Shown: piece by piece, positions 1-64,000 of the stretch
Layout: each line of letters begins with the position of its first letter
Position numbering within the stretch: the first letter of the stretch is position 1
NCBI GenBank assembly: GCA_017654855.1
Contig: CM030333.1
Span: 62,001 to 126,000 of the forward strand
Direction: 5' to 3'
From: Podospora anserina
Taxonomy: Eukaryota
Length of the DNA stretch: 64,000 nucleotides
Translations under genes and position numbers: made by a program
Notes under the pieces: model-generated
Seen by the model: only the letters and a program-made list of their open reading frames with translations
What the model was told of the DNA's origin: nothing
Databases searched by the model: none

Positions 1-609
1 GGGGCGATGGCACGGATGTAGTGGGCGGCAGCTATCGCGCCAGCAACGGAGGCTACAAATCCTCAGCATCAAACACCACTAGAAACAAGAGATGGGGGGA
101 CTCACCCTCACGCTTCTCAGAGCTGTCCTTGATGCCCTTTCCAGCGAAGTAGGCGCTAGTCGCCAAAGTCAGCACTTGCAGGGAGAATTGTAGAGCAAAC
201 CAATGGTGACTTACGCTCCACCTTGCGATGTCTGGAGGATGATGGGAGCCTTGGAGTCACGGGCTTGGGGGTCAAGGTTAGCACAAATCACGCATGGGAC
301 TTGGGAAGGAACCTACCAGCCTCAAGGGCGGCGACAACAGTCGAGCTCGAGGTGACGTTCACGGCAGGAATCGCAAACCCGACCTTGCGGGCGTGCTGGA
401 AAAGCTGGAGAACATGGTCGCCCTACACAAGCAGCAAGAGAATACAGGTCAGGAGGTTCTGTCGGAGAATTGGCTGCGGATATGCGGATTGGGGGTTGGA
501 CGTACGTAGATGACTCCGGCGGGGAGGTTAAGCTCCTATTAAAAAGTACATGTCAGCTGCTGGTAGACGACAGGAGGTCTAGGTTGTGGCTTACATCGAG
601 GATGCCCAT
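1..609 (-). CDS. fba1: Fructose-bisphosphate aldolase class II, 5' part (runs off window start)
   Basis: Exons 609-595, 535-506, 422-317, 263-215, 155-106, 52-1 joined by GT-AG introns give MGILDELNLPAGVIYGDHVLQLFQHARKVGFAIPAVNVTSSSTVVAALEAARDSKAPIILQTSQGGAAYFAGKG...SVAGAIAAAHYIRAIAP. Not present in the ORF track. Confidence 0.96.
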
Positions 610-1786
610 TGTGATATCGGTAGACAGGTAAAAGCTAATTGTGCGGTGATTGCTGAAGGAAAACGGAGTGACTGGTCCAAAGATGAATGTAAGGAGACGA
701 GAAGGGAGTGGAAGGAAAAATGAGTGCTTTGTATGACGCACCTGGACTCTGTCGCGGTTGCTCAGACGAGTTGCAAGACCACCGACAAGTCGCTGGCAGG
801 AGCGGGGCATCCCGGTCCAGGAGAATCACCCCACCATGTCCACCGGCACCCCGCGGGCTGGCCAGGTGGGGTGTTGAGCCAAAGCACTGGCTTCGGCATG
901 TGCTGCGGCCCGGCAGTGATTCCTGCGGCCTGTCCTGCAGGCTTTTGACAGCTGCCAACTGAAGAAACTGTTGGGATTTCTGACAGAACCCAGTTGAACC
1001 CCCAATCTCTTGGCAATGTCATCAAGACATGGTCGGTCCGATGGCCCAAGAGGCTTTTTTGGGCTTTGCGAAGCCGGACGGACGAGCAGGGCAGTGTATT
1101 TTTTTTCTGCACACTCTCACCGTATTCCCATGATGTCAAACCACCCATCATCTCGGCCGGTCATGTCGGCGTGGGTGGAGAAACGCGGCGCAAGGCACAG
1201 CACCTGTGTCGCCAGCTTGGCGGAAAATAGTGGAAAGCACCGGCGTCCGTACCCGTATGACCTCGGTCCGACATGACACATATTCGCCAGGAACCGGAAT
1301 GTCTTCAAGGCTGTTCTCGACCGTTTAAAAGGTCTCCCTCACGCCGAATTTCCTAGCACTCGTAGTTGGGCTTCAGGACCATTGGAAGTGAGGGGTGAGA
1401 GCCTAGCTACGTCATGGTGGATCAAGTCCAGGGATGAGCTGACTCGGCGGAGCTGAGGAGACGATGATCAAAACCACCAGCAAACACGCATCGTCAACAT
1501 CAGCATTGGTCATATCCATCAACGGCTGAGAAATGCAAAAGCGAGTCCGACGGCTCGCAATGAAATCCTTCGTTACCAAATTGGGACTGTCTTATTGAAT
1601 CGACGTGGGAGCTACACAAGATGACAAACTGGGTGCTCCTTCTGACAAATTGGGCCAACAGGAGCGCATAGGCAGTTGTTATGGCATCAGCGAAAGAGGG
1701 CAAGAGCAACTGAATATATAGGGCTCAGGCAGTCCAAGATACTGGAGATGTTTTAGACTAGAACCAGACTTCTCATCTCTGGCATC

Positions 1787-2366
1787 ATGAAGAGCTTCAC
1801 ACTTCTCGCAGGTCTTTTGTTCTCGTCCACGGCTTCATCAGCCGTGCAGGGTATAAAGTCCCCCAAACCCCCGTCGCTGAACCATCTTTGCTCGGTCAAT
1901 TTTACTTTGGGTGACGCTATCCCGATTGGAAGCGGACCAAGAGGCATTCGGCTGGTTATTCCCATCTTGAACGGCACCTTCTGGGGACCTAGACTTAAGG
2001 GTACCAATCTCTCACCACCACAACCTCTCGACAGAACAGCTGACAAATCCAGGTACCATCTTACCGATTGGTGCGGACTGGGCCCTGCTTGATCCGAAGT
2101 ATGGCCTTGATCCAGACAAGAGCTTTACAGCTGATGTCAGGACCACATTCAAAACCCACGACGGGGAGTTTATCCAGATCACTCTTTCTGGGGAAAGACA
2201 GTCTGATGATGCACGGAAGCGGACTCTAGTCAGAATCGGCATGGAGACGGGAAGCGAACGGTACTACTGGGTGAATTCGTTGGTTGGACTTGGAGTGGTG
2301 ACGAGGCCCGCTGAGGAGGGCAGAGAGTTTGAACTTGGAATGGAGTTCTGGCAGGCTCAGCTTTGA
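1787..2366 (+). CDS. Secreted DUF3237-like beta-barrel protein
   Basis: Signal peptide MKSFTLLAGLLFSSTASS; intron 2001-2052; motifs IGSGPRGIRLVIPILNGTFWGPRLKGTILPIGADW, DVRTTFKTHDG, ETGSERYYWVN; TGA at 2364-2366. Confidence 0.8.
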
Positions 2367-3363
2367 AATTTTGGTCTGGGGTTTCTTGAGTCCGGTATTG
2401 ATCGCAAATTCATCATCTCAGGGACACTCCCTGGATCTATCACCCTTCCTTCCGTAGCCTTGAATTGGTCACCGCTCGCAGAGTAACCTCTTATCCAAAA
2501 TAACACCGCTTTCGACAACTTGAAATACATCTAGGAGTAAATGGTCCGGTCTGTGAGCAGGTTCATGATCACTGGCTTTCATCCAACTGGCGGAAAAAAA
2601 TTCCCTCCCGGCCATTTCGCTTACAACTGCACGCCTTCAACTTGTCTCATAGCGGTGTTGGTGAAATGGCAAACCATCTTGCCTTTAGACGGCATGTTAT
2701 CGGTTTCTCTTAGACAGAACCGCATTCTCGAAATGCTGATTGAGCGACACAGAGCCAAGAGAACATATTGTGTGGCCAACCGTTGCAACTCAATGTCGCA
2801 GTCATTGAAAGAGACACTCGGCAGTTATCCAGGGGATTAAAAGAGTCTCGTCTCGGCTCAGAGCTTTCGCCTATTTGCCGGCATATACCACAACTTGATG
2901 TCGTCATTATGTTGTGAAGACATTCGGAAAGTTGGCTTGGCATTTCAGGGGTAAGTCGTTTTTGTGGCAGCCATTACCCGATCTGTGTTGGCAAGGTGAG
3001 TCTGCAAATCGCGGTGCAGGTAGCAAGTTTAACCTTTTATAACAGCTTCAAAACCGCGCCTATCTTGATGCTATCTCCAATCGCCAAACAGGGGTACGGA
3101 TAGTTTAACCGCCAGTCCAGCGCTTGGATCGCCAACCTTTCTGCATTGTACCTGTGAATTGCAATAACCTTTGGTTGAAATCTTATCAGCATAGTCATAG
3201 ATGCGGGTTTCGGCACGTAGGTTGGGAAAGGGAAAGGTAGAAACGGCAGGATCAACAGGGGCAACAATAATGTCTGGGCATATAAGAGGAGAAAGAAGTG
3301 AATGATGGATGAGTACTCGTCACCAGCGCTCCCATCTTTGCCATCGAATCCTTCTAGCCCAGG

Positions 3364-4365
3364 ATGAAATTCCTTGCCGTTTTCAACCTTGCTTTGCTGT
3401 GTGGACAGAGCGTGGCCTCGGTCCATTGCACGGTTGTGAAGCCTGATCTCGTGAAGCGAATGTGCGCGTTTGACAACTGCCCTTCTATCGGCCATGTCAA
3501 ACGCGGGCAACTTGTACATGCCGCATGTTTAGCTGACTGCAGCACTGTGGATAAGTGAGTTTGTCTCAGGTCCCAAACACAGTCATCGGTGCTGACCCTA
3601 AGCTGGAGCCCATGGGTCAAGCTGTTTGACGATACCTTTATCCAAGCAAGGAAGCAATATCTCAAACACTGTCACACATTTGGCAAGGATGCTTTCATCA
3701 AAGGTAAGCTTGACTTTTACAAACTCAAGCTTCAACTTGCAGCTAACAGCGGCCAAGACCTTCCCCCTTGTCATGTGGTAGACAAAAGGTCGAAAACAGA
3801 TTGCGCATTCCTGTCGAGCTCTCCTCAATTACATTCACGACCTGGCAAACTTGGTTCAGGACTTCTGAAGCCCCTGAAAAGAGATACGGGCAACAGTCTC
3901 GAGTATGTGTCAGGGCCGATCGCATCACACAACACAACTCTTCCTGATAACGTAGGCAACTCGACGACTGTTTCCGCCAATTCAACCGTTTCTGCGAATT
4001 CGACGATTCACCTTGGCAACAATGCAACCAATCCGTTCCTCAAAAAGTGGTACAAGCGTCATGCCATCCGATCTCCTCAGGTCTTCACTACGATAACCCT
4101 GCCTATACCAACCCCAACTCTCACAATTCCAATCACCACGCCAACTCTCTCATTGCCAATCCCAACCTCAACAGTCTCGATATCAATCCCGTTCCCGACA
4201 ACCACGGCACCTAGTCTACCTCTCCCTACCGGTATACTTTCGCGTCGCCATGATCAACAAAAGGTTGACTTTGCCTTCTTTCCCAACTCTACCACCCCGC
4301 TGGGCAATGTTACAAAGCCTCATGTTCCTAAAAGATCGCTTGTGGCTCTTCCTTTTAATGCTTAG
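3364..4365 (+). CDS. Secreted protein: Cys-containing N-terminal domain, several KR/RR sites, Thr/Pro-rich repeats
   Basis: Signal peptide MKFLAVFNLALLCGQSVA; intron 3555-~3608 and probable in-frame intron 3704-3757 (GTAAGC...GCTAAC...AAG). Confidence 0.7.
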
Positions 4366-4541
4366 ACGGTGGTTGCTCAGCCTTGCTCTCGATTGTCTAC
4401 TTTAGGTTTCTCTCTGTCTTTACCAATATCTGTATTGGAAAATCTTCTGATAGTTCGCCCTCGTTGATCTTACGCTCTTTCAAGCATCAACGTTGCTCAG
4501 CTACTTGTAGGTAGTCTTTGATCTGCTCTAGGAACCCAATT

Positions 4542-6132
4542 TTACCCCAACTTTGCCTTGCTCTCTGCAAGAACCTTCTCGACAACTTGCAAGTCTTCTC
4601 TCAGACTGGTACAGAATCCACCCTCGGGGTCTGAAAAGATCTCGGCAAAGTACAATGCAGCCTCTCCGTACTTTTTCGCGCTCTCCGGGTCCCCTTTATC
4701 ATAGTATAACTTCATGAAAACCTGGTAGTATTCCCCAATCTTGGTAATAAGCCTTTCCACTTGTGCCAGCTCGATGAACTCTCGGGTCCAATCTACCAAA
4801 GCGTCATATTGGGTCTCCGAGTCCTGCATGGCATAAAACAGCTCCATCAGCCGCTCGCGACGAGAGTCGGACGCGTCTCTGGCCTCGGCCGGGGCCGTGC
4901 AAAGTGCACAGGTGCAGTTGAAATGCCAGTTGCCCAGCGATTTGGCACGGTATGACGTGGGCATGCCCAGCGGGATATCTGTGTATGTTAGAGGGCAGTA
5001 CTCGAGGGCGTCCGGATGAACTTCTGGAAACCTTACAGCTAATGGTGATCTCTTCTCCCGGCATGATATCTCTCGTTGCGACCGCCGACATGACCAAATC
5101 GTTGGAGGTGAAGCGTGGAAAGGCACTAGAGCAATCAGCCACTCTTGACTTCTCTGAAAAATGCTGGCTCCGAGACCTACTTGGGATCACAAGCGTGGTT
5201 CATCCTCTATGTTCTGTCAGTCACTCTTCGCGTATGGAAAATAGGAAGACATGAGACCAACCGCAATCTCGGGATACAGCCCTTTGCAATCACGACCGTT
5301 GACTGTCATGCCAAAGGCATTGGTGCGGATCACATCTTCCAGCACATGCATTTCACCTTTTCTGCTCCTCGCCAGGTTCAAAACCCGTTGTCTGTCCCCC
5401 AGTTGCTCCAACGCTCGCTGGTAATACTTTCTACCTTTTACAAAACCTCTTGCTCCCACAGATTCTCCTGCTGGTGTGGCCTTGCGCGTGCCTCCCTCTG
5501 TCACCTTGAATTTGACACCTGCTTCGTCCTCCTCTTCCCGGGGGAAAAAAGCGTTATCCGCAATCACGGCAGGAAAGGCGCGCATGATGGTTTCAAACCG
5601 GCTGATCTTTCTGGTTGCGATGACTCCTTTTCCCTTTCCGGGAATAGAGATGATGGCGTATGGCAGATCGGGATGCTGAAACTCCTCCTGGGGTTTGAAA
5701 TGTCTTCTCTCTAGCCAATGGTTCGCAGCTCTGTCGATGGCCACCACCAGGCCAGCAGCAGTTTCTGGAGTTGTCAGAAAGGAAACTCCAGCCCCTAGAT
5801 TGTACGACGCGGACGAAAAGACACAAAACTTCTCGCCTGGAATGTCGGAGAAGGACGTGGAGCAGAGAGGTTGGTGGGTCCACGGCAGATTGGGAATGTC
5901 AAAGGAATCCGATTCGTCATCCACTAAAAGAGGTGACTGCTTCGGTGCAGCAGATAATGGGGAGAGTAGAGGATTGAGACATATGGTCTGAAGGGCAGAA
6001 ACATGGTTGATAGTCAGGAAGAAACAAGACCAAAGTATGGGTGAAAACTTGAAGGCCAGACGGTGTGTGGGTTCTGGGAGTCATGTCAGCGACCTGCCGT
6101 CCTCATTGTCAAAAGATATACTTACTAGCCAT
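4542..6132 (-). CDS. SET-domain protein (SMYD/Set5-like) with predicted signal peptide
   Basis: Exons 6132-6126, 6073-5262, 5206-5181, 5125-5037, 4978-4542. Motifs PGKGKGVIATRKI, RMNHACDPN, DIMPGEEITISY, post-SET WHFNCTCALC. Confidence 0.88.
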
Positions 6133-6741
6133 GATGATGAGCTTTTGTTTCTTGACTTGTCCCGCTGGTCGGTTCTATTCCGATGAGATGGAGGAGATAT
6201 CAAACTGTTTACCCAGCATCTTGCTACGGTGTTCGCTTGGGCATAATCACTTGGCGAGCTGAGCACTGACAACGCCGAGAATTTCGAGTTTTACCCTGTC
6301 CCAGATAGAATTCCCAGTAGGAATTCTGGAGGTCAAGGCGAATAGCCGCCAGTGGAAGATGCCCCGGTTAATACGGATATCGTGATATAGCCGACATCCA
6401 AGTCGATCCGAGTCAGTACACAGTCTGGCAGTGTCAAATGAAAAAAGTCAAAACAGTTGTATTCTCTATCGATGGTCATGCTCATGATGCAGAAATGCTG
6501 ATGCTGGTGATGCTGATATCCAATATCCCAAATGTAATCCCAATGCTGTCCTCACAAAGTAGGCACCCAAGCCCAAAAATCGTAAATGTATCCCAAAGAA
6601 CCGCGGACCACTAAAAACCGCACAGAATCGAAGAAAGAGTGACCGATGGACTCCTGAGGTGAAGCTCAGTGAACCAGAGGCTGGTTGAGAAAGAAAGGGG
6701 GCGCTGCGTGCATCCCGGGAGGTCATGTTGATGCGCCGGCT

Positions 6742-7178
6742 CTAGTACCCATCGGCTTGGGCAACAACAGTCCAACCGTCATCCTTACCCGCGACAGGCT
6801 TGGGGGTGGAAGAGGTGACGGTGGAGCCAGAACGAGCGGCGTCGGTAGGATTAGAGCTGCACTTGGTGTAACCGTCGGTGACGAGAACTTGCACACCGGC
6901 AGGAAGGACCATGCGGCCGGTGCCCTGGGACATGAGGATCACATCCTCTTCGGTACCGGTGCGCTCGCCCTTGAGAAAAACGATGGACTTGCAGCCCTGA
7001 AAGTCGAATGTGCGCTCATAGTTGCGGGCGGGGATTTCGACGTAGTTGCTGAGGTCCGCAGAGGTGAAGACGGCTTCGGTCTTGTCCGACCAGCGGCGAC
7101 GCTTGGACAATGTCAGTCTTTCATTTGCGCATGCGGTTCGAGTCAGGGGAGACTTACAAGTTCCTGGGCGTCAATCAT
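6742..7178 (-). CDS. Small hypothetical protein (126 aa)
   Basis: Exon 7178-7158 (MIDAQEL), intron GTAAGT...ACTGAC...AAG, exon 7101-6742 in frame; good start context CAACATG; C-ending codon bias. Confidence 0.72.
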
Positions 7179-7995
7179 GTTGATGGTGGTAAGCGGTGGT
7201 GGGTGGGAAAAGGTTGATGAGTGAAGATGTGATTGTGTCTGGGAGGAAAAAGAGGTCAGTCGTCCATGAACAACTGCTCTCTATTTAACAACCATCTTGC
7301 ACTCTTGAGCAGGTCTCCTGATACCCACCGAGCATCTCCACGATGCAAAAGCGAAACCCGCTTCCTGCCCAAAGTCTCCAACACGGCATGCACCAATGTG
7401 CTGACATCCATAGACGTTGCAGATGACTGGGCCCACGCGCCAAGGATGGAGTGCCGTCGCCGTGTACCCAATGAAGTCTGTACAAGAAAATCAGCCAGAG
7501 CCCAACCCCAAACACGAACACACTTGGGATCTACTTTGGAGCCCAAAAGACAGTTCCCCGCTGTGATAACGGGGCCCAGACTGCCAGAGTCTGCCGAGTC
7601 TGCTAACGTGGACGGCCTTGGCAGGGCGGTGGGCGATTAGCGCGGGCCCATATCGAGTGGCATCGTGACGTGGCTGTTGTGGTGTCTCTGACCGACACTT
7701 GTCATTGGCCTCTCCTTGGCAGGGCGAGTGGAGAAGGGAGCGACACATCACGATCGATCGATTCCCGCCAGTGTCCACACACCTGACTCGTCTGATTTGG
7801 GATTTAAGCGCGCTGTAGTGCTGAGGCTGCTGCAAGCCTGCAAGATGCACAAACGAGCAACTGATCCAAAGTTCAGCTGTCTAAACACAGTTAGGCGATT
7901 CGCAGTGTTGCAGCGAACTTGGGAGCGAGTGGAAGGTGCGAGGGGATCAAGGCAAGGCCAAGCCCTGATGAAACTCTACACTACTGATATGCTGT

Positions 7996-8992
7996 CTAGT
8001 GCATCTTCATCATGTCGACACTTGTAAGATAGTCACTTGTTCCCTTTGCCGGCTCCCGATCTTTGGGCCCACATGTTGTCCCGGCTTTCCCTTCCCCCCT
8101 GGCGCCGTCAACTCTCATCCACTGGTTGCGGCTCGTGGCCTTCAGCAGATTTTTTTGAGCGTCATCAAACCACCCATTGATGAAATCCCCATGAAAGCAG
8201 TACCCTTCGCCAACTTCGCCGCAAGCCAACTTCAGAGGTGGAGTGCCGGACCAACCTTTGGGAAACAGGCTGCGAACATTGTATCGAACAGAGAACCGGA
8301 GCTGCGGAATTCGTTTCATACCTGAGGGACAACGGCCACCGTTCGCTGCGGTGTAGGCATAGTTCTTGATGTTGCTTGTCTGGACGCAATCCGGAAACCG
8401 AAGAATGACTTGGATATTGCCGCTGCACGTCACGCGAGGCATGAGAGCTCGATTACGGTTTTGTCTGTCCTCAGGCCCATTTTCACACCACCATGTCAGA
8501 CCAGTGGTGCCCTCGTTCACATCACTCTGGCTTCTCGCTGTTGCATTTCCGGCAATGGCAAAAAAGTCTTGTGGATATGGAATCTCGGCCTTGTCGATGT
8601 TTTCATAGTATGTGCTGAACATGCCCGGATTCACCTCCACAAAGTCGGTTGGTCCCCGTACATAGTAAAGGGTTGGAATCCCTTCAATGTTGATGATTTT
8701 GGTCTCGCCTTAGCCGCCTGACACATGAAGAACAAGCAGAATAAGAAAACTTACAGTACACTGACAAATCGTTGGGGTTCTCTCCAGAGGCACAGCCTTT
8801 CTGCAGGTCGGCCGTGGTGGGCAGGTCTTTGGTCACAGCATCGGATCCAAAGAATGAGTGCATATGAGAACGGTACTGCCCAGGATAAACGATAGGATCA
8901 ATATTCTTGACCATGAATCGCTTGTGGCGGATGTCAGTATATGCCGTCACGACCGCCGCCAGAGCGCATGCAACAGCTGTTGAGACGATCAT
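7996..8992 (-). CDS. Secreted DUF1996-domain protein
   Basis: Signal peptide; NIDPIVYPG..SHMHSFFGS, NDLSVYWIPTLY (across intron 8754-8682), LRFPDC, CFHGDFINGW. Confidence 0.9.
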
Positions 8993-9920
8993 GATGGTGT
9001 TGAAACTGATAGTTGAAAGTGTCGATGACAGTCAATACATCAACATTCAGAATGCGGTGACCCCCTTTTATCTGTTTTGGTAACAGTGAACCGTAAGAAA
9101 CAGGGTTGTCGTGATATGTTTGGGGCTTGATATGCCGGTACTCACCATGGAGCCTGCCAACCGCAATGCTGGGCTGAGTATCTACCGCAGAGATAAGCAA
9201 CGGAATCATGAGAGAGTATTGGTGGCATTTTCCTTTCCGTGCCTCCGGTTATAGGGGAGTATAGTCGAGCACAGATGCTTCCACCTATCGTGACAGAGCA
9301 TTCCTGCTGCTTGATTCTTGGAAATACATTAGGCTGACCTTGAAGGCAATATACTCCATGCAACCCTTCATAACAGAGCTCACAATGAAAACGAGTTTCA
9401 GCAGTTGATAGGTAATCACCAAATTTCTGTAAACTAGTGGCAAGGTGTGCTTTCTCGAATCTACGTTATGAATGAACTCCTCCGAGTTCGTCGCTAACTA
9501 CCTACACATTTCTGCTTCAGGCTGGAAAGTATGTAGGTATTCAACAATACGGTATTTTTAACAAGCTCTGATTGTGATCCACACATAGAAGAAGGCACAA
9601 ACATTATCCCCATAAGACCAACAGCCTATATATCTATGAAAGTCCGAACGGGGTGTTGGGAGGCGTGGTCTACCTTGCTTCGAAACCCCCTATCCAAATG
9701 ACATTACAGGTACGATTTTATTGAAATTATATTTTTCCCACCCATCCTTCGTGTTTTCTTTCTACAGAGTACCTATCCACCACTCTTTCCATTTCCTTGA
9801 TTTCCTTCAAGTTGTCATCCCATATGCAATAACTGTCGACTTACACATTTCTACCTAAATAGGAAATAAGCCTCCTAACTATCTTTCGAGAGATAGTAAG
9901 TACCTTTCGAGGCCCGTTAA

Positions 9921-10202
9921 TGTTACCAAGCTGAAGTGCCAATAGGTCAAGGCCAGTACTGTATTCCAGTAGCTAATGTAATCGTAAGATAAAGAAGAAA
10001 AAAGGAAAGGAAGGTTTGTGTGTGGCCCGTCTTGCTCTCCCAAGATATCCTTGCCCTGCCCTGCCTGGCCTGTGCCTTCCTCCTGCTCTTCTCCCATTGG
10101 CCACAGCCTCCCTGCTCTCCTATTGGTCGCAGCCTTCTTCCTGCTCCCTCTGCTCCCTGCACCCCTAACCCTGTCCCGTGCTCTCTGCCGTATGCCGTCA
10201 CG
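9921..10202 (-). mobile_element. Solo LTR (282 bp) of an LTR retrotransposon with 5-bp TSD GTTAA
   Basis: GTTAA at 9916-9920 and 10203-10207. On the minus strand the element reads CGTGAC...GTAACA (canonical TG...CA with one terminal change). Strongly purine-skewed half followed by a pyrimidine/AT-rich half; composition differs from the flanks. Confidence 0.75.
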
Positions 10203-10981
10203 GTTAACGACCTTTCGAGACCATTTAGTTATATTTCAGGGTATAATTGCAGATGCTGTTCCAGGTATATTGACTTACATTTCTTTACAATGTCAGACTC
10301 TCTCCATAGCATGCCTCTTAAGAGGCTTGGAAAATAAGGTCATGACCCCTGGCATCGATGTATTTGTACCAAGGTCTCAGAACCTTTAAGGGGTCAGAAA
10401 ACCACTAAGCAAATTTTCTTCCGTACAAATAGCGGCTATAAGCTGCGTGATAGCCATGAGTGGTCTGTCCCAAAAGCTGCTGGTCGCCTACCTGAGTCCA
10501 TCCCATTGAGTGAGCGAAAATGGTAGAGGGTGCGAATCGTGCGATACGAAAATTGTAGCAGCTTGATTTGCAGATGAGGCATGGAAACATTAAAGAGATC
10601 TCGAAAAGAGATTCTTCGTTGCAATGAACTACGTTGGCTTGAAGGGAGTCGAGACCATTATTAGCCTCAAAACTCAATGTACAACGATGTGAAAGGCTGG
10701 AAGTGCACCAGTTCACGACCATACTGAAGCACTGGGTTATTCTCCACCCCATTGTTCTACTACAAATCACATAGCAGTATCAAGTAATGGCACAAGAGAA
10801 GTTGGCTGCCACGGATGACAGCAGGTTAAGATGCTCCAACCGCTTAGAAGCCTTCAACATGTCGTTGCAATACGTAATATTGTATTAACGGCTTGTCTAA
10901 TGGGTACAGGATGTCAGGGTCCAAATAACCTGTGAGAACGATCAAACATAGCAATCACCACGTAGTGAAACGGTCATAGTG

Positions 10982-11005
10982 TTTTTTTTTTTTTTTAAAA
11001 AAAAA
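10982..11005. repeat. T15-A9 homopolymer junction
   Basis: Read directly: 15 T followed by 9 A in an intergenic region. Confidence 0.9.
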
Positions 11006-11509
11006 GAGAGAAACAGGGTTTGTAGTGCAGGCCTTGGTAAGCTCGTCATACTTGTTTTTGGTGTTGAAATGAAGCTCCGTATTTCCTGATAAAGACTCAA
11101 AGGATCTTTGCTCAACGCGGGGTTAGCCCTCGTATATATCCCGTCTTCTTTAGCCGCTGCAGTTATGCCGAGATGCTGTTTATCCGTGAGCAGCTTGTCG
11201 TTGAGCGGACCAATGGCAAGTTCACCTCGGTTTCTCGCCCGTTGTTATGGGGTATCATTACATATAGTCGGAAGAGATGAGATCAGAAGAAGAGCGTTGG
11301 ATGATACTGTCACAGTGTAGGAGCCGGTTATTTGCTGACCAGGCGTACACGAGCACATCGAAAATGGGATAGGAAGCTCCCCAAGATGAATCCTTCACGC
11401 TGACAAGTCAAGTTGTTAGCTCTTTAATAGTGTGCAACATTCCCTTTCATAGAAACCACATTTCTCCAAGAGACCAAACCAGCCGGAAAACACGTTGAAG
11501 CTCGACAAG

Positions 11510-12808
11510 ATGCTGTTTGTGGGATTCTGGCTGATGGCCACGGCCTTAGCCGTCGTTATACTTCCAGGGGGAGAACCAAAGCCCTACACAAGCCAGTATC
11601 CGATCTTGGCCACAACAGAAGACGCCTACTTTCGTGAATCCGCCCCCAATGAACTTTGGAGCGTCAACAACACCGTCAAGGTGATTCTGAGCTCACACTC
11701 GACCACCAACATATCCAATGATGCCGGGCTGTATCCTTCTGGTGACTCTTTCATTCGCGGCGCAATACAGGCGTGGGGTGAGCATTTGCACCTGGTCGTG
11801 CGCCCCGAAGAGGTCTGGTTCACCATTTTGGTGCAGATGAACTTTTATATGACATCTCATGCCGAGGAAGTTCGAGAGCTATTCGTCAATCACCAAGGAC
11901 AACGGGAGATTCTCGTCGAGGATCTCACATGGTACCGCATTTTAAGCCGTTTCAGAACAGAAATTCAAGCGCGAGTCAAAACCGATTGGTTGATGGACTG
12001 GATCATGCCCAACTTCTCAACAACAACCGAGAGCGACGTCATGACGGCCAATATCCTAATGATGGGTCTGACCAAAGCCTACTTCAAATACATTGGCAAA
12101 CCTGTCTGTGGACTACCATCGGTTACGCTGCTCGGCGAGCTTTCAGACTGGCAGAAGCTCCTAGCAAAGCTCGATCGTCTGCCTGACTTTGGCCCGGAGC
12201 CCGAAGAATACAAGGCCAGACTCCGTCCTATTCTTTCGAGATTTGTCACAAGCTTCAAACAGCCCGATTCACCCGCCACGAAAGAGTTTTGGAACCAAAT
12301 TGTGACAGGAAGAGCGGGCAAAGTGTGCGGATCACCGCCAGTATTTCTCTCTGGATGGATCACGGGCTTCTTTTTCTGGAACGAGAACGGCCAGGCTTTC
12401 GCGCGTCAAAAAGGCGACATGTTGACACTTGATGGCATCTCCTATCCCGTTCTTGACCTCGAATTTGCACCAGTGGGATACGCAAGAGCCCCATTTGTGA
12501 TGCGGAACTACCAAGGTCAAGGGGACTTCCCTGCATACGTCGCGGCTGGCAATCTAGGGAAGCAGGTCACAACCGGTCCCCCGGCCGGGTACAAGGAGGC
12601 GTTGCTGAGAACTGGTGGCAATGTTAGCCTTGCCGACGACAAGGCTAGGCATGCGACTCTGAGGCCCTTGAGTGCATGGATGCTGTACGGCCCCCTCAGT
12701 CATGAGCCCCGATCAGGTTGGTTCAAGGAGGAAGAGTTGATGGATATTCAGATGAGTGTCAAAAAGTATATGACTGGAGACACGTGTGGTTTGCTGGCCG
12801 CTCCTTGA
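11510..12808 (+). CDS. DUF4419-domain protein, probably secreted
   Basis: Single ORF; signal-like MLFVGFWLMATALA; motifs AWGEHLHLVVRPEEVWFTILVQMNFY, WIMPNFSTTT, CGLPSVTLLG, LSGWITGF. Confidence 0.88.
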   Translation: MLFVGFWLMATALAVVILPGGEPKPYTSQYPILATTEDAYFRESAPNELWSVNNTVKVILSSHSTTNISNDAGLYPSGDSFIRGAIQAWGEHLHLVVRPEEVWFTILVQMNFYMTSHAEEVRELFVNHQGQREILVEDLTWYRILSRFRTEIQARVKTDWLMDWIMPNFSTTTESDVMTANILMMGLTKAYFKYIGKPVCGLPSVTLLGELSDWQKLLAKLDRLPDFGPEPEEYKARLRPILSRFVTSFKQPDSPATKEFWNQIVTGRAGKVCGSPPVFLSGWITGFFFWNENGQAFARQKGDMLTLDGISYPVLDLEFAPVGYARAPFVMRNYQGQGDFPAYVAAGNLGKQVTTGPPAGYKEALLRTGGNVSLADDKARHATLRPLSAWMLYGPLSHEPRSGWFKEEELMDIQMSVKKYMTGDTCGLLAAP

Positions 12809-13811
12809 TGTCAGTTATTGTTAGTTTTCACAGCCTCAAAACAGTTTGGCTCTTCATCTTGCACTGGCTTGAAACTGTCTCATCCCATGTCTGCCTTGAA
12901 CTCATGGTGCTGAGGACCCGGTCATACATTATATTGGCCATCCTGAAACATGAACGTATATTTGGGGCTTCTGCTGGGTCAGCTTCTAATTCCGAGGCCT
13001 CTTGATATCTTTACTCGCTACCACATTCTGGGACTCCTCCTTACGGCAAAGTTCAAAGAAAAACTGTGCCGCAGTTCTAGCCAAGTCATTCGACAACCTG
13101 CGACCATCACATTCAGTGCACATCTAGGCGCTCATGGCCCCTGCTTTTTCAGAGGCTTGCAGTGTCCCAAACTATTGAAATCCTTTGATCCTTCGCCATT
13201 AGCCGTGCAAAAAAGGTATAGCTACTTCGCCACTCTACACATGACCTCCTTCAATTAGGTAGATCATCATCCCAGACTCGAGATGATGACCGGAAGTCTC
13301 GGGAACCGTATTGCATATGCATTGCTCTTGGCATCAGCAAGGCGTGCAAGGTGTAGGTCTTGAATTCCCATCATTTGACCTTTGCCAAGTTGAGGACTGA
13401 GTTGTCAGCCCTTGTGGTCATATCTACCAGAAAAATTCCGTGGAAAAGCAATCTTGTCATTGACCGAGAAGGAGCGGTGAAAGATAACAGAGGACACCAA
13501 AGTGCGTAGTTGCCATAAGGTATGAGGTATCAGGAGCTACGTCTCTGGCCTGAGGTTTTCCAAGTTGCTTGTGCGAGACCACACAGACGACCCCGTAATT
13601 TGAATACGATGATTATAAAAGTAAGCACTTGGCAGTACTGGAAAGGATTCAGGCACAACAAGACCCATGACTGTTGATGGTGTCGGTGAGCATAAACCTG
13701 GCAGATAGGTAGGCAAGGGAGATAGGTAGGCAACTATATGTATCTGTAAGAGACGAGAACTAGAATTACCATGCAGCTTCTGAAAAGTGCACAGGTACAC
13801 CTTACTCCAAC

Positions 13812-15370
13812 ATGCTTCAATTCAGAATCCAACTCGCCCTTTGCTGGCTTCTAGGGGCTGTTTCTCTCTCAACTACTCGCGCGTTATCCACCCCTTCCAG
13901 CCGAACAGTGGCACCAGGAAATTCGATTATTCCCGGATCGTCGATTGCCGTCAAGATTGATAGAGCAGCCGCGGTCTCCTCGCGCTCTCTGGGCGACATC
14001 AAGTCCGTTGAACAACTGATTCGAAACGCTCAAAAAGACTCTCGGCTGAGCAAAAGAGAGGTAGAATTCACCGTTCATCCTCTCATCACCACCGTGTCAC
14101 CAAAGAGAATCACTCAGTTGGTCGAGAGAGCGACTGTCCTTAACCCAGACTACGTCCCAACAGATTTCAGCACATGGTATCAAGTTCTTTTTCCGGAACC
14201 CGAGAGCGAGGACAACCAAACTCTCCATGACCTTCTGGCTACGCTCTCTGGCTACCAAGAGGTAGCAAGCTGCCATCCACTCGGTGGCGGCATCCTCCCC
14301 GCCGTGGACCCCAGCAATGACCCCCTATTTCCAAGCCAGGGCTATATGACGCCAGCAGGGGAGGGTATCAACGCGCTATACGCATGGGGATTCCCCGGTG
14401 GCGATGGAGCCAACACTACCATCATCGACATTGAGAGGGGTTGGAAGCTGGATCATGAGGATTTGGTACGCTACATCTATCCATCTCCCTTGGTAGCTTG
14501 TCACGCTCTTACTAACAGACACGATGTTGACAGGTGGATGCTAATATCACACTTCTAGCCGGGTTGAATGTCAAAGACAGATATCAATCCAATTACCGGC
14601 ACGGAACAGCCGTTCTCGGTGCAATGCTCATGGTGGACAACAACATTGGCGGCGTGGGCATCATCCCTGGAGCTCAGGGGCATGTTGTCGGGGTGACGCG
14701 TGTTGTCGGCGGCGGCCCTTTTGAAAATTATCCCGAGGCCATCCTGGATGCCGTCGATGCTCTTGGCTTTGGAGATGCGATATTGCTTGAAATCCAGGTT
14801 CCCGATGCCAACGGCAACATGTTTCCCGTCGAAATCATCGATGCCGTGTTCGACGCCATCTCCCTTGCAACCTCCTTGGGAATTACGGTCATTGAGCCAG
14901 CTGGCAACGGTCAGCAAGACCTGGATGCTCCAATCCTTTGCATTGGCAGCGCAACCCCAGCGTCTATTCTCAACCCGAGTAGTCCCGAGTTCCGCGATTC
15001 GGGCGCCATCATGGTTGGCGCAGCGACGTCGACGATACCTCGGACCAGAGTACTCGAGTCCAATTACGGGGCACGCATCGATGTGCATGCCTGGGGCGAA
15101 AACATTCTCACCGCCTCAGTTGCGGGTTCGGCCGACGATATCGACACCTACTTGCCCTTTGACGGCACATCGGGAGCCGCTCCCATCATTGCCGGCGCAG
15201 CCCTCAGCGTTCAGGGGATGATCAGTGCCAACCGCGGGACAAAGTTGGATGCACTTGCACTCCGAGACCTGATCAAGATTGACGGAACACCCACCTCTAA
15301 TCCATCCGTCGACAAGCTAGGAGTGCAGCCTGACCTTCGTGCGCTCATTGACGGAGGCCATCTTTTGTAG
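13812..15370 (+). CDS. Secreted subtilisin-like serine protease (S8, bacterial-type subgroup)
   Basis: Signal and pro-region; intron 14466-14533; triad IIDIERG / HGTAVLG / FDGTSGAAP; oxyanion PAGNG. Confidence 0.92.
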
Positions 15371-15707
15371 TCAGAAATTCTTTCTCTACCTTATTAGTCT
15401 ATGGAGTTATAGTAGCTACCTACTTTGCTTAGTTTCTCATCATGAGAGTCTGTAAAATGCACTTACTCCGTCTGACTACCTTATGTACAGTTTGAACCTG
15501 CGCTGACATCAGCCCAACGCCCCGAAACATGCACATCGCTGACCGAAAACAGTTACACCAAGCAGTATCGTGTGTCAGCACGTAAACCTAGGTAGGACAC
15601 GTTGGAGGCCAACAGGCTTAAAAGGCGACTTTGCCTGCTCTCCCAGCCAACTGTCCCTCTTCAAGTTCATCCAACGTAAAGTACCTAGCCCAGTCTACCT
15701 CTTGAAC

Positions 15708-16223
15708 ATGAAACCCCAAGCTATCCTTTCGGCGCTGGCGGGAAGTTATGAGCTGCTCAATATCACCAGAAACAGAGCCAACGACAGCGTTGAGATACCA
15801 ACCGCCCAAAGCCCATATGCCTTCACTGGTCTGCTCATATACACAAGCAGCGGCTACATGTCCGCGCACATGACATCGTTCAATGTCTCCAACCTTCCCG
15901 ACGACGGAGCAAACATGGTCTGGCCCCCTCGAAACACCACAGATCTTGACGACGCGTGGGCCGTTGTCGCCAAAACTACGCTTGCATATGCTGGCGCCTT
16001 GTCGATTGATCCAGAGGTTCCGTCCACCAAAGAGTCCGGAGCTGTCCTGCATGGCCCGCTTCATGTCACAAACACGCCCGCATGGGTCGGTGGGACTCAA
16101 AGACGGAACTACAGGGTGGTGAAGCACAAAGGCCAAAACGGGGGCACATTCTTGAGACTCAGCGCACCTGTGAACGCAGACGCTACGGTTGAGGGTACGC
16201 TTTGGTGGAGAAAACTGGACTGA
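15708..16223 (+). CDS. Lipocalin-like domain protein (Lipocalin_5 type)
   Basis: LAGSYELLN, GLLIYTSSGYMSAHM, LAYAG, PAWVGGTQRRNY, LWWRKL; ATG at 15708. Confidence 0.75.
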   Translation: MKPQAILSALAGSYELLNITRNRANDSVEIPTAQSPYAFTGLLIYTSSGYMSAHMTSFNVSNLPDDGANMVWPPRNTTDLDDAWAVVAKTTLAYAGALSIDPEVPSTKESGAVLHGPLHVTNTPAWVGGTQRRNYRVVKHKGQNGGTFLRLSAPVNADATVEGTLWWRKLD

Positions 16224-16361
16224 TGGTGTTGGGGCTTACCGTGACTGCTTATTCGCCACTGAAACAGTATTCCAGGACAAGATGTACCTAGCTTTTGATC
16301 ATTTTTCAAAGGAAATAATTGATGCTGTTGCTTGAGTGGCAGACAAACTAACGCAACCAAT

Positions 16362-17334
16362 TCAAGTATCTGCCCTCCGCCAGCTGCTTTTCTGCATGTA
16401 ATCTCTTCCACCGCCGTGTACCTCTCTCGCCTTGTGGCCAATCTGGCTACCTCCTCCAGATGACTGGCTTTGGCCGTGCTGGTTAGGGCCTCTCCCATCT
16501 CGAGCTATGGAGAGACGAACGACCACTCCATTCATTGCCGTGCCGCTCAGCTCCTTGACAGCACGGTCAACTTCCTCGCGGGAGCCAAGGTCAACATAAC
16601 AGTGATGGTGGTTCCCAGGCGTAGATCGGAGCGAGTATGGAACCACGCGCTTGCCGATGGCGACGCTAAAACGTGCGGTGTCAATCCATCTGGACATGTT
16701 TGAAGATGACATGCTTGGGAGCATGGACTTACACGTCGAAGCCCGAAAAAAAGCTGCGAATCTCAGCGTCGTTGTGTTCCTGGTCAATCATTTTGTCGAG
16801 GCCATCGATGCGGATGCGGGTGTTATCCTTGTTAGAGTAACTTTACAGACGATTCAGGGCAGCATACGGCCCTTGCTAGTCTTCTATTTGCTCTCTTAGG
16901 GAATTCCAACCCCGAAATCTCGCCCCATCCTTCTGTTCTGAGGCGCCGTCGGCACCTTTCCAATCACCCCATCTCTGGAACACAGGTCAAAATTCAGCGG
17001 AGCTCTGGTCTCCACGCGATGATCTCCCAGGCCCCTTGGGTACACAGGGGCCCAGCTTGACGACCCTCCCGAGGATTGACTGGCCCGCAAGCGCCTCCAA
17101 AGCGTAGGCAGCCTCTTGGTGTGATGGAAAGTCGACGAAACAGTACCCTGGGTTTCGACCACTGATAGGATCGATCGAAATATGGATTTTCTGAAAGCTG
17201 TTGAGGTTGACCCTGACGAGCAATTCCTCCACATCTGTCGGTTTGGCAAAATAGTCCAAACTACCAACATAAATCCGATTGAAGTCAGTCGGGACGGCAG
17301 TGTTCAGCTCTTGATCATCGTGACGCCTCGCCAT
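16362..17334 (-). pseudogene. Two-RRM RNA-binding protein gene with three in-frame premature stops in the linker (pseudogene, recoded, or cryptically spliced)
   Basis: RRM1 RIYVGSL...NPGYCFVDF. TGA 16989-16987, TAG 16878-16876, TAA 16845-16843, all in frame. RRM2 spans intron 16732-16666 (GLDKMIDQEHND...VVAIGKRV...HCYVDL). Ends SSWRRADT*. No frameshifts. Confidence 0.7.
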
Positions 17335-17773
17335 CTTCGAGTTGGTGGCTATCGTATAGCTGATAAGAGTATTTGTCGAGTACTGTCTATGCGCAAGAGC
17401 AAGAAGATTTTGCTGCTGAAGGTGGCGCAAAAGCCCTCCCACAATTTTAGGCTAAACCGCACGTCAGAGTGGGTCAACAATGCATTGGCGGGCAAGCTTG
17501 AATTTGTACCTTAGGGAAGAACGTCCAAGAGAGACAGACAGTCAAAGTGAACCAATGCGAGACAAGGCCTTGATGTTTGTTCTGAGTATGAAGTTCAATC
17601 ACATGTCACAGCAGATCACTGTCACACTGACGGCGCCGAACACAGCTTGTCATCACATGGAAAGCTCTGCGCCTTCTCTGTTGTTGGGCATACTGTTGTG
17701 TGTCCACGCTGCTGCCAGCTTTTTGTCAAGGTAGAGGCTGTATTCGAATCCTATAGTTACTCATACTAGCTGC

Positions 17774-18958
17774 CTAGACCGTCAAACTGGTCTCCTCATC
17801 AATAACGATGCCAAACTGTTTCACCGCAGTTGAATAACTCTCACGAACCGCTTCGCTGGCATAGATCCTCATCTCCTTTTCGTAACGCTCTGTGACCCCT
17901 GCCTTGTATCCGCCATCTTCACGCAAGAGACGACCAAGTAGTGCAGAGTCTCTTACAGCAGTGTTGGCGCCGATGCCACCAGCTGGAGTCATGGAATGAA
18001 CAGAGTCACCAATGACGGTGACGCGTGGTTGGTTTGGCCAGTCAGGAACACCTGAGGGTGTTGAACAGGTGATCTTCCAAAATGCGGCCTCAGACTCGTT
18101 CATGTCTTCGAATAGCGGTCTAAAGCGAGGGTGCCACTTCTGTGTCAGAGATCTGGCGATGTCTGCTGCCGTCCTGCCCACGATGGTGTAGTCATCATTT
18201 GGAGCCCGAATTACGCCGGGGTGACCACCCATGGTCCAGCCGAAAGAGACGCTTGGATCATCCATCTCTTCAGGGCGGACGTTCGTAATGACGAAAACAG
18301 ACCCTTCTGGGCGTGTATCGTCCAGCAACCGAAAGACTCCCTCGCCGAGGCCTTTGAAGGATGCGCTCGGCGCCTGCCCGTGAGTCCCCCTCGCGCCCGT
18401 GTCATAGACCTTCAGCTTTCCTTCTGAAAGTTGCTTGGCAACCTTGGAGTAAATCCCTTCTCCGCCAACCAACAAGGGGCCTTCGACAGACCTAGTCCCA
18501 TCCGCAAAGATGGCTTGTACCCCGTCTTCAGTGACTTCATAGCCCGTCACATGCTTGCCCCACTCAATGTTGTCCTCACAACCTTGGGCAAATATTCTTC
18601 GCATGTCCCCCCTGGAAATCCCAATCGTTTTGCCTCCTCCCTGTCGCGATACTAGCGCCGGTGGGACCAAGTGATGCTCGATCTGCTCTCCGGTCACGGC
18701 GTTAAACGATGCAAATCCGAGTCCGCCCGTCTTGCCACAGGTGCCCCAGAATCGCTGCCAAGTCTCGGGATCCAAGACGGCCTGGATGGCATCCAAGCCT
18801 TCAGAAGATAAGCGAAGCCGGTAACCCTGAGCACGAAAAACAAATGAAGCATCTCGTTCAAAGACCCTGTAGGGAATACCGGAGAGCCTCAGCGACTGTG
18901 CTAATAAGAGGGAAGCGATGCCCGCACCAGCGATAAGGATGGGTTTTCTGTCGGTCAT
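17774..18958 (-). CDS. FAD-dependent monooxygenase
   Basis: ILIAGAGIAS, FRAQGYRL, VGGEGIYS, VTVIGDSVHSMTPAGGIGANTAVRD. Confidence 0.92.
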   Translation of the reverse strand: MTDRKPILIAGAGIASLLLAQSLRLSGIPYRVFERDASFVFRAQGYRLRLSSEGLDAIQAVLDPETWQRFWGTCGKTGGLGFASFNAVTGEQIEHHLVPPALVSRQGGGKTIGISRGDMRRIFAQGCEDNIEWGKHVTGYEVTEDGVQAIFADGTRSVEGPLLVGGEGIYSKVAKQLSEGKLKVYDTGARGTHGQAPSASFKGLGEGVFRLLDDTRPEGSVFVITNVRPEEMDDPSVSFGWTMGGHPGVIRAPNDDYTIVGRTAADIARSLTQKWHPRFRPLFEDMNESEAAFWKITCSTPSGVPDWPNQPRVTVIGDSVHSMTPAGGIGANTAVRDSALLGRLLREDGGYKAGVTERYEKEMRIYASEAVRESYSTAVKQFGIVIDEETSLTV

Positions 18959-19669
18959 TGTTGGTGGTGCACCTTTGTTTCAAGGATGCAGGTACCTATG
19001 GAAGAGAGCCGATATTCGAGAGTCTGGAAGCAGGCATGCTCTTGTAGATCAAATCACGCCCTGAGCATTTGTTGGAGTCGTCTACATGTCGGTGAGCCCC
19101 TCTACTTGCTGCATGCCATTATTAATGTGTTAATAAATTCAGGCATGGGCTGACAAATCGCGGCAATCGCGTAATGACCATTGCTGGTACACGATAAGCC
19201 TGAGATCGGACGAATGTAACTTCTTGTGGCTTTTGCACTTGACTTCTTCGACACATTATGAAAATAAAGGAATATAGAATAAGATTGAATAGCAATAACA
19301 CCAAAACATACTTCAATCCTAGCCTGGCAGAATACTCTTTTCCACCGAATTGCAGTGGCTGGTCCGTGTTCATAACCCTCATGGATTTATCTTCCAAGTC
19401 AAGGTATCAGATTAAAAGCCACCAAAGAGAAAAGAGACTGGACCGGGTATCCACTTACACCCGACGTCCTGGCGCTTTCCCTCTTTCAACCACACGGCAG
19501 AACTTTTGACCGACGGCATTTGCAAGGGCTTTGTGGTGGGATTAGTTCGGGGCTCACAAGAAGCTTCGTCATCTTTATCAACAGAACTCGCCCGGCCACA
19601 TTCCATCGTTTTGTCAATTCGCTCACACCATACTCGCAACCACCAAACTGCACGTAACGATAACTCACC

Positions 19670-20527
19670 ATGTCTACTAGAGCCCTTGTTGTCGGCGGTA
19701 CGAACGGTATCGGATATGCCATGGCATGCCGAATCGCCATCGACAACCCGTCATCCACCGTGATCATCAGCGGTCGCAATAAGCCAGCCATGATTCCTCA
19801 CCCCAACATCGAGTTCCTTGCTGTTGACGCCTCATCCATGCTTCAAATCAAGCAGTACACAGACAAATTCATAACTTCCCACAGGGCCCAGAAGCTCGAT
19901 TTTCTCATCATGACGCAGGGTATTTTCACCATGGCCGGCCGTACAGAAACCGCCGAGGGCATCGACAACAAGATGGCTCTCCACTACTATGGCAAACAGC
20001 TTCTCATTAGAGAACTTCTCCCAGTGCTGAAAGATAATGCCATGGTGATAATTGTTCTGGATGGCAAAAACGGTGCCCCAGCGAAGCTGGACTGGAACGA
20101 TCTGGATTTGAAAAGGACTTACAGCTTGCCCAGTGCTGCCTACCACTGCATCTCGATGAATGATGCCATGATCCAGTTCCACGCCGCACAGCAACAGCAG
20201 AACGGCAACTCAAAAAGGCACTTTGTTCATGCCTACCCCGGCGTGGTGGCGTCCAACATCATGGCGGGCCTGCCTTGGTATCTGCGCGGGCCATCTCAGA
20301 TCCTGATGAAGATGGCAGCGGTGTCAACAGACACATGTGCTGAGTATTTGTTGCAAGGAGTATCTGAGGTCACCCAGAAGGCCGAGAAGGAGGGAAGGTT
20401 TTGGAGCAACATTGATCAGAAAGGGCGAGCGGTACCAGACAAGGCAATCTGGACTGAGGAGCAGCTGAAGTCAGTATCTGACCACACCTGGACATTGATT
20501 GACAGTGCACTCAAGTGTACCGCCTGA
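19670..20527 (+). CDS. Short-chain dehydrogenase/reductase-like NAD(P)-binding protein
   Basis: ALVVGGTNGIG, IISGRN, EGIDNKMALHYY, HAYPGVV; divergent from the monooxygenase. Confidence 0.88.
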   Translation: MSTRALVVGGTNGIGYAMACRIAIDNPSSTVIISGRNKPAMIPHPNIEFLAVDASSMLQIKQYTDKFITSHRAQKLDFLIMTQGIFTMAGRTETAEGIDNKMALHYYGKQLLIRELLPVLKDNAMVIIVLDGKNGAPAKLDWNDLDLKRTYSLPSAAYHCISMNDAMIQFHAAQQQQNGNSKRHFVHAYPGVVASNIMAGLPWYLRGPSQILMKMAAVSTDTCAEYLLQGVSEVTQKAEKEGRFWSNIDQKGRAVPDKAIWTEEQLKSVSDHTWTLIDSALKCTA

Positions 20528-20625
20528 GCTATTCTCGCGTGGCAGATTTGGGAAGATTTCATCAGTGCCTATAGACCTTTCCTTGTTATCATTATCTACC
20601 TAGTCAAGATTTCTGGAGGTCTGAT

Positions 20626-21557
20626 TCATCGCTGAATAAGAATGGCCGCTTCAGTTCCATCGTCCGGCTTCTTTGCTTCCAGTGTGTGTTTGAGCCAGCA
20701 CTGGGGACCATCGTTGAAGACAACACCCACACAGCCTGTTTTGTCGGCGCAAACCTTGATGCAGTCTGTCAAGCTCGCTACTATCTTGTCTTTTACCAAT
20801 CCAAACCCGGGATTGGTGTCCCCGAAAGCATAATTGACGTCGCAAAGTCGTTGGAACCTGAGCTCGCCACGCGAGGGCGAAGAGACATCAAGGTTAAGCC
20901 GGTCCACACCAGGGCACTCCATCGTGACAGGACCGCTCGGGGAGTCCACTGTTCTAGCCGGTACTGAAAGGGTAGGCGTGGTCGTGGTTGTTGCTAATGT
21001 CGGTGTTGGTGTTGGTGTCAAGTCCGGCCCAGTTGTAGTCTCTGGAGCAATAGCTGGTGACGTCGGCGATGATAGTGCCGTGTTGGAACTGCCTGTGACC
21101 GCCGCATTGGTACTCACTGCGTCTTCATGCGATACGCTAAAGAGGGTGTATAGATCAGCCGCTGGAAAAGGACATTGTAGTGTCTCTCATGGGTAAAGCG
21201 TCGTCCATTGACTCACCTGGTGTTGCCCGCCGTTTTGATGGCTCCGATTGCCATGGCTCCTAGAAGACCAGCAAGAATGGCGATTATCACGAGGGCTACG
21301 AGAGCCACCCATGTAACCGGCTTTTTCCAAAAAGGCCGACCAGGCTTTTCAGGCATTCCCGATTCATATCCTGCCAGCTCGTGTGGATATGCCGGTGGCA
21401 TCTGACTCGGTACTATAGACGGCCGGTGATAGACCGGCTCATGTTTCGCGAGGACCTCGGGGAACAGTGTATGTGGGTTGTCGTTTGGAATAAGGCCATC
21501 GTTGTACGGCATGGTCGGCGGAATCGCTTGACGTGGCGGTGTGTAGTTGCTGGCCAT
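20626..21557 (-). CDS. Single-pass membrane protein with Ser/Thr stalk and C-terminal PAN/apple-like domain
   Basis: Exons 21557-21217 and 21136-20626; TM VTWVALVALVIIAILAGLLGAMAIG; DCIKVCADKTGCVGVVF...QCWLK. Confidence 0.82.
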
Positions 21558-22325
21558 CTTCCCCTATGGCTCCGGTCTCAAGCAAACAACTCTGGAGTTC
21601 GCCGCTGGAAACCAGACCACGGGAGGAGAATGGTTTTAGAGAAAGGTCTCTTTTGATTGCGATTGCTGTGCCTCCTCCCGGCGTTGATGCGAAGATCATA
21701 CTAAGGCGACATGGTTACATTTTGTGCGTTGTTGGTTCTCTTTCAGCGAATGGCGAACCGCACGTCTCCCAACAGCGGGCCATGACTGAAGATCGGTTTC
21801 GCCGTCACGTTGTCTGAATAAAGCAGGTCAGAACACTGGACTTGTTGGACATTAGCTGACAACCGGCTGCAACCGTTGGAGAGTCGTGTATCTAGGGTAT
21901 CTACCTTAGTCAGCAAGGCATAACTAAAGGAAAGTGGTTGAGAATATACCAGGTACAAGTATCATTCTCGGACAAAAGATGGGGGACGACATACCTCCCA
22001 GCTATCAGAAGCACCTGTTTCTTATTACCGCCCAGTTACCCACCTATCTTTGCCGCGATGCCGCGTCCAGGACTGTAAGAACGTCCTAGATTAACTGAAG
22101 CCGCCAGGAATAAAGCAACGGAATATAGCGGGAACATAATCAAGCGTTACAGGGCACTATTGAATTGAATGTCAATACCAGGGTAGCATCTGTTTATTGT
22201 AATACAGAGTCTCGACTTCCACCGTTCCTTTATCCGGTCTGAATCATCCCTTTCCCTTCACAGTCACCCCTTAGATGTTCAGTGTCGTTAATTCCACCCA
22301 AGTTGCCGCCAGTCAACTATCTCAC

Positions 22326-22838
22326 TTAGACACAGATACCGCCGCAATCGGCACCGCCGTTGCGAGGATCGCAGTCATCGCGCGGATCATCGATACAGAC
22401 TCTGTCACCCTTGCACCGGAAGCCAGCAAAGCCTCCGCAAAACTCGCCAGGGTCAACGCAGATTCCCGGTTTGTCACAAGCCATACCGCATCCCTCCACG
22501 TAAGGATTGTCCACGCAAATATGACCTTTGGGGCAGGTGGCAGGGTTCACGCGGAAGCCACCGCAAGACTGAAATGTCGGTGTTGATTTCGGTGTTGTTG
22601 TTGTTGTTGTTGTTGTAGTGCGCGAAGCCCGTGAGGTGACAAGCGTTGTCCGTATGGGAAGGGGAACATGCAGAGGAAGTCGAACACAGATTCCCTCGCC
22701 GGTGGGCGATCGCTCAAGTCTCTGACAGATCCATCCTGTCGGGCATCGTTCCAATTCAAGGCCGCAGGGGCGGACAAGACTCTCAGAAGAGACGACCAGG
22801 CTAAGAGCAAAGGTAATGATGGCAGTAGAGAGATGCAT
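22326..22838 (-). CDS. Small secreted cysteine-rich protein with repeated CGG modules
   Basis: Signal MHLSTAIITFALSLVVS; CGGFRVNPATCPKGHICVDNP and FCGGFAGFRC...CIDDPRDDCDPRNGGADCGGICV; poly-Thr linker. Confidence 0.85.
   Translation of the reverse strand: MHLSTAIITFALSLVVSSESLVRPCGLELERCPTGWICQRLERSPTGEGICVRLPLHVPLPIRTTLVTSRASRTTTTTTTTTPKSTPTFQSCGGFRVNPATCPKGHICVDNPYVEGCGMACDKPGICVDPGEFCGGFAGFRCKGDRVCIDDPRDDCDPRNGGADCGGICV
22593..22616. repeat. (GTT/ACA)n coding microsatellite (poly-Thr)
   Basis: About 7-8 trinucleotide units inside the Cys-rich gene. Confidence 0.85.
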
Positions 22839-24064
22839 TGTGTTTATCACAGGCCGTTGGCGAAGAGGTCGAGATGACGGAATCAGGGGGCAAGGTGAGG
22901 AAATTGGTCTCGAATTAATATTGGGGACGATAGATACCTATGAATCAAGTCTCGGTGACAGTGTAAGCTGAGCACACGTCGCCAGACCCACAGCAGTCGA
23001 GAGAAGGTGTGGTACGTTGAACAGAAAGAGGAACCTTCTCGGATGCTATTTCCAAACTTGGCTTCATAATCTCGGCTGAAGTCTAAGCCTGCATCGTTGC
23101 CTGTAGTGCTTTTCATTCCATGTGTGCTACATATAATGGCCAAGCCGGGGTTGTCTGGCCGTGGGTTAGACAGGCGCTCTTGGTTCCGTGGGCTTGTTCG
23201 CTACCACGCTTAACTGGCGATTATCCTATTTTTAGGGACTCGAGTGACAGTTGACGTTCACATTACAAAGGACACCTAAATATGGCACCTCGGTCCTCGA
23301 AATCAGGTAACGACTGCGAACACAAATGGTAGTAGTCCAGGTACTTGGTTCTCTAAGAGACTACCTTACCCGGGACCCAAGACATGTCAGTGCAAGACAA
23401 GCTCCCGACACACCCGTGGAATGGAATTGCATTCCCTTCTTTCCCGTGGCCAGGAGACTTATCCTCTTTCCCATATGTGCTTGGGGCAACTTACATGGTA
23501 GTCAGGAGCGGCACATCCTTGGCTCCGCTTACCATCTGTGGAACTAGCAACGGATGAATTTATCAATCGTGCCTTACAGGAGGCAGGTAACTCGAGGTAA
23601 CCGGTGATACAGTGCATAAGGTGCTGTTGGAGCCGTCAGCAGCCTTTTGTTCTCGACCTCATAAGCGGGCTGAAAAAGGGGCCCCTTTTGGGCACTTGCT
23701 GTTTATCGACCCTAGTTTCCGACTTATCAGAACAATTTCTGGTTCATTCTTGCGAAACTCGCAGTTCCCACACCTGCACACCACTGTGGCTTCCGCAAGT
23801 CAACGGCAATGTCCGCCAAAGACAGGCCCTCCTTGCCGCAGATAGTGGTCGGTAGTGGGGTCGGTTTCGCTTCGTTTGTTCCAGAATCGTTCTGCGCCGC
23901 CCCGCATTGCGTCATTTAAACCTCTGGAAGTGAGTGCGCCTTCATTTTCTCGGTTGGGAAAAAAATACATTTGTTATGATCATCAGCCATCGCTTCAGCA
24001 AGACACAACGTTGAACTTTGACACACTGAAAAGGATCAAACAACAACCAGCAACCGGCTCAATC

Positions 24065-25067
24065 ATGAGTTCCCAGCCCCTCAAGATCGGGTTTGTTCCC
24101 GAGCATTTCTCGACGCCCATTTACTTTGCCCACAAGCACTTTGGACTCGATGCCGAGCTGATCCCCTTTCCCTCGGGGACCGGACACATGATCACGGCGA
24201 TCCGGGCCGGAGAGATCGATGTGGCCATCGGTCTGACGGAAGGATGGATTGCTGGATTGGGCAAGACAGAACAGACTGAGGAGAATGACGGCGGGTATAG
24301 ACTCGTTGGAACATATGTGGAAACGCCGCTTTGTAAGTGCATCCAGCTGCTGTATTGTTGCGGGGGCTGTGACAAAGATTAACCGCTCGAATTCGCTACC
24401 AAAAGGCTGGGCCATCTCAACAGGAAACCAGCGTCCCGAGATCCAATCCGTCGACTCGCTCAAAGGTGGCAAGATTGGCGTCTCCCGTATCGGCTCCGGC
24501 AGTTATGTCATGGGCTATGTTCTAGCGGATCAGCGTGCATGGCTCGTCCCAACCACGGGGGTGGGCACGTCGGCCGAGTCTGCGTCCCCTTACTCGGATT
24601 TTGTGGTGCTCAACACGTTTGAGAATCTCCGGAAAGCAGTGAACGACGGGACTGCGGATTTCTTCATGTGGGAGCATTTTACTTCCAAAAAGTATTACGA
24701 TAATGGAGAGATTAGACGTGTGGGGGAGATCCACACTCCCTGGTCAAGTTGGAAGATTGTGGCTTCCACCAAGTTGGTGAAGGGCACCGCGTTGGATGGC
24801 AGGGTGGATGATCTGCTGGAGAAGCTGAACAAGGGCATCCGGCATTTCAATGAGAATCCAGAAGAAGCAGTCGAGTACATCAGCACGAACTTGGACTACT
24901 CGGAAGAAGATGCTAGGGAATGGCTCAAGACAGTCAAGTTCCCGGAGAGAACACAGGGGGTTGACTTGAACGTGGTCAGGAGTACGGTCGACATCCTGAA
25001 CAAGGCCGGAGTCTTGACCCAAGGGAAAGGGATTCAGGCCGGAGATATGATTGTCAAACAACGATAG
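24065..25067 (+). CDS. Type-2 periplasmic-binding-fold protein (SsuA/NMT1-like superfamily)
   Basis: LKIGFVPEHFSTP, PSGTGHM, GLTEGWIAG; intron 24333-24405 gives PLCWAIS; GVSRIGSGSYVM, ADFFMWEHFTSK, IHTPWSSW. Confidence 0.85.
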
Positions 25068-25186
25068 GCACCGGGTATTGTGGGTTCTTGATCTGTTTCA
25101 GCGATTTTGTTTAGAAATTTTCTTAGACTAGGGCCTTGCGGCATTGACCTTGCATTTGTTCCACTTTTGATAGGCTCTTGCAACTG

Positions 25187-25705
25187 TCAGACTGGAGCTT
25201 GTTCTGTTGTGTTCTGGCACTCTAGATACATGGCATCGTTGCCATATCCTCTCAATTTTGCTGACATGTCTGCGTCATCCATCCCAGGCTCGAACCCAAA
25301 TCGTTTCCAAAAGGCCAGTGTGCCGTACACTGAGATAAGACAGGTAGTGCGGCAGTTGCGCGCAACGTCCAAAACCTTCTTGATACCTTCGGCAGCTAAT
25401 CCACGTCCCTGGAATGAAGGGAGAATGGCGAGGTCGTGAATGTAATAGTGGTCGGCAGTCGGGGGTATCTCAACGAGCAGGGTATCCAGAGCGGGAGGGC
25501 AATGTCGTCGAATGGGATGTGATATGATATAGCCGCAAATCTCCTGCCTTGATTCCAGAACGAAGCATCCCTCAGGGAAGAGTTCTACCCGCTCTGCGAA
25601 AACAGAAGCACCTTCAGGGAGACCGGGGTGGATCTCATCAGCAACAAGCATGACAGCCGAGAGATCGTGGTTGTACATGGGGCGCCATGAGGCCGTTGGG
25701 TTCAT
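25187..25705 (-). CDS. GNAT-family acetyltransferase
   Basis: YIHDLAILPSFQGRGLA (acetyl-CoA motif), FWKRFGF; ATG at 25705. Confidence 0.85.
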   Translation of the reverse strand: MNPTASWRPMYNHDLSAVMLVADEIHPGLPEGASVFAERVELFPEGCFVLESRQEICGYIISHPIRRHCPPALDTLLVEIPPTADHYYIHDLAILPSFQGRGLAAEGIKKVLDVARNCRTTCLISVYGTLAFWKRFGFEPGMDDADMSAKLRGYGNDAMYLECQNTTEQAPV

Positions 25706-26354
25706 TTTGGCGTTTAAAGTTGTTTCATGCCAAATCAAGAGGATTACAAGATGGTGATCAGTCACAAGAATGATAAGTGAGGTAAATTCCCAATGGCAGC
25801 TACGGTTTGAATGAGTCATGGCATTGACCCACTGCTGCTTGGTCTCCCTCGCTGTGGAGTTACCTGGTGGCTTTCAAGGGCTCATGTTTCTGCCTTCTCT
25901 TGCACGTTACTGCTCGCAGACTGTAGGATTGCTTATTTTACCCCCAAGACTGTTAAATGACTCCTACTTGCGGAGGCAGATATGTCCTTCTAGCAGACGC
26001 CGGTGGAGCTGAACATATCTCACGCAACCTACCTCGTCGTAGATAGGTATGCAAGTACCCCTGAAGAAACGGGCAGACAATGATCCAGGAAAAGCATAAT
26101 GGCCGGTTCATTGTGAAGTGCCAATTCTTCCTTGATGGGGCCGCTGTGATACAAGGTAGGTAGGTTAATGCCGAATGTGGGTATCTTGGCCACCCCGCGC
26201 AATAGACATTTACCCACGGCAGAGTCCATATTGCCTCGAAGCCTCTCGGCTTATAGATCACCCTGGCCAGTGTAAGAACGACCTTCAAACATACCTATCT
26301 AGATCAACCTCGTCCCAGAAAATCGGTGTTATACCATCGACGCAGTTTATCACC

Positions 26355-27406
26355 ATGAAGCCTCAGGTCGTTCTCTTTCTCGCCTCTCTTCTTGCAGCAG
26401 GGCAGGCAGCACGACCCTGTCCAGCATCTCCTGCTCCAATTTCCTGGCAGATTTCCGAATGGACCTACGATGCGCCCGATCGATCTCTACCAGGACGGGC
26501 AGGGACCGACTCGGTGATTGGTCTCTATCTCTCCACGAGCGGCACAACGTACAGCTGCTTCGGAATGTGGCCCGAGGAATGGAAAGGGTTTACTCAAGAC
26601 AAATCCGCTTTGCTCTGGAGCAGTTGCGTGAACATTTTTGGCAGGCCAATCGATGACACGGTTAGTTTTGCGATGGACTGGGAGAAAAGAATTCTGTATG
26701 CGAGCCATACTTTCAGTTGTGAGAACGAAGAGTATGTATAGCCGCGCAGACCAACAAGGGGGCCAAGTGTCATTGCTGACATATTCGTGTCGGACGCGAA
26801 CAGAGTGTCTGGATTGGCCACCGCATCCATCGTCTTGCCTACTTCATGCGATAACACGGGCTCGGGGGGCAACCCAACGCGCTGTTTGACGACGTCGAGG
26901 CAGATCAATCTCAGCACAACGCTGCAGGCAAGAGGACAAAGCCCTTGTTCTTCAGCACCCGCATCAGGGAGATATCTGGAATCTTGGGAGATCAGAAACC
27001 ATACTAGTCTGTACGAGTCCACGCCAGAAACCGAGGGCAACTTGTTTGTTGCTGTCAATACAGCCACAAACGAGATATTTGAGTGCGCCAGCGAGGACCT
27101 TGCCGGAAATGGTGTTTGCACTCCGGTGGGTGCGTCGGGGGGGTTGACCATCGCCTCATTTAACCTGGATCCCGTTAGAAAGCTGCTTGCAATGCGCCAG
27201 GTTTGGGCTTGTGGCAGCGGAGTTGGGTGAGTGCACGCATTCCAGACAAACCCCGATGGATGAGAGGAGAGGTGACTGATGACTTGGTTGTTGATGTTAG
27301 CACGGTTGAAGCGCTTGGGGCTGCCTCTGTTCCTGCTCCCTGTTTTGAAGATGACGTTCCTATATGCGAGTCGAGCAGATTCTGGGTTGGTGGAAGCAAG
27401 GCATAA
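26355..27406 (+). CDS. Secreted protein with two tandem Cys-containing beta domains (Alt a 1/AA1-like, tentative)
   Basis: Signal MKPQVVLFLASLLAAGQA; introns 26732-26803 and 27227-27300; internal duplication SWQI..C..C..FAMD...HTFSC / SWEI..C..C..FNLD...QVWAC. Confidence 0.75.
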
Positions 27407-27690
27407 GCTGTAGTTTCTAGATAGATACCTCAGCTGTATCAAAGCCCTTAACCCTGACGTGCCACTGTGTGACTGTGCCTGGCAGCTCTCACCGCCCGAC
27501 CCACTCAACCCCCGGGCATCTACGGTAGGTGGGGCTCCCCAACATTCGCCCCACCATTTTGCCCAGCTCTCGACTTCTGTCATCAGCAACACTTTTGGCC
27601 AAACCACCAGATCCCGACCTCACCGACCACTGCCGCCCAACATCACCAGACATCACGACCGGCGTCGATCGCCGTAACTTTTCCCCAATC

Positions 27691-29343
27691 ATGGTTCTTC
27701 AAGATTTAGGTCGGCGCATCAATGCCGCCGTCACCGACTTGACGCGCGCCCCAAATCTCGATGAAAAGGTAGTTATCCTTTCCTTTTCCCTTTCCTTTCC
27801 TTCTCCTTGGGCCTACCCTTGCCTTTCTGCGTGTCTCAGCCGCTAACGAGTCGCACGTTGCAATCACTAGGCCTTCGACTCTATGCTCAAGCAGATTTGC
27901 TCCGCCCTCCTCGAAGCAGATGTCAATGTCCGTCTCGTCGGCCGGCTCCGAAAAGACATCAAAGCCGCAGTCAACTTCAAAGACCTCCCCCCAGCAGTCA
28001 ACAAGAAGCGCCTCATTCAGAAAGCCGTCTTCGACCATCTCGTCGACCTCGTCGACCCTCATGCCGAACCCTTCAAGCCAAAGAAGGGCAAGTCCAATGT
28101 CATCATGTTTGTCGGCCTTCAGGGTGCCGGCAAGACCACAACCTGCACCAAGCTTGCTCGCCATTACCAATCACGTGGCTTTCGCGCCTGCTTAGTTTGC
28201 GCCGATACTTTCCGTGCCGGTGCCTTTGATCAGCTCAAGCAAAATGCGACCAAGGCCAAGATTCCATACTACGGCAGCTTGACGGAAACCGACCCGGCCG
28301 TCGTAGCCAAGGAGGGTGTCGACAAGTTCAAGAAGGAGAGGTTCGAGGTTATCATCGTGGATACATCTGGCCGTCATAGGCAAGAAAGTGCCTTGTTTCA
28401 GGAAATGATGGACATCCAGAACGCCATCAAACCAGACGAGACCATCATGGTGCTCGACTCGAGCATAGGGCAGCAGGCCGAGGGGCAGGCCATGGCCTTC
28501 AAGGAAGCCGCCGACTTTGGCGCCATCATCATCACAAAGACCGACGGCCATGCTGCCGGTGGTGGAGCAATCTCGGCCGTCGCTGCCACCCGCACACCCA
28601 TTGTCTTTATCGGTACCGGAGAGCACATGCTGGACTTGGAGCGCTTCGTACCCAAGAACTTTATCTCCAAGTTGCTGGGCATGGGTGACATGGCTGGTCT
28701 GGTGGAGCATGTCCAGTCGCTGAAACTGGACCAGAAGGACACGATCAAGCACATTACAGAAGGCATCTTCACTGTGCGGGACTTGAGGGATCAGCTGCAG
28801 AACATCATGAAGATGGGCCCGCTATCCAAGATGGCGGGCATGATTCCCGGCATGAGCAATATCATGGCCAACATGGACGACGAAGAAGGGAGCCTGAAGC
28901 TGAAGAGGATGATCTACATCTGCGACAGCATGACGGACAAGGAGCTGGACTCGGACGGCAAGATCTTCATCGAGCAACCGACGCGCATGACAAGAGTGGC
29001 GCGGGGTTCTGGAACGACAGTCCGGGAGGTGGAGGACTTGCTGACACAGCAGAGGTTGATGGCCGGCATGGCGAAGAAGATGGGCGGCAACATGAAGAAC
29101 ATGCAGAGGGCACAGAATGCCATGGGTGGAGGCAACAAGGCCCAACAGTTGGCTGCTATGCAGAAGCGGTTACAGAGCATGGGCGGCGCCGGCGGGGCTG
29201 GTGGTGGCATGCCCGATGTGGGCAGTCTGATGAAGATGCTTGGCGGCGGGGGCGGACCCGGGGGCGGCTTTGACATGAACGCCATGATGAAGCAGATGGG
29301 CGGCATGATGGGCGGAGGAGGAGGACGGGGCGGGAGGAGGTAG
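27691..29343 (+). CDS. srp54: Signal recognition particle 54 kDa subunit
   Basis: [14 protein letters not shown]; intron 27769-27870; [26 protein letters not shown]; Met/Gly-rich M domain. Confidence 0.98.
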
Positions 29344-29604
29344 TTTCGGTTTGCAAAGTCTTGAAGTCTTATACCAAAGGGAGAGGGTTTTGCATTAGTT
29401 TGGCGTCCGGGGTCTAGGGTCTGAAATGGGGCCAGCCATGGCGGCGGCTGTTTACGATAAATACACGCACACACATACCTACAGATCACATTCAAGAAAG
29501 CCCTGACTTGTCTTGCTAGGAGCAAACGATAAACCCGGAATGATGATTCTACTAATACAGCGAATGGGCCTATATATTTGCCCACTACACGCTCACGAAT
29601 TTCG

Positions 29605-31570
<1,966 letters not shown>

Positions 31571-32425
31571 GAGATTGACGGACTGTGGTAGTTACGATGT
31601 TGTAGGGTTAAGCAAGACCCGTCGAAGTGAACAGCGTGGACGCAAAAAAAGCCGGGTGCAGACTCAGCTGGCCGATCTGGAATGGTGGCTTTTGCCAAGA
31701 GACTTGGGGTGCATTATCTCCGGGTCAATTCGTTCGAGCAAGTGAATGCATCTCAGCCACCGGGTATATCGATGCCGAAGATGGTTGGGCTCTACTGGCA
31801 AGGCATGGACTTCAGCGCCTTAGGTAGAGCCAAATGGGAGTCTTGCTGTGCTGATGGCATGGTTTCAGAACATGTAAATGGATATATATGTACAGATCTA
31901 TGTATTGGACGGCTACGAGCTTCCACACGCCACACCTAACTTGGACGCCGACATCTCCCTCTTCTCAGCATGTTGATGAGTACGTTGGCAAACAGTCGTG
32001 GCAGAACGCGCGAATGAAGGAACCAAAATTCCGACTTGCAAGACCCTTCTTTTGTTTTACGAGAATTCATATGCAGTTAGGCAAATGCCATGCGAAAGTG
32101 CGTTGATAAGTAAATAGACTAAAAAGAGAAATGCAGAATGGAATTTAAAAAGACCCTTTTGACGATGGTCAAGGCTTTTAAACCACGCCGAAGGACCCCC
32201 TATATAAGGTACATGACTGAAAAAGCAATCACCCTCGTAGTTCCTACAAGAATGAGCGAGCAAGCAGCATGATGTTATTTCCACCGAGGTTCAATACATT
32301 AGACATACATGGGCAACTATCAGGTACCTCGGATAAAGAATGAATTCTTCGGTTCTTGACTACCTGTACCTAAAATTCAAGGGCTTCTAGCCCCTAACGA
32401 GACCCAGGGCGGGTGCTATCCTCTA

Positions 32426-33903
32426 CTAATTAGGAGTCAAGACATAAATCTCGCCCTCGGCGCTGTTATCGCTTCCCACAAACAACCCTCTGCCCGCCGG
32501 ATCCCAAGCAGCGGCTGTCAAGCGGAAGCAGTTGCTCATGGTTAGCCCATTGGCAGTGCAGCTTCCTGGGTTTGGTGCCGAGAAAATGTCCTTGTATCCC
32601 GTCATGCTGTCGGCCGGGGCAACAGGTTCGTACGTTCCATTGGCCAACTTTGTGAAGGGAATCTGGACAACCTTGAAGCCTGTGGCAGGCTGTCGATTCC
32701 AGCTCCCGTGGAACGTGACATACATATTCTTTGCATCGGAATCAAATGTGTTGGCAATGGGGGCCGAGTGCGCTTGGAAGGTCAGCCGGGGTGGCACTGC
32801 TCGACCGTTGCAGGTCGCATCGTTATAGGACGAGTTTGGTGAGACTACAAAGTGGGAGCCAGTCTTGAGATTGGAGTTGGGGAAGTTGGCCGGGTTCCAG
32901 ACAGAAAAGCAGGTCGGATATCCGTACCAAGCATTTCGAACGGTAAGGGGGTCACCGACTGCCACCATGTTAGTCAATGAACATGGATGGGTACGGTAGG
33001 TCACGACATGACTAACGGTTATTGAGCTTCTCGGCCGGGTTATCGATGTGAATATCGCGGCGCTGCCCATTTTCAGTTCGGGCAAAGTCCTAGAGCTGTT
33101 AGTACGGAATGTAAAGGCGAAAGGTGGAAAGTACATACGTCGCCGCTGTTCTCGACACCCCAGAACACGCCATTGGGATCGGCTGTGAAGCCAATCTCAT
33201 TCCTGAGACCATATCCATACACCTCCCCTTCGGTATTGTAGTTGAAGCCGTTGCTAGGTGCCTTGCTGGCGTCAAAGATTTTGATGATGGCCCTGCCAGT
33301 GCCAGGCTGCTGAGATGCCATGTCAAAGTTGGAGTTTGACCCAACTTGCAGCAACACGAGATTGGGCTGCTGGGGGACTACGGCAACCGTTCTCGATGAA
33401 TGGATGCCGGTTGACATGCCCCTGACGATGGTCTTTTGGTTGCTGATCTTGCGGGTAAGGGGGTCGTAGGCCCAGCTCCACAGCGTTGTCTCACTGCTGG
33501 CATAGAGTGTCTTGCCGTCTGGAGTGATGGAAAGGCCGTGGTTGATTTGGTTGCCAGATATAAGCATGGTGGTGCTATTGATGCACCCGTTATCTCCAAA
33601 TGTGTGCACAGAGATGCCACGCGTGTTTTGTGAAACCAGCATGTTGCCCTCGGTGTCCCACACGATGGTGCGCACTTGCTTGAGACCACCGGCAATCTTC
33701 ATGGCGGACCATCCCGATTCCAACTTGTATTGGTAGCGGAAGTTGGCAACACCACTGCAGCTGGCAGGTTTTGGTAGCTGTCTGACAGCGGCCTCAGTGC
33801 CTTTTTGATGTTGTTAGAATTCAAACGGGAAGACAGGGGCACAGAAAGCAAACCAACCGCTTGCCAAAGCTGCCACCGCAGCGACAATCTTGAACAGATG
33901 CAT
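32426..33903 (-). CDS. Secreted PQQ-dependent sugar dehydrogenase (AA12-like)
   Basis: Exons 33903-33858, 33800-33139, 33089-33017, 32958-32426; GSNSNFD, YGLRN, VENSGD, DNPAEKLN, YGYPTC, QAHSAP, FHGSWNR. Confidence 0.9.
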
Positions 33904-34856
33904 CCTTTGCAATGAATCAAGTGGATATCTATCACGTATATGCAGGTTTGAAATGACAGTGACGCCGGATGGGAGCAAAAGACAGCCTGATACCATGCCG
34001 AGAAAAGGGACAACAACGAGGTCAAATACTAGAACCGGGGGACGTTCCACGGGTTGGTTGGTGCATTATGTTCATTGCTATAATATCTAATGAAGTCGTG
34101 AGCGAAGATCGCATCCTGGTTGTAGTAGGAGTCGGGGTGGGATGCTGCGGAATAGAGTGAAGTTGATAGCCTGTTCGGCAGATTGGCTTCCGATAAGTGA
34201 TGTCTCCGCGAGCAAGGGCTCAGCGGCAGTGGATAGAATGATGCAAGCACGGTGCCTGGAGGAGATGATTGGTTGTGGGGACTTGTGAGAGATTAGGTCC
34301 GATGGATGTTTTGCCGAGGTTGGTGTTTGATGAGAGGGTTGATGACGAACTCACTGCCTCCTCCATCGGCTGATGGGTGGTTTGGTGTGCGTCTGTCTAG
34401 GTATATAAGATTCCGTCTGGATTGATCCGGGAGGGCTTTTACATACCTTGGTGGATAAGACCTAGAATATATCTAGAACCTGCACTTGTTCATGACAAGC
34501 TTTTGTGTGGCGTGCCAAGGACATCTTGGCCTCTTGGTCCGTTGCATTTCCAGTGCTTGTTCTTACTTCACTTTTCCTTGGGCTCAGACCCTCCCTGCAG
34601 AACATGATGGTGAATGGCCGGGCCACAGATTGGGGGTTGAGGACGGGAACCATACCGCGGTCGGGACCGGAAGAATGGATGCCCTGGGGTCCTTGACTTC
34701 CATTCCACTAAGCAATGTCCCTGTCGGGTCCATATTTGGTCCCGATCCACCTCTGGTATTCTGCCGGGTCTTGATCACAAAGGCTGCCCCGCATCGTTCC
34801 GGTTGTTCTGTCCCTCCTTGCCCATCTCAGTCCCACAGCTTTCAGAGACCTGAACA

Positions 34857-35313
34857 ATGTCCTCTCTTCACTTCCTCGCCATTTTGTCTCCCAAACCAGA
34901 CAGGGTAGCGCGGGTGAGTACATCACAGCTCAGGCCTGTTCATAAACGAAACACACAGAGACTAATCTTGAGTTGCAGGTAGAGGAGATAGCAGAATCTG
35001 TCTCCAACTATGTCAAAGAAAATGAGACCGGGGTGCTGCAGTACCAATGGTTCCGAACTGGGACTGAGGAGAAGCCCAAGATAGTTGTGTGGGAACAGTG
35101 AGTACCACCAGACCCACAGCAGATCCGCTTCATGGTGTGGGGGTTCGTGGACTGAAGACGTCTAGATATGCCGATCAAGCTGCGGTCGATATTCACAAAT
35201 CGAGTTCGAAGCTGGCGTGGTTGATTGAGACTGAAGAGAAGGAGAGCAACATGCAGGAGCCGATTGAGGTTCTGCCACTCGAGCCATTTGCTGGGTGGGC
35301 ACCTCAAAGCTAG
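34857..35313 (+). CDS. Small ABM-like (dimeric alpha-beta barrel) protein
   Basis: Exons 34857-34913, 34979-35097, 35166-35313 give MSSLHFLAILSPKPDRVARVEEIAESVSNYVKENETGVLQYQW...IVVWEQYADQAAVDIHKSS. Confidence 0.85.
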
Positions 35314-35712
35314 GGTACCAAGATTGATAATTGCCTAACTTATCTGTTGCGGAGAAAGCGGACCAATCCGATGTCGCCGTCATGCCAAGACCTTCCGTTC
35401 AGAGCAACCTTCCTCAAAGGTGCCATCTTGAATCGCAACAAATAAAAGTGAAAGTGACAGTTGCTCTCCCAGTTGTGTGTCGTGGCCTGCAGACCTCACT
35501 GAGGTTGCCCTGCTTTTGCCCAGGTTGCCCATTTCGCCCAAGAATCACATGACTTCCCGACCATTTCGCGTCCCAGCTGGCAGCTGGTTGGTCTGCTCCA
35601 CTTTCCCACAATTCCCAAAGCGCGTCGTTCCTGCACTCCTCAATCTTTGCCGCGTTTGCAATCCTGCACTCCTCATTCTTTGGCAAGGAGCGGCAGCAAG
35701 ATTCTCACCAAT

Positions 35713-38234
<2,522 letters not shown>

Positions 38235-40561
38235 CGGCCTAGTCAGTGTTGGTCACCAGCTATCTTGATGAAGGGGAGGATCACAGCTCGATGGGATAAA
38301 TGTTTATCATCCATTTTTTGTTGCGGTGTGAGTGGTTTAGTTCCAGGTTGCGGAATGCGCCAAGGTCATTTAGTTAGTACTACCGTATGTATGTACGAAT
38401 TACCTAGAACCACGATAGTTGCGGTTCTCTTAGCTTTTGCTCTGTGCAGTCTCGTTTGTGTTGAGCTCCGTCGCGATTGCAAAGAAATGGTTGAACCCGA
38501 GTCCAGAGCCGGTTATGCAGCCGCGTTATCCGAGTCCGATACTAAACATTATTCAACCATCGAATGGGAGCATGCGGTAAATTAATACTGGCGCAGAGTG
38601 GAGGGACCAGACCATCAGGAAACCCAGGCCAGTGCATGCTAATTGATTGGTATTATATGCATGTGAGGCCTTGCTTGATATGTATACCACCCATTCTTGT
38701 TACAATGTGCGATACCACAACATTCACGATACCGCAACTGATGCAACCAACCCGTGCTGCTCCAACCCGTGCTGTACCCTATCTCGCCACGCATCACCTG
38801 CTTGCTCCTGGATCGGGATGGATGGAACGTAAGCATGGGATTGCAGCCCTATCAGCCATCATAACGCACATGTAGCTGGGGAGCGTGTTGCTGAGGCACT
38901 TCCAAGTTCTCTTGCAATTTTGACCATACCTACCCTAACACAACGTCCAACCAACACCAAGTACCAACAGTACTACTGCAGCAGTGATCATCTGTCAGAA
39001 AAGATCAGTGCATCCAATACCCCCCTCACCCCCGGGTCATAACTCGCGTAGCAGATATTAAACATCATGTCGGGAGACCCTGACTTTTATTCCCGCCCAA
39101 AATCTCGCTGTTGGTATCCGTCCCAACGATACTCCCGACGCCGTGAAATGTGAGATTGTGGTCCCGGGCACGCAGCCCTCATTTAACCGGCGGTAGAGAC
39201 CAAGGTACAACTCTGGCAGAAAACCGCCGGGCGCAGAGGATTGCAGAAACTGCCTAGGTACTGTAGGTAGGCAATTTAGTTTGGATCTTTGTGGCGGATA
39301 AAGATGACCACTCTATGATCTGACTTTCTGCCCGAGTCCCGATTCTGTGCCTATGGTAGCTTAACATCATTCGCAATGGTGCTGATGGTTTTATTTTTGA
39401 CTTGTTTGATCTGGGGTGCAACGGTGTATTGGCGTGCGTCGCCCCAATCCCAATGACAGAGCGGCCAGCCAGGGTCCCTTTCTTCATGTTCCATTCTGCT
39501 TCTGTAATGTAGATCCGGGTCAGCGATCAAAACACCAACGTACCGTGGATGGGGAAATTGCGGCGTGGGTGCTAGTAGTCGGCATGAACAGCTAGCGTTC
39601 ATGCGTTGAGTGCACGGAAACGCCGCCATCAGAACGGCATCATGGAAGACTCGCTATTTCATGAACACGGAGGATGTAATAAAAGTCGTCGTGAAATAAG
39701 TTTCGCTTGATGCGGTCAAGAGAAACCTTGAAGTTTCACTGATGCCAAGCTGGAGGGGACGGGAATAAATGCTGGCTGCAGAACCAAGCCGTTGGGAAAG
39801 CCACCGCGTCAAACTCAGTCTTGGCCATCCAAAGAAAGAGAGGCTCAAATCCAGGAAGTAGGCCTGCTGGTGAGCACCACTATGATGCGGCAAAACCATG
39901 CCACCACTCCCTCCTCCCAAGACCCAAGACAATGGCAATGATGGGGAGCGAGTCGGATTGGAGAGCCAGCATTGTTGGAAATATTGTTGAGCTGTTGGAC
40001 TTGCCAGCACCTTGGGAGGTTGTCGGAGGAGCTGCCTCTTTGGGAAACCCTGTCGATAGCTTCCATCCCCAACCGTCTCTTTTTGGCGTGGGGCCCGCAG
40101 CGGCAGTTGGCCCAAGCTTTTCGGACAGGCGGAGCAGACACACAGGTGCAATCAACAAGGCGGGACGTCTTGGCCGGCAGAGGAGAAACAGGAAGGGTCC
40201 GAGAAGAGAAGAGCGGGCAGGGCGGAGTGGGCGGGATGGAGCGCCAGGGCGCGATGGAGGTCCAGCGTGGCATCGGCCAAGACGCGATGGACAACACCCA
40301 CCCACCTCCACACCGACCCGTGCAACGTCCAGGTGCAACGGCAGGCGACACCGACACCGAATTTAGGCAGGCTGAAAGCACAAACCGATAGTCGGCCAGA
40401 TATCCTCGGTTGTTTGGGCGCCAATTGTGGTGTTTTCCATGTTTCCCACGGGGAAAAGGGAGAGGGGGCAGTGAGCTTGTTGTGAAGTTTGAACGAGTGT
40501 CGTTGTGAATGGAGCCATTATGAAGCGACGGTTGTGAAGGATCGACCGGTCTGAGCTTTTT

Positions 40562-40781
40562 GTCTGGGGAAATTGCGGGGATGTCGGACGACTCCGTCTG
40601 GGGAAAATCCACACACTCATCCACAGCACATCCACACAACATCCACAATCCCCCGCAAAAAGAGCAGAGGCAGCAGCAAAACAGATGAGCTTGTTGGTGA
40701 TGAGCTTCGGAGATGAGCCGAGATCTGTCGATTCCACTTCTCGTGTCCTCCACCGCTTTTTTCCACACCGAGTCTGGGGAA
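40562..40781. promoter_or_regulatory. Cluster of repeated motifs: GTCTGGGGAA x3 (CreA/Cre1-type SYGGRG) and ATCCACA x4
   Basis: GTCTGGGGAA at 40562, 40596, 40772; GCGGGG at 40575 and on the minus strand at 40651; ATCCACA at 40607, 40619, 40630, 40641. Confidence 0.45.
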
Positions 40782-42656
40782 GTGGCGACAGTTGCCGTCG
40801 AATGTTCTCGCCCAGCTCCTCACCGTTAGACGTAGTGGTTAAGATGGTGGAGTTTGATGGATGCCATAGTCTCTCTCTCCGCCTCTATCTCTCTATCTTT
40901 TTTGTTTCTGTTCAATGCGTGCGATGTCGGCTCCCGCAGCGTGCGGTGCAGCCGTGGGTTTCCACCTTCCTTGTTGCTCTTGTCTGGTTCCGATGCCTTG
41001 GTCAATATTGCAACCACGTAATCGCAGGGCCCGAGAATTGCACTCTGCTGGTGGCATAATGCGATTGTGCGGCGCTCGCCAATCGCCAATCTTTATCACC
41101 GTTCCTGCAAGCATGCGAAAACTCTGTTGCCCTGTGAAACACGGCCAGCGCGCCGCCGTGTCTCCCTGGCGATAATCTCGTGTCCGGACGAGCCATTCTC
41201 AGCTCTTTCGCACCACGTCTGTGCCCAGGTCAGCCTCAACACACCATCACCAAAAACGTTCTACGCTCGGGCATGGCTTCCAGAAGCATTCTTTCTCCCT
41301 TGGTCCGCCGGCCTGCCTCACGCGGTCGTCCGACCTTTGTGGCAGACTAGTGATACGGATGCTGGACAAGCAACAACTTGGCAGGCCGGCGGGTGGCTTG
41401 CGATCTGGCAGTTATCGCACGTGTCGAGACGGCGCTCAGACGATTCAACCTGCACCAGACAGAACACCACCTTGCTCTCTCGAGTGCCGGAGCGCAGTGA
41501 GCGCCAACCCGCCAATGGCAGCCATCCAGCTCGCCTGGGCTCCAAGGAATTTATCCATCTGCCCGAAGGCTTCATCCGGCGCGCCGTTGGTGGCAGCCAC
41601 GTGCGGGGATGAGATTTGAACGCTTGGCTTCCCTGCTGACGACGGGGGGGATGGTGAGCTGCCCAATGGCGGGGCATCACCACGGCCAAGCCGGACATGT
41701 TGTACAGATCCGGGCTGCTGGTGGCGCTGAGCAGCGATGCTGACTGGTGAACCACACAAGTCCCCGCGTCCCAATCTCGCCAGACGGCCGTCGACAACTC
41801 TGAAGAGACTCAAGAGGCGGCGTTGCAGCCAAGGCCGCTTGGCCAAAGCCGGTGGGTTGGCGTACCATTCCTATCTGCACCGGAGGGGGATCCCCTGCCA
41901 ACCCCAAAAACGCTTCCTTCAACCTCCTCGCACATCAGGCCGTCCTCGAGATGACAGATTATTGCTGTCCATGTACACTAGCTACCGTGTATGTACGGAT
42001 GGTATCTGCCAGTGCCGCCAATCGACGGCTGACTGGCGCAACCGGGCTGGCACTTGTGGATGAGTGAGACCCCTTTTTTTTTTCCACAGCTCTCGGAACC
42101 ATCCAATGCGCTTGTTCGGGGAACGGGCGATACGACGATCCTTCCCCATTCCGAATAACCTGAAGCCTGCCTCTCTGCCTCTGGCTATGGGAAGCTGACT
42201 CTCTTGTGCACCCAGACGAAAAAGGGCTGAAACCACCAGCAGACGCCCATCAGCTCATCCTCATCTCATCTCTCCCGGACGCAGGAGGTACATGCAGCGT
42301 GCTAAGGCAGTCTAGTGGACGCAGTAGTAGTGTATGTATCCTGACAAAAACATTGGGGGTTGGCGTCTCCAGTTTCCGCCCGGCCGTTGAAGGCCAAGGT
42401 GTCATCGTGTGCCGTATGCTTTCCAGGATGTGGAATTGGGGAACGGGGTGAGGGAGAGAGTTGAGGTTGACGTGAACGGGCGGGCGGGCCATGATGGTGG
42501 GAAGTGGGAGGTGGGAGGATGTGGACCCGCGTCACCCCTTCCCTGCTGACGAGCCCAGGATCGGCATGGGAATTTCCAAAAGATGCGACGTGGGTGTTGC
42601 ATTCGACTGCATTGCGACCAAATCTGCCTGTCTCGGGGACCTTTGAGTGCGGACAG

Positions 42657-42688
42657 CTCGTCCCCTCGTCCCCTCGTCCCCTCGTCCC
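42657..42688. repeat. (CTCGTCCC)x4 tandem repeat just upstream of a TATATAA box
   Basis: Read directly; TATATAAAG at ~42698, about 285 bp before the MFS ATG. Confidence 0.8.
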
Positions 42689-42983
42689 TGGCTGGAGTAT
42701 ATAAAGATGTCGAGGTGATCGCTGCCTCGTCTTGCGAATGTCTCTGCCTCTGCCATCCCGCTAGCTCCTTCCCTGTCGGCCCAGTTAGTCGTCTGAAGTT
42801 CCCGATTAGCTTCGTGAACTGCCACCTGCCTGCACTTTGCACCGCAGCAGCATCTGCAAGTCCCCGACCTCCACTGTCCTGTCTGAGCACAGCAGTGTCT
42901 TGAAGTTGACTTGATCCCCCTTCCGCCCCCTTCCCCCCACACTCCCCACACCACCAGCGACCCGCCTGGGTTCGTCCCATATC

Positions 42984-44638
42984 ATGGGTGCCGCCGCAGA
43001 GGTCTCCGGCGCCGACCGGGATGTTCCCACCACCGAGTCCGACAGCGTCACCAACGAGAAGGCCGTCTTCAAGAACACCGACAGCGATGCCGTCGAGAGC
43101 GCCGGCTGGGACGAGACGGCCACCAAGAAGCTCATCCGCAAGATCGACGTCACGCTGATCCCCTTCCTGGCTCTCCTCTATCTGCTCTCCTTCCTGGACC
43201 GTACCAACATCGGCAATGCCCGTCTCGACACCCTCGAGAAGGATCTCAAGCTCGACTCAGCCCGCCTCCAGTACAACGATGCCCTCGCCATCTTCTTCCC
43301 CTTCTACGTGGCCGCCGAGGTCCCCTCCAACATGGCCATGAAGCGTTTCCGCCCCTCCATCTGGATTCCCAGCATCATGGTCGCCTGGGGTATCTGCACG
43401 ACGCTTATGGGTATTGTGCACAACTATGCCGGCCTCATGGCCGTCCGTGCCGTCTTGGGTATCGCCGAGGGTGGTTTGTTCCCCGGTATCACCTACTAGT
43501 GAGTAGCTTCTCCCATATCTCGCCGCGCTGTGGTGTTGTACTGACAGGGCGCCCACCAGCATCACCATGTGGTATCGTCGCCACGAGTGCGGTCTCCGCA
43601 TGGCCATTTTCTTCTCGGCTGCCACCGCTGCCGGTGCGTTCGGCGGTCTCTTGGCTCGCGGTATCGTTGAGATGAGAGGCGTCGGTGGTCTCTCTGGCTG
43701 GCAGTGGATCTTCATCCTCGAGGGTATCCTCACCGTCATCATCGCCATTGCTGCCTACTTCGTCATGCAGGACTACCCCTCCACAGCCAAGTTCCTCACC
43801 GAGGAGGAGCGTGCCGAAGTCAGCGCCCGTCTCAAGCGCGATCGGTCCTCGCTGGCCGACGAGTTCGACATGAAGTACTTCTGGGCCGCCCTCAAGGACT
43901 GGAAGATCTGGGTGCACATGTTCATCACCATTGGTGTCTACACTGGTCTCTACTCGTACTCGCTCTTCCTCCCCACCATCATCAACGATCTCGGCACCGC
44001 CACCTCCCCCGAGATGGCCCAGCTCATGACTGTTCCTCCCTACATTGTAGCCTGCTTGTTCTGCATCGGTGCCGGCTGGCACGCTGACAGGCGTGGTGAG
44101 CGCGGCATCTACATGATTGGATTCATGATCATGGCGTAAGTCCTTGTTCTCGTTCCTGTCCCGACATTCAATAGTGAGAGAATGGCTCTAACATGGTGAT
44201 TCTTGCAGCATCGTTGGACTGATTTGCTTGATTGCGACGCCGAATGCCGGTGTCCGCTACCTTGGCTGCTTCCTCCTCGCCTCGGGTATCTACCCCAACG
44301 TCCCCCAGGGTGTCGCGTGGAACGGCAACAACATTGGCGGTTCCCTCAAGCGCGGTGTCGGCATTGCCATGCACGTCGGCTTCGGCAACTTGGGCGGTAC
44401 CATTTCTGCCTACCTCTTCTTGACCAAGGACCGCCCCCGCTACTACCCCGGCTTCGGCACTCTTCTCGCCTGCCAGGTCATGGCTGCCATTCTGTCCATC
44501 TTCATGACCATCTACTTGCGTCGGGAGAACGCCCGCCGTGACCGCGAATACAAGCCTCCAAGCGAGTACACCGAGGAGGAAAGGGTTGCCGAGAGGGAGA
44601 AGGGCGACAACGCTAGCTTTTTCCGCTACACCATTTAA
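42984..44638 (+). CDS. MFS transporter, anion:cation symporter (Dal5/Tna1-like) family
   Basis: KLIRKID...FLDRTNIGNA, EVPSN, AEGGLFPG, WYRRHE, GWQWIFILEG, NNIGGSLKR; introns 43499-43559 and 44136-44208; strong codon bias. Confidence 0.95.
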
Positions 44639-45099
44639 GCAGTCGAGAATATCTCCTTTTCTGTCTTGTCTTGGGTCAGGTTTTCCCGCAGCGATATCTG
44701 GGTCGGGGTGTTGGGTTGGGCTATCAGAGAGAGGAGGCATGTACACAGTTTTGGGTCTTGATCATGAATTTCAACAGTACGGAATTCATACTGGTCAATT
44801 AACCCTCTGCATCGCCTAGTGATGCATATTGAATGATAGACTATTTATTGCCGGTTGCGGCAAAGACACCCACACCATGTTCTTCTGCCTTTTCACCAGC
44901 CCCTGCAAAGTGATGTTTTTGGATTCCGTCGTGGATGTCTCTCGGGGCACTCTGAACAGTGTAGGTCCACTAACTTTTGTTTTAGAGACTGTCAGACAAA
45001 AAGTATCTTGTATCACTATTTTGCTTCAAAGTCTCGTCGAAGCTTGGTTGAGACTACAACTGTGGAAAATGAGAATAAAAATAAATTACAAAAATTGGA

Positions 45100-45212
45100 T
45101 GATGAGAGTGGGATTCGAACCCACGCCCTTTCGGACCACGGAATCCTGGGTTAGGGGATATTGATTAAGGAAGACCTTAACGTGGCGCCTTGGACCGCTC
45201 GGCCATCTCACC
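45100..45212 (-). tRNA. tRNA-Leu(AAG) with 33-nt intron (45174-45142)
   Basis: GGTGAGA/TCTCATC acceptor stem, A-box TGGCCGAGCGG, anticodon stem CCACG/CGTGG, long variable arm, GGTTCGAATCC. Confidence 0.95.
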
Positions 45213-45619
45213 TTCTGATTGGTTGGTATTCCGACCGGTTTAACCCCCTATGTTTGCATACATTCTGCGTCCTCGTATCTCGTGGCGTTCATCAAATCGA
45301 ACCCTTTTGAGGTGAGATGGGAACCTCGCCAACAATTTTAGTTAAAGATATACGAATGTTACTCAATCTGCGATTGGGAACACTGAGTCATGGCTTTGAC
45401 TCAGGATAACCTCGCTTACACTTCTATCCAATAAGATATTGTCCGGCCCAATAAACATGTTCCTGGATGCACGATGCTGCAAGCCAGCGTCGAATATCGA
45501 CATGACAAAACGCCTCATTCTTGGGGCTTCTACATAAGCGCAATGAAGTTCCTCCTGGGGGGCGAGAGCATTTTCTGAGAACCCAAGCCTCAGCAGAAAC
45601 CCACCCGGCAACTGTCAAT

Positions 45620-46694
45620 ATGAGATCCCACTGGGTCCTTCCCCTCTGCTTTACCGCTCTCGCGGCCAGTACCCCGAAGCCCGACCACAAGCCCGAATCG
45701 ATCAGCTATATCACACTCGAGGAGCATTGGGCCTCTCCCGCTCTCTACTCCTACTTCCCTACCGTCCTCTCGCCGCTGCCCCCGCCTATTCTCAGTGCAA
45801 CCCTGGTCAGTCTCCAAGAAGTCGGTCCAGTTCGTCTCGCATCCATGAAGAACAACTCCATCTCTCTGCAAGTTGTGTCTCACGTTGCCTCGGGCCCGGA
45901 ACCGATGCACAATCCCAACCTCAACAGCTTTGGCAAACAGCCAGCTATTCTCCCGCATCAAGCCCTACCCTGCCAACTTCAGGGGCTTCTGCGTGCTCCC
46001 CATGGCCCTTCCTGCTGAAGCGGCCAGCCAGCTGAGGACATGTGTTCAGGAGTATGGCTTTGTTGGCGCCTTGATTGACGCATATGTTGTTCAGCCTTCC
46101 GGCGACAAGTATCAGTTTTATGAAGGAAGGGAATATGATGAGTTCTGGCGGACCGTTCAGGAGCTGGACGTTCCGGTATATCTGCATCCGTCCTTCCCGT
46201 CGTTAGATGAGGTGTTTACTCCTGGGGAACTGTACTACCAAGAGGATTCGGTGGCGGCCTCGGCGGGATTGGCTACGGCAAGCTGGGACTGGCACTCGAG
46301 AACGGGACTTTCGTTTCTGAGACTTTATACTGGGGGCGTCTTTGAGAGATTTCCAAAACTGAAGATTGTGCTCGGTCACATGGGAGAAATGGTGCCATTC
46401 TATCTGTGGAGGTCAAACGCGGTGTTGAGCAGAGGCAGGCCGACGTCCTTGAGAGATGTATGGAGAAACAATATATGGGTGGCGATCAGTGCCGTGTGGG
46501 ATTTGGACGCTATGAGGATGGTGCTTGCTGTGACGGATGTGAGGAGGGTCATGTATGCCGTTGACTACCCGTTTGGCAGCAACGCTGCGGGCAAGGCCTT
46601 TATGGAAGAGCTGCGCAAGAGCAAACTGGTGAGCGAGAAGGAATTCAAGGGCATTGCGAATGGAAATGCCAAGGCGTTGTTGCGCTTGAAGTGA
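45620..46694 (+). pseudogene. Amidohydrolase-2 family (aromatic acid decarboxylase-like) with signal peptide, interrupted by a +1 frameshift near 45923
   Basis: ITLEEHW...QVVSH in frame 1; [37 protein letters not shown] in frame 2; no phase-compatible intron found. Confidence 0.7.
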
Positions 46695-46726
46695 GGCGAG
46701 AACAACCACCGCAGCGGCCATGCTAC

Positions 46727-47788
46727 CTAGGGAACATGGTTCAGCAGGCTGGACTTGAGCAAATGGTTGCTTTCCTGCATCAGCAGAGTTCGAAGGACAG
46801 GCATGCACACTGCGACAATGGTGATGGCCCCTTCTGCTGTGCCTAGTGTCATCAGTACCACCACATGTTCTACAGAAGCTCTAGTTAGGTCGTTGTTCTC
46901 AGCTGGGGACCAGGGTTTGCTTTTACCTGGTCCTGCACGGGGATGGTTCACGTTGTGAATGGCGAAGATCTTCATAAACGACGCAATTCCGGCACTTTTA
47001 GCAAGTCAGTCACCTGGAATAGAAAAGGAAAATGCCCAGGCACTCACAAAACCCCCATTCCCATCGCGATAGTGATCCCGATCTTCTCCTTCCTCCTCAT
47101 CATCAAGGGCCAAAAGATTTTGCATGGCAATAAGGCGAGCATGATATCGACTGCACCGGAGTAGGCTGGCAATCTTTCGTAAATATCAAGACCTAGACAG
47201 ATCTTATCGAATTGCAAAATGCAAGAGCTTACCGGCAACAAACATATTATAACCATTCATAAGGCCCAGTGGCAGGCATTTCCCCCCTGACACCTCCTGT
47301 CTCCAGATCCGATCCAGAGGCCAACAGTGTGCCCACTGTATGATACAGCTCCCGGCTATAAAAATGTTTGTTGTCCATATCGCAAACCACACCAGCCTCT
47401 TGAGAAATCCGTCTGTTCTCGTTAATCTGACCAAAGTGAGCCCAAAGGACGTCTTGGACCACGCTGCGGCCAGAATGAGGAAGAATCCAGCTATCGTAGC
47501 CAAGAGCCTGCTGTTCTCAATGTTCTCAAGGGGAATGGCATGCTGAGATCGACCAAACCCCAATGTGGTGTCGACGGTCTGGAAAATGCAGCCTAGGATG
47601 AGAGCGAGCCAGGATGAAATGAGCAGATAGTCGTCCCACCAGAGACGTCGGCCACGATAGTACTTCCCCCAGAGACGGAGGAAGATGAAAATTGTAGCGT
47701 AGCCTGCGAGTACCCATATCACAAAATTGAGGACTTGGCTGTAGTCTTCATATGGCTGTGGAGTTGATCGTTTTGTTGGAAGACCCAT
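46727..47788 (-). CDS. PTH11-like (rhodopsin-domain) integral membrane protein without CFEM
   Basis: LRLWGK...LWWDDYLL, GFGR, WSKTSF, CWPLDRIW, YSGAVDIMLALLP, EKIGITIAMGMGVFAG, AEGAITIVAVCMPVLR; introns 47232-47166, 47047-~46995 and a probable third in-frame one. Confidence 0.85.
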
Positions 47789-48495
47789 GTCTGTCTGGAC
47801 GTGAGGAGCTGTGTGGATGTTGAATGACCAAGAAAGCGTAGAATTATTGCAAGCCTTTTGAGTAATAGAAATGATCTGAACAACTGAAGCAGGTTGGATG
47901 CTTGTGATGGGAGCCCAATTGTGATCAGTTCGGAAGTAGTGTCGATCATACAATGTGTCGCTGCTAAGGTGCACCGTGCAGTCGCTTGGGGAATTGGAGT
48001 GTGTGCCGCTTTGGGAACGACATGCATGAGAACAGATATGCCCGGAAGGCTTATAATAATGGCGAAGCAATTCGTGTTTCAGTATTGGGGGGACACACCG
48101 GCGGCACACATCCGGTGCTGGCTGATGAAAACTCGGGCGATGGCAATGTATCTACCTAAACTCGAAAAGGCCTTGTTGGGACATTACATCTTCTCGGGGG
48201 TCTCTTTATGTCGATTGGCAGAAGTTGCACGGGTGACGCTTTCAGGGGTAAAAGGGGCTAATTGTTTTGGAAAGGAGTCTGTGCTCTCGCGAACAAGATA
48301 TCAACCATTCCGGGTTGAGTGTCATATTCCCTTGAATGCATACTCGTACACTGTAGATTGAATAGGTACTTATATGGCTTGCAATTTCTAGGTACCTTAG
48401 CTATCAATCAAGTGCAAGTCTCAAAAGGTGGTTTCCACTCAATAGCACTTGAATCCTGAGTCTCTGCTGTTTGCGCAGCTATGCCGTTATCCACG

Positions 48496-49856
48496 CTAGC
48501 CTTTGCTTTCATGGCCCACATGGCTGTCAACAAAATCGAGTACGGGTTGAACGTACGTTTCCCAGCCGTTGATGCTGCGATTCTGCCATAATGACGTTAA
48601 TATTGTTTCCATGGACGACGGCGCGACACATGCAGGACGGAATACCCACAATATACTTGAGATCATAGACATGTGGCTCCCCTTCTTCGTAACACTCCAG
48701 CACAGGAACCCCTCTGCTCTTCAACAGCTCTGCCATCCGGTAACTCTGATCAATGTGCACGGCCTCATCCCCGCTCCCATGCATAAACGCTGTCGGCGGG
48801 TATGTTCGTTTCTGATCCTTCATCAACACCCTGTACGGAGACATGTCTTCCAGAAATGCGACAAAGTCCTCTTGAGTTTTGAACTTCTCTCGATGCATCA
48901 CTCCCTTTCTCAGTCCCTCCATGTCAGAGTTCAATGATCTTCTCATGTGCAGCTCGGCCTGCAGTCTGATGCGTCTGTTGTACTTGAAATCAGTAGCCCA
49001 GTACTGTTGTATTTGTTGTTCCGTGAGAACCTCTTGCTCGTTCCAGGCTAGTGCATCTGTCAACAGATTCTCTGGGTTTCTATCCTCGAGGAAAGCGTCG
49101 AGCTCGGCGTCAGTGAACTCTCCTTTCCATGGTGCGGGGTTGTCAGGCTTCCACGGTTCGAATTGAACGCTGTCACAAAAATGCGGGATGGACAGAAAGT
49201 CCACCAAGCCATAGACGTCAACCACTGCTTTAGGAGGAGGAGATAGATGGGCGGCCATCAGCGTGACCAGGTGGCCGCCGGCAGATTCACCGACAAGAAC
49301 GTATCGGTCCACATCGACTTTGTCCTCGCCGAGAAGAGAAGGAAGATTTGACCGAAGCCAAGAAACAGACTCCAGGCAGTCGGACAACTGGTCATCGATT
49401 CTGACTTGCGGGGCTAATCGGTAGTTGTGGGAGACCAAGTGGTAACCTCTGGCTCGAAATCCAGGACTGAGCCAGGGCAGAGGGGCGAAGTCTTGCTTTC
49501 CATGTCAGAACATCAAGAACCAAGATGGAAACGTCGGAGTTGACGGGATTGAAGGGATATGTAGGAAGGTAGACACAAATCACATACGAGCACCGCCCAA
49601 CCAACCGCCTCCGTGAGTCCTGACCGAAAGACAATGTTAGCAAGACCATCTACATCTCTTCTCAAATGCAAAGATTGACCTATTACCATATTACAAACGG
49701 AGCAGGCTCCTCAACAGGTGGATATGCTGGCCATACCCTTACAGACAACTTGACACCATTCTTAGACACGAATGTGTGATCAGTGAAGCCAGGAGGCGCG
49801 CCAGGAGGTGCGCCAGGGGGCAGGTTGAGATCAACAGGGGTGGCAGTCGACGCCAT
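48496..49856 (-). CDS. Alpha/beta hydrolase (HSL-like esterase)
   Basis: Exons 49856-49687, 49619-49588, 49491-48650, 48582-48496; WTHGGGW, NYRLAP, GESAGG, HGSGDEAV, EPHVYD. Confidence 0.9.
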
Positions 49857-51093
49857 TTTCACCAGAGCTACGCGTAAGTATGGTGTGCAAGGTGCAAGTC
49901 GGCGGCAGCTGGGGCGTTGAACGTGACGGGCAACAAGATGAAAACCGAAATGAGGGGTTAGATGGCTCGAGTGAGGGGCGACGGTGACATTAATGGGCTC
50001 ATACCCGAGAATGGCCACAGTGACCCACTTGCCGTCCTGCCGCTGTCATAGGGTACCTAGATAGGTAGATACCTCATTTTATTCAAAGGAGGGTTTCCTG
50101 TGTAACATATTAAAATCACTCTCTGGCTGGTGTTGTATCTCGATGGGCGTTCTCTCTCATCCGTCGACTTCTGGTCTTGACCTGACGTGGTGTTTTCATT
50201 CCACCGAACACTGCCCTTTGAAAGATCAGGCACAGACCGGTCCTTCCCATGCAATGTAGGTACCCAGCCCTTGAGCGGTACGTTATACTCCGAGGGCCAT
50301 AGCTTCTGGACTTCTTCTTAGACTCTTCCAACCAAGCCTCCAAGAGCCGTAGTACTACGCACTCCACGCGTTCTATATGCATACACAGATTCACCCATCG
50401 AAAACACGTGGACAGGCAACGATCTTGCCCTCGCAGTGAAGAATTTTCCACCTGTCAACGCCGTGGACCGAAATGGGCAAGAATTCGGAGGCTTTCCGGA
50501 CCTGGAACAGGAAGTCCAGCGAGCCTTGGCAAGCCCTCGATGTGACAGTTCGGGTTGCAAAAAGGACCCGGTAGTTGGATTCCGGCTAAATACCCATGTG
50601 GCTCGGGCGCTAAAGATACTACGAGACTGGCCTTTGCACTGGCATGTTGCTGGAGACCCATCGCCTGATGTAGTCTTTCCTTATCCGGAACGAACAACGA
50701 CAGAACCAAGCCCCATCGTCCTCAGAGCCTTGACTGAAGTCGCGAGCAAGAGAGTCTACAGAGATGTCACGGCGTAGGTCGAGATCCCCGAGATGAAGGA
50801 CAGAGCCAGTGATAGTCGGAACCTGGAGATATCAAAATCTGAAAAGATCTAACAGGCTTGACGCCATCTGCATATCAACACCAACCGCTTACCAGGTTTG
50901 CCCTCATTAAAAGACAATCAACAAAGATTGCACAAGTCTTTATCGATCACAGTTTCCTGGGATTATGACGATTGACGGCACGTGTAACTCAGCCATAGTC
51001 CATGGTGGCTCTTGGCCTGGCTACCAGGGAACACTACCCCATGGGGGAGTCCATTTCAAGTAAGCTGGACCCCATTCCAACCGGCCTGATTCA

Positions 51094-51355
51094 GGCTAAT
51101 AGTCTAAAAGGAACATTCCATGAGGCTTACCGTCCATATGCCTTTCTAAATGCAACCGCCTTGGCGTGCTAACGGGCTCGCAAGCATGGCGACTAGCCTC
51201 ACGAACGCCACCAAGAGTGTGCTCGATGGATGGGTACGGGGTGTTCTCCGCCGAGAACCAAACTTATGTCTGGAGACATGGGGAAGCATGTGACTTGGCA
51301 ACGAGGTTCGAGCTGCCAATCCTTGGTTCCTGACATCAAGTAACAAGAATATAAA
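51094..51355 (+). promoter_or_regulatory. Putative XlnR-type GGCTAA site and TATA box upstream of the glucuronoyl esterase
   Basis: GGCTAA at 51094; TATAAA at 51350, ~100 bp before the ATG. Short motifs that could occur by chance. Confidence 0.35.
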
Positions 51356-51453
51356 GAGGCAATGACCTGCGTTCAACTCATGCTACCCGGTTGTTGACAG
51401 CGGACAAGGAGAAGGGAAAATCGATCACTCTTTCCGAACTTTTGTCTTTCACC

Positions 51454-52899
51454 ATGGTCTCGCAGACAGTTGTTTCCTCCCTCCTGGTCGTCCTCGGCGC
51501 CGCCGGCGTCAGGGCCCAGCAACGCCAGAGTCTCTGGGGACAGTGCGGTGGTTCCGGCTGGAGCGGCCCTACACTCTGTGTTGACGGCGCGTGGTGCAAC
51601 CCCCAAAACCAATGGTATCACCAATGCATTCCAGGCAGCGGTCCTACCACGGCCCAGCCTCAGGTGCCTACCACCACTGCCAGACCAACAACAACACTCG
51701 TCACATCTGTTGTTTCCTCCACCACCTCCCCGTCGGGTCCCGTGGTGACAAATCCTCCCGTGAACCCCGGTACTTGCCCAAACACACCGTCGGGCCTAGG
51801 AACGCCAGTGGCCAACCAGCTCAACGACCCCTTCACCTTCCACAACGGAAACAAGGTCACCAGCAAGGCGGACTGGGCCTGCCGGCAGAGGGAAATCTCT
51901 GAGCTTCTCCAGCGCTATGAGCTCGGAACTCTCCCCCCCAAGCCCAGCAGCGTGACGGCCTCCTTTTCAGGAAGCACGCTTTCCATCTCGGTCTCTGAGG
52001 GCGGCAAGTCCATTTCCTTCACCGTCTCCATCAACAACCGTCCTTCCGGGGCGGGTCCGCACCCGGCCATTATCAACTTTGGCACCTTTGGCGCGTCCCT
52101 CCCTGTCCCTGCTGGCGTGGCCACCATCAACTTCAATAACGACGACATTGCCCAGCAGCAGGGCGGCTCTTCCCGCGGCCGTGGCAAGTTCTACGACCTG
52201 TACGGGTCCAGCCACTCGGCCGGTGCGCTCACCGCATGGGCCTGGGGTGTCTCCCGCATTGTCGACGCGCTCGAGCTCACCCAGGCTCAGACTGGCATTG
52301 ACCCTACCCGACTCGGTGTCACCGGCTGCTCGCGCAACGGAAAGGGTGCTATCGTGGCCGGTGCCCTCGAGCCCAGAATCGCCCTCACCTTGCCCCAGGA
52401 ATCAGGCGCTGGCGGCTCGGGCTGCTGGAGAATTGCCACATGGCAGAAGAACAACGGGCAGAATGTCCAGGATTCCACCCAGATCGTCCAGGAGAACGTC
52501 TGGTTCTCGCCCAACTTCAACAGCTACGTCAACAACGTTAACCAACTTCCTTTTGATCACCACTTGCTCGCTGGTCTGATTGCCCCCCGCGCCCTCTACG
52601 TCATGGAGAACGTGGATATGGAATGGCTTGGTAAGATCTCGACCTACGGCTGCATGGGAATTGCCCGGAAGCAGTGGGAGGCTCTCGGTGCGCTGGACAA
52701 CTTTGGCTACTCTCAGGTCGGCGGCAACAGCCACTGCAGCTTCCCGTCCAGTCAGCAAGGCAGCGAGCTCAATGCCTTCATTGAAAAGTTCTTACTCAAG
52801 AGGAGCGGAGGCAACACCAACATCTTCAGAAGCACTCAGACTCACTCGAGCTTCAATCTCAACAACTGGAGCCCGTGGGCTGTTCCCTCTTTGAACTAG
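51454..52899 (+). CDS. cip2: Glucuronoyl esterase (CE15) with N-terminal CBM1
   Basis: Signal peptide; CBM1 [15 protein letters not shown]...NQWYHQC; Thr/Pro linker; catalytic GCSRNGK, QESGAGG, LPFDHH, HC; no introns. Confidence 0.97.
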
Positions 52900-53245
52900 A
52901 TGTGAAAGGGTGGAAGACAGGGCAAGAAAGACATGTGAAAGAGTAGTTCTTGTATATAGTTAGTTACCCAGTCTCGACAAAATGTCTGATAATGAACATA
53001 CCTCACGATTGTGTCTCATGATGACCATGCTGTGTTTTTCTCGAGTGGTGGATGACAGAATGCCGCACGTGATGGCTGCCCCGCTCTCGGAAGGCTGACG
53101 GGCGCATGGCAGTTGCCGCCGGCAACTTCCGCCAAGCAAAACAATCACGAGATCGGCGACTGCGACTTCATCCAAACATGCTTTCCTCTGGACTTGCTCG
53201 GTGCCTGAACGCACACAAAACCTGGTATCAAGAAAAGCCTTGACA

Positions 53246-54418
53246 ATGAACAGCCCGCGGTCGTCATCCCCGCCAGGGGCCAAGCTACGACACAACCCCA
53301 TCCACAGCCTATCCCTCCGCTACCTTCTTATTGTGCCCATCCTCTTGGCCATAGCAACCACCGTTGTCCTCTTCCAACACTCGGATACCAACATCTATAT
53401 GCTTTACTCACAATGCCATGCCCGTTCCCGCATCCCGTGGCTCAGTCATATTCCTCTGCTCGGAACTCCATCCTGCTTTCTTGTCTCCTTCTTTGGTGAA
53501 GCCGCGGCTTCTCTCCGCAGCTCGGCCATTCTCTCCCTCATCTTTTCCTTCCTCGCCGGCCTCCTCACTGTGTCGACTGTCGAGGCAGCCAGGATATGCA
53601 ATGCCCCTTCGATCTTGATCGCCTACCCAACTGGCTTGTGGCTCATCTTCGACCTCATCGGTGGCGCCTTTGTTTGGGAGCTCATCATCATCCCGGCCTT
53701 CTTCCACCGCAGCCGCGAAATCATCACGTCCCGTCGCCAGGACCTTCCTACTTCTGATGTCCCCTCAGCCGATCCGACATTTGGTGAAGCCATGCGCCAC
53801 CTGACCAAGACCTCCGAGACCATCGCCATCCCCTTTGCCGTGGCCTTTGGCTTTGTTGCGCCATCCATTCTGATGCTGGCCCACACAAGCCCGGTGACGG
53901 TTCTCATCTGGCTGTTGTTCCCGCTTTGGACAACGTTTCTTAGACAGTCGGCCCGCAAGCTCACCACACTGTCTCTGGTCAAGTTGAACGAGTCTTGGCA
54001 GGAAACTCTGCACCTCGAATCCAGCATTTTGGGTATGGTACGAGTCTACCTTCTTCCCATCCTGTGCTCGGTCGCCTCCCACATATTTTTGCTGTGGACC
54101 CTGTCCCAGCCAGACGATAGGAAAGAAATGACGCGGTCGACGCTAAAGTTCATTACCATCGACGCTTTTTTTGTCGGGTTGACGGTCCTGTACTGGATCT
54201 TGGTCGAGGCCGGGTGGAGGGTGGCCGCTGTGATGGTGTTCACCTCGGTAGTACTTGGCCCTGGCGCGGGTGTTTGCCTGGGATGGGTCTATCGGGAAGC
54301 GACACTCAATCTTGCAGGCGCTTCTGGGAGCGGAGTGACGGTTGTGGCGGTTGGTGCCGGCCCCGGGAGGAGAGAAGAAGGGGGTGAGCCAGGTGAAGAG
54401 ACACCCCTCCTTCGTTAA
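53246..54418 (+). CDS. Uncharacterised multi-pass membrane protein
   Basis: Single 390-aa ORF with many hydrophobic segments; ends GEETPLLR. Confidence 0.8.
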   Translation: MNSPRSSSPPGAKLRHNPIHSLSLRYLLIVPILLAIATTVVLFQHSDTNIYMLYSQCHARSRIPWLSHIPLLGTPSCFLVSFFGEAAASLRSSAILSLIFSFLAGLLTVSTVEAARICNAPSILIAYPTGLWLIFDLIGGAFVWELIIIPAFFHRSREIITSRRQDLPTSDVPSADPTFGEAMRHLTKTSETIAIPFAVAFGFVAPSILMLAHTSPVTVLIWLLFPLWTTFLRQSARKLTTLSLVKLNESWQETLHLESSILGMVRVYLLPILCSVASHIFLLWTLSQPDDRKEMTRSTLKFITIDAFFVGLTVLYWILVEAGWRVAAVMVFTSVVLGPGAGVCLGWVYREATLNLAGASGSGVTVVAVGAGPGRREEGGEPGEETPLLR

Positions 54419-55087
54419 GAACGAAGGATTTGTACATGTTTTGTAGAACCCATTGGCAAAGATATTCCAATTCCTTTTATACGTAGAGCCAAATTTGGTA
54501 CATGCGTGTGCAGTTATCGATTTGCCATTTGTTGGCTCATACTGAGCACCGACAGGGACTTGTTTGCGAGGAGAGGCGCCATTGCGGTGTGTGTACGGGG
54601 CGTGGAGAACTCACCCAGGCTCCTGGGCAGCTTTGTCTAGAGGTCTGAGAATCGAACAACATCTGGGTGGTGTACAAGTCAAAGCACGACAGTGTAGGTA
54701 GGTAGAGCAACCGTAATTAGATGTAGAAGACTTCGGCAAGACAACCGGGCAGGAGGGTGATCAAATCAAGCCCGTTCTCATATTAACAATGCTTCCACAG
54801 GACCCCTCAAGGCCAAGGGCCAATATCCCCACAAGATCGTCGAAAGCATGAATGTTAAACTCTGGGAGGCGAGAAATATTGCTGCACGACTTGATGGCCT
54901 GCACCAGCATCAATTACCTAAGAGAGACTGCAGAGGCGTGGGAGAATGCAGTTGACCTGACCCCCACGATGCGGAGAATGGCGACATCAGCCCCCAGAAT
55001 GGCGTAAACATGGCTCACCCCATAAAAGTAAAAACGACCCATCTGGCAAGACCACACACTGTCACATTATCTATAAAGTCTTCAGAC

Positions 55088-57276
55088 TCACATGTTCGAC
55101 CCTGTAAACTGCTGGTTGGGCCATCCAGTCGGGAATGTGGACCAGTCCATGCCGTACAGCTCTGGCCCAAAAGTGAAACCGCTCAACACCTCCTCAAACG
55201 CATTACTCCCCGTTGTCACGCCGCTCGCGTGTGAAGGTGCCACAGGCGCCGGTATTGGTGGTTCTGTGACGGCAAGGCTTGGCAAGGCTATTGATGGAGC
55301 CGATGTAGCTGGTACAGATGGCTGGAACGTGTACGAGGCTGCTGGGTCCGGTGTGAGCTGTGCGTGGCCAGCAATCCTGGTGTCGATGGCAGATTTGGTG
55401 ACAGGCGCAGGGTCACTGGAGATATGAGCCGGTGAATCGGGCGCGCCTTCAGGGAGCTTTAAACCGTGGGTGATTATCCGTTCGATATCCGCTTGCTGGT
55501 GCCATGTCAGTCATCTGACGCCTCAGTCATGATGATTAGAGTTCAAACACTTACAATACTCGCAGCGGCCGGCCCAGTGGTAGATTGCTGGGCGGCCCTT
55601 AAGCAAACAGCAGAGAGCTCTTGAACTCGTTCTAGGGTAAATGCTAAGTCACCTGTACCGGTTTGAAGCCCATGATACAGAGCCCTCGTGCATTGATAAG
55701 CGCAGCCCGGCAGATCCAAGTCAGTGACAGGGACGCTGCTGCCCAGGGTCAGGAGCTGCGCAAACATGTCAGCCATGGCCCTTGCGTGATTATAGCAGCC
55801 CTGACGGCTGCGGGCAACAAGATTAGGATCCAGCTGCTGGAGCATCGGCCGAGGGAGCGCCTCGCGCAGTCCTTCCAGAAAGAGGCGGTACAGATCGAGA
55901 TGGCACTGTCGCCACCAAACGTGTGTCATGACAAAAATACCCAGCCTTGGTGAATAGGTTCGCAGACGCAGGTTCCCCTCGGACCATTTGAACGACGGCG
56001 GCAATCGTTCCTCGAAGCCTTCCAGCTCGGCCAACAGCTCGGCGCATCGCAATGGGAGAGTGGTCAGATCCTGTTGAGACCACGACGAGGCGGCCTGAGA
56101 GGTACACTGCAATATCCTTGCACGCATCCACTGGATACGCACATGAAGGGCCATAAATCCGAGAGCATCCGGCATTGGCGCGGTTCCCATGCCGGGCTCT
56201 GGTGGTGGCGGCCTCAGGGACTCAGTAGCTTCTGGAAGGTCAAACTCGAAGTTCCTTTCGTTGCAGGGCAGGTGAACGTGGATTTGGCGCTCGGCATCGG
56301 GCCACAAAGCAACATCACGCTGGCCTGCCGAGATGGACGAATCGATCATGTACAGAGACCACATAAGTCGACGACGAGCCTCCCGCGCCAAAAAACAGAG
56401 CTCTGGGTTTTCGTAGTTGAGTCGAAGAGCCGTGGCAAAGCGGCTGGCGAGTGCATGCAGCATAAAAGCACCCGAAAACCTCCTCGAGAAGATGCGATGT
56501 TCAACGGCAATCACCAGCGCCTGCAGACGGACAATCGATGGTTTCTCCATTCCCGCCAAGCACAGTGACACGGCCTCCTCCATACACTGGCTTCCATACT
56601 CGCCCATACCCGGACCCAGGTCAGTCAGCAAAGCGGTGATGGCAATGAGAGCAAGCACAAGAGACCTGTCGAGGGACCCGGCGTGGTAACGCTCCATCAG
56701 CGATGCCCGATGCAAGAAGGAGAACTTGGGGATATGGTGTACATGACGAAAGAAGGCGTCAAAAGCGCGCAGCACGAGGTCCTCCTCGGGTTCGGCTCGC
56801 GCAGCAGACGCCGGCGCAGGGCTTGCAGTACCGCTCGCAAAAGCGCTGCGTCCCGAGTGGCCGTCATCATAGGATGGTGAGTCTGGCGGATGGGCCGTCG
56901 CAGGTGGTGCGGATGTTGCTGATGCTGTGGCAGGGCTGGCCAGGGGAAGTGAGCGCTTTCCAGGGAGATAGACACAATGGAGGCCTTGAGCGGTGCACCG
57001 GTCACAGCTCGGAGTCGAACCACTGCAGCGGGCCTTCTTCTCATGGCAGTTCTGGCAGGCGCGGCGAACTCGGCGGCGAGGTATCGCGATGCGAGACACG
57101 GCGGCATCGGTCTGGACTACCTCCATGCCCATGTGCTCGTCATAGGAGCAACCAAAACCAAGTCGCTCGCAGTTGGTACAGGTTCCCTTCCGACCATCAC
57201 ATCGGACCTTGCGGGCACGGCATGTTATGCACGTGTGTGCGGTGCGCTTTTGCTGTGTCCGGGGTGAGGCGCTCAT
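55088..57276 (-). CDS. Zn(II)2Cys6 transcription factor with two zinc clusters and a fungal TF middle domain
   Basis: CITCRARKVRCDG..CTNC..C and CQNCHEKKARCSG..CDRC..C; REARRRLMWSLYMID; intron 55554-55496 then a Pro-rich exon. Confidence 0.93.
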
Positions 57277-58281
57277 TGGCAGCAGCTTCGGTGTCTAAGC
57301 CAAGCAGCATCAGGGCAGTCCGTGATGGTGGATGACGGCGACCGGGAGGATAACTGGCCCCGCAGTCTATCTCAAATGAATTGGCCTCGGTGGGCGGTTT
57401 GCGTTTGGCTGAGCGGGAAGATAATAATAAGCCAGGTCTCCAAATCACCCCAGGCATTTCGTGCTTGTTCTCTCCTGCGTTGTGTTTTTTTTTTGAACTG
57501 TCCCTCGCAGCGACACCTCTTGATCCGAAGCCGAACCGCTAACCATATCACCCACCGGTTGTTCCCGGCCATTGGAGGGGAGGCGGCCAGGGCGCTCTGG
57601 TGTGGGTGCCGAGCCCTGCCAGCCGCCGGTCGGCCCGTCTGTATATCCTGGATGGGCGTAGACTCCGGAGTGAGATGATCCGGCAGTTGGCTCCGGTCTT
57701 CCATTGCATCCCGTCCCGGCACACCCGTCTTCAGTCTTGAAAAATGTATCTGAGCTTACCATCAACAAGCTTGCTTCATGGTCGATGGCATGGACACCCA
57801 GCACATGTTGGAAGTGAGGTAGGGTATCTTAGGTATGATCAAGTGAGGTATCCGGGACTCGGAGAGAGACTTGCGGGGCACTGTTCCTACACCCCACTGC
57901 GCACACCATTCGCATCCAATCTGCTGGACGCTGGAATTGAAGCCATCGTGATCGAAGGAAGCTCTGCAGATATCTGGACAATACAAATAAAATGAAGGCT
58001 GGCTGATGCCTAAGCCGTTGTGGGACTGCTGGGCCAGCTGCCTGCTTAGTGTCCCGTGATCTCGCGCTCTTCCCCTGGCAGGGGCCACTGTTGCCTGCTC
58101 GACATGTCGCGCCTGCCAATCAAACAAGCAGCCACGAGAGAAGGTTGATCGAGTATAATTGCATTCAAACTCAAGACCTGATTCCAGCTTCCTTCAGGCT
58201 TTTGTGAATTGTGTGGCATCTCTGTTTGTTCATTCGTTAATTACCCTTCACCATCTACATACCTCTCTCCCTCCCGTCAGA

Positions 58282-60490
58282 ATGCCGCCAAAACGCGCCA
58301 AGAAGGCTGCCGCTGCCGCAGCAGAACCTCCCCTCGATGGCTGCAAGATTGCCCTGAGCGGCACCTTTGCGGGCATGACACAATCGGCTGTCAAGGCCAA
58401 GGCAGAGGCTGTGGGTGCCACTGTCAGCACCGCTGTCACCGAAGACACGACACACCTCGTGGCCACCGAGGCCGACTTCAACAAGCCCTCAGCCAAAGTC
58501 ACCAAAGCACAGACCCTAGGCATCCCCATTGTCAGCTTTGAGTGGCTGTCCCTCTCTGAACAAAAGAATAGCAAACAGGCTGAAGACGACTTCACGTTGG
58601 GCGGCACTGCTTCCACCAAGACCAGCACATCGCGGAAGAGAGCTGCGGTTGACAGCACCTCCGACACGGAAACTGTTGCACCACCGGCCAAGAAAAGCAA
58701 GGACGGTAATGTCAAGGTTGAAAATGGAGATGTCAAAGTCGAAGATGCTCCCCCAGAGCAGAAAAAGGCCAAGCAAGAGAAGGCACTTGGTGAGGGTCAG
58801 GTTTTGAAACGAAAGGACACTCGGATTCCAATCGATGATGGCTGTCCCTTTACGAGTTCGGTCGTGTACATTGATGCTGACGGCGTCATCTACGATGCCT
58901 CGTTGAACCAAACCAACGCCTCCAACAACAACAACAAGTTCTACCGCATTCAGGTCAGTTTTTCCAGAACACGTTTCCAGAAGAGAGAGGAAGCCAGTTG
59001 CTGACAAGGAATGCGATCTAGCTTTTGGTGGATCCTCAAGGAGTGTACAGGACATGGACTCGCTGGGGCCGTGTTGGTGATCACGGCCAAACCCAGGTTC
59101 CTGCCACAGGTTCGCTCGCAGAGGCCATGAAGCAGTTCGAAAAGAAATTCAAAGACAAATCGGGCATCGCTTGGGCCAACCGGGTCGACAACCCAAAGCC
59201 CGGCAAGTACGCTTTTGTGGAGAGGAACTACGAGGACGATTCCGACGATGAAGATGCGGCAGAAGATGAGTCCAAGGACAAAACCAAGGCCGACGACTGG
59301 ACGCCGCCAAAGTGCAGTCTAGACCCTGCGGTGCAGCATCTTCTGGAACTCATCTTCAACCAGCAGTACTTTGCCAACACAATGTCGGACCTCAACTACG
59401 ACGCAAACAAGCTCCCGCTCGGCAAGCTCAGCAAGGCCACCATCACGCGCGGTTTCCAGTCACTGAAAGACCTGTCAGAGCTCCTCGACGACAACACACT
59501 GGCGCAGTCCAAGTACTCCATGACGTACGGAAATGCCGTAGAACAGCTGTCCAACACGTTCTACTCGCTCATCCCGCACAATTTTGGTCGCAACCGTCCA
59601 CCCGTCATTCACACTCAGCAAATGGTCAAGAAGGAAATAGAACTTCTGGAAAGCCTGAGCGACATGAAGAATGCGGCCGAGATCATGAAGCTGGACAAGG
59701 TGGGCAACTACGATGTCCACCCCCTTGACAAGCAGTACGAGGGTCTGAAGATGAAGGAGATGACCGTCCTTGATCCCGCCACTCAAGAGTTTGCAGAGCT
59801 CAAAAACTATCTGGTCAACACACGTGGGCACACCCACAATCACAGTTACCAAGTCGAAAACATCTTCCGTATCGAGCGCCAAGGCGAGAAGGATCGATTC
59901 GACGCCAGTGTGTTTGGCAAGCTCAACCAAAACAGGCGTCTGCTGTGGCACGGTTCTCGCGCAACCAACTTTGGTGGTATTCTCAGCCAAGGTCTTCGTA
60001 TTGCTCCTCCAGAAGCACCTGTGAACGGCTACATGTTCGACAAGGGCATCTATCTTGCCGACATGGCCTCCAAGTCTGCAAACTACTGCTGCTCGTATCA
60101 GTCTGGCAATACTGCTCTTCTTTTGCTGTGCGAGGCTGAACTGGGTGACCCCATGCAGGAGCTGCTGCACTCTTCTTACAACGCCGCCAGTGAGGCCAAG
60201 CAGAAGGGCATGATTTCCACATGGGGCAAGGGAACAAACGGTCCACTGGCATGGAAAGATGCTAGCTGCGTGGAACCTTCTCTGAAGGGTGTTATGATGG
60301 TGAGTATCGGTGAACAACAGAGCGGGCCGTCAAGTCTATTAGCTAACCATTATCAATTGCACAGCCCGACACGTCCACAAAGATGCCAGGGAAAACCGGC
60401 GTGGCAGGAGCCAGCTTGCTGTATAACGAATACATTGCCTACGACGTGTCACAAGTCCGCCTCCGTTACCTCTTCCGGGTTAAGATGTAG
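58282..60490 (+). CDS. parp: Poly(ADP-ribose) polymerase (BRCT-WGR-regulatory-catalytic)
   Basis: BRCT, NNNKFYRIQ, RWGRVG, LPLGKLSK, LLWHGS, GIYLAD, YNEY (H-Y-E triad); introns 58954-59021 and 60300-60364. Confidence 0.97.
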
Positions 60491-60962
60491 AAGTGTGCGC
60501 GTCTTAGGGACAATGAGCGATGGTGGGAGTATGGAGTTGGTGGCTATCTTGGCTTCATTTTGGGGACCGCGGCAGCGTCAATGTGTACAAGGTAGGGCGG
60601 GGGCGAAAACGGTTTCGGTGAGCGGTAGAGCTAGGGATACATTTGCTAATATTGCGCCATGTGCTAATCAAATCAAACATGAACTAGTGAGTTGCAGGAG
60701 AACTGTGCTCTCACCTGTCGTGCGTGTTCCATCTGCAAGCATTGCCCTCAGTCCTAAAGTTCATGAATGATGCATGTTGTGAAGACGTCAGCATGGTGGT
60801 TCGCATACCAAGTCTAGTTGCCAGGTTTACTTGATTTGTACCGTGATCAAATGTCCATAATGTAATCATTCTGTTAGTAGTTGGTTGACGCTTAGGAGGC
60901 TTCATCGTAGTAGGTTTCATAACAAATGATTTCGATGGTAGTTTCTCAACAAGTACCATCAG

Positions 60963-61049
60963 GGTCCGCTGGCGTAATGGCAGCGCGTCTGACTACGATT
61001 TTCTAATCAATATATCAGGAGGTTCCAGGTTCGACCCCTGGGCGGATCG
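60963..61049 (+). tRNA. tRNA-Arg(ACG) with 15-nt intron (60999-61013)
   Basis: GGTCCGC/GCGGATC acceptor stem, TGGCGTAATGG, anticodon stem TCTGA/TCAGG, GGTTCGACCC, TTTT terminator at 61050. Confidence 0.95.
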
Positions 61050-61463
61050 TTTTAAGTCCTCATCAGCTCTATGAAATCTCATTCAAGTTAATGATTATCT
61101 TTTTCCCCCCGCCAGGCTAGCCCTGCCACTGCTGGCGGGCCTCCTTGGTCTCCTTCCCGGTCAAAGGTTGCTAGGTTTGACCAACCAACACTTATCTTTA
61201 AAAGAAACCTTCTGTAGAATTTGTTTGGCGGCCCCAAGCTTGAACTCCCGAAACAAATTCCGCTTGCTACATTACCTATCAAGTAAAATGCACATCGCTG
61301 CCGAGAATTGGCAGGCTCCTCCCCAATTCAGCCGAGCGATGTTGCTCCGGCTCCTGTAGCACTGGGATTCGATGGATTCAGCCGGCTCAAATGATAACGA
61401 CTTTCACTTGGCTCATAACCCTCTCTCGTTAAAATAACTCGCACCAAAACAGGCATAATCATC

Positions 61464-62589
61464 ATGGCTTGGCCGTAAGTTATGAATACAGTTCATGCGC
61501 CCTGACTCTACAATGTCCAGTAGCTAACCACTGGAATCTCTAGCACCCACATCCTCGTTACAGGCGCCACCGGCTTCATCGGCGCGCATGTTGTGGACAC
61601 GCTGCTTTCCCGTGGCTTTAGGGTAAGGGGAACTACTCGGTCCAGAGCCAAAGGCGAGGCCATGTTGGCAGCTCGTCCTCGAGCCACCCAGGCATCTCGT
61701 CTTTGACTGTGTCGTCATTGACGACTTTTTAGGGCCAGAGCTGGACCTTTCTTCAGCGTTGAAAGGTGGCATTGATGCCATCGTTCATGTGGCCTCCCCT
61801 TTCACGTACGACACTCAAAATAACGAGGCAGAGCTGATACTACCTGCCATCAACGGGGTCAAGGCTGTCTTGTCTGCGGCCGCGGAAGCACAAACGGTGA
61901 AACGGGTGGTGATCACATCAAGCTTCGCTGCAGTACTTGATGTTGAGAGGGCGCGGAAGGCGTCTCAGTACTTTACCTACACGGCGGACGACTGGAACCC
62001 CCTTACGTACGATGAAGCGGCCGATAAAAAGACAAGCGCGGTGGTGGCATATCGAGGGAGCAAGAAGTTTGCCGAACTGGCGGCGTGGGAAATTGTGAAT
62101 AATTTCGAGTGTCGTGGGGGTGGGTTGAGTTTTGACTTGATCACCTTGTGTCCCCCCATGACGTTTGGGCCTGTGGTTCATCCCGTGGTTGGCGGGCCTT
62201 TGGGGCTGAATGATAGCAACAGCCAGCTGTGGAAGGTTGCGATTGCGAGCCAGCAAGGAAAAGAGCTTCCTGTCGCGAGAGTACCATTCTGGGTTGATGT
62301 AAGGGATCTGGCGCAGGCGCACGTCGAAGCACTCCTTCGGCCAGAAGCAGGGGGCAAACGGTACCTGGTTGCTTCCCGGGAGAGATTCACGTATGAAATG
62401 GCAGTCGAGATCATCGAGCACGAGTTTCCCAATTTTGTGATACCAGAGGGAGCGCCAGTGGTGGAGAGGCAGGTGGTCGACGAGAGCCACGGTATTGATG
62501 GCGAGACAGCGGCGAGGGAGCTGGGCATCTCATATCGCGCTTTTCGAGAGACAGTGGTGGACTTGATGAGGCAAGTTGGTGCAATGTAG
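61464..62589 (+). pseudogene. NAD(P)-dependent epimerase/aldehyde reductase (Gre2-like) with a +1 frameshift at CTT-TGA-C (61701-61707)
   Basis: Exon MAWP, intron 61475-61543, ILVTGATGFIG...ASRL then TGA; the +1 frame continues DCVVIDDF...IVHVASP, VITSSFAA, YRGSK, WVDVRDLA. Confidence 0.75.
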
Positions 62590-63121
62590 GCAGGAGCAAA
62601 CCACCCGCTGGCAATGCGACCCCTGCTCAGTACCCCACATCACGGGAATGGACATGACCTCATCGATCCCAGAGCACATGAAACCCGCAACCAAATCGTA
62701 TTTTCTGGCTGCATCGCTGCGGCATCGCTGATCACCCGTGATACAGATGGACTTTTTCATGTTCACTTAGTGTACAATAACCCACCTCTCTGTCTTCTTA
62801 ACACCACCGCCATCCGAGGTGAGCAGCTGGCAGTACACCGCGCTGCTGAACTGATCGACACCGGCCATGACGCTACGTCGGGCCCTCGAGATTCCACACT
62901 ATTCATTGGACACGGTGCCGGCAGCTGGTATTTTAGCCAGGCGGAGCCACCTGGTCGGAAGCTCTGTGTTGTTGTGCAACTGATCTTGCTCGCGTCGTTT
63001 CATGCCACCCTACCTTTGTCCACCAAGTTTGCCGCAGGCCATTGTCCCCTCAACGCGTCATTCACTTTGCTTCACACCTCGACCCGGCTATCTGCCCATA
63101 CCACTGGCACTGCTCACCACC

Positions 63122-64000
63122 ATGGCCCGCAAAGCTGGATCCGTGTCCAAACAGGTGTCCAACCCCGAGTCTCCCATCCGCCCCCAGGTACTTCTTCGCC
63201 GCTCGAACCGCAATCTCGCCCAAAGCCAAAAGATGACAGACGAGGAGGATGAGTCCCGCGAGATTCAGGGAAAGATACTGGGCATCAGGAAGGGGGCCGA
63301 CTCGGGGAATGCCACAGAGGCCACAGCTGAGGATGTTCAGTCTTCGGGCAAAGAAGGGCTCAGGTTTGCCATTGAAGGTCTGGCTCGGATGGAGCGCCGG
63401 CTGCAGCGGGCGACAAAACGGCAGAAATTGAAGGTGGAGGAAACACATCTCACTGAGACGCTCGACGAGGACGAGTACAAGCCGCCGGACGAGGTCGCCA
63501 CTGCCGGCTGGAAGCAGCGACATCAGAACCCTGGTGTGTCGAAGCAGCCAGACCGTCAGGACCGGGCCCAAAGAGGTATGTTTGGCGGCGAGGGCCTTGA
63601 TCTGAAAGACGAAGCACCAGTGGCTACTGAAGAGGCACTCGACACGGTCGAACGTGGAGCCGCACGACCTCCTCCCGTCAACAGTCACTATCTTCCGCTG
63701 CCTTGGAGAGGCCGGCTCGGCTATGTTAGCAGTCCTATAGTGGTCACCTGAGGCAAAGAATGGCATTGGATCTAATGGTATCATTAGGCATGTCTCAACA
63801 CCTACCTGCGAACAGCCAAGCCGCCAGTCTTCAGTTCCCGCACATGTCGCATGGCGTCCATCATCGACCACCGGTATCCGCTCGCCGACCCGGACCAACC
63901 CGAGCATGCAACCAAGAACAGGCCGGACAAGTCCAAGGCGGTCGATCATGAACTGGGGGTCCGCTTTGTGCAGAATCTTGGGCTTCAGAATGCAGCCGAT
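63122..64000 (+). CDS. uve1: UV-damage endonuclease (UVE1/mus-18), 5' part
   Basis: ARPPPVNSHYLPLPWRGRLGY, intron 63725-63787, ACLNTYLR..PPVFSSRTCRMASI; runs off window end. Confidence 0.93.

Follow-up and report, generated by a model that had tools for sequence, protein, structure and literature searches.

Structure of the locus

The window analyzed here, a stretch of 64,000 nucleotides of Podospora anserina DNA, contains a minus-strand frame (17334..16362) of 301 codons plus a terminal TGA, with one 67-nt intron (Table 1). Apart from TGA, TAG, and TAA at codons 116, 153, and 164, this frame is uninterrupted. Translation of the minus strand confirmed the original prediction that three in-frame stops lie between two RRMs, within a span of 147 nt. 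The frame is also free of indels, as had been claimed: a tblastn search with P0001, the closest ortholog, returned two gapless blocks (194 amino acids at 91.8% identity and 100 amino acids at 95%). The intron proved to be a normal one, its 67-nt GTAAGT...TTTTAG joint being present in RNA contigs.

Table 1. Coordinates of the two-RRM gene, its lesions, and its upstream neighbor (window positions)
Feature	Positions	Strand	Description	Basis
Exon 1	16733..17334	-	602 nt; ATG at 17334; RRM1, conserved linker carrying all three stops, and the initial strand and helix of RRM2	Gapless tblastn match to P0001 residues 3-196; RNA contig cover up to 17377
RRM1	17056..17274	-	Codons 21-93	Pfam RRM_1, E = 1e-10, residues 21-93 of the 115-aa N-terminal ORF
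Premature stop 1	16987..16989	-	TGA, codon 116; ancestral residue Arg (CGA by one transition)	
Premature stop 2	16876..16878	-	TAG, codon 153; ancestral residue Gln (CAG)	
Premature stop 3	16843..16845	-	TAA, codon 164; ancestral residue Gln (CAA)	
Intron	16666..16732	-	67 nt, phase 2, GTAAGT...TTGAC...TTTTAG	RNA-contig joint 16665>16733 (CT..AC on the + strand); site coincides with the break in the P0001 tblastn alignment
Exon 2	16362..16665	-	304 nt; rest of RRM2, Gly/Ser/Gln-rich tail, conserved ...M..SSWRR end, terminal TGA 16364-16362	Gapless 95% match to P0001 residues 197-296
RRM2	16506..16818	-	Codons 173-254, interrupted by the intron	Alignment to P0002
T7 run	16746..16752	-	Codons Phe-Phe-Ser of RRM2; T8 in some RNA contigs	
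FAD monooxygenase	17777-18958	-	Upstream neighbor	

The two predicted RRMs were recovered by different routes. RRM1 was recognized by Pfam in the window sequence itself; the exon-2 half of the gene, taken alone, remained below the RRM_1 threshold (Pfam, E = 0.31). RRM2 was established through the orthologs P0002 and P0020, each of which has two RRM_1 stretches in Pfam, and through the AlphaFold model of P0002 (35-sequence alignment), which folds into two beta-alpha-beta-beta-alpha-beta domains with 10-residue-block mean pLDDT values of 75 to 96. In this model the strands and helices of the second domain occupy residues 175-256 (10-residue-block mean pLDDT of 83 to 96), a low-confidence linker separates the domains, and a disordered tail follows at the end. 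Both RRMs of the window allele are still intact in the reading frame.

Conservation and synteny

Searching with the exon 1 translation, with X at the stops, we retrieved 166 relatives among 244 candidates. The best match was P0001 of Podospora pseudoanserina (296 aa, gapless, 92 to 95% identity), followed by Triangularia verruculosa (70%), Cercophora samala, many Sordariales and Hypocreales, and a few Penicillium sequences. Judged by these matches, the gene is the ortholog of a putative two-RRM RNA-binding protein that is conserved across Sordariomycetes. The family has motifs of its own, namely, P.FQRWGDW and QGPY in the linker, PGNHHH/YC in RRM2, and a ...M..SWRR C terminus. Across 35 orthologs, linker residues R121, W122, and G123 never vary, and conservation is at least 90% at D124, W125, and the G-P of QGPY, which directly follows stop 2. 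Since the linker holds the invariant RWG and the nearly invariant GP residues, we conclude that it is coding sequence which is translated in the family, not an intron. Our searches returned no function for this RRM family.

The gene resides in a conserved neighborhood. In Cercophora samala, the orthologs of the RRM gene and of the upstream FAD monooxygenase carry the adjacent locus tags 356879 and 356880, and in Triangularia verruculosa both orthologs are listed with a longest contig of 70,479 bp, which suggests that they share a contig there as well. A tblastn search with P0001 revealed no second copy of the RRM gene within the 64-kb window. Because the FAD monooxygenase neighbor is kept beside the orthologs, the window gene is a syntenic ortholog rather than a stray duplicate. 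The sequence clusters comprise 6 members for the RRM gene and 7 for the FAD monooxygenase. These counts would fit an open frame in every other species of the seven-species complex, but this is only a guess; the apparent absence of the stops from the other species rests on one named ortholog, P0001.

The stops in public DNA and RNA runs

The stretch was present in 20 of 24 listed public runs, all 24 of which are labeled as one organism. Among these were 14 DNA-like runs from four studies, which contained 1.00 of 125 sampled words. Eight of the 14 (two studies) are possible sources of the assembly and were left out, which leaves six runs from two studies as independent support. Given that the DNA-like runs contain 1.00 of the sampled words, the stops do not reflect a sequencing or assembly error. 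Nor are they private to one strain, as the original prediction had specified for a plain pseudogene: all runs of the organism that contain the stretch carry them.

For RNA, we examined X15, X17, X18, and X19, which come from four different studies and make up four of the six putative RNA runs. The RNA label was guessed, none of these runs being recorded as RNA; the evidence consists of Logan contigs, which drop minority variants, from samples with no stated developmental stage. Contigs of X15, X18, and X19 (three of the four runs) contained a joint, 16665>16733, that skips 67 nt and reads GT..AG on the gene strand. These contigs thus derive from spliced RNA, and the intron is thereby confirmed. 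X17 showed no joint; its contig ends at the exon edge, 16665, and positions 16701-16782 have no cover. In all four runs, contigs covered the three stops as well as positions 17043 and 16828 with zero differing letters, at the resolution of contigs from which minority variants are dropped. The longest view was provided by a 933-nt contig of X15, which spans 16379-17377 and from which only the 67-nt intron has been removed; no other splice joint was reported in the contigs of the four RNA runs. Transcription thus runs from about 40 nt ahead of the ATG, splicing is correct, and the stops are kept in the assembled mRNA.

The check proposed with the original prediction was to look in RNA for A>G at the stops or for a junction between 17043 and 16828. 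Neither appeared in the assembled contigs of the four studies, and A>G was seen at no stop in any of the four runs, within contigs that drop minority variants and come from samples of unstated stage. Low-level or stage-specific editing or splicing may have escaped contigs of this kind, but we give stage-specific rescue by either route a probability of only a few percent.

The RNA contigs also revealed a further variant. Contigs of X15 (depth 8.5) and X18 (depth 7.22) carry an extra A behind 16745 on the + strand, which extends the T7 run to T8 and shifts the frame within RRM2. T7 is kept in X19, and X17 has no cover here, so that T8 occurs in two of the three RNA runs covering the site. Otherwise, the T8 contigs match the window perfectly, the three stops included. 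Most simply, T8 would be a later frameshift that segregates in some of the material, which is what one expects of a dead gene; a polymorphism between strains or an origin at the RNA or assembly level is conceivable too.

Ancestral state and origin of the stops

In the closest ortholog, P0001, the three stop columns read Arg, Gln, and Gln, the residues that, according to the original prediction, would point to a plain pseudogene; Triangularia verruculosa has Glu, Gln, and Gln. The stop 1 column holds R in P0001, P0005, P0007, and P0008, E, K, and N in P0002, P0006, and P0013, respectively, and a gap in P0004, making Arg the commonest residue (four of the seven orthologs with a residue there). 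Q was found at stop 2 in P0001, P0002, P0006, and P0008 and at stop 3 in P0001 and P0002. All eight aligned orthologs have sense residues at the stop columns except for gaps in P0004 and P0006. Since the closest ortholog reads R, Q, Q, each stop is one C>T step away from CGA, CAG, or CAA; for stop 1, an AGA>TGA transversion is an alternative.

The window and P0001 proteins differ at 22 amino acids, each of which requires one nucleotide change. Eighteen of these changes are transitions, and in 13 of the 18 the window has A/T where the ortholog needs G/C. Outgroups assign about 10 changes to each of the two lineages, and 8 of the 10 on the window lineage are G:C>A:T transitions (3 in CpA, 2 in CpG, 2 in CpC, and 1 in CpT context). 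In protein-level relative-rate tests with four outgroups, the window and Podospora pseudoanserina lineages had 7 versus 5, 3 versus 7, 1 versus 7, and 4 versus 4 changes. Relaxed constraint is therefore not demonstrated, and the stops may simply be very recent. Indeed, inactivation looks recent, because indels are lacking and replacements on the window lineage show no excess over those on the intact sister lineage. P0001 is itself altered at family-invariant positions (P62R, G205D, and R207C), and from such sequence changes the gene may be weakly constrained in the whole complex.

The original prediction regarded the confinement of the stops to the linker as a sign that random decay was not at work, as decay would not be expected to spare both domains. 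We counted the ancestral codons that a single C>T or G>A change turns into a stop (CGA, CAG, CAA, and TGG): RRM1 had 6, the linker 10, and RRM2 plus the tail 9. The chance that all three stops fall into the linker is C(10,3)/C(25,3) = 0.052, in a test that is post hoc. The stops are thus hardly clustered beyond chance, and the clustering is not compelling for a pattern noticed afterwards. RRM1, moreover, has also been hit by replacements, with A33T, G41R, and A42V being specific to the window. S171N precedes the first strand of RRM2 by two codons, and the C-terminal tail carries D277G. The expectation of spared domains therefore lost its force.

Also proposed had been a local burst of C-to-T changes. 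Its C>T component stood, given R, Q, and Q in the closest ortholog; whether the changes arose in one event has to be weighed separately, as a rival account of their origin. In that account, a single local, strand-coordinated C>T burst, due to light RIP after a transient duplication or to clustered cytosine deamination, produced the stops in place of independent mutations. All four window-derived changes in the 147-nt stretch (R116*, P146L, Q153*, and Q164*) are indeed C>T on the coding strand, three of the four are CpA>TpA, and the same G:C>A:T direction is taken by 8 of the 10 window-derived changes overall. However, three of these four changes were chosen because they are stops, and stops arise in this way only from C. 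The contexts of the eight G:C>A:T changes are mixed, in a comparison that leaves synonymous changes outside. As for RIP, the gene (GC, 0.538; TA/AT, 0.49; (CA+TG)/(AC+GT), 1.33) does not depart from the window mean (0.527, 0.59, and 1.32, respectively) in the manner of a RIP signature, i.e., an AT shift, a high TpA/ApT, a low (CpA+TpG)/(ApC+GpT) ratio, and a duplicated partner; the search for a duplicate covered the 64-kb window and found none, and the locus is the syntenic ortholog. We therefore consider one coordinated burst unlikely. It would be compatible with a pseudogene in any case. A mildly AT-rich stretch (GC, 0.38 to 0.43) lies elsewhere in the window, at about 9250 to 10000.

A probable young pseudogene that is still transcribed

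We propose, with a probability of roughly 0.8, that a conserved two-RRM gene has here become a unitary pseudogene, young and still transcribed, through three C>T nonsense mutations. A young pseudogene was among the models first put forward, and it was supported by R, Q, and Q in the closest ortholog and by RNA contigs with neither editing nor linker splicing, two of the three outcomes that had been named in advance as refuting the more exotic models. The three nonsense codons lie in a syntenic ortholog that aligns gaplessly and has no parent copy within the 64-kb window, as is characteristic of a unitary pseudogene. The spliced contigs keep the lesions, with the three stops present in all four RNA runs, as is characteristic of a transcribed one.

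According to this model, CGA>TGA, CAG>TAG, and CAA>TAA, all C>T on the coding strand, would have disabled the gene. Its promoter and its one real intron still work, and the locus is transcribed and correctly spliced. Translation would end at codon 116, and any product would be a 115-aa fragment containing only RRM1. The codon 116 stop precedes the exon-exon junction by about 254 nt, which makes the mRNA a likely NMD target; in the available text of PMC9801653, the authors state that they expect EJC-dependent NMD to function in P. anserina. The inactivation would be a recent event, and some of the material seems to carry an additional frameshift (T7>T8 in RRM2).

The main rival to this pseudogene model is a functional truncation, in which the first stop yields a 115-aa RRM1-only protein that is made and used, and only the part downstream of codon 116 decays. 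Such a protein would be consistent with the intact start codon and RRM1, with its significant RRM_1 match, with continued transcription and splicing of the gene, and with the position of the further lesions (TAG, TAA, and the T8 variant), all of which are downstream of the first stop. Against this scenario, the window-lineage replacements upstream of stop 1 are no rarer than those downstream: A33T, G41R, A42V, and H102P fall into the 115 upstream codons, compared to three replacements in the 185 downstream codons when the two further stops are excluded. A stop about 254 nt before an exon junction is, in addition, the classic NMD configuration. We thus regard a functional RRM1-only protein as quite unlikely.

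If the pseudogene reading is correct, the locus calls for annotation as a transcribed pseudogene, or else as a truncated allele of this conserved two-RRM gene, and does not belong among candidates for RNA editing or hidden splicing. Its value lies mainly in the negative result and in the annotation, but such a pseudogene could also be used as a neutral marker or as a natural knockout for an uncharacterized RRM family.

Proposed RNA editing and conditional rescue

In the editing model of the original prediction, sexual-stage A-to-I mRNA editing would turn the stops into Trp codons and thereby convert a one-RRM product into a two-RRM product in perithecia. The host belongs to the Sordariales, and such editing has been reported for Sordaria and Neurospora, in the available text of the sources. 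The TAG has the preferred UAG triplet (PMC4817773), and an ancestral Gln is no bar by itself, as corrected TAGs are reported to stem often from non-TGG codons (PMC10776026). That the developmental stage of the RNA samples is not stated also leaves some room for this model.

The reported rules of fungal editing nevertheless fit the three stops poorly. A-to-I editing in fungi strongly prefers U at position -1, premature-stop correction takes the form of UAG>UGG, and about 62% of edited sites are in hairpin loops (PMC11156358, PMC10776026, and PMC4817773, in their available text). UAA is edited to UGA, which is still a stop and accounts for 175 of 180 stop-retaining events (PMC4817773; also PMC11156358), and TAA accordingly serves as an uneditable control allele (PMC10776026). 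Even among UAG or UAA triplets, only about 9% are edited, at a median level a little above 16% (PMC4817773). At this locus, only one of the three stops is UAG, and the A of the TGA is in a GAC triplet, which is among those rarely edited (PMC4817773). Full rescue would need four edits, two of them for the TAA alone, and correcting the TAG by itself would be of no use, since a stop would remain on either side of it (the TGA upstream, the TAA downstream). The 51-nt folds around the stops had energies of -9.0, -8.1, and -2.5 kcal/mol, with z-scores of +1.17, +0.20, and +1.61 relative to shuffled sequences, and in none of the three folds did a hairpin loop hold a stop A.

The RNA contigs of all four runs, from which minority variants are dropped, lacked A>G, and the stops are absent from P0001, unlike conserved stop-correction sites. 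With a single stop of the editable kind, no hairpin, no A>G in contigs, and no stops in the closest relative, restorative editing is very improbable. Part of the argument for it had been that RRM2 reads RIRIDGL and would need editing to VGGLG; this is unnecessary, since the P0001, P0002, and P0004 genomes read RIRIDGL as well. Our literature search found no catalogue of A-to-I editing sites for Podospora, and the one Podospora preprint that touches on the subject mentions, in its available text, only ADAT gene expression.

A combined scenario appears just as improbable. The gene would be conditionally rescued by perithecial editing of the UAG, with the UGA and UAA bypassed by noncanonical editing, readthrough, or a stage-specific linker splice. 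The readthrough contexts are UGA-C, UAG-CAA, and UAA-A, and three successive readthroughs would be negligible. If conditional rescue were true, a one-RRM fragment, or nothing, would be made vegetatively and the two-RRM protein only in sexual development, and rescue through a linker splice would be reminiscent of the Cercophora samala gene model, from which precisely the stop-bearing stretches are missing. More generally, the locus suggests a filter for editing candidates in Sordariomycetes, in which stop type (UAG only), neighboring bases, and the state of the orthologs are considered before A-to-I rescue is invoked.

Proposed splicing across the linker

The other way of bypassing the stops would be to splice out the linker or parts of it, as an exitron or a new intron, either through the predicted 216-nt intron between 17043 and 16828 or through two shorter in-frame introns like the gaps of Cercophora samala. 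An in-frame GT..AG pair does exist at 17043/16828, a TTGAC...CAG element at 16991-16975 resembles the 3' end of the real intron, and two stretches of 23 aa and 28 aa, precisely those in which the three stop positions fall, are missing from the Cercophora samala model P0004 (251 aa). These gaps may be deletions, predicted introns, or bypassed lesions.

The RNA contigs speak against such splicing. Those of all four runs cross both 17043 and 16828, and the sole joint is that of the 67-nt intron. As a 5' site, GTACCC bears little resemblance to the GTAAGT of the real intron, and no GT is present where the second Cercophora samala-type gap would start. Enumerating introns was uninformative by itself: 706 GT/GC..AG candidates would excise one or more of the stops, and an open frame results from 1914 pairs. 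Because 45 single in-frame pairs among the 706 candidates remove all three stops, the existence of such a pair is expected by chance. The stretch to be removed is conserved as protein, including the family-invariant RWG and the nearly invariant GP. With no junction over the stops in the RNA contigs, the 216-nt intron was not upheld, and intronization is hardly credible at all.

Comparison with known systems

The genes whose stops are corrected by A-to-I editing in Fusarium graminearum and Neurospora crassa, i.e., PUK1 and about 70 others (PMC4817773, PMC10776026, and PMC11156358, in their available text), resemble the window gene in several respects. Like them, it is a transcribed Sordariomycete gene which is conserved in relatives and has in-frame stops without an indel, one of them UAG. 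In PUK1-type genes, however, the stops are reported to be UAGs located in hairpin loops; they become UGG through editing in perithecia and are frequently shared between species. In the window gene, two of the three stops (TGA in GAC, and TAA) are of kinds reported not to be editable to sense codons, no hairpin was found, the RNA contigs show no A>G, and the stops are absent from the closest species.

Among RRM proteins of known structure, phmmer searches with P0001 matched the PDB sequences of Nam8 (E = 5e-11, residues 15-201) and of nucleolin, PUF60, and Pub1 (E = 1e-13 to 1e-8). The likeness to Nam8, Pub1/TIA-1, and PUF60 is generic RRM similarity only; the conserved linker, RRM2, and C-terminal motifs belong to the family of the window gene.

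A further parallel is with unitary transcribed pseudogenes. Pseudogenes have been annotated in the P. anserina genome (PMC9801653, in its available text). The window gene shares with unitary transcribed pseudogenes a single-copy syntenic ortholog with nonsense mutations, an active promoter, correct splicing, and a further frameshift variant. A "gene graveyard" has reportedly been described for P. comata. Nothing essential sets the window gene apart from unitary transcribed pseudogenes except that it is very young, with both domains in frame, no indels, and no measurable acceleration.

RNA contigs across the RRM gene

In the contigs assembled from X15 and X18, sequencing runs from two studies, the T7 run at 16746-16752 (minus strand) of the two-RRM gene with three in-frame stops is replaced by T8, which is a frameshift within RRM2. 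Contigs of a third run, X19, carry T7, as does the window. The additional T could stem from a strain polymorphism, from an effect at the RNA level or from assembly.

The run X17 yielded a single contig (1965 nt, depth 145) that begins at 17079, within RRM1, and extends beyond 17450. Reckoned from its length, this contig would reach to about 19043 and would span the neighboring FAD-monooxygenase gene. Under some condition, transcription of this neighbor may continue into the RRM gene. That one contig covers both genes does not in itself prove a single transcript.

Location of the gene neighboring the RRM gene
Feature	Coordinates	Strand	Relation to the RRM gene
FAD-monooxygenase gene	17774-18979	minus (same as RRM gene)	upstream neighbor

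Base composition and orthologs

The stretch 9250-10000 of the window is mildly AT-rich (GC 0.38-0.43), and the bin 9001-10000, with a TA/AT ratio of 0.95, is the most RIP-like of the window's 1-kb bins.

The annotated Cercophora samala ortholog (P0004, 251 aa) lacks two stretches, of 23 aa and 28 aa, which lie opposite codons 98-120 and 138-165 of the window gene when the two are aligned. All three stop positions of the window's RRM gene fall exactly inside these missing stretches in the alignment, which in C. samala may represent deletions, predicted introns or bypassed lesions. The intact Podospora pseudoanserina ortholog (P0001) carries the lineage-specific changes P62R, G205D and R207C at sites otherwise invariant across the eight orthologs compared; judged from these substitutions, there are hints that the RRM gene is weakly constrained throughout the species complex.
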